From Podarcis gaigeae (taxonomy: Eukaryota), in the NCBI GenBank assembly GCA_964106915.2, contig OZ066915.1: a stretch of DNA of 64,000 nt, one strand, 5' to 3'. Positions 1 to 64,000 of this stretch are shown piece after piece. A program made the position numbers and the translations under genes. The stretch's first letter is position 1; each line of letters begins with the position of its first letter. The notes beneath the pieces were generated by a model. That model ran no database searches, was not told where the DNA came from, and saw nothing but the letters and a program-made list of their open reading frames with translations.

Positions 1-412
1 ATCTATCCCTGTTAAAAACAACTGGACTTACCTTTATGCTGTGAAAGAAAGTGATCCTATTGTTTTTGTGTGATTTTGTTTAACATTAACCCAACTAAGC
101 ATTCTGATGGCAAAACTTATAAAAGGGACATTAGCTGAAAAATAGAAAATATGATATAAAGCAGTAGGTGCTTTTTTTGTTGGTTTGTGTATATATGAGT
201 ATAAGGTTGGACCTTGGCATAATACATAATACACTGCCAAAAGCAGCTTTTAAATGTTGAATACAACAGTCATTCATAAACCTAAATTTAGTGGATGTAC
301 AAAGTGCCCACTTAAGAATCTAAATATATCCATAGCTGTTCTTTTGCTGTGTTATTGATGTAAGAGTGCTCTTGTATTGATGTTGTATTATTCCATTTGC
401 ATTTCAGTGAAC

Positions 413-437
413 GTGTGTGTGTGTGTGTGTGTGTGTG
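413..437. repeat. (GT)n microsatellite
   Basis: Uninterrupted GT run read directly. Confidence 0.97.
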
Positions 438-1295
438 GTGCACTCTTGTACTTACATCCCCCACTCCACCCCATCACCCTGCAATTGACACTTTTTTGTA
501 TGCTACTCACTCACTTCTTCAGTTAATATGGTCTAGCTGTATAATGTACACAAATAAGGCTGGTTATTTGCTGTTGGTTCAAAATAAAATTGATTGGAGG
601 AGATAAGTGCCCTGTATCTTGCTATAAAAGTCCACAAACATAACTCTTAGACACTGCTTTCTAAGCAGCTCAGTAGCTGTAGTTGCAAGGAGTTTAATTT
701 CCATTTTGCATGTATTCACACAGTATTGCTAATTTAGTTTTGGCTAAATGTTATTTCTAGCTCAGATGCAGATTTAGAGCAGCATGACTGGTTCTGCCAC
801 ACTGGGTGCTGAGCCTAGGGGGTGATGCGGGGCGTTGCAACTATGATGTAGTGAATTGAGCATAAAGGAAGGAGAGAGTGGGGGGTGGGTGCCAAACCTT
901 GGCCTCACACGGGTCACGGTTCAAATTTGAAAGACCGAAGTCTTCCCCTGTCTAGCCCTGGTGGAGTTGTGAGTTCTATCAATGACAGAGACCTCTCACC
1001 ACACATTAGTAATACCTATGAATGAGAATAGGCCATTGCATTTGATGAGTTTACCATCCAGTGAACTGTTTATGTATATCTGTGTTTTGTGTTTGCTTCT
1101 TGGAAGGGCTGATCATTAATCATATTCCTGTTCATACAAATTGTGGTGAGTCTGGTTTGAAAATATGTGACTCAATGATACTGCTTTGGTTGAACTCACA
1201 ACTGTGGTTTTTGGTGTGGTAACAGACAGGCATTAAGTAGAACCTGCAACAAAATGTTGCAGCATAGGGCTCTTGCTGTTGTTGCTGTGGTGATC

Positions 1296-1359
1296 GAAGA
1301 AGAAGAAGAAGAAGAAGAAGAAGAAGAAGAAGAAGAAGAAGAAGAAGAAGAAGAAGAAG
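1296..1359. repeat. (GAA)~21 microsatellite
   Basis: Pure GAA run; it produces the poly-Leu ORF 1132..1404(-). Confidence 0.98.
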
Positions 1360-2297
1360 GTAGTATAATAGTAAAAGCGTGTCAACAAGTGGAACCTGTA
1401 ACAAAATATTGCGGTGTGGGACTCTAGTTTAATGATTCAGTCAGCTACTCATGCTCTTCTCCAGAATACTCCATTCAGTCCCCCCTCACACTGTGTGTTC
1501 CCCACACTTCCAACAGTCAGCTAGCATTCCAGTCCCACTGAGCTAGCTCAGTCTTCACTGGATTGCTTTGGGATTGACTTCGCCCCCTACTTATTTTTGT
1601 ACTTAAACAAACCTTGAGATTTTTCTGAGTCTGCTGATATCTACTTCCTGTGTGTGGATTGTGTCATTTGCAAAAGCACTCACCGATGTAAACAAATGAA
1701 AAGAGGGAAAGATCATAATAGCCACAGCTGGGGAGCAGGAAATATTCACACCAAAGCTGTATCATCATTTGGAAGGGCAGTGCTCTTCCACCTCTGCAAC
1801 TTAGTGATGACAGCCCATAAAAATATGGGTTTCTGCACAATTTCATGCCACCCATTTTACCAGTTGCTCCGCAGTACAGATAACTGCATGAAGGTCAGCA
1901 AAGTAAAGACAAGCATAACTACTGATTTTGCACAAAAGGCCATGTTATGTTATAAACACAAAAACATATGTAACTTCATAGTCATCATAAGAAGCTGATA
2001 TTGTGTGCCATTATGTTGAACCTTGATTGTAGCCCCTCATTTAATTCAAAATGGGGACATTTAAATTGAATGTTGGAGAACCCTAAATTCATCATTGTAA
2101 AATTGTATATTCTGAACCAGCCCTGTTACTCTCTTTATAATATTATTGGGAGTGTGATTGTCTGCTGCCACCTGGCTCACATTGCCCTCTTCAGTTTTTT
2201 AAATGTATCCGATGTGAAATGCCACAGTGCGATGGATTGCAGGAATTTGTAGTGAAAGGCACCAGCAAGCATGTGTAGCAGCAGTATGTCAGCAGTA

Positions 2298-2430
2298 TGA
2301 ACCTGCTGTGGCACTCCATATGTTGTTGGACTCCAACCACCATCAGCTCCAGCCATCATGGCCATTGGTCAGGGATTATGAGAGTTGTAGTCCAGCCCCA
2401 TTTGGAGGGTCACAGTTTCCCCACCTCCTG
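2298..2430. mobile_element. Degenerate hAT-type palindromic MITE (URR1/MER5-like)
   Basis: Arms 'tgttgttggactccaac..catc' and 'gattatgagagttgtagtcca..tttggagggtcacagtttccccacc' resemble the MITE at 46083-46212. Ends are decayed. Confidence 0.55.
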
Positions 2431-5400
2431 GAATATGTCCATCATCCAAAATGCATGGCTGCAGATGCAGTGAATAGATGTAAGATGGAACACACAACCT
2501 GTGTTTTATAACCACTGGTTTTGTATACAAGGCCATGTTATGTTATAAATACAAAAAGCATCTTACGTAACCTCACAGTGAAGTGGGGTTGTGAGAGGGT
2601 AGATATAGTGTGCCATTGAATGAGCCATTGTGCTGAATTTTTTAGATTCACTTTGCTGACAAAAGAGCAGTAATTCTGCTGGAGTTTCTTCCAAAATGTA
2701 ATTCATCTTGAAAAGAGCTGCTTTCATTTTTCAGGGACTGTTACCGGAACATTGTGCCTATTTCATGACAACTGCCTGCAAATGCTTCACAAAAATATAC
2801 AGTAGTCTTGCAACTTATGCAGGGGCTACGTTCTGTGTATCGCACCTAAAGCCAAAATTGCATATAGTCAAAACCCATTGGGTTCAGCGGCAGGTGGGAT
2901 TGCCACTGTAATTTTTTCTGAAACCCAGGCCCCTTTCCACCTCCTTTTTAATGTTTTTGCCATGCATGTAAAGCTGAATGCGCATAATATGTGGACATAC
3001 TGTAGTGTGCTATGTTGTTTTACATAGTAATTTTAAGTAATTTGCTTGGCATATGATACTCATGGGTGTAGTGCCCATACTTAGATTCCCATAGGGCTTA
3101 ACAGAGCCTTGTTTCTACACACCCCCCCTTGCATGTACATCAGTATGCATGCAGGTCTCATTAAAAATCATCATAGAGAGTTTGTGAAATGCTGATCAGC
3201 AATAGCAGCAGTTATGGTGGGACAAAGTAATGGAACTACTCGACTAACATTGGCACCACTGCAATTTACCTGGATGAGGAAGGGCTGCACGGGATCAGGA
3301 TGGAAGTGCCAGAATCACTCAAATGATATGTCTGTGCAGCTGTGACCTCACCACCCTCCCGGCCCCGCTCCTGTCTAGGTAAGCTGCAGTGAGGTGGGTG
3401 TCAAGAGGGCAGTTTCTCAGCTCTACCCCAGCCAATGAGCCACTACTAATAGACAGTCTTAAACATTTTCCCCCTCAGACATCACATTGTGTTCAGAAGG
3501 ACTTACCCAAGGGTAAATATGCGTAGCTATTACAGCCTTAATGGAGTACAGTATTCACACAGAATCATTAAACTATATAGAGGAGAAAATAAAGTTGCTC
3601 CGGAAGATGAATCAGCATTATTCTACCTCAGAGTCCATTGTACTGAATGGAAAATCTTCCCACTTTAATAAACTTTGAATCAGGAAGTACATTTTTAATT
3701 ATCATTAAATGTTCTGGTGCCCTTTCAATTATATTATTCTATGTGGATGGCATTGTTTGTCAGTTGCGTAATGTGGAACGGCTGCTTCAGTTGCATGATA
3801 TCTTCATTTGCATAGACTTCATGTGTCTGTTTCAGCGAACAGACGAATCTGAGACTTGGGTCTGCCACTCTACTACTACAGGCCATTCAACTCCAAGGTA
3901 CTAGAGAGGCTGCAACTAAACATAGGATAGGGTACCATATCAATCATCCTACCTGTGTGGCCCTTAAATAGCATTTTGGAGCTTGAGCGAATATGGAGAG
4001 CCCTTAACACAACATTGTTAAAACCAAAAGATTTTTTGTCAGCTGAATTTGATTACATTTTGAGAAGGGTATGCAGACAACTCCCTCATCAGCCAAACTT
4101 GAAATTGAAAATAAGAAACGTAATGAAAAACGCAGGAGAAGAGATGAGAAGCAGGTTTGTTCCATTAGCCTTGCTGAAAGGCCAGCTCTGTCAAGCCTCC
4201 TCTATTTCAGTTGTCACCTAGTAGCAGCTATCCTAGCAGGCAGCCTCAGTGGGATAGATGAGAAGCAGGGCTGATTCCATCAGTTCTGCTGAAAGACCAG
4301 CTCCACCAGGCATCTCCTGCCCCTAAACTATTTCCAGCTCATTATTATACGAGTTCCTATTTAACACAAAGAACTGGCACCAGAGTTTGTCTTTCCCCCT
4401 CTTTCCTTCCTGACCCTTGTGTGTCATGTTTTGGGGGTCTTTAGTTGGTTTTGAAAAAGTTGTTACCCACAGTTAGCATTTCCACAACTATATACATACT
4501 CAATAATAGTTTCTGTTATCTTGCGACATATTGGACATAAAAGTTAAACCCTTGAATCTCAAAGTGGATTCTCAGAATTCTTAGTTGCTCATGATAATCA
4601 CGAACCAAATATTCGCATCTAGTTTTTGAATCCCTGGACATGCAAAATAGTCACAATTTAGAGTGATATTCAGGGGTCATGATATTATATGCAGTTGAAT
4701 CAATGAGAGTTATGCATAAATAATTACTGTGATTGAATCAACTGAACTGCTTGGGAAGATAGTTTAGATATATCTGTCAATTTATATTTTAAAAATAAAA
4801 GACTAGACAATATTGTGGGATCATATACCATGCATATTTTTATATGTCTTGTATTTCAATTTTTATATGCTATTGCCAGTTCTTCCCCCCTCCACCTCAT
4901 CAGACCCACCCATGAACTTTTATTTGCTGTTAATCCCACTTTATGATTTGGAAGTTACCCTTCTTAGCACCTGATGTCACAATGTTCCCAACACCCACTG
5001 TTGGTAGCTTGGCAACCCACCCACAAGAGGCTTGTGATTCATTCTCAGGTCCTGACATACCATTTGAGAACTGCTGACATAATTTCATGCATACAGCATT
5101 AAATGTGTACTTTATTGCCCTATTTGTCTGTAAAGGGCACATATTTCACTAGGATGATTCTACTCTTGGGCAGCTTTTAGCATGCCAAACTTTATGCAAC
5201 TAATTTGCTGCAGAGTTAGTCTTGGCAAATAGGTCAGTAATTGAATTGCTGTAGAACAGTAGTGTTGTAGAACACTGCTGTAGAAGTCCAGTGAAAACTG
5301 AAGTTCCTTCTTGAGAGAGAAGCCAGAGATTTTATCAATACAAAATGCATCACTGTTACCTTATCTGCCTGAAAAGGTCTACTCACCTAGGTTAATAACC

Positions 5401-5887
5401 TTTAGGATCAGGGGGGAAAGAAGCCCTTTGCTGGGATTGTGTTGTGCTATAATTTGCCCCCAAATTATTGCAACAGGAATTTAGGCTTTGATTATATAAA
5501 AATTACTATTTTAAACCTAGATCCTCAATTTATTTATTTTTTTGCTTTTTCCTAAAGACAAAGTGGTACTCTAGTTGACAAAACACTGAATCTGGGAAGC
5601 TTTAGAACTCCTGGGTAGTCATGACCAAAATAAACTTACAAGCGTCCGTGTTGCATTTGTAATATGCAATTTTAATGCATTAAAATTAAGCACAAGATAA
5701 ATTGTAGGGAATACTGAAGATAATACATACATAGAAAATTTCGTGGTGCCAGGATGTTATAAAAGACTCATGATCATTTCTTCTGATGCTATAAGCACTA
5801 ACCAACTGCTATGACCCTCCAGCAGTGCAGACTTACGGATTCATTTCTTTTTTGCAGTTTGTCAGTCTTCAGTAAGGAACCTGCTAT

Positions 5888-5947
5888 TCTCTCTCTCTCT
5901 CTCTGTCTCTGCCTCCCTCCCTCCCTCCCTCCCTCCCTCTCTCTCTA
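5888..5947. repeat. (CT)n/(CCCT)n polypyrimidine microsatellite
   Basis: Read directly. Confidence 0.9.
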
Positions 5948-5962
5948 TAGCCTTCCAATACT

Positions 5963-6005
5963 TGCTTCCGAGACCCCTACCTGCTTCCGAGACCCCTACC
6001 TGCTT
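5963..6005. repeat. 19 bp tandem duplication (tgcttccgagacccctacc x2 plus partial)
   Basis: Exact copies at 5963-5981 and 5982-6000. Confidence 0.95.
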
Positions 6006-6560
6006 GGCCATCATGTCTTCAGTAGAAACAAAACTTCTAAAATCCAAGGAAAGGGGAACTTTCTAGTAACATTCACAATTGTTGCATTTGCTTCTCTTCC
6101 CATGTAGAATGTGAACCTAATAGTTCAATTCTGTATGCTTCTTCCAGAACTTTTTTAAAAAAAGATTTACCTTACCTATGCTATAAAAAGTAGCCATAAG
6201 ACCTCCAGTACTTTTCACATGCTCTTCCTGTTGCCAAGTACGTTCCTCAAGGCAGTGTAACTTGATCAGCTGTTTTAGGGCTTCTGATGTCACAGTTCAT
6301 CTGTGTTACTTTTGCAAGTTAGATATCCAAGTGTCTTGGCCTAAAGTTTTACTGTTCTGATGGTGGAGCCTGCAATGTTACAAGGAGCCACCAGCTTCAC
6401 AGCTGGCTATTTTGAGGCACTGGTGAAGCATGAAGAATGGTGATTCTACATTAAGATCCATTGGCAACTCTAAAAATAAAAGTTATGTATTCACACGAAA
6501 GTTTTTCAAAGTCACATTGTTGATAGAGTTGAATTGTCTTGGAATCTTTTATTAGGAATA

Positions 6561-6866
6561 AAGGTAAAGGTAAAGGGACCCCTGACCATTAAGTCTAGTC
6601 GCAGACGACTGGGGTTGCGGTGCTCATCTGGGTTTATTGGCTGAGGGAACCGGTGTACAGCTTCCAGGTCATGTGGCCAGCATGACTAAGCTGCTTCAGG
6701 CGAACCAGAGCAGCGCACAGAAACGCTGTTTACTTTCCCACCAGAGCGATACCTATTTATCTACTTGCACTTTGATGTGCTTTCGAACTGCTAGGTTGGC
6801 AGCTCACCCCATCGTGGGGATTCAAACAGCCGACTTTCTGATTGGCAAGCCATAGGCGCGTGTCTC
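6561..6866 (-). mobile_element. Sauria SINE with internal deletions
   Basis: (AAAGGT)n tail at left; the body is the reverse complement of the copy at 19473; TSD tttattaggaata at 6548-6560 and 6869-6881. Confidence 0.93.
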
Positions 6867-8222
6867 TCTTTATTAGGAATAGATAGGTCTTTATAGCTGG
6901 ATATACAGTAAGATGTGATGTTTCTTTCCCCACCCCCAACAGTACAAGAAGCAACAAATTAATCAAGCCCAAGATTCTTATAACCTTGAAAGTTCTGTTA
7001 CAGGAATATATCAAGCTAGGAAGCCAAAACTGTTTATTTTATACACTCATACTTATAGACACAGAAGGAACGAAGTGTAGGGAATATTAAGTTGTATAAA
7101 GAAATAATAAACAAGAGAAAGGAAACACTGGTTTGGGATTAGGGGGCTTTTAATAAAACAATTTTAGGATTGGAGCTCATGTTTTCAGTTATGTGTGGAT
7201 CATATTTGTATTAGATCTTCCCTGCTCTGGCAAGTGAATGTGGTGATAACAAGTCTTTCAGTCTTGCTTATGACAGTTTAGTATACAGGTAGTCAGAGAA
7301 TGAAGATGGAAGAGATAAAGCAGAGGGTGGATACTTTTTTTGATGGGGTTCTTCAAATGGTAGTGTTTCGCTACAAGATTGTTTTGTTAAGGTTTCATTT
7401 AGGTTTTGTTAATACCTAAACATTGCATTTCAGCGGACTTAAGATATTTTGTTAAAGTTTAATGTGTTTTACAAATTGAACCTATGCAGTCAGAATCAAT
7501 TAAATCATGGAGCTTTAATGGAGCTTGCTCCTACGTAGGAAACTATGCATAGGATTGCAGGTGGGCTTTATGCTATTATCTATCATTCTTTGGTGTTTTG
7601 TATGTGCATTATTTATTTATAAAAATATTTATATATTGCTAGTCATAAAAATATAAGAGCAGTTTACAACAGTTATATATAAAACAGTTCAATAAAAGCC
7701 ATATAAATATGGAGATTAGCTGCTATGGAAATATGTATTCTTAACTGGATGCATAAGCCTGGCTGAAGAGAAGAGTTTTCAGCAGTTTTCAGTGTGTATG
7801 GATCTACACAGTTAAATTCATTTTAAGCCTCCCCTTGAGGGCATGGCTATGGGGGTTCTCACTTCACCGCTGGTCAGAAGTTAATTATTCTGTTCTATGC
7901 ATACAGCAGGCTCACTTGATGACTCACACAGAGTTAGATCAATTGGTGCCTTTCTGTTTACAGAAGGGGCTTGGATCCAGCTAGAGGCTTCCAGAAACAG
8001 AACAGTGAGAAAGCAGCTGCAGTCCTCCATCCCTGCTGCTATTGCATAAGTTCCCCCAACCCTCAAGAGCAGGGAATTTTAGGGTGAAGGCAGTTGTGCT
8101 AAGCTAAAACTATTTCTCTAACAAAAGGCTGTAACACCTCAAACACAATTACTTAAGTCACGAGCCACTGACTTAAACCAACTGATGAAAAGATCAAGTA
8201 CTCACCTGCCGGTATATTTGAA

Positions 8223-9860
8223 TGGGAAGTATATATAGCATATATTTGTGGTCAAATAATTGCATAAAAAAGTAAAGGTAAAGGACCCCTGACAGTTAAG
8301 TCCAGTCGTGAATGACTCTGGGGTTGAGGTGCTCATCTTGTTTTACTGGCCGAGGAAGCCGACGTTTGTCCAAAGACAGTTTTCCCAGGTCATGTGGCCA
8401 GCATGACTAAGCCGCTTCTGACGATACCAGAGCAGTGCACGGAAATGCCGTTTACCTTCCCGCCACAGTGGTACCTATTTATCTACTTGCACTTTGACGT
8501 GCTTTCAAACTGCTAGGTTGGCAGTAGTAGGGACCAAGCAGTGGGAGCTCACTCCGTGGCGGGGATTCGAACCGCTGACCTTCTGATCAGCAAGCCCTAG
8601 GCTCAGTGGTTTAGACCACAGCGTCACCTGCATCCCAATTGCATACTCATTATATAAAAATAAATTAAAGAATAAAAGAATAAAAGGGGGAAATGATGAG
8701 ATACTTTATAAAGGTATCTTATCCACAACATTTAACTAAGCTTATATCACAGTTATTCCCAAATCAGATAAGGATCACACAAAATGTGTGAATTGTCACC
8801 CTATATCCTTGATTAATGTTGATACAAAAAAATTAACATTGACACTAGCAAATAGAATCCAACAGGTAATTGTGGTGGTAATCGAGAGGGATCAGACCGG
8901 CTTTATAAAAACAAAACAGGCTGCAGATAACATTAGATTAGTGGCAAATTTAGTTGATTTAAATAAAAATAAAGATCAGTTTGTAATCATATCATTAGAT
9001 GCCGAAAAGGCCTTTGATAAAATCTATAAACAGTATATGTTGTTAGCTTTAATTAAATTTGGATTTCCCTTGGAGTTCATAAAATAGATCAAAATAATGA
9101 TCCACATCTAGAATCAAAGTGAATGGTATTATGTCTGTTTAGACATTTGTTTAGAGCCCCTGGCTAGTGCTATTAGACAACATTTAATAGCATCATGGAG
9201 CAGTTCACAATTCAGTTGAACGTAAGTTAGTTTTATTTATACTTTTGTTTATTTCAGAACCTCAGACTAGTATACCCATCTTGATGCAAATGATAGACGC
9301 TTTTGGTAAAATATCAGGTTATTCTGTTACTTGGTCCAAATCAGAATTGATGCCAATAGGTCAAAATTTGTTTACACACTCATTCAAGGAATATCAATTT
9401 GGGGTATGTTCTGAATCTATTAAATATCTAGGTATGTTAATACCAAGAGATATAACACAGCTACAGTTAATATGAATAAATTAATAAAAGAGGTTTCTTC
9501 AGATATCGATAGGTGGGAGTCATTGAACCTTACCCTTTGGTGAAGGGTGAATGCTCTGAAAATGAACTCTGTTCCCAGATTCATTTATATCCTGAGAGGA
9601 CTTCCGGTTTTTATATCTGGATCATATTTTCAAAAGATAAACTCATTGTTTAGGAAATGCCTTTGGGGCTCAGCATCACCAAGAATATCCTTGCAGAGAA
9701 CGAAACTACAAATTAAAGAAGGAGATTTCAGAATCCCAAATTTGGAATTATATCACTATTTAATATAAACATTAAAAAGAACTCATTTTGTCTCCAGATA
9801 TATTCCATTATATTCCATATATTCAATTATTTATTATTGAGAAGACGTTCTCACAAGGTA
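8223..9860 (+). mobile_element. Decayed L1/Tx1-clade LINE ORF2 (linker plus reverse transcriptase), interrupted by a SINE
   Basis: Translated motifs WEVYIAYICGQIIAY, AYITVIPK..KD, NCHPISLINVDTK, DQTGFI, IISLDAEKAFDKI, FGKISGYSVTWSKSELMP, IKYLG, RVNALKMNSVPRFIY, IPNLELYHY; stops and frameshifts present; end coordinate approximate. Confidence 0.92.
8267..8636 (-). mobile_element. Sauria SINE, full length, nested in L1
   Basis: AAAGGT tail; B-box reverse complement ggattcgaacc; TSD aattgcata at 8258-8266 and 8637-8645. Confidence 0.95.
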
Positions 9861-11022
9861 TTCAGTGTCCTTTTGTTATTTCAAAAAATCATATCCATAC
9901 CAAAAAATATCTTGAGGAACAACATTAAGTTTAGTGCTGCCCCAGAAATACATTTTTTTTAAAAATGGCCACATTTGAAGTTAAAAGATCAAACGTATTT
10001 TATGGTTCTTCAGAATATCTTTCCTAAATGTATATTATCCAATTAAACTGTGAAAGCCAATAAAACATGAAAATGTTTAGAACAGGTTTTTTTATCTGCA
10101 TATGCCCTTATTTGGGGTTTCTCATACTGTTCCCTGAGCAATATCCAGATGTGTGTAGGATATAAATGCAAAGATTTTCACACCTTCTGATTTCTCTACA
10201 GGGAACCATCTCTGTAAAGTTCCTCGGTTGAGCATTACTGAACTAAATATATTACATGTCAACATGATTCCACCCCCCCCCCCCATTTTGGTCTGTATTG
10301 GTCTGCGTTTGTGTGTAATTGCAGAATTCAAAGCTTAGTTTGAAATGAGGAACCTTAGTTTATTAAAATATATTCAGCATGCCAAATTACAATCCTGGTT
10401 TCATCTAGATTGTCTTGTAGACTTTAGCGAGAAGTGAAAAGGTGCAACCGAGGTCAGAATTCTTCCTCTGCATATTTAAATATGTGTTAATAATGACAAT
10501 AGTTTTATACTTTCATTTGGGTTTTTCCAAGTTCAGTAATGTCAGTCAACTATGAGCTAGATGGCTTCAGTCAACCAAGGCTTTTAGACGAACGAACAGG
10601 ACTTGATGTTTCATCATTTTATATGAAGACAGAGCCAATGCTAACTCACAAGCCACATACTGTGAAATAGTTGTGAAGTGTAGCCATAGTGCAACTACTA
10701 ATATAGCTCCAATATAAAGAAGGTTGTCACAAGTGACCTATTAAAATTAATGGGATTTCAGATATTTCCAGCTAACTTGTTCATTGATTCCAATAGGCCT
10801 AAATTTCCTCAGAAATTTCTACTCAGAAATAAGCCCCATTGAGTTAAATACTATTTCCAAGTAAGTGTATTGCAGCCTGAACTGGAAGTAGCTTGAATCC
10901 TGAATGCCTACCCACCAGTGGGGTAATCATGTGAGTAAAGTTCCATTCACAAGTAGCTCCTGCTGGCAGAGGAAATATGACCTTTATTGACTGCTCTTTC
11001 GTTGTGTCTGCATTCTATGGAA

Positions 11023-11911
11023 TGTTGTGGGGAAGCTTCAGAATGACCGCTCCCTGCATAAAACGGGGGGCGACCTTTGCGTGGACACACGCAGCCCCTG
11101 GATCTGGAGCGGCTCCATCAGCATAGGCTTGGCTCTGCCTTCCCTCAGGTGGGATACCTGGAGGTTTCTGCCTACCCCAGTCAATTGTCCAATCCCACCT
11201 GGGGGAAGCGTTGCCAAGGAGATCAGGCCAGGTAGGGGAGGGATTACCTGCCCACACAATAGAGGGAGGATCTTACCTGGGAATCCTCACTTGGCTCCAG
11301 AGCTTCTCCCACCCTACCCACTCACAGTTAATGCCTTATTTTGCAGGTTAACTTTTCTTCACAGGTTTTTCAGGTTAACTTTTCTTCACAGGTATGCGGG
11401 CGCTGCTACGTTAAGGTCACTGTCAAAGGGCCGGAAAGGAATTTCCCTGCATTGGCAGGTTTCGCCTTTCCCGTAGCAAAATGTCACAACTTTGGTGGTA
11501 TCAGGCCTTGGGCGAAATCCTTTTGTTCATCTTCCTCTTTGCAGCGGCGATAACAGGGTTCCCCGTTAAAGGGGTTTCTGAAGGGAGGCTTTGACCGTAT
11601 GCCAAAAGGTCATCATTGCTCTCTCCTGCGGCGGCGTCGTAACGGGGGCGGCTATCTCTGCTTGAACATATGTTCTCCAGAGACGGCCCATCCCCCACAC
11701 AAACACTGGATAACCCTGATGCTCCCTAGGTCCCCGGTTGGGGACTGGGGAGGGAGAACGCCCAATGCCTGAGCCAAGGTCTACCCACATTTGAAATTTA
11801 ATAAAGTTGTGGCCAATTTAATCCCATAGCATGTTGCCTTGAGTCGTTATTCCACATGATGGGGGGGGGGGAACCGCTCGGAATCTGGGGACTCCGCCTG
11901 TCCACGCAATA
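11023..11911 (+). mobile_element. GC/CpG-rich terminal-repeat-like element (DIRS/Ngaro-like repeat or solo LTR)
   Basis: Sharp compositional boundaries; AATAAAGTTGTGGCC at 11800; inverted repeat ttgcgtggaca (11077-11087) / tgtccacgcaa (11899-11909); no 4-6 bp TSD, only AAT at both junctions; no coding capacity. Confidence 0.6.
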
Positions 11912-12739
11912 GTGGTGTTTCCTCCCACAAGTAGGATTCTTCACTGGACTGCAAGTCTTGCATGAATGGAAGTTGCTGTTCTATTCATGGAATTGAGAGG
12001 AAGACAACATCTAAGTCACTTCCTTAGCTATATTTTTCCTAAGCCCCCTAAAATAATCTTTTACATTTATATTTTGGATAGAAGAAAAATGATTTGTAGT
12101 ATGGTGAAAAAAAGAAACTATGCTAATAAATACTCGGGAAGAGAGAGAGAGAGAGAAAGAGTGCCATTGGAAATTGGAACACTAAACACAATAGATCAAT
12201 GACAATTGGTCACTGTGAATATTTCAATGACAGAGAAGAAAGAAATCTGAGAAACAGAAGTGCTCTACGACTCCTTGCGAAATGGTGATAGGTAGACTTC
12301 AAAAGGTTCTGATATTCATTTCAAGTCTTCAAAGTCTGGTGTTTGATAATCACAAAAAAAGAGTGGTTATGTGAGAATTTTTGTTCTTCATGTGCCAGTA
12401 ATCTTAGAGAATGTTTTCATGTAAGAATTCAGCAGTGGCTTCCCCCACTCCACTTTACCTGAAAACTCTGTTTGAATTTCTGGTATAGATATTTCTCAGC
12501 CTACAGTTTATTGCCCTTTGTGATTACCTTAACCTGTTTATCTTATTTATTTCAAACATTTATAAGCTGTGCTCATATCTTTCTTGGATTCCAGAGAAGG
12601 GTACATAAACATTCAAATAACATTCCAAAATCAAAATTAACAATAAAAAACAACATTGAAAAGATCTGAGAAGTAATAAACTAAAAAGCTATTCAACCAC
12701 CTCAACCAATGCATTCTTTTTAAGAAATAAAAAACTGGG

Positions 12740-12905
12740 CAAATAAACAAGAAGAGGATGCAGTGTGGGTGCCTGTTGCACTTCCTTTAGGATGGGTGTT
12801 AGAAAGCCGGGGTTCTATCACTGAGGAGGCCTTCTCCTTTACAGCTGCATTATACACATCCCCTGCAGTTGGAACCTGGAGAAGGCCTCATCTGAAGACC
12901 ATATT
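12740..12905 (-). mobile_element. L2 LINE 3' fragment (highly decayed)
   Basis: 'ggggttctatcactgaggaggccttctcc' resembles the reverse complement of the L2 RAFSV..P.LWN coding region also seen at 21490-21630. Confidence 0.45.
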
Positions 12906-12984
12906 GCATCCGCCTCCTCCTCCTCATTACTCACCCTTCACCCTAGAAGGTACATCTCTTCTTATACCAAAGCTACCCATGTGT

Positions 12985-13150
12985 TAAAATTATTGGCTGA
13001 TGTCCTGTTTCAACTACCAACCCTGTCAGAGGTGAGAACACGAGGAAAGGTTTTTTCAGCTGTTGTGCCCCAACTGTGTCATGCCATTCATAGGAAGGTT
13101 TGCTTGGAGCTGTTTTTGTTATCTGTTAGGCACCAGAGATACTTCTTAAA
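12985..13150 (+). mobile_element. L2 LINE 3' fragment
   Basis: Translation EVRTRGKVFSAVVPQLCHAI resembles the L2 C-terminal RAFSVVAPRLWNAL. Confidence 0.5.
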
Positions 13151-13307
13151 AACAAAGCAAAAAAACCCAAGCATTTTGAATCTCCCAATAAATTTCAAAC
13201 TGAATTTTAATCCACCATTGTCATGCTGAATGTTATTCTATTGTTTTTCTTGTACTTTTGCAACATACATACATGTACTTTTAGCCTTTTAATTTATTAA
13301 GTCTAAT

Positions 13308-13335
13308 ACACACACACACACATACACACACACAC
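13308..13335. repeat. (AC)n microsatellite
   Basis: Read directly, one interruption. Confidence 0.9.
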
Positions 13336-13344
13336 TGTACTTTC

Positions 13345-14131
13345 ATGTTCTGGTCAGATGCTGCTTCCCACAGAGAAGGCGATTCAGAAGGTCAGGACCA
13401 TGGATAGCTCTGAATGAGCAGTTTGCTCCAACAGAAGTTGCAAGCAATCTGAGGCCTTGTAAACCACTGCCTCTAGACTATCTCTTATTGGAGACTTCCG
13501 GCATTGCCGCCATGGTGAACAGTGGATCCCATGATAGTGGATGCCAGCCGTGCAGTTAATTGAGGATAATCTGGGAGTAATTATCCTGACAAGCACCCCC
13601 CCCGGGTCGAAGGGGGGGGGAGAGCTTTCACTCGCAGGAGTCATGGCTGGACGCTGGAATACTTTCGGTTTTGGAAAGGCAAAATGGAGAAGTTGTGGCG
13701 TAATGAGAATTGAGTCCTTGAAGGAGGGGCAATGTTGAAGAGGATTGATTGATTATAACATGAAGGAAAGGATGAATGTAAACAAATATTTCACACAGAA
13801 AACTACAGGATATAAATTCCTATTGCAAGTTAATGTATATGTCTTTGTTAAATACGAACAAAAGTCATCACACCAGTGGCTGCTAAAATAAAGGATTAAG
13901 ATCGGAATTGTTGTATTTGGAATAATTAAGGGAATTGGAGCAGGACCAAGGAATAACATCAACTCCTGATAACTGGAAAACGGGAAGTCATCCAAAAATG
14001 TTGAATTCGGAACTGATTAATTGGCTCTTTTGATTGTATTATGATTTGGGATGATTAGGTATTGTATTAATGTGGCCTCCATTGGACTGTTATTAATGAA
14101 AATCTAATAAAAGTTACTTAAAAAAATAAAA
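13345..14131 (+). mobile_element. Unclassified poly(A)-tailed retroposed insert, possibly a non-autonomous L1 derivative
   Basis: AATAAA at 14106-14111 followed by an A-tract at 14120-14131; gggaagtc and a T-rich L1-like 3' UTR; CpG-richer 5' half; degenerate candidate TSD acacactgtacttt / acagactgttcctt. Confidence 0.45.
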
Positions 14132-15473
14132 CAGACTGTTCCTTAGTGGCAATACCTCCTTGTTGAGAACTTCAGATTCTTAAAGGGACAAACCACTGGT
14201 CTAAAGATAGGCATTCCTCCCCCATTCCCTAGCCTTCCATTTGGTGCATGTTCTGTGCCACTGTATCAGTGAAGTAATGTGGGAGGCACAAGACCCAGAG
14301 GGTCCTGGCTCTGGTTTTGTAGGCCTGGTGGTATGGAAGGCTGTTCTGTGAGCTCTTGTTTGAAAGTCTCAGGAACAGTGGTCTCCTGGGCTCCAGCAAC
14401 GAGCTCAAGGCATGAGAGCAGAGAAATAATTCACAACCTGCACTGCTGCAATTTAATCTTACTCATAGATTTGAACAGTCATACCATTTTATTGTTAGAG
14501 TCAAGAGGCGGCTGTTGTATGATGATTAGTTCACTGAAACAAGCAAAAATAAATAAATAAATACTTTAAATACTTTTCAAAATTTCATTGGAAATGCCAG
14601 GCAAAACTGCGTCTCTACTCAGTTTTTTGTTCCTTAGTTTGGAAGGTTCTAGATATTTGTAGTTTCTTTCAGTGGATGGGATTTGTTAGACCTGCCTTTT
14701 ACATGAACAGATAATAATAATAATACTTGTTTCTGAAGTTTGACCTGCAAGATACAAAAAGGTAGCAGTCTGCAAATATATAGGTATTGTGCAACTACTG
14801 TTTTTGTTGTGTATTGGTTTGCAGTGCTTTCTATGCCTGGATACTTTGTGATGAATAACAAACATCAGCAGTGCAGATTTAGAAAAGTTCTTGCCAAGAC
14901 TATGCAGCAAATACTCTTGGCAACTTCTGCTGCAGGGATAGTATTAGCACTGAAAAGGAAAATAGCACAGATTGAAAAGCCAGTAAGCATCCTTCATTAG
15001 AATTTTTTGACTTTACATGTAGATGAATGGTACCAAACTGGTGAAATTTCAGTTGTTTGGTGTAACTTGTGCTTCAGAATTCTGAAATTAGAGTTCTTTC
15101 TTTTTCTTTTTCTTTTTAAACCTGATAAAGAAACATGTAACATGCTGAAGCTTGATTTTCGTTTTGATAAAACTACGGTTTGGTGTTAAATAGAGGCAGA
15201 ATAGTAGGATCCCATGACTAATTAATAGGAACAAAGATCTAGCAGCACTTTTGACACCTTTAAAGGGTATAGAATACAGTGAGTGTCCCCCTCAAATGAG
15301 CAAAATTGGTCAGGTGAAAAATGCAAGATGGCAGTCATAAATAATTATTTTAATTCATTTTCCCATCTCCTTTGCATTCAGTTATAATATAATGCTGGAA
15401 GTTACTATTGTCTATAGCTGCAACCACTAGAAAATCACCAGTAAGTTCTTGTGGACATATCTTTAAATGTCAT

Positions 15474-15550
15474 GTTGTTGTTTAGTCGTTTAGTCGTGTC
15501 CGACTCTTTGTGACCCCATGGAACAGAGCACACCAGGCACTCCTGTCTTC
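15474..15550 (-). mobile_element. BovB (RTE) LINE, extreme 3' end only
   Basis: (CAA)n tail and gagtcggacacgactaaac; near-identical to 33154-33230; TSD tctttaaatgtcat at 15460-15473 and 15549-15562. Confidence 0.92.
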
Positions 15551-15965
15551 TTTAAATGTCATACTTGCCCATGAACATAGTTGCCCATGCATTTTGAGGC
15601 CGTCTTGGTAGCTCATCCCAGATTTATTGTTTCTGTAATCTGCAACTCCTGGTCAGTCCATGGAAAATCACTCATATAGCAGCCTGAAAATATGTTTGCT
15701 TCCCAGTGGTGAATAAAACCATTAGTGATATCAGTACTATAATCTGTGCTTCCTCACAGCCATGGTATTTATACATAGATAGACTATTTACATAGAGTTA
15801 TATAGTATTTCTAACACCTATTACCTTATTATCTAACATGCCAGATTTCCTTGCTTCCTACACAGAATTTTGCCTTAAGGCTGTCCACTCAGACTGTTGC
15901 TAACCAACGTTTTACTTACTTTGTGTTTGTTCAACAGTGCCAGCTCATATTTCTGGATATATGTC

Positions 15966-15967
<2 letters not shown>

Positions 15968-16012
<45 letters not shown>
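15968..16012. repeat. (GA)n microsatellite
   Basis: Read directly. Confidence 0.97.
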
Positions 16013-16014
<2 letters not shown>

Positions 16015-16449
16015 GTTTTTCCTAACAACCCCCTTGACTCATGTAATAGAATGAGGAAACTTGGCACTTACAGCTTTTCAAATTCATCACCTGATGAGAT
16101 GTGACAGTAGATGCGCCATAGCCTCCGAGAGGCCTCTACTGGCATCCCTTTTGACATATTGCAGTAACATGGCAGCTGTCAGCTTTGTTTTATAATGCTA
16201 TAATTACTAATACTAGAATCCTAAACATTTTTATTAAAAGAATAGAAGTAAACATTTTCTATTAGGATCACACAGTGCTGAACAAAGCAGTACAGCCTTT
16301 TTAAAATGCAGCAACAACCAAACCCCGATGCAATAAATTCTTGAAAATTAAAATGAGAATTCACTATGCAGGTTGCTCTTCCACTGCCACTGGAATGAAG
16401 ATTGAGTGGGGTGGAAGGTGGGGGAGAAGGTAGGGCACAGCATCTCATG

Positions 16450-16820
16450 GTAAAAGGTAAAGAACCCCCAGATGGTTAAGTCCAGTCAAAGGTGGCTATG
16501 GGGTATGGAGCTCATCTCGCTTTTCAGGCCAAGGAAGCCACAGACAGCTTTCTGGGTCATGTGGCCAGCATAACTAAACTGCTTCTGGTGTAATAGAACA
16601 TGACAGAAGCCAGAGCATACAGAAATGCCATTACCATCCTGCCTCATCGGTACCTATTTATCTACTTGCACTGGTATGTTTTTGATCTGCTAGGTTGGCA
16701 GAAGCTGGGACAGAGCAACAGGAGCTCACCCCATCACGTGGATTCGAACTAACAACCTTCCGATCAACAAGTCCAAGAGGCTCAGTGGTATAGACCACAG
16801 CGCCACCCCACCCGCATCCC
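16450..16820 (-). mobile_element. Sauria SINE, variant subfamily
   Basis: Tail and body homologous to the other copies, with diagnostic 'gtccagtcaaagg' and 'caagaggctcagtgg'; TSD agcatctcatg at 16439-16449 and 16822-16832. Confidence 0.93.
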
Positions 16821-19472
16821 TAGCATCTCATGATCCTTAGAGCATTGGACAATTCCAAAAGCCTTTATGTGTCCTTCTATAGCCCAGGCTCCCTGACCAG
16901 CAAGGCCCTAGAGCTAGCCAAAAATCAGAGAGTTTCCAGATTTCCTTGATTGTAGCAAGGATCCCAGGAGACTCTGGTTGCAGGAAAGCCTAGTGCCAGG
17001 ATTTCTACTTAATTTGTGGAACAGAGAAGATTGGGAATAGTACCTTTTCTCAATGCCCATATGGAAACAGAAGCACTGAAACATTCCTGTGTTTCTTTGC
17101 CTTTGAATGCTTCAGGACTTGGTTCTTTTTATTTATGACCTGGTGCAGAGAGATGCAACTGACATCTTGTTGAGGCCCACCAACTTTGGGTTTTGGTCCC
17201 ACCCACTTTGCACTGTTCAGGCCCTACACATTTTCTTGGGGGGGGGGGGCTCCCCACCCCTACATAAAACAGCAGATCGACAAAGTGAGCCAATGACAAA
17301 AAAACCATTAAGCCATCAGCAATTAAAAGAGAGAGACCGAGAGCTGCTACCAAGGTAGTGTTTAAATCAGGCCCTTTCCACTTAGTAATTTTCTGTGTGG
17401 AACCATTACTCAGTTTCTTTATTAAGGGTATATGCAGATTCATTTCAAGAGTTTTAGAAGATTTTCTCAGAACATAATTTATTTTCTATTTGAAACATCA
17501 GAGCTGACAGAAATATTGTTCCAATATTGACTGTGTATATAGCAGTATTTTTCTATGCCTGCAGGATAATAAACAAAGCAAGTTATTTCACACTCCCAGC
17601 TTGGCATTTGGATATTTATGTATATTGGAGAAAGTTATTCTCTTGGTAACAGCACCTTGAGTATATTTTAGGAATTATAAGTACATTTATGCTTACACAT
17701 TTTTTTCTTTGGCTGTTGGGTGTAGAGCTAAAAAGAACTGAAATAACAAGACAGCAGCATTATCAGTATGGCAGGATTTAATATTGTACAATTGAAAAAC
17801 TGAGATTGGAAACATTTTGTAGCTCATATTCAAAAGTGTTTAAGGGGTTCTTAATGATTGTGGCTCTTTTAGTATTGAAAATAAATGACCTGACACAGCA
17901 ATGCAGATGTTTGAATAAAGTGTAGTTGTTTTAAAAATGGTCTAAGTGAAGTAGCTTTCATAACGTTCCATGCACCTCATTTTAGCATTTTAGTATTTTA
18001 CAGTCAGAACAAAAACATTTTTAAACAACAACAACAACACCACACATTTAAAATAAGTTTAATAGGTAGTTTTCTATCTGAAAAGGATGAAGACATGGCA
18101 TTTATTCCAATAAACTCAAGGAGACCCACATTCAAGCCAACAAAGACAGAAAAGAGGAGTGGAAGATCTAAGGTCAAATTAAAATTTGCAAAAAGCAGAA
18201 ACTGCAGAAAGCAGTCCTAACCATTAAAACTGGAGCAGGCTGCCAAAGCTTGGTGGTAAACTGGCAGAAGTAAATTTCAGCTTAGAAGCAAGATGGGACA
18301 AGCCTGGAAAGAACCAGCAGAATGGCCTTCTTATAGGGCTCAAGACCCTCTTAGCAAATATGTGTGTTTGTGTACAGAGGTTATTCTTTGTTCCCCACAG
18401 CTGCCCAGAGCTGAGAATGCACTTTCTTGTAGAGGCTCAAATTTGCATATTCTAAACAACACTGGGAAAACAATTCACATATGTATGTGCTGCTGCTTGT
18501 TTAAGAATTTGTGAAGGATATTTGAAGTGTTAAGGATTGATCATCTGTCCAGCTGCTCACAGTGCTATGCAGGTGAGGGCCTCTGGCAGATGTCAACTCA
18601 TCAGGGCTGCTGGCGGATGCATGAGTTGTCATCGTTCTGTGTGATGTAGGAATCAGGCTTTAGTGTGCTAGCACATACCCTTTGGAACTCCTTTCTGTTA
18701 TGTATCAGACAGACACTTTCAATACTGCCTTTCTGCTGTCTATTGAAGACCTTCCTTTTTCAACAAGCCTTCAACAAGTTCTCTCTCTCTCTCTCTCTGA
18801 GCTGTTATTTTACCAAACATTGAACAGAGAAGGTAGAAATAAGTTTTTGGTTTGTCAGTTTTCCATTTCAGTATAATCAGTCTTCCTCTGCTCTAAATCG
18901 TCAATCAGCGATTATTCCTTCTGCTCCCATAATCAGGCTATTTGTATGCTGATCATTTGTCTCTACAGCAACTCACTATCATATTGCAATGCACTGCTGC
19001 TATTTTGAGATGGTGCCCAAATCATCATATTTATAGTTTATCTTTTAGGTGTTATGCCATAATTTTACTTGGAATTATGTAAATCCACATAGTCAGCAAA
19101 ACCATCTGAAAAAGGAAATCAATAAGTTTTGTTTTCTCCTGCAAGGTGTCTGATCACCAACACGTGCCTAATTATTCATGCTTTCTGCCAACTGTCATTA
19201 GGTGCTGAAAGGCATTCTGAATGTCTGCAACCAAAGGTTTAAATGGTCTAATCTTAACAACTGAAGCGCAACAAATTTTCACTGGCTATTTTTTTAAAAT
19301 GACAACAATTTTTTTTTATTAACTCAGTTTAGATTAAATGTTACTTGAAACCAGAAAATAAACTGAAATAGCAGTAACTTTCCAATGCTTTAGAAATAGG
19401 ATGTATTGTATTGTACAGGTAGTGACTCTTGCAAACCTACGTCCTTTTTAAAGTGAAGTACTGTGGTATAAC

Positions 19473-19827
19473 GGGACACGGGTGGCGCTGTGGGTTAAAC
19501 CACAGAGCCTAGGACTTGCCGATCAAAAGGTCAGCAGTTCAAAAATCTGTGACGGTGTGAGCTCCCGTTGCTCAGTCCCTGCTCCTGCCAACCTAGCAGT
19601 TCGAAAGCACATCAAAGTGCAAGTAGATACATAGGTACCGCTCCAGCGGGAAGGTAAATGGCATTTCTGTGCTCTGCTCTGGTTCGCCAGAAGTGGCTTA
19701 GTCATGCTGGCTACATGACCCAGAAGCTGTACGCCGGCTCCCTCGGCCAATAAAGCGAGATGAGCACCGCAACTCCAGAGTCGGTCACGACTGGACCTTA
19801 TGGTCAGGGGTCCCTTTACCTTTACCT
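19473..19827 (+). mobile_element. Sauria SINE, full length
   Basis: tRNA-like head (A box tggcgctgtgg), BovB-like tail gagtcggtcacgactgg, (ACCTTT)n end; perfect 14 bp TSD tactgtggtataac at 19459-19472 and 19828-19841. Confidence 0.96.
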
Positions 19828-21068
19828 TACTGTGGTATAACAGCTCTAGGTAATGCTGCACAAACAACATTTTACTTCCACAGTGGGACTTCCTCCTCCC
19901 TCCATGCACTCCCAAATTTGCTCCAGAGTATCCCCTAACTCAATCTTGTGTTGCTTATGACATGAGAAAGAATGGGACAGAGTGAAATCCAGGAAAACTC
20001 AGTGTGAGGCAGATTTTCCAAATACTGGGGTTGGGGGAAGCTCATGATATTCAAGATTTCAGTATCTGTGCTCTATAACTGAAAAATATTTCTAGATCTT
20101 TGACCTAGATACATTTGAAGGCTGTTCTTGTTATTGCTGCTGCTTCCAATATGTTTCCTGAATTTTCTTTGCTATGAAACTTGCAGTGTTAAAATAGCAA
20201 TTTGTCATTATCAGAGACTACAACTTGTTTGTTTATATTTTACTTTAGGACCCACATACCATTGTATGAATACCAGGCAACCATTAGATTACATGCTTAT
20301 GGTAAGTTTTCTATTTCTTCAGCATGCTTCATGGCCTTGATGTCATTGCTTACATTCATTAATTATGCTCATTATGCTCATTGAGTGCAGTTTATCATTT
20401 AAATAATCCCTCGAAACCACTTGAAGAATATCTGAGACTGATACTTCCCAGCTTAAGTACATCCAATTAAGTATATCTTGGTGCTTTTTTTGGCTGTAGT
20501 ACCATATATTTGGAATGCCATTGCCAGAGAGGAGCTTCTCTGATGCCACCTTGGATATGTTTTTCTGTCCTTTTGTTGTTTTAATTGCTTTGAATGTTGC
20601 ATTCTATTGCATTCTTTTCATCCTGTTAGCTCATGCTGAATGCTGAACAACCAATTTAATTAATAAAAAAGTTATTCTTGTGTTGCTGCAATGTTCAAGT
20701 TCAAAAACATATTAAATGTGCATTATTAGTATACTGATATAATAAACTGCCTTGACATGGGAGTGGGGCCTAAACCAATCTGTTTCATACACAGTTTATG
20801 CACACAAAGGAGTCTCATAGGCTTAATAGAGCTGTTTACCACCCACCCCCCATGCTTGCACACAGGTCACTCTGCTTTATCTCTCTCCCCCACCTTTGTG
20901 AGTGCAATGAAGCAGTGCAAAGGATCATTAAGGGGAACAAGAGATCGGGGGGGGGGGGACACTTCCACATGGCAGCTTACTGTGAACAGTGCTGCTGTAA
21001 AATGCAAATTTCATGTAGTGTTTACCGGTATATGACATTACCTTCATCAAAAATGTTGATGCCCAATA

Positions 21069-21316
21069 CAGTGGCACCTCAGATTAAGAACTTAATTCGT
21101 TCCAGAGGTCCGTTCTTAACCTGAAACTGTTCTTAACCTGAAGCACCACTTTAGCTAATGGGGCCTCCTGCTGCTGCCATGCCGCTAGAACATGATTTCT
21201 GTTCTCATCCTGAAGCAAAGTTCTTAACCCGAGGTACTATTTCTGGGTTAGCAGAGTCTGTAACCTGAAGCGTCTATAACCTGAAGCGTCTATAACCTGA
21301 ACTCGAGGTACCACTG
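21069..21316. mobile_element. Tc1/mariner (pogo/Tigger-like) MITE
   Basis: TIRs cagtggcacctc / gaggtaccactg; TA on both sides (21067-21068 and 21317-21318); repeated subterminal taacctgaa motifs. Confidence 0.92.
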
Positions 21317-21489
21317 TATTCTTTTTTTCAATGTGATCCCAATTTACCATTTTTGTGCAAAATCCAATAACTAAAAAAACTGAAACCATGTGGAAATGGT
21401 AAATCCAGATTAAATGGGGAAGAAAAGTATGGAATCATGATTATCATTATTATATTTACAAGATGTCAATTGCAAAGAAGTGTGGAGCC

Positions 21490-21630
21490 AGCATATGATG
21501 AAATTGTACAATGGAAGCATGAGATGCACTTTGGTGGGGAGGGAATTCCACAATTTAGGGGCTGCCATGGAGAATGCCCTGTCCCCGGTCACTACCCCAG
21601 AACCTCTGAGGTGGTGGAACTACCAAGAGG
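21490..21630 (-). mobile_element. L2 LINE 3' ORF2 fragment
   Basis: ORF 21410..21592(-) reads GDRAFSMAAPKLWNSLP, the L2 C-terminal motif. Confidence 0.8.
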
Positions 21631-21849
21631 GCTCCAAAGGGTGTAGCGTGGTTAGCCAGTGCCTAGGGCATGCACACACTGGGGGTGCAGGGTGCAGAGG
21701 GTGAATGGAGCATGACATGAATCTGTATCTGGTTAAATTTATTACTGGAATAGGAGAGACTGAACATCTTTTAACAGCTACTGAGCCCTTTTCAATAAAT
21801 AGAAATAACATTTATACTTAATATTGCAGGTTATATAGACACATGCAGT

Positions 21850-21851
<2 letters not shown>

Positions 21852-21887
<36 letters not shown>
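21852..21887. repeat. (GT)18 microsatellite
   Basis: Read directly. Confidence 0.97.
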
Positions 21888-21892
<5 letters not shown>

Positions 21893-22029
21893 TTAAATCA
21901 GTAACCCTTTTAAAAATAGCACTGAAAACACTGAAAACAATTTAAAAGCAAGCACGTGCGTGCGCACTCCCCCCCAAAGTACAACACCCAGCCTCTGAAG
22001 ATTGCCCCAATAGCCAGTTAGTGGCCAAA

Positions 22030-22420
22030 GCCCTGCCTTAACAAAAAAATATTTGTGTTAGGAAAAGGAAAGCAGAGAAAAGGTCATCTTAGTTTCCTGT
22101 GAAAGGCAGTTCCACAATCTGGGGCAGCCACTATGCTCACTGTCCTCTCCAGATGTGCCTTTGAAGGTGGTGGGGCCAAAGCCCACCTGAAGATCTCAAA
22201 GCCTGGGTAGGCTCATATAGCCTGGACCCAAATCTTCAAATCTTCAAATAACCTGGACCTGAGCCATATATGGTTTAATATGTCATAACCAGCACTTTGA
22301 TTTCTGCCCAGAAAGGGACCAGTAGCCAGTGGAGCTGTTGTAATAAAGACCTGTTCTTCTAGTAACCAGCTCCAGTCAGCAATTTGTTCATTCAATGCAA
22401 GCATTTCAGCTTGCCAGATG
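22030..22420 (-). mobile_element. Decayed L2 LINE fragment
   Basis: 'aggcagttccacaatctggggcagccac' parallels the L2 piece at 21535-21570; boundaries approximate. Confidence 0.5.
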
Positions 22421-22424
22421 GAAT

Positions 22425-22570
22425 GATTCGCCATCTCCTGCCCCTTATGTGCTATTCTGGGCTTTTTTGGGGGTGGGGCAGCGTGGGTATGCAGTGGAAG
22501 GTGAGGAGGGAAAGCCCCATTGTGCTAGTGGAAGTCCTTATGTGGGCTTCTACCAATGGGCCTTGTTAGT
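22425..22570. repeat. Unclassified dispersed semi-palindromic repeat (GAAAGCCCCATTGTGCTAG family)
   Basis: The same motif occurs at about 54490-54510 and 58573-58600; looser relatives at about 19870-19930, 26275-26425 and 63700-63890. Confidence 0.5.
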
Positions 22571-23716
22571 TTAATTTGGCCCATGGCTTTTACTGGAAGA
22601 TGCACAGCGGACAAGCAGAAATTCATTTGCCATATAAATTGTGAGTTGACTTTTGGCATCTAAGAATAAAACAATATTGTGCCCTTTATCACATTGAATA
22701 ATTGGACTGCTGCAATGTCATCTTCTTTCCTTTACTGGTGTGATGAATTTGTGCCAGAGTGCTGGCCAGGAATAGCAACCCTATATATGCTAGTCATTGA
22801 CCTCTTTCTGTGAAGATTGTAGACAGTAAACAGCTTTTCCTGGATGACAGGATAAGGATTGCTAGGATTGGGGAGGGGCAAGGGGAAGGCCAAGGTTTTA
22901 AGGCCAGCCGTGATCTTTTAATCTTCTTCACTGGTTCACTTTAAGTTCAGTCAGCCATTGGAAACTCCACATGAGACTGTCAGGGTAATTAATAGACTTA
23001 TTTAGTGAAATTCCTTGATGTACTTTCCATTGGCCCATTTAGGTAGGAAGACACAACACCGAATCACACCATTTCCATTAGCAGCTAGAGGCAGTAATAT
23101 TATAACAAAAAATATTACACTAGGTTATGCTTTATTTATATGCCATCTTTTGTCCCAAAGGCCCCCAAAGGGATGAAAGGCTTATTAATACAAAATAAAT
23201 ATGCACTAAATGCACAATAAACAAAACAATCAAAACAATATAAATGAGTAAAGTCATAAAATAGCCAGTAACCATGCAGCTTTGTATTAGGAATGCCAGT
23301 TAATCCTTTGGAAAACAGACAAACAAAACAACAACAACCTACAAATCAAGCCACACTTATTTCTTACCTCCCTCCTGTTGGTCACTGGCAGGGACAGGTT
23401 CCACCAACAGGTTCTTACCCTGGGACAGAAACAATTTTTCTCTCCCACTGCAGCCAACCATTTGTGGAAGTGCATGCCTTCTGAGAAAATAATATACTAA
23501 GGAAAGTTAGGTTGTTGTAGATAAAGGGAATTTATTGGGTTTCTTTGATATGTTGATTCCATGACTAGATTCCAGCTAAAGTGGACCAAGGTGGGAGAAG
23601 CAGCAAGTCCTCAGAGGGAAGCCAGGAGATGGACGATTGTTCAGCTAGGCACTCTCAGTTCACAAAAGAGTTTAGAAAGAAGGAGAAAAATAAAAACAGG
23701 TTTTCAGAATAAGAGC

Positions 23717-23864
23717 CAGTGCTTTGTTTCTAAAAAAAAGTGTTTTGGGGCACTCTCATTTTCCTGCTCATATTGAAATACTGCCCCTCAGTGAGGCCAA
23801 ACTTAGATTCACAAAATGTTTAGGGGTATGCGTCCCCCTGCGTCCCCCCAGAAAAAAAGCACTG
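23717..23864. mobile_element. hAT MITE, 148 bp
   Basis: TIRs cagtgctttgtttct / agaaaaaaagcactg; perfect 8 bp TSD ataagagc at 23709-23716 and 23865-23872. Confidence 0.93.
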
Positions 23865-25156
23865 ATAAGAGCTATAAATAGCAAGCAATGAGAACAAAGG
23901 ATAACAGAAAGGAATTAAAAATTGATTCTTCATGAAAGACAAGAGGAAAATGTTAACATGTCACCCTCTGCTCCAACCTGGTGCCCTTTAGATGTGGTTC
24001 AACAACAATTCAGAGAGCCCTAGCTGATCAGGCCTCTGTGAAAGGTCAACCAGGTCGATACAATTAGTTTTAGTCAGTTTTTGCTATAAAAAAATGGTGG
24101 CATTCTCAATGTTTTTCTTATGCAGGTCATTTTTGGGATGTAAGAAGCAAGAGGCAATAATCCTGCCAGCTTAATTCATGCTTGTCTTCTTCATTTCCAA
24201 GACTGGAATGCAGAACCAAATAAACTTTACTAGGCTATTATTCAGACTGAGACTGAAGGGATAATTCATTTTATCTTGCCAATTTGTCTGTAATAGTTTT
24301 TAAAAGGAGAAAAAAAATTCAACTAAAAAGCAGTATTAGGTGCCTGGCAAAGAAAACACTATTTTGCTCAAAGGCAATTCTAAACCAGAGAATTAGTTTT
24401 CTGCATAATCAGATCACAATAGTTGAAAGCATTGTTCTCCTCCTCATTACATTTCACAAATTATGATGCCAAGGACACATGCTCCTGAGTCATTTCAGGG
24501 GAGTTCCAGTGGCTGAGATCCAACAAAACATGGTGGTGTGGAAGCAGATCACACTCAAGGTTGTAGGTTTCCTACAAATTTCTACTGTGGCTGTTCTTCA
24601 GTGTTGAAGAGACAAGCTGCATTGCAAAATGCGAAGTAGTATACTTCAACAATGTGAAATGCTGTTTGTAATTATCTATGCATGGGTATAGCTTTGTTGG
24701 CTTCTAGAAATTACCAATCATAAGGCTGCATATTTAAATTCTAACCATCTTCCACACAGTGGAGGAATGCAAACTTGTGTGTATTTATTGTTCACTATGG
24801 GTAGTGGTGGTTTTTTTTTGAAAACTCAGCAAATTTTTGTTTTCCAACATTTTCAGTCAGTGGATAGAAACTTAGAATGTTATTTTGGATTTAACAAAAC
24901 AAAAACTGGGAGCATATTTACCAAATGTTACTGGTAAATGGTTGGCAGTAGGTCATTAAGGTAAACTGATGCCGCTAAACAAGAACCTCCAAGAATTGTG
25001 TGATATCCCCAAAATTAGGGGCATACTTCTGGTCTGTGTTTTATGTGTTCTAGTCTAGGTTTTATATAAAGCTCAAGGGCCCTGGAGACCAGACTGAAGT
25101 AGTTGAAGTAAAAGACTTCTGGTGAGCATTTTCTCATGTCTAATATGTTTTTGAGA

Positions 25157-25328
25157 TAGGGCTGCCGTACATCCGAAATTTCTTGGATATTACTGGGATT
25201 TCAAAGGCGGAATTGACATCTGGGGGGAATTTCCAAAATTTGTCCTGGATCTTAGGCAAGTCAATTGAATAAAGCCCAACAACCTTCGGGGTGTCATGGT
25301 TTTTACTTTTTGAACTTTAGCAACCCTA
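25157..25328. mobile_element. hAT (Blackjack-like) MITE
   Basis: TIRs tagggctgcc / tagcaacccta; TSD ttttgaga / gtttgaga (7 of 8 match). Confidence 0.8.
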
Positions 25329-26545
25329 GTTTGAGATTGTTCGGATTAAAGTGGTTTGGACACTGTCCTTCATGAAAAGAATGCAAAACCTCCAATAATG
25401 ATGGGAAATGTTTATTTATAATTCAATATGACCAACATTTGTGCTGTGAGCTTCAATACAGTTCAACACAAATTTGTATGATCATTCTTTTTTTTTTTAA
25501 CCAGTAACAAAGGTTACTTGCCCCTTCAAAAATCCCAAATATTAAAGGAAACCAAACAGCAACAACATCCCCTTCTCTATCACTGGATACAGTAATGTAC
25601 TATTAATTACCAAACCCTAGTAGATAACCAGTTGCAAGAGAGGTGGTTCTGATAAAAGACACCACTTTATTATGGGTTTATAGTCTGTTCTCTGAGTATA
25701 CAGCAGCAACAACTGTGAATACCAAACTGGATGGCTCTGAAAGGAAATAGAAGTATTAGTTGTCATTTTAACATCTCATTAATTTTAATAGATTTGTTAT
25801 TTTCCAAACCTGACCAGGTGTTATAATTCATCTTCCGAATTATGATTTATGGAATTAGTAGATTCTCATTATCCAAAGTCATTTCCTTTACTTTTAATTT
25901 GCTGTAATGTAATTTCAATTAGGTGTAGTCTTGAAAAACTGACTGCAATTTATGTGTCTGATGTAGGAAAACAATAAAACATACTTCCCCTCCATAATAT
26001 AACAATTAAGGCTTGCCATTGTTTCATGACTTGGCTTAAAATTAGACATGTTGCACAGGGCCACTATTTTGTTAGGGTTATCTTAAAGTTATTATTATTA
26101 TTTTATTGTTGTTGTTAATTTTATTATTGCATATTTAAATCACCCTTCATCTATTTAGATCCCATGTTTGTTTATAAAACAATGAAATAAAATGAAATAA
26201 AAGCAAGTATATCACAAAACAAATAATGAAACATATTGGGACAGAGTCTACTAAATAGTTGTGCTAGGAGGAGCCATTACAGTGAGCACTGCTAGTGTGA
26301 CAGGGCTTGCCCCATCCTCCCCCCATGACTCCCCCCCCCCCAAATTGGCTCAGGATGGTTGGGAGTACCTTGAGAACAGTGTGCAGAGGGAGGGGAGGGG
26401 AGATTGTGCAGTGCACTGATGGAATTCCACCCAAACAAATCAAATCAAATAACATATAGTCATAACCAGTATCAGCACAGCAGTGACAGCATACTGGTTG
26501 TTGCCCTCCAGCAAACCTTAAACTCTCAAAGGCCTGAAGGAAAAG

Positions 26546-26595
26546 ATGCTTCAGGAATATAAGGCTTATATATGCTTCAGGAATATAAGGCTTAT
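26546..26595. repeat. 24 bp tandem duplication (atgcttcaggaatataaggcttat)
   Basis: Two exact copies with period 26. Confidence 0.95.
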
Positions 26596-28181
26596 TATAT
26601 ATTCAGGGAGCTGCCTCACACCTTATGGCAATGACTGTGGTAATAATTAATAATGCATTTCCTGATTTTTGGTAAACGATAAGAGATGGTTGTGTATCTG
26701 TGCTGATTTAAACGTACAAAGGATATTGTAAAGGTTGGGATAGCTCTTCTGATTTCCTCCCAGTGCAAATAGCAGCATTAGAAGAGAAATTTTTCCTAGA
26801 TGTTCAGGGGAATTGGAAAGGGTAAAATTTCTCATATGCACTACAGTGATTGTGATCATTATTTGTCTCCAGCTGATACTGTTTCCATTTATTTTAAAAT
26901 GTGTATTAAATACAAAGTTGTATTTAAAGTTTCAAAGTTGCATTTAATATCATGTGTGCTACCTCCCACCCAGTGTTGTGACTCTACTTCCTATCAGCCC
27001 CAGAGAAATTGATTGGAATGATATGCCCTTCATGAAATAGCAATTACACAATTGACTTTTAAAAAGAAAATAACAAGCATAGGGGTCCAGTCTGAATTTG
27101 TTTTCCGCTGCAGTCACACTCTAGTTCAGCTCTCTGTGCTTGCTTTCTGTTTTTAAAAAAATCGTTCACACAACTATGTATAGTCTACTTAGCCTCTTAA
27201 GTTAAGAAAGTGGTCAAAACCAGTGTGAACAATCAAAAAGTCTTCTATGGCAACCACAATGGGAATATGAATGGTGCTTTATTTATATGCAAAGTAGGAA
27301 TTCAACACAAAAAGAGAGTTTTCTGAATGTGACACACTGCATATGTATTATGAATATATATGAAAGCAAGCTGAAAGAGTTATTGGAGCATTATAGAATT
27401 AATACCTACTTTATTTTAAAAAATAAATGGCAGCTTGTCAGAATGTTAACCAGATAGTTAGGACCATATGGTCCCTTCAGATCTCACAGCATAGAGGAAT
27501 CTTAACAGGCCACATACCATCAAGAAACATTGTGGGAGGGAAGCAAGGTCAGGTGAGCAGATGGAAAGCCAAAACGTCTGTGAGGTGACCCTCAACTGCT
27601 TGTGTCTCAGTTTCTCCACTTTATCTACAGAATAGCCAAGCAACACAGGCAGAAGAGAGAAGCCTACTTTTAGTTTTTAAAGGCACATATTCCCTTTAGG
27701 CATCTACTTAAAGAGGGTTTAACCTGTTTTTAGAACAAGATTTTTTTCTCCTTTACTTGACTGATGAACAAATTTATTTAGAAGTAACTTTGCTGGGAGT
27801 CTGCTAATACCGAACTCTGGCTTTTTCTTGAGCAAACCAGTTGGCTAAAGGAATATGAGGGGATAGCTATTGCTAATAGTTATCTTCTAGTCTTCCTTTC
27901 CCTGTGCCAATTTTTTTTTACTTATATATTTTTAAAAATATTTATTATGGATGGCAGTTTGGAAAATAAATTAAATAAATGGTGTTAGGATTATGAATTC
28001 TTGCACCTGAAACTATTCACACAGTGTTCCCAATGATGGAAGGAGACAAATTTGCCAATTCTATCCCTCCCCTAGGCAACTTTCTGTACACCCCAAGGAT
28101 GATGTGGCCTCCAGTCCTCAACGTCTGGAACATTGCAACCTAGTTCTTTCTGTAGATCCTTTGAACTATCAGTAATAATAT

Positions 28182-28718
28182 TGTTACTGCCATCTCTGAG
28201 CAATTAGAGATTCCAAGGGTCCTAGTTCTTACTCAGGGTTTGGTTTCCTTGGAATGAAGTTCAGCAGGGACTGTGGTGTCTTATATATATATAGTTTTTT
28301 ATGTACACATATATACAACCTGAGTCTAAGACCGAGAGCCCAGCATTAACGCCTCAACAGATCTTGCTTCTCCCTCAACCACAGCCTTGCAGGCAGGAGA
28401 CAGAAATTTGGCAGCCCTGCCTCTCACCTTATGTTCTGCTCAATTCACTACGCCATTGTTGTGGCATCCTGTAGAACCCTCCAGGCTCAACGCCCGGTGC
28501 TGATCTATGCAATCCATACAAGAGCCTTATACAACGAGGGATGCATTTGCAGTCCTCATGCCTCAACTTCATTCCCCCACTGTGGGTGTGCCTACTGATG
28601 GTTTGTGTGTTAGTGGTATGTAATGTAGTCATTAAGTCAACACACCTCTGCCCCATATAGTTGCAGTGGATCTCAAAGGTGAGGTATGCAGTATGAAACA
28701 CCTGAGGTCAGCATAACA
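28182..28718. mobile_element. Decayed solo LTR, same family as 55074-55665
   Basis: 28215-28410 aligns by eye with 55110-55315 (ggaatga..cagcag.gac.gtggtg, tacacatatatacaacctgag, tcttgcttctcc, cagaaat). Termini are uncertain. Confidence 0.55.
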
Positions 28719-30194
28719 AACCTTTGCTTCACATGCCTCAAGCTGTTCAGTGTCATCTACATTATTACTTCTGTTATATGACAGATTCTGCAAATGATCC
28801 CCTTTACTCCCTGACATCCTGCCTTAAGGCCCCTTTTTTCATGAAGTAAGAAATCACCCAATTCAGCTTTCAGTTGTCTTCTCTCTCTGTCATTTGTTCT
28901 CGAGTACTTCTAGGTCATTTTACTGTTATAAACATAAAACCTCTTCTTCCTTCTTTGTGCCAACTGAATTGTAATGTAACATTGACAATTCAACTGCACA
29001 AATACAGTGCCAATTACAATGAATGTTATTGTACTATACAGGTCACTCAATAGATATTCAGAAGCTAATAGCTAATTTGCATTACTGCTGTCATAAAAAC
29101 AACAACCACATGTATCAGTAAAACAGCACAAAATATGTAGGCAATTCTAAAACTAAAATACCTTTAATAAATAAAGCGGTGAGAGACAGATTAGATGATT
29201 GATGTGTGCACATAGCTCCCACTGATTTTCATGGGAGCTGCTTTGCACTGCCTGATATATGTTTACAAATACTTTTTTATGGCACTCTAATGAAAGCTTA
29301 GCGAAGTTTTATAATAAGTAAATTCCATTATTTCATAAGCCATTGACATTTGAGCTTATTTAGAACACAGGTGGGTAAAGTTCAGCATTTTACTATTTGT
29401 CTTTAGTAAGCAGGATAAATAGATTAAGTTCGAGATTTAACGAGGTAATCACAGTTTTCCCCTTGCCGTATATCAGGCAGGAGATAAACTTGTCTAGAAA
29501 GAATGAAAACACACTTCCACATCAGCCTAAGTTTGATTCCCAGGAGCCCTGTATTTGTTTTTTCTCATTTTCTCACTGATGGACACAATACTTCTATTGG
29601 GCTGGTCACTGGTGTCATTTGCATGTCACGGTAAACCAAACTACGACTTACTAGAATTGCATGAGCATGCTAGCTCCTGGAGAGCAGCTCATACCCACTT
29701 TGCTCTTCAAACAGTATGGCAAGGCAGCAAGGCCAAGGTTTGGCTTAGCATGCATCAAACATGGGCTTGGTCTTTCTTCTCTGTAACCACAGGAATTCAA
29801 AGATAAAACTGTTCATGTCTGTATGGAATAAAATCCCACTGTTAGCACTAGTTCTGTGGAAGTGTCCAGAGTACCATCTAGTTGGATTTCAATTGTTGTG
29901 GCCTAAGGATGTGGAGAAGCTGCTTGAAGGAGTTTGGCATATCACATGGATTTTTGACCCTTGCCCTTCTTGGCTAATAAAAGCTAGCCAAACAGAAGTG
30001 ATTGGGCAAGGCCAGGATGTGGGTAATGCCTTGTTGTGGGGATTGAGGAAGTGCTAGCAGCCTTAAATGAGGTGGCATTATGGTCCTTCCTTGAAATGAT
30101 CCTCTGGACTCAGAAGTGTTAGGCCAGCTGCAAATGTTACCTTTTGTTGCAATGCAGTCCAAAAGGTGGTCATACTTGAAGGAAATAGATAACG

Positions 30195-30365
30195 TGGAGC
30201 AATTTCAATCTGGCTTGAAACCCTGGTTTTGACATTGAAACTAGCTTGCTCCCCCTAATCAATAACTTTTGTCAGCAAAGAAGTAGGGGGAGTGCAACCC
30301 TGTTAATTCTCTTTGGTCTCTCAGCAGCATTAAATATCATGCTCTCCTCCTGGAGCACTTACTTG
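30195..30365 (+). mobile_element. L2 LINE reverse transcriptase fragment
   Basis: Frameshifted QFQSGLKP / GFDIETSL..RGSATLLILFGLSAALN matches the L2 motif FQSGFRPG..TETAL..LILLDLSAAFD. Confidence 0.75.
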
Positions 30366-32469
30366 TCCATGCACTGAACTCTGATGGTGAAATTCAAGGC
30401 CCCTGTTCTCCTTTCTTATAGCTTTTTCTCTTCAAACAGAACAGTTCTTTACCCACAGAAGATTCCTCCAAATAGTGAGGACTCTCCTCTGACAGCCCCA
30501 TAAATAGAGGACTGTTCTGCATAAAGTAGGACACATGACTACCATAACAGTCATTCAGTTATAGCCACAGTGAGTCAGTATGTATAAGTGAACTGGACAG
30601 AAGTACAGCTGTTCCAGGATTCATTGGAAGTGGTTTGTACAAGAGGGTAAGAATGTCCCGTTTACTTTCTTCAAACAGCATAGAGGGGCCCTCAACTTTG
30701 GAGCAACACTCCCCTGTCCAATTTCATAGCATGCAAAATTAGTTTACTGTCTTCTTTGTTAATAAAAATCAATAGATTAAACTAAACAGTTTTTTCTTTA
30801 GTTGTATGTATATACAACATTTTTCATTTGTATGACTAGAAAGGAGATATTCTAATGATTTGAATGCATGGGAAATCTAGCCTTGTTTGAAAAATGCAAA
30901 GCTCCCTAAAACATTAAGGATTTCCCTATAAGCCTCTCTCTGCACTACTACTACCATATGAAAGTTTTAGCTTACAGAGGCCAGAATAATGTATTATGCG
31001 ATGTTTCTTGTAGTAGTATTGTGAAAGACTGTGGCGGGGGCTCATAGCATTGTAGTGCTATTCCTAGAATAAAGCATCTTACACTGACATATAGAAGATT
31101 ATAGGTTCTTTTGTAAGGCTGAGGAATATAAGAACAATTTGAAAGGAGCCTGGGATATATTAAATTTAAATTTCCTTCTGCTGGGAAAGATCTTGGGAAT
31201 TACAGTTGATAAAGCCCTGACCTACAATTGATAAAGCTCTGAGCCAGAGAAAATTGAGAGATCTTGTTGAGGTTTTATAGGCCTGTCCTATGTTTCTTTT
31301 CCCTAAAATTTATTCAGCAGTGAGAAGTTGGTCATTCTATCAAAGCTGCACACATTTATGCCTGTGTCCTACTTTTTATTTTATATAAAATATTCACAGG
31401 CAACTTCTCTATTAAAGAATACTTTAAGCAGCTTTCAATAAAAACAATAACAATAATTGTGACTTACACAGAGGGGATCAATAACATTTAAGTAGGATGA
31501 AATGAACAGTTAATAAACAACAAGGATAAAATTGTGTTATTTATTTAAAAGATTTTGAAATCACCTTACATGACAATGTAGGCAAAAAGCAAAGCACAAT
31601 TCCAATAATAGGTCATCAGCTAAAACACAAATTATAAATCACAAATTTGTGGTCATAATTTGTTTTGTAAACTGTTTTTCATGTTGTCGTCATCTGCTCT
31701 GTTGTTGGGACCTTAGAGGGAAGGGTGGCTAACAAGTTAAATTAATAAAAATAATAATCACCACCACCAGTGGACAATAACTACAGTATAATAAAATCTT
31801 TGAAACAATGTATAGTCTAACATAAAAATAGCAAACAAAACAAAAAATCCAGATAACCAAACCAGGTCTGGCATCAGCACCTGGAAAGATTTGGCAAAAT
31901 GCCCCCCCCCCCCCAAATCATACTGTCCACTACAGAAGTTCTGGGTGAGGCAGCTATAGTCACAGCTACATCCATTCTCTCTCTTCTCAATTCTTCTGGG
32001 CCTTCCTGCCAATTGATACCTAGGAGTGGGGTCCAGAAGCACTGGGAGAAGGAAGGGGATGGCGGTGTGATGCCAGTGCTGCACTTAACCAAGCCCAGAG
32101 GTGGACCTAGGGGTTGGTGAAACTGGCCCTCCCCAGGTAGCAGGCTTGGGGCATGCATGCAAAAATAACCCCAGAAATCAATCTCCAGTTATTTCTGTAA
32201 GGTCATGAGTTTAAACACGAGTTGGGAGCTGAGTGGTAGAAGAAATGGCAAGGCGGTTTGAAGGTAGATGGGTGGAGACTATGGAGTGTATGACATATAT
32301 GTGTGTGTGGTGACACAACTCCATTTTCGGGTGAGAACAAATGCAGGAGGAGCTTCCTGTCCTCCTTGCACTGTAGGACAAAGTTGTGCAGTTTTTTTCA
32401 CCCTTCCTCCTTGTCTTGCCTTTGCTCCGGACCCTTTGAGTACTTGGGTCGCATAAAATATAGCAATTT

Positions 32470-32690
32470 CTATACGGTCAGCTGTACCAACAGGCTAAAG
32501 AATAGCTTCTATCCATGGGCTGTTATGCTGTTGAATGGAAAATAACACAGCGAAATTGACTTGCGAGGTGGTGTGTTGTTCAATAAGCACACAGAGTGCA
32601 ACGAGACTGAGTGTTTTTTTTGGGGGGGGGGCTCATTTAATTTCATTGTGCACAGGTTGTACAATGACAATAAAGGTATTATTATTATTC
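32470..32690 (+). mobile_element. Rex1/Babar LINE 3' end
   Basis: CTNRLKNSFYPWAVMLLN* followed by a 3' UTR ending acaatgacaataaagg(tat)n. Confidence 0.82.
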
Positions 32691-33099
32691 TAATGTGGCT
32701 ATTGCAGTAAAGTCTTTTTGGGGGGAGGGGTTGCCAATACAGCTCCTTGCCAAGGGTGCAAGGAGCACTAGGTATGCTAGTGACCAGACCAAGTGATGAA
32801 TGGAGGGAAAGTGCTTCTGTCTGTGTTACTCTGGGCAGGTGGTGACTGCAGAAGTGAGTCAGGAAGCCCAGAGTGCTGCAGCTGGCAGTGACTCTATTCC
32901 ATTGCTGGCCTCCTGCCATTGCTACTTTCCCTGTCCCCACATACCCAGGCTAGTGCAGATGGTGGCTTGGAGGAGTCAGTGCCTGCACTTGTCTGGGTGG
33001 GTGGGGACGGCAGAGGAATGACAGTGTCTGCAGCAATGGAGGAGAAGTAGTGCTGCTTGGAATATTATGGCCAGTCCCCTAAAAAAGCAAAACACTAGC

Positions 33100-33712
33100 A
33101 TTCAGAAGCATTACTGCCTTCAAGTGCGGAGGCAGAGCATACTCATTAGAGCTGTTGTTGTTTAGTTGTTTAGTCGTGTCCGACTCTTCGTGACCCCATG
33201 GACCAGAGCACGCCAGGCACTTCTGTCTTCCACTGCCTCCCGCAATTTGGTCAAACTCATGCTGGTAGCTTCGAGAACACTGTCCAACCATCTCGTCCTC
33301 TGTCGTCCCCTTCTCCTTGTGCCCTCCATCTTTCCCAACATCAGGGTCTTTTCCAGGGAGTCTTCTCTTCACATGAGGTGGCCAAAGTATTGGAGCCTCA
33401 GCTTCAGGATCTGTCCTTCCAGTGAGCATTTCCTTAAGAATGGATAGTTTTGATCTTCCTGCAGTCCATGGGACTCTCAAGAGTCTCCTCCAGCACCATA
33501 ATTCAAAAGCATCAATTCTTCAGCGATCAGCCTTCTTTATGGTCCAGCTCTCACTTCCATACATCACTACATCATTAGAGCTAGTAGCCACCAATAGCAC
33601 TCTCTTTCATGAGTTTACCTCAGTTGATGGCCATCACTGCCTCCTGTGTGAATGAGTTCCATTGTTTAACTATGTGCTGTGTGAAGAAGTACTTTCTTTA
33701 TCTCTTCTGTCA
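33100..33712 (-). mobile_element. CR1 LINE fragment split by the BovB insertion
   Basis: Flanks 'actgcc..ggaggcagagcata' and 'ggccatcactgcctcctgtg..gagttccattgtttaactatgtgctgtgtgaagaagtact' join into a CR1 3' region once the insert is removed. Confidence 0.65.
33154..33571 (-). mobile_element. BovB (RTE) LINE, 5'-truncated 3' fragment
   Basis: Minus-strand translation VMYGSESWTIKKAD, IDAFELWCWRRLLRVPWTA, LQYFGHL, SLEKTLMLGKMEGTRRRGRQRTRWLD, VHGVTKSRTRL; (CAA)n tail; TSD tcattagagct at 33143-33153 and 33572-33582. Confidence 0.96.
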
Positions 33713-34865
33713 TCAGCCACCTATAAAAATCTATTGAGGGCACATGGAGTTTGAGGAACTGATTCCCAAATGGTTGGCAAGCCAGTTCTCAATCTGATCA
33801 CGGAATTCCAAGCTGTTCTCCAAACAATAAGTTTACACATATCAAACCATTTATCGATCTCATCTAGCTCACACTTGTCTACTGAAAGGAAAAGGAACAT
33901 TTTCTTCCAGACGGCCACATTCTCTTGGAGGTAATGTGACAGGGGGCTGGTGGCATGGGTCCACTGATTCCAGGGCAAGCAGTTGGCATGGGGAGAATGA
34001 TGGTGATTAATTCGGTGCCATTCACCCTAATGCCCCAGGATGGACCACAAAAATAAAATATACAAGTTACAATCCCAAGAACAAGGCAGGTCCCAAAAAT
34101 ATATTAATGTCACTGTACTGAACACCTGGCACCAGGCCTGGATGCATATATAACTGTAATCAGGACCACCATCATGAGCTGTTGTACACATGAGCTGATC
34201 CAGAGGTTTACTTAAAACTCTGCAGTCAGTTCACTTTGCTGTGTTAGCATTTGCCTACATGTAATTGCAAGATTGGATGTTATCTGAGGATGTTGTCCCT
34301 TTGAAAAGCCACTTGAGCGTTTCTCCTTGTCCTGCTATAGGCGGCATTTTTCTTTTAATGTTAAGCAACTTGGAAAATATAATGGCCTCTCTGCATCAGA
34401 AAAGAGCACGAGGAACAGAATTAATTAAATCATTTTAAATCTTTAGCTGTGACACACAGGTTAATAAACAAATAAAATGAAGTCGATTTTTTTGCCCCTT
34501 TAAATGTGTGTTCCATTATTTCTATTCAGACAGAAGGGAATACGATAGATTGCTGTTCTGTTTTCCATTTTAATTACATTGCACGAGGTACCACTCTTTT
34601 CCTAACATACTTAGATGTAAATTGTTCATTCTTCTGACTAATGTGTCCAGAATGGAACGGAGTGCTACCTTTGCAGAAATGAGGACAGAGACAGAAGCCA
34701 GGCAGGAGCAAAGTGGGTCACTGCAGAGGAGAAATAAGACGAGGGTGCATCAATGCCCGAATGCCAGGAGACAATTATTAAAGTACTCTGTGTAGGTGGA
34801 GGATGGGAAGTGAACAAAGCATGTACCACACTCTCCAAATAACGCCAAGGTATGTTGCTCTTAAA

Positions 34866-35206
34866 GGGACGCGGGTGGCACTGTGGGTTAAACCACAGAG
34901 CCTAGGACTTGCTGATCAGAAGGTTGGCGGTTCGAATCCCCGCAACTTGGTCCCTGCTCCTGCCAACCTAGCAGTTCAAAAAGCACGTCAGTGTGCAAGT
35001 AGACAAATAGGTACCGCTCTGGTGGGAAGGTAAACGGCATTTCGTTGCGCTCCTCTGGTTCGCCAGAAGCAGCTTAGTCATGCTGGTCACATGACCCAGA
35101 AGCTGTACGCCAGCTCCCTCTGACAATAAAGCAAGATGAGCGCTGCAACCCCAGAGTCGGCCACGACTGGACCTAATGGTCCGGGGTTCCTTTACCCTTT
35201 ACCTTT
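34866..35206 (+). mobile_element. Sauria SINE
   Basis: A box and intact B box ggttcgaatcc (34929-34939); ACCTTT tail; TSD atgttgctctta at 34852-34863 and 35208-35219. Confidence 0.95.
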
Positions 35207-36544
35207 AATGTTGCTCTTATACATGTTCATTGTTCTATTAACAAGGAGAAAGCTTGGGTAGAGCTTGATGAATGCATGGTAGCTGGTCAGCCAACCACAC
35301 CTACTGTCAGGCAGTCAGCAGCCATGCGCTTTTGCAGCACATCATGCCAACACGCTCTCTGCTTCTTGCGTATTGGCTGCTCCCAGTAAAGGCCAGAATT
35401 CCTCTTTCACCAGAGATTGCTTTGCAGCATTGCACTAGCAATTTCCAGTAGCAAACAGTTCACTGGCTGCCCTGATACAATGACATTTTATTTATGTATT
35501 TACATTTACAATTTACCCTACCCATAGTTATTGTGCTAACAGCTATTGTGCAGTCCATGATGCCTGCACCATTGTGTGGTGGTCAAAGTGAACATAGAGC
35601 TCATACAGAAGGTAGCTGAGAATAAGAAAAGCATTTGAGAATGAGAGACTAACAGCAAAATTAAAATGAGGCTTTCTTGCAGGAAAGGAAGAATGGCATT
35701 TCAGCCTTAAACAATGGAACAAACCACCTTGGGCAATGGAATCTCCACACATCTCAATTGTGATGATCAATTCTTTGTTTATTCTTTCAAATATTTATTA
35801 TATACAGTACTGCTTCTCATCAGATCACAAAGTGGTTTACAAAAACTGATCACACACATCAACACATTGGGAAGAATCCATTGCAATTTAGCACAAAGTG
35901 CTATTATACCCTACAATATTAGATATTTTAAAAATGTCTGTATGAATTGTTCTATTTTTGTGTATGAGACTAACAGAAAATATTCATTGTGTACTCAGCA
36001 TGAAATAAAAAAGAATAGGTACATTTTCTTCTCAAAGTAGTACCTTCATGGGATTTTAATGTCATATTCCTTGATAATACGTAAGTGCTTACACTCCTAC
36101 ACATTCTTCCACAGAAATGTAAATTGAGTGAGTCACATTAAAATTACAAAGCCTTAAGGGGTTTGAAATATTATTTCTTATTATGCAGCAAAAATAATTT
36201 GATTTTACGTTCCAGAACTTTAAAATCATAATGAAGATTAAAAACAATGGAACCAGTTGTTGTGATATAATTTTGGTAAGCATGATTACCAAATAACCCA
36301 TATAAAACCTATAGTAAGGAAAACCATTAAACAATTTAATTCTAAATTACTACATCTAACTCAATAGCTGCACCAATTAAAAAATTACAATATGTACAAT
36401 TCCCATACATTTTATTATTTTTAAAAAATAATAATATTTGAGTTTAACCACACTTTCTGTGTTGTAGCTGGAATTCTGAGAGCAAAGGGACAGAAGCAGG
36501 TAACAAACAGATGAGCTCTGGTGATTACTTCAAGTAACTGTATG

Positions 36545-36732
36545 CAGGGGTGTCAACTTGAATAAAATATTGGAGGGGGCAGGTAAGTCCCAGCCCACAT
36601 AATCAATCACATGACACAGTGCACACACACTATTTGAATGGCATTGCCCATCAACTTGGGGGGGGGGCTGCCCCCTCAAATATTTTATTGTGATGGCAGA
36701 AACCCCCCAGCCCCTAGGAGTTGGCTCCTATG
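36545..36732. mobile_element. hAT MITE
   Basis: Imperfect TIRs caggggtgtcaact / agttggctcctatg; internal inverted aataaaatatt / aatattttatt; TSD actgtatg / attgtata (6 of 8 match). Confidence 0.7.
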
Positions 36733-39002
36733 ATTGTATATATGGCAATCTCTGAATACTGTGTGAAATCTGGAGGTTCTCCAGAACATAGGTACGAGCT
36801 TGCTAATTGGGACCGAGAACTGGGATCAGATCTTGCTAGGGCCTGATCAGTTCTTTTTCTTGGGGGGGGGGGGGGTAATGGCTTACTTTTGAAGTCTTGT
36901 ACAGCTTAGGTCAGGAGATCCTGTCTCCACATCCGCTTGTCCATATGTTAATATCATCCTTGGAGGCCCCCATTCTGGTTGCTGCCACTGTGGCTGGTGA
37001 GGCTGATGTTTAGTTTGTAAGTTTTTGTAACCATTTACAGAATAAAAGAAAGAGAAAAGTCAATACTGTACTTATACGTGTGCACTGTACATCTCTCCCC
37101 CTACAAATCGAACAAAAATGCATTACGTATTTAAAGCAGCAAAAATGAATGATAATGCCCCAGAGGTGCTGGGGCAACCCAGTCAGATGGGCAAGGTACA
37201 ATTATATTATTCATTTTTTTAATTCATTTTTTTCATTGCAAGTTTACAAACAAGGTGTATTCTTAAGGGTTTCTTGTATGGTATATTAATTTGAATAACA
37301 ATACAGTTTCCCATATTTTACTTTTTCATTCAGGTGGTGTCAATGTGTGATATAGTAGTGAGTCTGATGTTAGACAGGGCCTTCTCAGGTAGAAATTCTA
37401 TCCCCTGGGGAGGTTCATTTTTATTTCCCCATGCCTTTAAAACAAGTTTAATCCCTTTTGAAATTTGGTTTAATACTGCTTTTCATCTGCTGTTTTTATA
37501 TGTTGTATTTTAAAATGGTTGAGTTTCTTTTTATTGGTTTTATCTCATCCAATGCCTCTGAAGAAAATATGGGGCTCCATTGTTGTGGCCTTGGGGTGGG
37601 AGCAGGATTTCAGGGATGTTTCTCGAGGACAGTTTCCAGATTGCTTCATGCCACTCTGGTAACAATAAGGCTTCTAACAGAGTTATTTGGAGGTATTCTG
37701 ACACATTTTCTCCACAGAAACATCTGATTCAAAGGGGCAGCTCAGAAAAAAACCCCATCTACCATATGCATATTTGCAAGGCGAGGCAAAGAAATGCTTC
37801 AAACTGCCCTTGGATTAGTGCTGAGCCTTCAATACAGCCTACTCCTTTTTACAGATAACATTTTTTACTCTAAAGTCTACTAGTAGCTGATTATTTGCAG
37901 ATGTAATTTAGTGTCTGAGAAAGCACCAGACTTTCCTGCTGACCCATCATTTTTATTCCTGGCTGCTGTTTATCTCCAGGCCTAGGACTACCCCCTCCCC
38001 CTACTGCCCCCAGTCAGAAGGGACATATGTTTTTGCCCCTTGTGTCCACTTCTTCAACCTGTTTAAATTTTAAACTGTATTGTTCTTCTTTTATTTCTCA
38101 GTTGTTCTAAGCCTCTAAGCCACTTCAGATGACCGTGACACTGTGGAAGGCTACCAAAGGTCTCATAGGTGGTGAATAATAGTTTCTTGTTGCTGAAATA
38201 AATGGAGGAATGGTCTCCCTACCACCACCACCAGCAACATGCAGATGCAGAACTATTGCAGGCTGGGGCAAAATATGTGGAAGACAAACCTAATAGTCCC
38301 TATAGGGAGGAGGCTTTTAGTGTACCCATGTCAGGCCCATGTGGGGTGAGTGGGGCAGCCAGATACACTTGCCTTGGGCATTTGAGGAATACGTTGGCCA
38401 GGGCTCCCCCACAAGGGCCTGGCAGGTTCCCCCCAAGTTTATAACTTTATTCTAACAAGATTCCCACACTTGCCTGGCCTATGGAAAAGGGCCCTAATGT
38501 TTTCAGCCTTCAGAGGATGACAACTCACCCTCAGAGGGCTTGCTCAACAGACAAATCAGTGTGGAAAGGATTTCTTGAAAGAAGAAAGCTTGAAACCACC
38601 ATCTTACGGTTTGTTGAACTGCACAGTGAGACTTATCATAAATGTGCATATATGTAACTGCTATTTTAGTTGAAGTTTGATACATGTTAGGTGGAAACCA
38701 TTGTAATAAAATAAGATACACAATGGCATGATGATTTATTTTATGTAAAACATTTCTGCACTGCCTTTCATCAAAGCAGGTTCCATAAATTATTTAATGC
38801 CTAATATAATACAATCAAACACTAAGATTAGCAACCATAATGAAAGACAACGGATACAAATTAGAATACCAAGCAATTATACAAATTAAAATGCCGGGGT
38901 AAAGAAAAAGATCTTAACTTTGACCAAAATGGTTGTAAAATAGGTGCTAGATCTATCACTTTAAGTTGTTTATTCCAGAGACACCAACAAGAAATCCCTT
39001 TT

Positions 39003-39408
39003 CAGGGCTGGCCTGCTGATAAGGTGCAGTGCAGCAGGCCCACAGGGCCGGCATTGCCATAGCTGTATGCCCACTGTTTGCCACTGCCAGGTGCTCACTG
39101 TCTCCTCCTGATCTTCTGCCACTGTGGCTGCATCCCCCTGCCACAGTTATGCCCCCTGCCACAGTCTGCCTGATGCTATGACTCCGCCACTACCTGGAGG
39201 CAGCCTGAGGAAGCCCAGGTACAATGGCAGTGGAGGCTGAGGGTGGCCACAGCAGGGAGGTACAGCCGCAGTGGCAGAGGAGCAGGTGGAGTTGGCAATC
39301 ACCTGGCCAGTGGTGGGCACTGGGTTGTGTGTGCGTGGCGGCAATGAGGAACAGGAAGTGGCGCCGGGGATATTGCCTCAGGCGGCAAAACGTCCCAGGC
39401 CAGCCCTG
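39003..39408. mobile_element. hAT-like non-autonomous element, GC-rich
   Basis: Perfect 13 bp TIR cagggctggcctg / caggccagccctg; TSD degenerate (5 of 8 match); internal gccac repeats. Confidence 0.72.
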
Positions 39409-39808
39409 CCTCTTTCAATAAGAAAGTCATTTGAAGAAATGCCTCAGTAAAAGATCTTAATAATTACTTCCAACCATTACTTTATCATATTAAACCTTTA
39501 TTTGTGTTATTTCAAGTGGGATCATCTTATGTCCAACAACTTATGAAAAGGTGTCTGAGGGAGCACAGGGAAGGGTTTCAGCTGGATTTTGTAGGGTATA
39601 TAAAATCCATAATCCAATAGTACATTCCTACGAGTGCACAATTATATATGATTGCTGGCATGTCAAGCATTTAGAGTACACGAAGTCAAAACCAGGTAGA
39701 GCTGAGCCAAAAATTATTGAAATACATTTTTCTAAAGAAACAAAAGAAGGTCATTTTACAGATATTATCCACCCTTTTTGTGTGCTAGCCATGATTCCCC
39801 TATCACCT

Positions 39809-40060
39809 CAGTGGCGTAGCAAGGTCAGTTGGTACCTAGTGCAAAAGAAGTCTTGTCACCCACCCCCCCAACATTTAAATTATTAAAAGAAGAAGAAAAA
39901 ATAAGATTTACTTAACATTGTGAGCATAAGCACTTAAAACCTTTTTTTCGCAATGGGAATTTCTTATTTTAAAAACACATATTTTTGTCATTTTGTCACC
40001 CCTCTCAGTGATGACACCTGGGATGGCCCGCACCCCCCGCACCCCCTTCCTACGCCACTG
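39809..40060. mobile_element. hAT (Tip100-like) MITE
   Basis: TIR cagtggcgtag / ctacgccactg; TSD tatcacct / catcacct. Confidence 0.9.
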
Positions 40061-40279
40061 CATCACCTCTCAGGGCATTCAAAACCACTAGGTTCAGACC
40101 ATTATTCAGAGCCAGGCTGCCTTACAGTAACTGAAAAGAGAGAGAGAAAAAGTGCTTTGCCATTGCTAAAGCAGAGGCTCACACTCCTGGGCTGGATCTA
40201 CACTTATTTGTAAAAATGCTTTAAAAACACATAATATAGCAGTCAATGCAATTTTACATTGACGGCGGACGCTGCTCTA

Positions 40280-40297
40280 CAGCGCCCTCTCGTGTCA
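40280..40297 (-). promoter_or_regulatory. Candidate CTCF binding site
   Basis: Minus strand reads TGACACGAGAGGGCGCTG, close to the core CCASYAGRKGGCRS; local CpG cluster (gacggcggacgc..gcgc..tcg) in CpG-poor DNA. Confidence 0.55.
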
Positions 40298-40967
40298 TAT
40301 TTTTACAATGCATTTTTAATGTTTTAATTGACCAGTATCGATTAGTCTGAAGAAACCCTTGGACAGAAATTTGGTGAAATGGTTCTCCCCTCCTCAGGTT
40401 TTCTGCCCACAAGTAAGGTGGAGAATTTTGAGAAGCTCTAAAATCAGCTACTCTTTGCTGGAAATTTGTTTGTCTCACCATGTTAGCTACTCTATTTCTA
40501 ACTCTTCTAGCACAGCAGCAAACTGATTATTTTTCACAAATAGGAATGGAACTTCTCCAGCAGAAAAAAATAAAAATGAGATTTTCTATTTTCTACTGTC
40601 TGGTTTTGAGCTGCAGGACAAAGCTAAAAATAGATGTTTTTCTTGCTCCTGTAATATTTGCCACATTGGAAATGAACATGGCCGATACATAAAAATAGAA
40701 AACAATATATTCATAATTTTTCCATGTGGTTTTTGTTTGCTCTGCCACAATGGGAATAGCTAAATGGAAGAATAAAATAAGACACTGTAGGTGCACAATG
40801 GTACAAGTCATTCTTTTTTGCTCTTCAAGATAAGGCAACCCTAGTTGTGGTAAGCACTAGTGCCAAGGATCCTGCTTAGATGCCTGAGAAGTTTCAGTAA
40901 TAGGGTCATTTCCTGGATGGACCACTAGGACTGATAGAGTGGTGGTGCTATGGTGCCATCTTGTATG

Positions 40968-41334
40968 GTAAAAAAAGTAAAGGTAATGGACCCCTGGACG
41001 GTAAAGTCAAGCCAAAGGTGACTGTGGGGTGTGGCGCTCATCACACTTTTCAGGCTGAAGGAGCTGACCTTTGTTCACAGATGGCTTTCTGGGTCATGTG
41101 ACCAGCATGACTAAACTGCTTCTGCCGCAACGGGACACCATATCGAGTGCCAAAGCACATGGAAATGCTGTTTACCTTCCCACTGCAGCGATACCTATTT
41201 ATCAACTTGCACTGGTATGCTTTTGAACTGCTAAGTTGGCAGGAGCTGGCTGTTGCGCAGATTCTAACCGCTGACCTTCTGATGGGCAAACCCAAGAGGC
41301 TCAGTGGTTTAGACCACAGTGCCACCCACCTCCC
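40968..41334 (-). mobile_element. Sauria SINE, variant subfamily
   Basis: Same diagnostics as the copy at 16450; TSD atcttgtatg / attttgtatg. Confidence 0.92.
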
Positions 41335-42754
41335 ATTTTGTATGAGGTGTATGTGATGACTTGGGGGAAGGGGAGTTCTGTGGCATGTCCTCTCCACCAT
41401 GAATTCATTGACTTGTCCTATGTGTTCATGTGGTATGTGGGCATCATTGTTGGCATCAGTGGACACAGTTATTGTGTCCAAATTTACTGGGGGCATGTCT
41501 GCCATTTTTATATGTCACCTGCTCTCTCGCTTTCCTTTTTCTAACTCACTTAATGTGAGAATATGATTGCTCTGACTATTACATTGAAGTTCTTCTGGGC
41601 CAAAAGTCAAGCTAACTTTAAGCTTATTTCTTCCTAGATTAATTTAATGGTGTTTAGAATCCATCTTCATCAGTGTTAATTCTCCATACTAAGGTTCCGC
41701 CTTCCTGCTTGGTTCAAAGAAAATACATCTTTCTTTTTTTCATTTTGAAGTATTAAATATTAATGTGAGTCTTTCTGTCAGAGTCTGTCTGGGAATTATA
41801 TCAATTTCAGCTGCCACAATTTTACATTCCAATGAGCTCTGTGCTAATGAGAAATTAAGAGGCTTTAAAAAATGAGAATTTATATCAACCAATTAATTCC
41901 TTTTCAATATTTCAGGAGTTTGTGAAACATACACAAATCAAAGTAACACATTTTTTAAATTGCCAGGAAGTTATTTCTTTGGATATTGTCCTTGTTGTAA
42001 ATTTTATGTCAAATTCAAGGATTTTGATAACACGTTTAGGGTCTGTTCTTGTATTCAGGAATAGTGTGGTGGCTGCTTTTCTATTCTTCCATGACCTGCT
42101 TGCTGTTAGTTTTATGCTGGAGGATATAGCATGTCAACGATCATATGAGAGGAGTGAATGATGCGATTTCTTGCCACACCAGCATAAACTAGTGTTATGA
42201 AAAGTTGTGGTATTTTGGCCTTTTCCACAGGACCACTCTGATTTTGAATGACAAATGGGGGGAGGCATGGGGATCACAAAAAACCTCTCGGGGAACCATA
42301 TGTGGGCCATAGTCTGTGGGTTAGCGACGCCTGCTATACACATAGCATGTTAATGGGTCATATGGGCTGTTTCAAGGGCACTCACTTCAACAATCACTTG
42401 TATGATAACCAGAACATGCAGTCCAAATTGGTTAGAAATTTGCCATGGGTTTGTTGGTGATTTTGGCTAAAGTAATGTCTAGGCTCGCTCTGTGATTGTG
42501 GCCCGCTGTGTATACTATATATAGCATTTTGTAAAACATTTCCAGTCAATGTGGTTCCTAATTTAAAAGATGACTGTGCATGCAATTATACACTTATTTT
42601 TACACTTTCCTTAGTGGTGTCTTGTGATAAACAAACCTTATCACAAAAACCACATTCAAAATTTTGCCTAGTCTGTCCAAAATATCTCATACAGTATTGT
42701 TCATTTCACAATCCAAGCCTATTCCTTGTAAATATGTATGATAATTTGATTTTG

Positions 42755-42885
42755 AACATCAGAATGTAAGAAGAGATTGCTGTATCAGGCCAATGACCCA
42801 CCTAGTCCAGCATCCTCTTCTCACAATGGCCAACCAGAAAGATGCCTGGGGTAAACCCACAACCAGGATTTGAGTACAGGATTTG
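42755..42885 (-). mobile_element. CR1 LINE 3' terminus
   Basis: agaatgtaagaagag..atcaggccaatgacccacctagtccagcatcct matches the reptilian CR1 3' UTR. Confidence 0.7.
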
Positions 42886-43075
42886 GTTTCTAAAAACTGT
42901 TATTCAAAAGTATTAGCCCTCCATGATTTTGTGTGAATGTAAATGTGCAAATATGTAAACTTAATTAGAATGTAGCTACTGTATATCTGGCTATACTGGT
43001 TGTAGTGCATGCTGGGAAGCTGTTGCCATAGAATCCCTGACCTCAGAGACAACCACAAAATGATTACTGGTTTAA

Positions 43076-43242
43076 AAGGTAAAGGTAAAGGGACCCCTGA
43101 CCATTAGGTCCAGTCGTGACCGACTCTGGGGTTGCGGCGCTCATCTCGCTTTACTGGCCAGCATGACTAAGCCGCTTCTGGTGAACCAGAACAGCGCACA
43201 GAAATGCCATTTACCTTCCCGCCTATTTATCTACTTGCACTT
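43076..43242 (-). mobile_element. Sauria SINE, 5'-truncated, with two internal deletions
   Basis: The tail half is near-identical to the copy at 19473; the tRNA-derived head is missing. Confidence 0.92.
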
Positions 43243-43994
43243 CAGGTATTTTTTAATTTGTATTCCACCCTATATCGTAGATCTCAGGGGGGTTCACAAC
43301 ACTGTGATTCTGGACTCATTCACATGTAGTAAAATAGTATGGTTTAGTACTGCATGAATAAACCTGAAAAAGCCTGAGTGAAGTGTCCTGATTTAGTGTT
43401 AATGTTTGAAGCAGAGATGCTAGATTAAAACAAACTATGGTAAGTTTCACGGCAAGCCACCATCAAACCACTGATGATGAAGTTGGCTTGTTAAAGTAGT
43501 AATTCCCTGTTTGAAACCAGGATCTTTTGTTGAAATGTGACCTTGAGCTGGGGAAGTCCTCCTTTGCGTTCCTTGCCTTCTTCACCACCTAGAGCAGGGG
43601 TCTGCAACCTTTAAGACAAAAAGAGCCACTTGGACCCGTTTCCAAAAAAACAACAACAACTGGGAGCCGCAAAAACATTGCAACATTTAAAACAAATATA
43701 ACACTGTATTTATTGTTTCTTGCCTTAACGCTGTATATACAGGATCGTGCAGTCAGCTGTCAATCTCAAGAAAAAAGGACAAATAGCTAATTAAAATATT
43801 TAATTTACAACCAGTAAATTAAATACCACTTCAAAACAGTGACCAGTGTATATGGCCCCTTTCAATGCAGCCTGCTTACAAAGGCGGGAAAGACCAGCAA
43901 TAAGCTGTTGCATAACGTTCCCCAAGGAAAGTGTTAGCTATTCACCAAACTTCCCCCTGCTTAGTTTAAAAAGGGCCTTCAGGCAACTAACTCC

Positions 43995-44270
43995 CACGTG
44001 GAATTTCCTATAGTAAGATGGCGGCCGCCTCAGAAGACCACATGGGCAGATAAGATGGCTGCTGGGATGATCCGGTTACCCAGCAACAGCACAGCTGTTT
44101 CCGACGCTTTTGAAAGCAGCCGGCAAAGCAAGCGTTGGAGCGCCGAAGCCACCTAACCCCCACAACTAGAATGCTGCGCATGTGACCAAATGGCGAGGAC
44201 TTACTTTGCTAGAGACAAGCCCCGACACTACCACAAGCCTCCCTCTCTTCGCACCGCCCAGCCTCCCAAG
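43995..44270. promoter_or_regulatory. CpG-rich promoter/first-exon-like segment inside the hAT element
   Basis: E-box cacgtg 43995; YY1 aagatggcggc 44015-44025 and aagatggctgc 44052; RFX X-box gttacccagcaac 44075-44087; NRF1-like tgcgcatgtg 44175; minus-strand donor AAA|GTAAGT at 44204. Confidence 0.5.
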
Positions 44271-44671
44271 AAAAAAAACCCACCTCAAACAGTCACAAAG
44301 CACAAATTCCACGCGACCGCAACTTGCTATGCCCAATAATCAATGCCCCAAAATGCCATAGAAAATTAATCAGGGCCCCAGTGTACCATAAATCATAATC
44401 AGTGGCTGATGTAAATAATAATTAATAATGAGGCATTCGTCATTATAAAAATACCTTTTTATTATTCATTTGTTTGACCCCTCAGAATTACTCCTCCTCA
44501 TAGAAATAAAATTAACAAGTTACCTTTTTTTGAGTGTGTGTTCTTCACTCCCCTTCAAAACAGTGACCAGTGTATACGGCCCCTTTCAATGCAGCCTGCT
44601 TTCCCCAAGGAAAGAACAATTCACCAAACTTCCCCCTGCTTAAGTTTAAAAAGGGGCTTCAGGCAACTAAC

Positions 44672-45128
44672 TCCTCCGCCTCCTCCCCTCGCCTCCTCCC
44701 CTCGCCTCGCCTCCTCCCCTCGCCTCCTCCCCTCGCCTCGCCTCCTCCCCTCGCCTCCACTCCTCGCCTCCTCCCCTCGCCTCCACCCCTCGCCTCCTCC
44801 CCTCGCCTCCACTCCTCGCCTCCTCCCCTCACCTCCTCCCCTCGCCTCCTCCCCTCGCCTCCACTCCTCGCCTCCTCCCCTCGCCTCCACTCCTCGCCTC
44901 CTCCCCTCGCCTCCTCCCCTCGCCTCCACTCCTCGCCTCCTCCCCTCGCCTCCTCCCCTCGCCTCCACTCCTCGCCTCCTCCCCTCGCCTCCTCCCCTCG
45001 CCTCCACTCCTCGCCTCCTCCCCTCGCCTCCTCCCCTCGCCTCCTCCCCTCGCCTCCGCCCCTCGCTTCCTCCCCTCGCCTCCTCCCCTCGCCTCCGCTC
45101 CTCGCCTCCTCCCATCGCCTCCTCCCCG
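44672..45128. repeat. 13-mer VNTR (cctcgcctcctcc / cctcgcctccact), about 35 units
   Basis: Read directly; it produces the five overlapping low-complexity ORFs between 44538 and 45364. Confidence 0.95.
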
Positions 45129-45666
45129 GAGCCGCAGCAAAGGCTTTAAAGAGCCACATGCGGCTCTGGAGCCGCAGGTTGCCGACCCCCGACCTAGAGG
45201 CAGCTGCTGATATAAGCAAACTCCCCACTCAGCTGATGCCTCAACACCTGAGCTGCATGAAAACATACCACATAGATGATAGCTGTAGAATTTCTGTACT
45301 GTTCTGTATAGATATTGGGATAACTGTAGTGAACATATCTACTTTTCTGTGGGGCCCATCTTAGCATCTGTATACAAGAATCCTTTCTCTAACTCTGACT
45401 AGCCTAGACTTGCCTGATCTATGGTGATATCACTATAGAGTGGTAAATAATAATAATAAAAAAGCAAGAGTGCTAGTTCACTGAGCAGAGAAATTGCTTC
45501 TGACAGCTGGAATATGCATTAAACCCGAGGCATTTCCACCAAATAATACTGTGATATTGATGTTGTAAGTACTGATGGAGAATGCAGTATGATGATGAAC
45601 TGCTTCATGTTGCCTTAGGCTTAACTCATAAAAATACTAAATTTAATTATCTTAAGTGTGACCTCA

Positions 45667-45675
45667 ACACACACA

Positions 45676-45712
<37 letters not shown>
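45667..45712. repeat. Compound (AC)n(AG)n microsatellite
   Basis: Read directly. Confidence 0.96.
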
Positions 45713-46082
45713 TTTGTACATCTGTATATGTTAAAACCTCATCTCTCGCTCCCCAAACCACAACAGCTAGTATAGGGTTGCCATATTTCAAAAAGTGAAA
45801 ATCCAAACACAAAAGTTGTTGATCTTTAGTTTTGCCCAAAATATACACTTCCAACATGGGCTGCCATAATGTCCAGGCTCCATGGGGTACTAGTGCTGCC
45901 AGTGACAGCTCACTTGGACTCAGACGGGGAATGTATTAAATTGAACCAGCTTACTGTGGATAGATGTTCCTCCAGAAGCTGCCTCCATGGAAGTGATCTG
46001 TAGAGGACCAAATGGGTGCTATAGCTGTAAGCTGGCCTTTGACCATAAGCTGGCTCCATGGATGGACATCCTAGCCCTAGGG

Positions 46083-46212
46083 CAGTGGTGGCCAAACTCG
46101 GCCTTCTATCTGTTTTAGGACTACAATTCCCATCATCCGTGACCACTGGTCCTGTTAGCTAGGGATGATGGTAGTCCCAAAACAGCTGGAGGGCCAAGTT
46201 TGGTCACCACTG
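46083..46212. mobile_element. hAT palindromic MITE, 130 bp
   Basis: TIR cagtggtggccaaact / agtttggtcaccactg; perfect TSD ccctaggg at 46075-46082 and 46213-46220. Confidence 0.93.
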
Positions 46213-46478
46213 CCCTAGGGCATTCAGTTCCCCTGTCTAAATATTTTCTTCCTCTGAATGATTAACATCTGTAAAGAGCAATAGAAGATATACTGTCTCA
46301 AGACTTGCAGAGCAACAGAAAATCACATACAAACTCACAGGGAACTCTTTCATAAAATTTTGATATTATCTATACTGGGATGATAAAGTATAGGACTATG
46401 TTCTGCCTTCTGCTTTGTTAAGAATAATGATAAGGTATTTAATGTTTAACAAAGTTAAAATATAATGGTTTTCCCCAC

Positions 46479-46512
<34 letters not shown>

Positions 46513-46529
46513 TGAGTGAGTGAGAGAGA
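46479..46529. repeat. Compound (TG)n(AG)n(TGAG)n microsatellite
   Basis: Read directly. Confidence 0.93.
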
Positions 46530-46704
46530 AACCACTTATTTTGCTTAATATTTTTGAAAAACTTTTATGTTTTAAATAAATTAAGAAAACCAAGCATTAC
46601 AGAGAAAAGTGGCTTTTATGAAAAGGTGGACATGTTTAGCATTGGTCATGTATTTAAAGTATATTTAGTAACCTGTGACACAGAAATGTCACTCGAAGGA
46701 CTAC

Positions 46705-46706
<2 letters not shown>

Positions 46707-46739
<33 letters not shown>
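46707..46739. repeat. (AC)n microsatellite
   Basis: Read directly. Confidence 0.96.
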
Positions 46740-46740
<1 letters not shown>

Positions 46741-48787
46741 TCATGATAAAGATTGTGAATAGTATTTTCTATTATAAATTAGAATGTTTGCTAAATAAAG
46801 TGGCACATGGAACAACAGGGAGGAAGGTGCATATTATGTAGGCCTATTATGAAATAAAACAGATGATGCACACTCTCTAGGGAAGATAATTAAAATGACA
46901 ATGAAGAGGTAAGCTGATCCATGGGAACTGAACTACAAAATCTAATAAAATGAGTATCACTTTAATCAATCATTTTCAAAATCAGTCGCTTTATTCGTAT
47001 GCTGCCTTTCAAAAGTTAAAACCATACTCAAACATAACAAAGTCATAATGAAAAAAACAACAAAATGTACACAACCAAATTGAACAATTTTCACATAAAT
47101 CATAAGATCCAAAATAGAGATGCAAAAAATTAACATCCTAAACAACACCCACCCCCACAACAAACCCCATAAACAATACCCCAGCCCAGTACTCTGTTCA
47201 GCAGTCTCAACTTCTGTATCTGGAGTCAGAGAAGCAGAATCCAGATCAGAAATCTTTGCTCCCCACCCCCCTTAAATAACAAATTGCACATACTTCCTAC
47301 TTCAGGGAAAGCAGAGTTGCAGTTTCATTGACTTACATATGGGTCCGCTGCGACCAGCTCTTTCTTTATGAATGTCACCCATCTCCCATTAAAACTCCTG
47401 CTACAAGACCCTTAAGAAGTGGAAGATATATTGGTTGTTGAGATGTACTTGCTAACAATGCTCAGAGCAATAATGCGGTAGTCATAACTGCTACATAAAG
47501 TAGGCACTTCTATCCCAGGAGACAACTCCTTCTTTTAGCCTATGATTTTCAGTGGACTACACATACAGTTTTAAACTACAGTAGAGAACTAGCTTGGTAT
47601 GACACAAGACGATTTAGGAAAGAAGGCAGTGTACAGTTTCAGGCCCATTAACAGCAAAGTCTCAGAATGGTAATTCAAGCTTCCACAGTAAGATCTCTTT
47701 CCTGCAATTTTACCTGCCTGATGCAGGAACCACACTCTTCAGCTGCTAATGCATCAAACAATGCAGCAGCTGTGCTTAGTATCTTAGTTTTTGAACATGA
47801 AATTATGATGCAAATTAAAGGGGATATCATACTTCCTGCCAAAGCTAGTAGCCAAGTCTGAATCTGTAGTTTTACCTCTAATTTTATGGTTGACAGGCAG
47901 TGGAAATCTGATAAGCTGCTGTAAGAAACACCTTGCTGAATACCTTGCTAGTATGAATATTTCAGACCTAAGAACTAGAGAAGGGATTTGCATGAAATAA
48001 ACCACCATATCCTTGCATCCATATTTTTCATACCATCTATCCCATCTTCTTCCCATCACCACTTCACTCTCATTCTGGGAACAGCAGCACCCCGTGTTTT
48101 CAAGCTGCCTCCTTCTCCCTAAGTCCCCATGTCATAGCCCATTTCCTTCAAGAAGGTTCCCTAATTCTCATTATCTTCCCTCTCCTCTCCTGAAGCAAAG
48201 CATGAAGTTAAGGATTCCCCCACCCAAGTCTGATCTGCTCTGTTTCTATGTTTTTCTGTATGTATTTATGTTTCTCTATGGCCGTGGATATTTCAAGAAG
48301 TATGAGTGTTCAAAACATTGGATTAACAGCACCAAACATCTCTTGATTGTTTTCGTTTTTGTTGTTTTTAAGCACAACAGCAGAGATTTAAGCTTCATTT
48401 AATTTTTTTTTTAAAGCCTGTGTTCTGCTTCAGCAAAAAAGATAAACAGCCAGGGCTCTTCGGTACTTTGCAGATAGCATTCTAGACAACCTCAGATTGT
48501 AGGGCCAAATGCAGAAGACTGTAAGAATAACCATTAGAATAACCACCAGAAAGAAAGGCTGGTGTGAAGTGTTCAAGGGAGATTCACACCACCCAGCCAC
48601 CTCTTATTTATTTCAAGGTTAGAGAAGGACAACCTCCTGCTCTCCCCAAAAGGAATTATGTAGGTGGGTCATGGCAGTGCAGAAAGTTAAGCACTTGCTC
48701 CTTACTGTCAGAATTTCGAATTAAAGAACACTGATTCCTTACATCTCCGAAACACCGCCTCTGAGAAGGAACCTGTACTGCTACATT

Positions 48788-48823
48788 TATCTGAAGAAGT
48801 GTGCATGCACACGAAAGCTCATA
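48788..48823 (+). ncRNA. Minimal type I hammerhead ribozyme motif
   Basis: TAT-CTGAAGA-A-[GTGTGCATGCACAC, palindromic helix II]-GAAA-GC-TC-ATA. CUGANGA and GAAA core boxes present; UH cleavage site after C48820; helix I TAT/ATA. Confidence 0.8.
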
Positions 48824-48914
48824 CCAAGAACTGACTTAGTTGGTCTTTAAGGTGCTACTGGAAGGAATTTTTTTTGTTTTGACTATGGCAGACCAACACG
48901 GCTACCTATCTGTA
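48791..48914 (+). mobile_element. Penelope-like element terminal repeat (124 bp truncated copy)
   Basis: ttagttggtctttaaggtgctac...cagaccaacacggctacc..tctgtaac is the reptilian Penelope-type end; perfect 14 bp TSD actgctacatttat at 48777-48790 and 48915-48928. Confidence 0.85.
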
Positions 48915-49394
48915 ACTGCTACATTTATGACATAGCTAGGATTGCACAGAGATGCCATTTTGTATTAATCCTGAATCAGCCCACCCACTGTTGAATCCTA
49001 TGTCCCCTTTCAGACTGTAAGACTGGCAGCTGCTTGTGTTCTCTATCAGAAGTGAATAGCATATCAGTAAAGAACATGTGTATATTTAAGTTGTTCATCA
49101 ACCAAATTCAAAGGCTCTAGAGCCACTCTGAAATTCAAACCCATGCCTGCTTTTAAAATAAAAGTTTTAGGAGTGACAAACTATTTCACAGTCCATCTGC
49201 TAATCAACACTAACAGAAAATATCTTTTCACAGTTGGTGAAAACAGGCACGTCTTGATTATAGATCCACCTACCCTCAAGTGTCAGGACCTTTCTGAGAA
49301 TGCCTAACAAATCTCAGCATGGCAGACTCACTTACAATCTTTTGTGTGTCATAGGCTAAATTAATCACTGCTAAATTAATTTCTACACGTAGAG

Positions 49395-50240
49395 GGAAGT
49401 GCTGTAGAGGGAAGTGAGGGGCAGGTGGGGCTCATCAACCTGGGAAGGTAACCCATCTAGGAGAAGAAAAACTCTGATCCTAAACTTCTGCTGCCTTGTG
49501 GGATATCTTCGGCAGAAGAAAAGGCTAAGGAGCAAACTGTCATGAACTAGCAGGATTTCGGGGAGGAGGAAAAGGAGGAAGAGGATCCTGGTGAGGGGTG
49601 CAGCTGGGAGTGGGTCACACGGGAGCAAGCTGGGGATGGGGAAGGAGAGGTTGTTGTAGACAACAGTCATGGGGTGACAGAGGATGATGAGAGGGCAGGG
49701 ACTAGTGTGTGGAAGCTGAGCAGTGGGACCCTTCGCCAGAGCAAGAGAGGCCCCCGTCCCCATGAACATGGCAGGTCCTAAGACATAGGGAACAGCGGGT
49801 GGGGCACTCCAGGAAGCAGAGGCAGGCCAGAGCCTGCAGCCTGGTTTACTAGCTGGCAAGGTGGGGAAGGAGGCATGTGATTCCTCAGCTGGGGCAAGCT
49901 GAGAGCAGGTGAGGGTCACATGCCTCATCAAGCCCAGATGCTGCAATCAGCAGGCACAGTATAAGAAGGTAGCAGAGCTGGTGTACTGTGGCTGCTCAAC
50001 TGCCCATGTTGGGGGACCTTGCCTGGGTTGGACCTGGTCTTTCCTGGTCTTTGGACTTGGGTTATGTGGATTGGCTTCTGGACTTGGCACACTGTCTGCC
50101 AGGTAGGCCAGGGGATCAGGACATAAACCCTACACAAATACAGAGTGGAGTCCTTATGATGGCTGTATCCCTAAAGCAGCCTTGTATGCCTCCTTCCGGC
50201 AACTCCTGCAGCCAAGCTGGTGCCAGATGTATTGCTCTCA
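49395..50240 (+). mobile_element. LINE 5' UTR-like repeat (RTE/Vingi type), split by a solo LTR
   Basis: cccatctaggagaagaaaaactctgatcctaaac motif; the sequence rejoins as aggag(c/t)aaaccctacacaaat when the LTR is removed. Family name is tentative. Confidence 0.5.
49538..50123 (+). mobile_element. Solo LTR (Gypsy-like), 586 bp
   Basis: TGTC...GACA termini; 5 bp TSD caaac / taaac; TATA-like tataag at about 49960; GC-rich. Confidence 0.8.
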
Positions 50241-51817
50241 TCATAAATTACCAAATTGGGTGATTTGGGCTCTTAAGGATTTTGTCATTATATGTTTGCT
50301 TTTTATTCTAAAGGGCCATGAAAACAAGAGCAAATAGCCTATGTCATCATGGCTTCTCCTTGCTAGGCTAAGTGTTTTAGAAAGCTTTCCTATACATTAG
50401 TACTTGGGTGGTTTTTTTGTTTGTTTGGGCACAAAACTCATTTTTCAGTCTGATGTCAGTTCAGGGTAAACTACAGAAGGACAAATATGTTATTTTTAAA
50501 GCCTTCAGGAACTAAGCATTCAGTTGGATGACTTCAGTTAATTTGGGAGAGAAAAGTACATTTTCTATTTTTATTCCTTCAAGTTTGCATGATATTTCTG
50601 AAGTCACAGAGGGAAAAGCCAGTGTTCTTATTCATGGAATCCTACAATGTTCTTTTAGTGACTGCTATTAATACTCTCTGTAATTCGTTTTCCCCCTCCC
50701 TTGCAGATAAGTTTGCATTAGAAGACCAGATTTGAGTTGGCACGGTAATAATGGGCCTATTCAGTTGTTAAGGGAAAAGAGCTTGTTATCAAGCGCTAAA
50801 CTGCTGCTAGAGCCTTTGATTTATTTGTTAATCTTTGGTAGTAAATACTTGTCCTAGTTCAGCAAAATGGTTATGAAGTAAATATGTTTCACATTTGGTC
50901 ATTTACAACCAGTAAATTGAAATTTAACCCAGTAGTATATGAATAATTTTATTATCTGTAATGTTGTGTGTGTGAGAGAGATTGTGCTTACTGGTACAGA
51001 GTACCATCACTTCTTTTTTTGGCTGCCCTTGGCAACCATTTTGTTCTGGCACCTGAGGCAATTTTATCAACATGAGTACCAGCACTTTATTTTTTATTTT
51101 CTACCATATAAATCACCATTTAACTGATATTTATCAAGACAATAGGAAGAGAAAACCATGCTGCGTTGTTAATTAATTTTGCCTGCTCTTTCATTTTCTA
51201 TTAAACTATAAAATACTTTCTCATATGTTTTTGAAGCAGCATTATTGATAGCGTGTTGAGGTCATATGAAAGCTTTTCTGAAATAATGAAGAATTGCAGT
51301 GACTTGTACCTTTATTTGCTTTACCAGAATTAAAATATGAGACCTAGCCTAGAAAAGAAAGGGGTGCATTATCATGGAAACTGGAAAGAAGACTGATGAT
51401 TCTAAAATAAGGAACAAGGGCAGGGCAGTTCTCAATACTGTTTTTTCTCTCAGAATATGCTTATGTGCACATTTTCCTCATTAGACTATTTCAATTTTAC
51501 TTGTTACAATAATCCTTTTAAATCCGTGTACATTTTTTCCTCTGCAGTGTAAGAAATATTGAAATTAATATGGATTCTATCATTTCACACATATTTGGCC
51601 TTGTGCAGTTGCAATTGCTTAACCATGGTTAGCTCCCTCTTCCACCTCAAGTGCTAATTTTCCTAACTCTTCCCAGCTATACTTTTTATACAATTCATTT
51701 CATTTCTGGCAGCCACATTCATTTCATTTTCCATTTGTTATGTCTTTTTCAACCATTCAGCCTGATAATGGAACTAAGACTGTTTTAGTGACTCTGGTAG
51801 ACAATATTTGTCTAGAA

Positions 51818-51955
51818 TAGTCTTCCCCAATCCAGTGGCCTCCAGATACTATTAGACGATAACTCCTATCATCCCTGATGATTGGCTGTGTTGGCTGGGG
51901 CTGAGGAGAGTTGCAGTCCAAAACATCTGGAAGATGCCAGGTTATTGAAGTCTTC
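51818..51955. mobile_element. Degenerate hAT palindromic MITE
   Basis: cctccagat..aactcctatcatccc / gagagttgcagtccaaaacatctggaag arms, similar to the 46083 family. Confidence 0.6.
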
Positions 51956-52981
51956 TCTGGATATTGGCAAGGGAAATATCCCTGTTGATTCCCTTGAACT
52001 GCTCAGTGACCTATATTTGAGAAAGTTACATTGAGAAGCATGACTCTAGGGACAACTGTTTTCACTCATGAAAAACTGTATCAAATAATGGACTGACTCT
52101 GAAATACGTTAGTAGTCCAAAGATATGCTGTATCATTGGTATATGAGGTCAAGAGCAAAGACATTTAAAGATCTTGCTTTGGAGGTAAGGTTAAAGTAAC
52201 TATCAAGTTCCAGATTGGTAAAGATGCCCAGGATATTAATATTAGTAAATACACAAGCAAGGTGTAGCTTGATGTGCTATTTATACCAAAGGTGAATTTA
52301 CCTTGCATTCATATAAGACATTTTTGTACTGGTTTTATTTGCCCTGTAGGGACAACAATTAACCTGAAGTATATAAATAAAATTAACAACACAAACTTTT
52401 AATCAAATGGCAGGGCCTTGATGTATAGGGAGGGGGAAACCTTTAAGAAAAAGGAAAGAGAAGTTGAATACAACAGATGGCTGTTTCTGACCATTGACTT
52501 AGTACAGTATTATAATTTAACAGGCTTTTCAATACAAAGGGGAGTTTAAAAAAAGTCAAAATAGAATGAGAATATTTCAGGGAAATCCATAAAAATGGCA
52601 AGAAAATAGAGGCCATAAAACTCTGTGATAAAAACTCATTGGATGGTAAAAAGCCAGGAAAATAAACAAGGGTTTTACTTGATGCCAAAAAGGCATTAAA
52701 GCAGGCACCTGGCAAGAGTCTCCTGGGAGAGAGTTCCTAATGATATAATCATTTAGTGAGTCGGTCAACTGTATCATTCTGCAAAGCAATGAGAAGAATT
52801 TTAACCACTCTCCTGCTTCCCCAGATGCCTGAACAGTAGCAGGAGCATAAAGATTACTAGAATACAAAGTAGTTGCATGTATAACTCTGCTTAGGTTACC
52901 GCTTGGTACATGGACAGCTGTAGTAGTCTCAGCATTCCTATGCTGAAATGGTAGTACATGGGTAGTGGTCAACCATTTAAA

Positions 52982-53115
52982 GAGGGTTGGGGAACTTGTG
53001 ACACCCTCTAGATGTTGCAGGATTAAAACTCCCATCCTCCCAGACCATTGGTCATTCTGACAGGAGTTGATTGGCAGCTACAGTCCAATGGCACCATTGG
53101 CTTCCTATCCTTGCC
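52982..53115. mobile_element. Degenerate hAT palindromic MITE
   Basis: ggggaacttgtg..ccctctagatgttg..aactcccatc left arm; right arm decayed. Confidence 0.55.
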
Positions 53116-53633
53116 CTAAAGCAATAAATCTACACAATATTTCTGACATGGGGTTGAGGCAATACATCACAAATTCTTTGAATACTTACATAATCATATC
53201 CCTCTGAGCAATTTGCAATAGCAAGGGCAGAGCTCTCTGGGGGAAGGAACAGCATTTTCCCAAATACAAAATTCTATACATTGAATATTTTGAATTGCAG
53301 CTCAGTTCTGCTCCTTTGAAGGAAAAAAATATTCGCCAAACAGGGTATACTAGTGCCCCCATGTTGCGGATGCAGGCTAAGTGTGCACTGTACAGAAATA
53401 ATTTACATGCATTGAGGATTCATGGCCACCAGGAACATACTTTCTGCACAGTGCATACTTTCCCCCACAATGTGGGGGCACTATTAAACCCTGCGGGAGG
53501 ATTGTTTAGAAAGTTTCCACTTCACCCATTTTTGTCCTTTATGCAAGGGACGCCACCACTTTCTAATAATAATACCTTTATTGTATACCCTCCCCCCCCC
53601 ACTCAATCTCATTGCACTTTGTGTGCTTGTCGC

Positions 53634-53830
53634 CAGTGGCGGAGCTTCATGCTCCGGCACCAGGGGGCAGAGATCAGTCAGCGGCAGGGCTGGCGTGTGT
53701 CCTGGGGGTGTGGCACGCTGCCTGTGGGGGCGTGGTGCCCTGCATGGGGGGGGCAGCCACGATGGCACCCCACCGGGATTGTGCTGCTGGGGGGGTGCGC
53801 TCCCCCCGCCCTCCTCTTCCTCCGCCAGTG
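53634..53830. mobile_element. hAT (Tip100-like) MITE, GC-rich
   Basis: TIR cagtggcggag / ctccgccagtg; TSD cttgtcgc / cttgttgc (one CpG-type transition). Confidence 0.85.
53654..53672 (+). promoter_or_regulatory. Candidate CTCF motif within a MITE
   Basis: GCACCAGGGGGCAG has one mismatch to the core CCACCAGGGGGCAG. Confidence 0.4.
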
Positions 53831-54150
53831 CTTGTTGCACAACACACCAACCCCAAAAGTCAGTTGCACTATATTATTTCTGCTGTAGTGGTTACAGTGG
53901 AATAATCACTAGCACAACAGAATCACAATACCACTCTGCACTTTAATTTGGTATACCCACTGCAGCAGCATATTTATGTACAGCATTCCATTAGTTCAAA
54001 TACCCTTATCCAGAAGTTGTAAGGTTGCAAGTTGAAAATACAATCATACATACCAGTAAATGTTGCAGGTCTTTGAAACATAGATAAGGAGTGCCACACT
54101 CTTTCAGTTGTTCCACCATGTCAAGCCTTTCAGTTTGCACAGTGGGATGA

Positions 54151-54387
54151 TCATAGAATTGTAGCGTTGGGAGTGACCCCCAAGGGTCATCTAGTCCAAC
54201 CCCCTGCAATGCAGGAACCTCAGCTAAAGCATCCATGACCAGCCAACCTCTGCTTAAAACCCTCCAAGGAAGGAGAGCCCACGATCTCCCCAGGGAGTCT
54301 GTCCTACTGTCAAACAGCTCTTACTGTCAGAAAGTCCTTTCTGATGTTTAGTCGGAATCTCCTTTCTTGTAACTTGAAGCCGTTGGT
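54151..54387 (-). mobile_element. CR1 LINE 3' end
   Basis: Minus-strand TNGFKLQERRFRLNIRKDFLTVRAV plus CR1 3' UTR ending ttctatga; tgatc at both junctions. Confidence 0.92.
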
Positions 54388-55073
54388 GATCTCCTCTCTC
54401 TTCTTCCCACACATTATTTTGGGGGTTCTCCAGAGCCCGCAGAGCCAATTTGGGGGGGGCTTGGAGTGCACAGGGGGAGGAGAGGGGGGAAAGCCCCATT
54501 GCATTAGCACGACTCATTGCACTGGCTCCCTCTAGAGCCCCTGCTCAGCTGCATCCAGCACATAGTGCTTTAAACACTATACACAATTATCTTGGTAATT
54601 CTTACAGCCCTGTAAAGTAGGTCAGTGTTATCATTCTTAGATTATAATGTGGGGTTAGATGAGTTTGGAAAAAAGAACATCTACTGTAAGCATGGGGGGC
54701 AGTGATGGCTGCATGCATTTTAAACTAATGCAAAGGCAAAGGATGTTGTAATAATTTAAAATTCAAATGTCACTCTGAATGCCATTACTTGAACGTGCTT
54801 CTAATCTTCATTTAATCTTTATTTTTACAATCTTGCCACCTTGTGGTGTGCTTTGGCAATGAAAGTTTGATTTAAATTCCTTTTTAAACTTGATGCATTT
54901 TATAATGCAATATGCAAATGACAGGAATAGTCCGTGGAACATACTGAGCAATCTGATTATGAAGAGTGTGATTTAGTTTTCTCTGTTCTGCCTTTAGCAT
55001 GTTGTATTTTGGGAGAAGTAAATAATTCTGTTAAATAAAATTTCCTAAAACAAAACAAAACAAAATAAAACAC

Positions 55074-55665
55074 TGTTGCGTGACCCTGATCTTCAAGCAG
55101 CGTGACTTTCCAGGAGTTCCATGCGTTTACCTAGGGACTGTATTTTCTTTTGGGAATGAGGCACAGCAGAGACCGTGGTGCCTTTATGATATATGGGTTA
55201 TTTACACATATATACAACCTGAGGCTACAATGCAGGTGTTCACAGCATCAACACCCCAAGAGGGTCTTGCTTCTCCACTGGCCTCCACTGGTCTTGGATT
55301 CAACCAGAAATCAACCACCATTCTCTGACCCCTCTGTCCAGCTTTTGCCTTTAACAGCCTGCAGCCTCACATCATGCCCAACCCCAAAACTCTAAATCAA
55401 ACTCTGACTTTGTCTTCTATCTCCAAGTTGGAGGAGGAGCCCCACCCATTTTCTGTCTGGCACAGAGTCTCCTCTCCTTGGCGTTCTTAATGGCTCATTA
55501 CCTTTTCTTTGTTGACTCGTCTTCCAGGCAATTACCTCATGAGGAAGCTGACCTGGCTTATATTTTAACAATTGCTGGATCCAGGGGTTCAGGAAGCTTG
55601 ATTAAATTCTAACACTTACTGGGTCCAGGAATTTAGAAGTGTCTTGTACCCACAAACTCATAACA
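55074..55665. mobile_element. Solo LTR, 592 bp
   Basis: TGTT...AACA termini; 4 bp TSD acac / atac; second family member at about 28200. Confidence 0.72.
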
Positions 55666-58018
55666 ATACTAAAACACTAAAAACTAGTAATAAAATGAAT
55701 CCTTTCTCCTTGTTGATGGGACCATGTTTATTTGAGGCCATTTTAAATCTATACTTTCCAGTGAATGTTTACTCCCTCCACCATATGCTCAAAAGAGGCA
55801 ACAACTGATCTATGGAAAATTGCAGTCTGGATGAACACACAACAGGGGCTTTGTTTCTATCTTGGGCTTCGTTCGCAACATGAATAACACAGTACCTTGG
55901 TATATGATGATGTCATTGCCATGCTCCAGGGCTTCTTATTTCAAACGTGAAATGAAATTCTTAGACTCACTGAGAATGAAGATTAGATCAATCAGGCTAG
56001 ACTAAGTAAACATAGAAAATAAAAATGCTAACTAAATGAATATGAATGAAAACCTTTCTGCAAACAATGGCAACCCAAGCACAGAAGTGTCCTGCCTGCT
56101 GTACTTTCTAAGAGCAGACTGAAGATAGGATAAGTCATTGTCGTCGCCCCTTTCCCCACTTCCATTTCTGATAGAAAGTAGACTCATCAGAGAGACTGTT
56201 GGACACTTTGATTAGAATGTGTCTGAGTATACAGCATCACACGGAAGAGCTTTGGGTGGGAGGAAAGTGGTGTTCTACCTCTTTTGTTGTTACCTTTGCT
56301 GTTGTATCATGCAATATGATATAAATTCCATTGTCTCTTGAGCATGGTGGAATCTGCTAATTGATGGAGAAAATAGACACTGATTAATGGGCAATTAGCA
56401 GCAGCCAAAAAATATTCACCCCAAAGCATCTGGAAGTTACACTCATCTGCAAGGGATGGAGGGGCCTGATTGAATTTTGGATTTTGCTGTGCTCAGACCT
56501 GTTAGATTAAGTGAGGATGCACCATTGGAACTACTACTGTTTGTACTTAAAATTTATTGCCAGCTATATGCTGGGTGCTGCTGCATAGAACATGGCACTG
56601 GCCCAGAGAGTATAACCCAGTACTGTTTTGTGCATTTGCTTCTGTTCCCCAGCAGTAGTTGCCCAATCAGTCAAACATATTTATTTTGATTTGGATTATT
56701 ATTATTTCTTAATTGCTGTTTGTTTTCTTAATCACTACTCAAGTTTTAACTGGTGCTGTTGAAATTTAAGGGGGCATTAACTGGATGCTGATGATTTCTC
56801 CTGAAATTTTATACACTGCTTTGAAGGGGCAATTACGCCTTTAAAAATGGCACACAAATCAGGAAATAAAACAATATTACACATCGTTTTAAGTCACAGT
56901 TTGTATTAAATAATGCTTTAAAGTGAATGAGCAATGTGTTGGGGGCAGGCTGCTCAAAAGTGGCTCGCTTCCTGTTACATGCTGCCCTTTGTTCTTGGCT
57001 TGCCATCATGGTTTGGTTAGGAGAGAAACAGTGACGGCCAGTGAGGCGGCATGGGGTAGGGCACTGTTGCACCACACTGCCTTGGAAAGCTATGAGTCCC
57101 CCACCTGTTCTGCCTCACCAGCTGCTAGTGGGGAAAAAACAAAGCATGATTACTGATTTGCTGCAATGGCATGCCAGCCTCTGGTTTGTTTCTTCTGCTG
57201 CTGGGGAAAGAAGGGAGCAGGGGTGAAGCAACTAATAAACATTTTAGCAGTGGCTACTTGCATGCCACACATTATTGAAGCATTGTGTGCAAACTGGGCC
57301 TATAATTCTTCACCTGTAAGATCATTCTATAATTCTATCAGATTTCTGAAAGAGAACCAGCAGGCTGAATATCCTATTGCTTGGGACAGGAGGAGTGTGA
57401 AATGCCCTATACTAACTTTGCAAGCAGCTTTGATGCTTCAGATATGAGATTGAAATGGACCTGAAACTGGAGCCAGTGAAATGGTGGCATCAAGTCAGAT
57501 GTTCTGCATCACTACCAGCAAAGAGGAAGAGGAGACTCAGCACTGTTATCTGATGGAAGACCCACATCTCCTATAACATCCAAAATGTTTAGGCTTTTTT
57601 TATGCTGTTTATGTCATGTGTAAATATTAATGCAAAACAATGTGGGAGTGAAATCAAATGCACATTCTAGATGATGGCATTACCATCTGGTGAGATTAAG
57701 CAAAAACTGATTTTTACATGTGAAATTCTTTTTTTTTTTAATAAGAGGGAAGGCTTAAATGTCTTAGGAAGCATACCTGCTATAAAAGCTCAGTGAGATT
57801 ATACAATGTTCAATGGGCAAGCCTGAACATTTTTTTGCATGTAAGGTATAACTGAGACATTAGGAGAACCCTTCATGAGCTTATATCTATAACCATACAT
57901 ATATTGTTAGAATCTGATATCGCAGTATTGTAGTCTGCTGCTATTCTCCTACTTCACTTGTGTCCTTTATAGCTTGTCATCTTGAATCTTTCTGTTGTGT
58001 TTTTTCCTCTCTCCCCAG

Positions 58019-58110
58019 TTGCGACATCAAGATTGATTAACCCTAGAAGAAGCTGGTGATGTGACTCCAGTTCCAGTTTATCAACTCATTTCTAAGGACA
58101 AATCAACACT
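58019..58110 (+). other. Candidate non-coding exon (92 nt)
   Basis: Strong acceptor tgtgttttttcctctctccccag| and donor |gtgagt; stop codons in all three frames. Splice signals are the only support. Confidence 0.25.
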
Positions 58111-58295
58111 GTGAGTTTTGTATGATGTTCTCAAAGCATTCTAAACAATCTTTAGCTTATCTATTAAGCTTAAATAATCAAGTTTCATTGCTAGCGAAAA
58201 GAAACCAGTCAGACAAATGAAAATGGTTGGTTCACTATAATCCTGAAAGTATTTGGGAGGAATGGAACACAGCAGTGTGGCAATTGTTCCATAAA

Positions 58296-58456
58296 CTTAG
58301 AATTGTAGAGTTGGAAGGGACTCTGAGAGTCATCTAGTCCAACCCCCTGCAATGCAGGAATCTCAGCTAAAGCATCCATGACAGATGGCCATCCAACCTC
58401 TGCTTAAAAACCTCCAAGGAAGGAGAGTTCGCAACCTCCCCAGGGAGACCGATTCA
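58296..58456 (-). mobile_element. CR1 LINE 3' end
   Basis: Highly similar to 54151-54300 (gtcatctagtccaaccccctgcaatgcagga). Confidence 0.9.
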
Positions 58457-58739
58457 CGAGCATTTCAGGTTGCCAAATGGAGTGGCCCACTTTATCTCAC
58501 CCTGTGTGCTCTTCTGGAGATTCTTCGGACCCCACCCCAAACCAATAAGGAGGCATATGGGGATAGGAGTGGGGAAAGCCCCTTTGTGCTAGTGGATGTC
58601 CTTGCATGTGTTTACACTAGTGGGACCTTTTGACTGAATCCTGCTAAGAAGCTCCCTCTTTCTGAGAATGCCATTCTGTTCTATATTATGACAAGACTGA
58701 CACTGTAGGGCTATATGGATATTCAGTTAGAAACAAATA

Positions 58740-58955
58740 GTGCCGTCCTATACATGTCTACTCAGAAGTAAGTCACTTGCCTTTCCTTGGCTTGTTCCTA
58801 GAAAAGTAGGTATAGGATTTTTTGCAGCTTAACAGCACATATTAACTTTCTTATAAATCACATTTAATTCAGTGAGGCTTACTCCCAGATCATGGGATTG
58901 CAGCAAGAAGGTTTCATTGAACTCAGTGGCACTTTTCAATATACATGCGCAGGAC
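58740..58955. repeat. Cluster of decayed copies of an ancient short hairpin-type repeat (actcagaagtaag..ggattgcagc)
   Basis: Similar units at about 10820-10880 and 7500-7560; unclassified. Confidence 0.4.
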
Positions 58956-61900
58956 CATGTTATAAAAGAAGCACATTTTAATACTTGATACTAGAATTGC
59001 ATTGATAGTGAATTATTCAAGGGAACATAAAATTAGTAGTTGATCTGTCTGCAGTATCCTTCATGGCAGGAATCATTTTCTGGTATTCTGATTGCACCCC
59101 CTTCCCGAACAGAAATTATTTGCATTACACAATCAAGCTCATTTTCAAAATATTTTGTATGTGCATTTGAGTCATTCATATAAGATGCAGAGATTATCTA
59201 AATGTTATTTTACATGGAAATGTGTATTGTGTTCTGGTGATGTACTGTTACTTTCCACAAAGTGAGCTAAATGACCACATTACCTGCAACTCTCAAACCA
59301 ACTCACAATGATTTAAATCATATTTCATTAGAGTAAGTGTATTACTTGAATTGCATGCCCTTAGCTATTAAAGTAAGAATATAGTCTTATTGACTGAAAT
59401 GACAGAGGATCCTCAAGAATTCAGGTTTTCAAAATGTGGGATAAGTAGGAGAGTTACTTACTGGGTATTACATTGACAGTGAACTCCCATGGATGACACA
59501 CAAGAATGGTAATTATTTCTCCATAGTCCTTATTGCAGAGGCACTTGAGGTTTAATATTTACTTGCATAGAGGACAGTATGATGCATTTTTATATCTCCC
59601 ATAAGTTCCTTTTAAATTCTATAGCTAGCAGCAGTTCCCAAATTTTATGTGTCTAGATAATGGCCTATATCTTATCAATTTAAAACAGGAGGCATTTTCA
59701 TACGGTCTGTGCCAACCATTTTATTATAATTATTAATTCAGTGCATCATAAGTATGGCCACTTACTCAATCATTCCTATTGCACTGCATTAATCAATTAA
59801 TATTACACTAATTTGTATTTTGGTGTGTGGTGTAAATTGAAGAGAGACAAAAATGTGATCTTTCAAATATCCTTAGTCATGCTTTAATGTGTTCTTGAAA
59901 GTGAGTTCTTGCTAATACTTAAGTAATCAGACATTTAAATGCCTGTCTTTGGAAGATTAAAACACACTGAAATCCTGATCCCATAGATCTTTGCAATAGT
60001 CACATACAGAGTTCATCCACACTTCTGGTTGAGCTCTGTACCATAAACTCTTGGTACAGGTCAGAGAGGTTTCTCTTTTGTCCCACCACTTTCCCTGGGA
60101 AAACCCGCTGTTTATGATGCTGGCTACGTTGAGTTACCAAAAACTCATGCACAAAAATTATTGCACTGTGAAATGATGTGTTTATTTTCCTTCTCTAGAC
60201 TTGCCTAATCTCTGCAATGCAAAATAAAATTAGATTTGCCAGATGTCTGTGCTTCACTCATATAGGACATTGTGTTATTTTTCAAATAGTAAAAAACTAA
60301 TGGGGCCAGCAACTGTTGCCAGAGTTTGCACCTTGCAGTAGGGCAGCCTATAATGCCAAGGGAAGGCTATGCCATGTCATCTCATTTCAATATTGGTAGA
60401 AGTCATCAAACTAAACATTCCTTAGCTATTAAAATATATGGATTACCACAATACAGCAGCACTTCCAGATTCCAGATTGTGTTCATGCCTGCATTTGTAT
60501 AGCCTGTTTTTCTTCCATCCCACATTGTTCATCTGATCTTTTTGACATGATTGCCATTTTCACACCACAGTTAGGTGTCACTTACTTTCTTTTTGAGCCT
60601 CATTGCTGTGGAACTGTTCACCTTGCTATTACTCTGAAAGCCTCAGGGAAACAGCAGCTTTCTTGTAGGAGATGTGTGATTCACAACAGAAAAGGCTTTT
60701 TCCTGTCAATCCATCTTGAGCTAGTACTGAAATGAAAACAAAATCAATGACACGCACCTTGGTATATGCGACTAACTACAACTCCCCACCCGTCACTGTC
60801 TATTAAAACCACGTTGGCTATGCATATAATTGCATCTATTGCAGAATGGAGTAATTGTTGGCTAGCTGCGATCATGTAATGTGACTTTGTGCAGGGCACT
60901 TACTTACGGTCTTAGGTTCCGAATATTGCAACTCATTTTAACTTGTTATTTTTTTCTAATTGCGGTAGTGTGATTGAGCATGCCTCTGTGACCCACCTGA
61001 AATTCAGTTGTGTTTGCATCTGAGAGATTGTCCCGCTTTTTACAAAGTACCATATGCCTCAGCTCTGTGGAGCTACATGGCAGGAGACAAGATGCATTCC
61101 TGCACCATAATTGCATAAGCCAGATGAGAGCTTCTGTCCTCAGTTGGGCTCCCAAGCATATTGGAGCAATCCTCATTTACTTTCTGCAGTAGTCCCACAG
61201 AACAACCCTTGCCCCCTAAGGCATCAACACTTTCACGACATGCATAAACCAGAGGAACAAGGCAAGCAGATGGAACCCCTACATATCTGTTCCACCCCCC
61301 TCCCAGGTCATTCTCAGCCATCCTGCTGCTTCCTGCGGGCTCCTGGACAACAGCACATCTTGTATAGTGGTGGAGTTAATGGGCTCATCTCTGCTGTTTC
61401 TGTCCACATGCCTTTCATCTCTCCCTTTGCCTTAATATCCCTGCCAAATAGAACGAATGCACTGCTCATCTTAGTATTTGCCTTCACATTTTGTGTTACA
61501 GAGAACAAATCACATCTAATAAGGTAGCAAGCTGGTAGAAGGCAGAGGCATCTCTCCCTATTCCATCCAGAGATGCTGCCCAAGGTGCTGCAGAAAGGAC
61601 AGAAATGGAGGTGGGGAGATTGTGCACACAAGTCAAAGCTTGTGAGCGAAGCCAAGGAAGTAGCTGCCTTAGTATTAAATGTGCACCTGCGTGTTGGCAA
61701 CTAATTTGTTTTTATTCTTATTATTACACTATGAAATTTCCTGAACCATAAAGAAGGAAGCGGTTCAGAACTACTTCCTTCTTTCTGTATTAATATATCA
61801 ATATAATAATAGTGTTATTCAGAGCCTCCTTTCACCTGTACTGTACACATGTTTGCCTTTTGCTCACCACGAGCCAAAGTCTGCAGTCCTTTATTTCATA

Positions 61901-62199
61901 AGATCTTATTAAAGCTTTTTCATAATACAATATAAGATCAAAGAAACAAGTCTAAGCAGAAACAAAATGGAACGAAAAAAAGAAAATATAGAGTCCTTTC
62001 TCAAATGTAGCTCTTAACCCTTGTCACACACAGAGAGTGGTGGATCCTCCCAGCTCTCACCTGGGAGCTTTCTTTTCTTCTCCCAGTCTCTCGCCCTGGG
62101 AGATCTTTGCTTCCCTGCTTTTCATTTAAGGTCCTTCTGCCAACCATCCACTACCTTCATGTGTGTGTCATCCATGGATCCTGGTAACAGACCAGAGGA

Positions 62200-62500
62200 T
62201 ACCAAATAAAAATTAAAGAAAATAGAAAGAAAAGAAAGAAGAAAAATAAATAGGACTTCCAATTTTCTGTCAGTTACATAAAGGAAATTAATAAAAACAT
62301 TCACTCTTGGATATTCTAACTTCTGTCAAGCAATATTTCCCCAGTTTTCAGACCAAAAATGTCTCAAATTCATTCCTTTTCCATTTCACACAAGAAGTCC
62401 AAAAGGGATTATTACCATTAATAAATGTCAGCAATGTTTTTTGTCTAATCAAACATATCAACTTTGCCTCCAATAACTTCAACAAACCATTCTTCCAATA
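62200..62500 (-). mobile_element. L1 ORF2 C-terminus and 3' UTR fragment
   Basis: Minus-strand frameshifted LEEWFVEV..AKLICLIRQKTLLTFI..DFLCEME resembles the squamate L1 C-terminus; ggaagtc UTR motif. Confidence 0.65.
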
Positions 62501-64000
62501 TTAAACAATAAATACATATAGGCATTCAAGGGTTATTATTACTGACCCCCATGTATCCCAATCAGTCAAAAAGTAATGGTAGCTGTGTTGACCCATAAGA
62601 ATTCCAAAGTCCATATTAGAAACTGCAGTGTTAAGTGGTATGTAAATTTCTGAAATAAATAAAACAAGCAAAGCATAATTGGGAAAACCTTTAAGTGGAG
62701 AAAGCCAAATTATTTCCCTGCCTTGGACCCTATTGTCTCATTGAAAAGGAAGCAAAATTAATTTCTGGCTGGGGATAGCAAAACAGTTTGAGCCACCTAT
62801 GGCTCCAAGGTTTGCCAAGGAAGAGCAATATGAGATGCAACATGCCTTACAAAAGAGGGAAGCTATTCTTATTATACAAGCACCTGGCGATAAAACAGTG
62901 CAATTAAGTTTTCATTATCAAAGAAAGTGAAATACTAGTACTGAAATTTCATTGCTAGCCAATATTCTCATGATGCCCTTATTCAAGGAGAAAACAAGGA
63001 AGTACTTTAAAGGAAATGTTAATACTGTGTTGAAAAGATTCCACACCTGAGAAGCAAATATAAATACAGTGCAGGAGGTGGTTTCTGAATAGAGTACGTG
63101 GTTTTTCAGTGTGAACTGTCATTGTGTAAAAAGGATGTGCCCTATCTTGATTTGGGTTACCCTGTCAAATATGAAATGACTTTTCTCTTTGCCCTTGATT
63201 GTGTTGTTAAAAGGTAAACACAATCAAAGGTAGTGGCATGGGGTGAAAGAATCCCTTGAAATGGCATTGTGCTTCTGTGAATGATGCGAAGAATATATGT
63301 ATTTTCCCTCCTTTTCTTCAAATATTTTTTTCCCTTATTGGATCAAAATATTTTCAACTGGATACCAGATACACATTTACATACTATTTAAATTTCATGC
63401 CAATTTTCTTATTTAAAAGTATGGGATGGATTTTTGAATGTGAAAACTGAAATAGACCAGAAATGCACTGATCCATCCTTATTTTGCAGTGCATTAAAGT
63501 GCTGTCCTGCCCGCCATTCAGCCTTCTCGATAAGCAACAGTGACCTGCCTGCCAGAGAACTAGCTAGTATAGTGGCTTTGCCTCACCTTGAGAGAGACTT
63601 CTTATTCTTATTCTAAAACTAATGGAGCAAACAACAACAACAACAACAAAAACCCTCAAATCAATCAGGAATGACACTGGAGACATTTTGATCGAGTGGG
63701 AGACACCCACTAAGGGAAGAGGAAAAGAGGTTTTTTTTGTGTGGATTCCCCTCCCTGCAACCCCCAGCACTCCAATAATCTGTTTTGAGGGACCCCAACT
63801 ATGTAGAACAGATTTCTGGATAGGTGTAGGGGAAAGGGGACATCAGCAAAAGTCACTTCCCCCAGTCCTCTTTTGGGGATGCATCTGAAGCAACAGTGCG
63901 TGGTGGACTAATTGGACCTCACCCTATATATGCCTAGTTCTGTAGATGTAATTGTAAGATTAGGACTCTAGGGCCCCAAAATTGGGTGCTTTCTACACAC

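What the first reader, a model, noticed from the sequence alone, without database searches (positions are those of the whole stretch)
43595..45191. Pack-type hAT transposon carrying a promoter/first-exon-like cassette
Seen: 16 bp TIRs and a perfect 8 bp TSD bound 1597 bp with no transposase. The interior holds a CpG-rich block (about 43880-44330) with E2F-like ggcgggaa (43883), an E-box, NF-kB-like ggaatttcc, three YY1-type motifs (44015, 44052, 44188), an RFX X-box, an NRF1-like site, a GC box and a consensus minus-strand donor AAA|GTAAGT (44204). Established: YY1/NRF1/RFX clusters typify vertebrate CpG-island promoters, and Pack-type DNA transposons capture host fragments, best known in plants. 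Inference: a young hAT family captured a host promoter plus first exon and disperses it as a mobile regulatory module.
Basis: partly seen in the sequence, partly recalled or inferred. Interest (0 to 1): 0.78.

Follow-up and report, generated by a model that had tools for sequence, protein, structure and literature searches.

The report
Young non-autonomous hAT transposon, cargo unproven
This is a real, recently inserted cut-and-paste (hAT) transposon without its own transposase in a wall-lizard genome. Its GC-rich, promoter-looking middle is carried by roughly a hundred sister copies, but nothing shows it was stolen from a host gene, and it holds no recognisable first exon.

Summary
Window 43595-45191 is a 1,597-bp element with 14/16 terminal inverted repeats (TIRs) and a perfect 8-bp target-site duplication (TSD), ACCTAGAG, and it has no transposase. 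It is mobile: contigs of the source species cross both junctions. A contig of a related species joins the two flanks, breaking exactly at 45192, so the site is empty there.

The termini belong to a very abundant miniature-element family. The GC-rich block sits at roughly 60-240 times single-copy depth in the source species and about 100 times in a close relative. It is about 20 times (partial) in a third species and about 1 time in a fourth, where transposon sequence flanks it.

- a 125-170-bp internal duplication;
- a 451-bp minisatellite of 13-bp units;
- the position of the block, about 300 bp (44005-44304), at the centre of an internal palindrome that a common variant keeps intact.

"First exon" is not supported. 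No ATG frame reaches a donor, such donors occur at 0.66 per kb here, and protein searches found nothing real. The block's CpG level equals that of SINE copies in the same window. No donor locus could be searched for with these tools.

The scan noted other Pack-hAT candidates elsewhere in this genome. Those notes are unchecked, and none resembles this block.

The parts
43587..43594 (.). Left copy of the 8-bp target-site duplication, ACCTAGAG
   Evidence: It fits the NYYTARRN target consensus reported for Charlie/HT-type hAT families of Anolis (PMC3014272).
43595..43610 (+). Left terminal inverted repeat, CAGGGGTCTGCAACCT
   Evidence: Contig depth jumps from about 60 to about 270,000 at this boundary in run X1.
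43611..43825 (+). Left subterminal region, A-rich, with GAGCCRC motifs at 43623 and 43664
   Evidence: 6 of the 14 window matches to GAGCCRC lie within 75 nt of the two ends; 43535-43708 is at the depth of the termini.
43826..43994 (+). R1, the upstream copy of an internal direct duplication. It carries 40 extra bases (43878-43917), which include the E2F-like GGCGGGAA.
   Evidence: alignment with R2.
43995..44006 (.). Left half of the internal palindrome, CACGTGGAATTT
   Evidence: (pair I22). table 5c: variant copies read ...AACTCC-ACGTGG-AATTCCACGCG... with no block between.
44005..44304 (+). GC-rich 'promoter-like' module of about 300 bp. GC is 0.54 and CpG observed/expected is 0.66. It holds two AAGATGGC (YY1-type) sites 37 nt apart near its left end, an RFX-type site, a GCGCATG half-site and a GC box, and its right end is A-rich.
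   Evidence: Depth: X1 8,500-14,000 against flank 59-75; X4 350-500 against flank 0-16; X8 0-1,160 against flank 50; X7 8.5 against flank 8-14.
44304..44315 (.). Right half of the internal palindrome, AAATTCCACGCG
44316..44549 (+). AT-rich core. From about 44405 onward it stands at roughly the depth of the termini (X1 170,000-318,000 against 268,000-387,000), which suggests most copies of the family hold it.
   Evidence: table 2: X1 depth 170,000-318,000 for 44405-44578.
44550..44674 (+). R2, the downstream copy of the internal duplication
44677..45127 (+). Minisatellite, (CGCCTCCTCCCCT) about 35 times, 86% matches
   Evidence: It is far deeper in the source species than in relatives: X1 78,000-465,000 against X7 5-42 and X8 0-366.
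45128..45175 (-). Right subterminal region with four GAGCCRC motifs and a short hairpin (45153-45166 / 45169-45182)
   Evidence: (pair I8). Weak Rfam match to the mir-9209 precursor: 30 bits against a gathering score of 90.
45176..45191 (-). Right terminal inverted repeat (reverse complement CGGGGGTCGGCAACCT)
45192..45199 (.). Right copy of the target-site duplication, ACCTAGAG
   Evidence: Run X8 contig record 25 starts to match exactly at 45192 and continues into the left flank.

Best explanation
Window 43595-45191 is a young non-autonomous hAT transposon of the Charlie/HT-like kind. It has a CAG... TIR, an 8-bp TSD on an NYYTARRN target, and clustered GAGCCRC subterminal motifs.

It has no transposase. 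It must have been cut out and pasted here by the transposase of an autonomous relative that recognises its ends. This happened in the lineage of the source species, after the split from at least one related lizard.

Its interior is a patchwork:
- a duplicated native segment (R1 and R2);
- a core that stands at about the same depth as the family's termini;
- a minisatellite that expanded in this species;
- a GC-rich module of about 300 bp at the centre of an internal palindrome.

That module is a subfamily trait, present in roughly 60-240 copies here. It is not private to this copy.

My preferred reading is inference. The module came down from a longer, low-copy progenitor hAT, and it may be that element's own promoter or leader. 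A non-autonomous derivative that kept it then amplified in this species and its close relative. On this reading the module is not a freshly captured host promoter plus first exon.

Shown: the ends, the mobility, the multi-copy state, the internal anatomy and the absence of a coding first exon.

Inferred: mobilisation in trans, the origin of the module, and any promoter activity.
For: TIR and TSD:
- establish them; 0 of 30 shuffles give such a structure.
- The TSD fits NYYTARRN. The TIR matches the Anolis hAT-HT2 and hAT-HT1 TIRs at 13/16 by my own count against the TIR strings printed in PMC3014272.
- GAGCCRC motifs cluster at both ends.

Mobility:
- X1 records 1 and 8 cross both junctions with no differences.
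- X8 record 25, a 1,104-nt contig, joins 45192-45658 to 43287-43468 with only 89 letters between, so the site is empty there.

Copy state:
- Termini stand at 1e5-4e5 against flanks of 8-75.
- The block stands at 8,500-14,000 in X1. Unitigs identical to this copy stand at 4,062 and 5,277.
- Many different internal joints are listed (skips of 105, 434, 616, 715, 776 and 861 bases). That is expected for deletion derivatives of a longer element.

In X7 the block lies on one 387-nt contig at depth 8.5, close to single copy. It reaches into R on the left and to 44351 on the right, both multi-copy transposon sequence there. No further contig adds depth.

No coding exon.

The block's CpG level equals that of SINEs in this window.

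PMC3014272 describes lizard hAT families whose members share ends but have unique interiors, including incorporated foreign DNA.
Against: - The block is bracketed by the two halves of a palindrome with an AAT(T) overlap. A common variant has the intact palindrome ACGTGGAATTCCACG in its place, at X1 4,538, X4 463 and X8 181. That looks more like an insertion into the palindrome than a deletion, so the block may be a later acquisition.
- No autonomous partner was seen, so descent from one is untested.
- Earlier unchecked notes of this scan report several hAT elements in this genome that carry host first exons. This raises the prior for capture.
- Depth from contigs is only a rough proxy for copy number. 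The tool warns that holes prove nothing.
Confidence: 0.5

Rival explanations
1. Pack-type capture. During gap repair or template switching, a member of this hAT family copied about 300 bp of host GC-rich promoter-proximal DNA into a break at its internal palindrome. The chimera then amplified by transposition and spread a promoter-like module.
For: - The block lies exactly at the centre of a palindrome that variant copies keep intact, with 3-4 bases of overlap.
- A duplicated native segment (R1) sits directly upstream, as template switching would give.
- The block has GC 0.54 and CpG observed/expected 0.66-0.77.
- Two AAGATGGC sites lie 11 and 48 nt from the left edge of the block, in one orientation.
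- PMC8277862 reports that multi-copy Pack-TIRs exist in frogs and alligators and tend to capture GC-rich DNA.
- Earlier unchecked notes report similar elements with identifiable host exons in this genome.
Against: - No parental copy was found or could be looked for, and that is the defining criterion in PMC8277862.
- In X7 the only contig with the block is embedded in transposon sequence at single-copy depth, with no extra donor depth. In X8 part of the block has no contig at all.
- There is no coding exon.
- The CpG level is no higher than in SINE copies here.
- The motif enrichment test is circular.
Confidence: 0.27
2. Nested insertion of another repeat. The 300-bp block would be a separate mobile or retroposed sequence, such as a short retrocopy with an A-rich 3' end or a solo LTR-like unit. 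It landed in the palindrome of one hAT copy with a 3-4-bp duplication, AAT(T), and was then carried along.
For: - The right end of the block is A-rich (AAGAAAAAAAACCCACCTCAAACAGTCACAAAGCACAAA, 44265-44303), and AAT(T) is present at both junctions.
- The right part of the block is deeper than its core: X1 41,582 for 44231-44317 against 8,500-14,000.
Against: - The block has no TIRs, no polyadenylation signal, no tRNA-like part and no Rfam family.
- The A run is not terminal.
- A separate repeat family should be multi-copy outside hAT copies, yet in X7 the block is at single-copy depth.
Confidence: 0.13
3. The TIR/TSD structure is a chance look-alike and the region is ordinary non-mobile DNA.
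For: The 16-mer search alone is weak: 9 of 100 shuffles give two or more matches at up to 3 mismatches.
Against: - The combined TSD-plus-TIR structure occurs in 0 of 30 shuffles.
- Contig depth steps up several-thousand-fold exactly at the two ends, and a relative has the empty site.
Confidence: 0.01

Closest known systems
Non-autonomous Charlie/HT-type hAT families of the lizard Anolis carolinensis (e.g. hAT-HT2N1-3_AC, hAT-N4_AC; Novick et al. 2010, PMC3014272)
   Same: - 16-bp TIRs that start CAGGGGTC... or end ...CAACCT
- an 8-bp TSD on NYYTARRN/NTCTAGAN targets
- sizes of 0.3-1.5 kb
- young copies
- families that share ends but have unrelated or 'orphan' interiors, and incorporation of foreign DNA into hAT (hobo_AC) elements
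   Different: - The TIR here matches the published Anolis TIRs at only 13/16, and the host is a lacertid.
- The interior has a palindrome-centred GC-rich module and a 13-bp minisatellite.
- No consensus library was available to test family identity.
Multi-copy Pack-TIR elements of animals (e.g. Pack-hAT-N8_XT of Xenopus tropicalis; Tan et al. 2021, PMC8277862)
   Same: - TIR transposon sequence on both sides of an internal segment unlike the rest
- a TSD
- several to many copies
- a GC-rich internal segment
   Different: - Pack-TIRs are defined by an identified parental copy that is free of TIR elements. None is known here.
- The apparent copy number, about 1e2, would exceed the handful per family reported there.
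Pack-MULEs of plants
   Same: The idea is the same: a non-autonomous TIR element carries and spreads host-derived, GC-rich, 5'-biased gene fragments.
   Different: - The superfamily differs (Mutator, 9-bp TSD, long TIRs).
- Gene fragments in Pack-MULEs are identified by homology to parental genes, and that was not achieved here.
Rfam RF03991 (mir-9209 precursor family). From my own memory, not checked, this is one of the transposon-derived miRNA hairpins.
   Same: The right 73 nt of the element (TIR plus subterminal hairpin) align along the whole model. The model's 5' arm reads like a hAT TIR (CAGUGGUCGGCAAACCGCGGCUC).
   Different: The score is 30 bits against a gathering score of 90, so it is not a member. 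The likeness is that of related transposon ends.

Membership tests
hAT superfamily (as a non-autonomous member) | 8-bp target-site duplication | tested here: met
   ACCTAGAG on both sides, perfect.
hAT superfamily (as a non-autonomous member) | Short TIRs (about 10-25 bp) that begin with CAG/TAG | tested here: met
   16 bp, 14/16 complementary, CAGGGG... on the left and CGGGGG... on the right. It matches the Anolis hAT TIRs in PMC3014272 at 13/16.
hAT superfamily (as a non-autonomous member) | Target preference of Charlie/HT-type hATs (NYYTARRN) | tested here: met
   A-C-C-T-A-G-A-G fits every position of the consensus printed in PMC3014272.
hAT superfamily (as a non-autonomous member) | Mobility: the orthologous site is empty in a relative | tested here: met
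   Run X8 contig record 25 joins 45192-45658 to 43287-43468. Run X1 contigs cross both filled junctions. The contig sequence itself was not shown, only its coordinates.
hAT superfamily (as a non-autonomous member) | An autonomous partner with the same ends that encodes a hAT transposase | not testable with these tools
   There is no transposase in the element or elsewhere in the window. No vertebrate genome collection was searchable.
Pack-TIR / Pack-hAT (Tan et al. 2021 criteria) | TIR-transposon sequence on both sides of the internal segment, with a TSD | tested here: met
Pack-TIR / Pack-hAT (Tan et al. 2021 criteria) | The internal segment is non-transposon DNA | tested here: inconclusive
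   The block is multi-copy and always seen in transposon context. No repeat library was available, and Rfam, tRNA and Pfam searches were blank.
Pack-TIR / Pack-hAT (Tan et al. 2021 criteria) | A unique parental copy elsewhere, not flanked by TIR elements | not testable with these tools
   There is none in the window and none in metagenome contigs. In run X7 the total depth over the block equals that of one transposon-embedded contig, which speaks weakly against a donor there.
Pack-TIR / Pack-hAT (Tan et al. 2021 criteria) | Copies generated by transposition (multi-copy, each with its own TSD) | tested here: inconclusive
   Multi-copy depth is seen in X1, X4 and X8. Individual copies and their TSDs could not be seen.
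Vertebrate CpG-island promoter | At least 200 bp with GC of at least 0.5 and CpG observed/expected of at least 0.6 | tested here: met
   43995-44330 has GC 0.54 and observed/expected 0.77. SINE copies in the window reach 0.59-0.69 too, so the criterion does not discriminate here.
Vertebrate CpG-island promoter | Transcription starts there (CAGE, RNA, open chromatin) | not tested
Runs guessed to be RNA held only 0.10-0.21 of the words.
Captured first exon | An ATG-started frame that stays open up to a consensus splice donor | tested here: not met
   no ATG frame in 43700-44700 reaches a donor of at least 7/9 inside the block. The donor at 44204 (minus strand) has no ATG-open frame upstream. Such donors occur at 0.66 per kb in the window.
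Captured first exon | The encoded peptide matches the N-terminus of a host protein | tested here: not met
   - The plus-strand 52-aa frame was run against 1.84 billion proteins. It gave only two hits, both summed chance matches (32% identity, about 20 bits) to one repeat unit of giant repetitive proteins.
- The minus-strand 57-aa frame had no word-search candidate.
- Pfam was blank for six frames.
- The other frames were not run through the large search.

The most novel reading that the evidence does not exclude
A recently active hAT subfamily in wall lizards picked up a host promoter-proximal CpG-island fragment with YY1, RFX, NRF1-half and E2F-type sites. It inserted at a fragile internal palindrome. 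The subfamily has since spread it to about a hundred or more near-identical copies. That would make it one of several high-copy Pack-hAT families in this genome that scatter ready-made promoter modules.
Probability: 0.22. Interest if true: 0.7.

Novelty: new member of a known kind. Interest (0 to 1): 0.33.

Why it matters
As it stands, this is a well-documented example of very recent cut-and-paste transposon activity in a lacertid lizard. The site is filled in one species and empty in a relative, and there are tens of identical sister copies. Recent DNA-transposon activity is uncommon in amniotes.

If the GC-rich module proves to be host-derived, it would add a high-copy vertebrate case of promoter capture and dispersal. 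That kind is well known in plants, and only a handful of multi-copy families are reported in animals (PMC8277862).

If the module is the transposon's own promoter, it is ordinary.

Tried and rejected
- Other copies or a donor inside the window: blastn of the element against the 64 kb found only self-matches. The TIR search found only the two ends.
- Known RNA families, tRNA or SINE heads: nothing at gathering level. There was only a sub-threshold mir-9209 likeness at the right end.
- Coding content:
  - Pfam was blank.
  - The word search of the 57-aa minus frame was blank. It sees only proteins of 0.55-1.75 times that length, so it says nothing about full-length host proteins.
  - The full HMMER search of the 52-aa plus frame gave two hits, at E 2.6e-25 and 8.2e-18. 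I reject both as artefacts. Each is a 32%-identity, roughly 20-bit match repeated dozens of times in a repetitive 1,849-aa or 3,295-aa protein.
- Motif enrichment against dinucleotide shuffles: 8 against 0.6. I reject this as evidence because the patterns were chosen from this sequence. No independent motif library was on hand.
- Self-folding of the block: folding 43985-44325 as single-stranded DNA gave z = -0.55, nothing beyond the 10-bp stem.
- The bacterial promoter and terminator scan is irrelevant for a vertebrate.
- A metagenome scan with a 32-mer of the block gave 0 hits.
- Earlier-findings look-ups by sequence for the block and both ends were blank.
- A paper search for mir-9209 gave 0 papers.
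- I considered the short palindrome variant as a hAT excision footprint and rejected it. Both palindrome halves are also present around the block in the long form.
Full report
**1. What is there**

The sequence shows the left TIR CAGGGGTCTGCAACCT at 43595-43610. The right end at 45176-45191 has the reverse complement CGGGGGTCGGCAACCT. The two match at 14 of 16 positions. Both ends abut a perfect 8-bp direct repeat, ACCTAGAG, at 43587-43594 and 45192-45199.

I scanned the window for a perfect 8-mer repeat that brackets a 16-nt inverted repeat of at least 14/16. The scan finds this element and two small miniature elements. It finds nothing in 30 composition-matched shuffles.

The TSD fits every position of NYYTARRN, the target consensus given for Charlie/HT-type hAT families of Anolis. 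The TIR matches hAT-HT2_AC (CAGGGGTCCCCAAACT) and hAT-HT1_AC (CAGTGATGGSSAACCT) at 13/16 (PMC3014272).

The heptamer GAGCCRC occurs 14 times in the window. Six of those lie within 75 nt of the element's two ends. That is the kind of subterminal repeat hAT transposases bind; this last point is established knowledge, not tested here.

The right 73 nt align end to end with Rfam mir-9209, but at only 30 bits against a gathering score of 90. The model's 5' arm reads like a hAT TIR. I take this as a likeness between transposon ends, not as a miRNA gene.

No ORF exceeds 60 aa except low-complexity frames through a minisatellite, and Pfam is blank. The element is therefore non-autonomous.

**2. It is mobile, young and multi-copy**

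One call laid Logan contigs of four public runs from four coded organisms on 43100-45700.

- In X1 (organism A), contigs with no differences cross both junctions (records 1 and 8). This is most likely the source species.
- In X8 (organism E), a single 1,104-nt contig (record 25) matches 45192-45658 and then 43287-43468, with 89 letters between. Its match begins exactly at the first base after the element. The 1.6-kb element is therefore absent at the orthologous site.
- In X7 the contigs stop near the site on both sides, so that run is uninformative on this point.

Summed contig depth is only a rough proxy for copy number, as the tool warns. With that caveat:

| Region | X1 (A) | X4 (B) | X7 (D) | X8 (E) |
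|---|---|---|---|---|
| Unique flanks | 59-75 | 0-16 | 8-14 | 50 |
| Termini | 1e5-4e5 across the four runs | | | |
| Block, 43970-44230 | 8,500-14,000 | 350-500 | 8.5 | 0-1,160 |

The termini therefore belong to an old and very abundant miniature-element family that all four species share.

In X1, unitigs identical to this copy over 90-110 nt stand at 4,062 and 5,277 (records 4 and 5). The block-bearing subfamily thus has on the order of 1e2 near-identical copies in the source species and in its close relative. More distant relatives have few copies or one.

**3.

- A native segment is duplicated as R1 (43826-43994) and R2 (44550-44674). The boundaries are identical, and R1 carries 40 extra bases that include the 'E2F' string. 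The first half of R lies in bins that are strongly multi-copy in X1 (69,000 for R1's bin, 318,000 for R2's), so it is native transposon sequence.
- A 13-bp minisatellite, CGCCTCCTCCCCT repeated about 35 times, fills 44677-45127. It supplies 37 of the element's 69 CpGs. It is far deeper in X1 than in the other runs.
- The GC-rich block is bracketed by CACGTGGAATTT (43995-44006) and AAATTCCACGCG (44304-44315). These are the two halves of a palindrome.
- Contigs in three runs read R-end + ACGTGG + AATTCCACGCG..., at depths 4,538 (X1), 463 (X4) and 181 (X8) (table 5c). A common variant therefore has the intact palindrome ACGTGGAATTCCACG and lacks about 44005-44304.
- The two forms differ by a 300-bp indel at the palindrome centre, with an AAT(T) overlap.

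I read this as an insertion into a pre-existing palindrome. A deletion would have to recreate a perfect palindrome by accident. This reading is inference.

Several other internal joints are listed, skipping 105, 434, 616, 715, 776 and 861 bases. They show the usual swarm of deletion derivatives.

**4. Is the block a captured promoter plus first exon?**

Four points weaken the reading.

(a) The shuffle test of the motifs (8 against 0.6) is circular, because the patterns were read off this sequence. The 'NRF1' site is only a half-site, and the canonical NF-kB pattern is not met.

(b) Copies of the Sauria-type SINE in this same window have CpG observed/expected of 0.59-0.69. CpG richness here marks young repeats as much as host islands.

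(c) No ATG-started frame in the block reaches a donor. The minus-strand AAA|GTAAGT at 44204 has no ATG-open frame upstream. On that strand the 'promoter' motifs would lie downstream of it, in the would-be intron. Donor-like sites of this quality occur at 0.66 per kb in the window.

(d) Protein evidence is negative.
- Pfam is blank for six frames.
- The word search is blank for the 57-aa minus frame. That search is limited to proteins of similar length.
- A full HMMER search of the 52-aa plus frame against 1.84 billion proteins returned two hits.
- Pairwise comparison shows these are a 32%-identity, roughly 20-bit chance match summed over dozens of repeat units in giant repetitive proteins.

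The first-exon part is therefore not supported.

**5. Where did the block come from?**

No vertebrate DNA collection could be searched, so the decisive donor test could not be run.

The indirect evidence points both ways. The palindrome-centred position, the duplicated R1 just upstream and the GC-richness fit template-switch capture as described for Pack-TIRs (PMC8277862). Earlier unchecked notes of this scan report other hAT elements in this genome that carry identifiable host first exons: ATP1B3, PKD2 and ENTREP1.

Against capture, in X7 the whole block lies on one 387-nt contig at single-copy depth. That contig runs into multi-copy transposon sequence on both sides, and no second contig adds depth. 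A conserved host donor should have given one. In X8 part of the block has no contig at all. The tool warns that such holes prove nothing.

A pattern of one or a few copies in transposon context in distant relatives, and about 1e2 in the source lineage, is what a rare long progenitor element would give if one non-autonomous derivative later amplified. An autonomous DNA transposon needs a promoter a few hundred bases inside its left end, and that is where this block lies (410-710 bases from the left end). One unchecked first-reader note says another autonomous hAT-type element of this genome has a CpG island with E2F and NRF1 motifs upstream of its transposase (s1-701498). By sequence look-up it is not the same DNA.

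My weights are:

| Reading | Weight |
|---|---|
| Native or progenitor-derived module inside an ordinary young non-autonomous hAT | about 0.5 |
| Host capture | about 0.27 |
| Nested foreign repeat or retrocopy | about 0.13 |
| Other, including chance | remainder |

**6. How it works**

Mobilisation in trans by a hAT transposase that binds the TIRs and the GAGCCRC-rich subterminal regions is inferred from family knowledge. So are excision and reinsertion with an 8-bp staggered cut at an NYYTARRN site. The TSD and the empty site are shown.

The interior has been built by successive repair and replication errors: duplication of R, the 300-bp gain at the palindrome, and minisatellite growth. No evidence bears on whether the block drives transcription.

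**7. Comparison and novelty**

The element is the same kind of thing as the non-autonomous hAT families of Anolis, which share ends but have unique interiors (PMC3014272). It meets the structural half of the Pack-TIR definition but not the defining half, a parental copy (PMC8277862).

I file it as a new member of a known kind. It is of modest interest as a clear case of very recent hAT activity in a lacertid, and the capture reading remains open.

**Limits**

- Both read tools were used once each, as capped.
- The window has no N.

Noticed in passing
window 43078-43245: A fragment of a Sauria-type SINE; I recognise the family from memory. It has an internal deletion and lies 350 bp upstream of the hAT insertion. 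It is the most abundant sequence laid, with summed contig depth of about 2e7 in X1 and X8 and loose ends that fill in the deleted part. Other copies in the window lie at 6563-6772, 8272-8494, 16453-16672, 19615-19826 and 34993-35203, at 68-88% identity.
   Followed up: partly
window 46075-46220: A second, tiny hAT-type miniature element of about 130 bp at 46083-46212. Its TIRs are CAGTGGTGGCCAAACT / CAGTGGTGACCAAACT (15/16) and its TSD is the perfect 8-bp CCCTAGGG, which also fits NYYTARRN. The TIR resembles hAT-HT1_AC of Anolis.
   Followed up: no
window 23709-23872: A miniature element-like structure of about 148 bp at 23717-23864. Its TIRs are CAGTGCTTTGTTTCTA / CAGTGCTTTTTTTCTG (14/16) and its TSD is the perfect 8-bp ATAAGAGC.
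   Followed up: no
window 44677-45127: The 13-bp minisatellite inside the element, CGCCTCCTCCCCT (G-rich on the minus strand), is hugely over-represented in the source species. Depth is 78,000-465,000 in X1, against 5-42 in X7 and 0-366 in X8. This suggests a species-specific expansion of this array across copies, or as a satellite.
   Followed up: partly
window 44405-44578: This AT-rich internal stretch is about as deep as the termini (X1 170,000-318,000), although it lies 800 bp from either end of this copy. It is probably the core of the common short miniature-element form of the family.
   Followed up: partly
proteins P0001 and P0002 (HMMER search hits): Whole-sequence E-values of 1e-25 and 1e-18 arose from one weak 41-residue chance match repeated dozens of times in giant repetitive proteins. 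This is a trap when short queries are run against the large library.
   Followed up: yes
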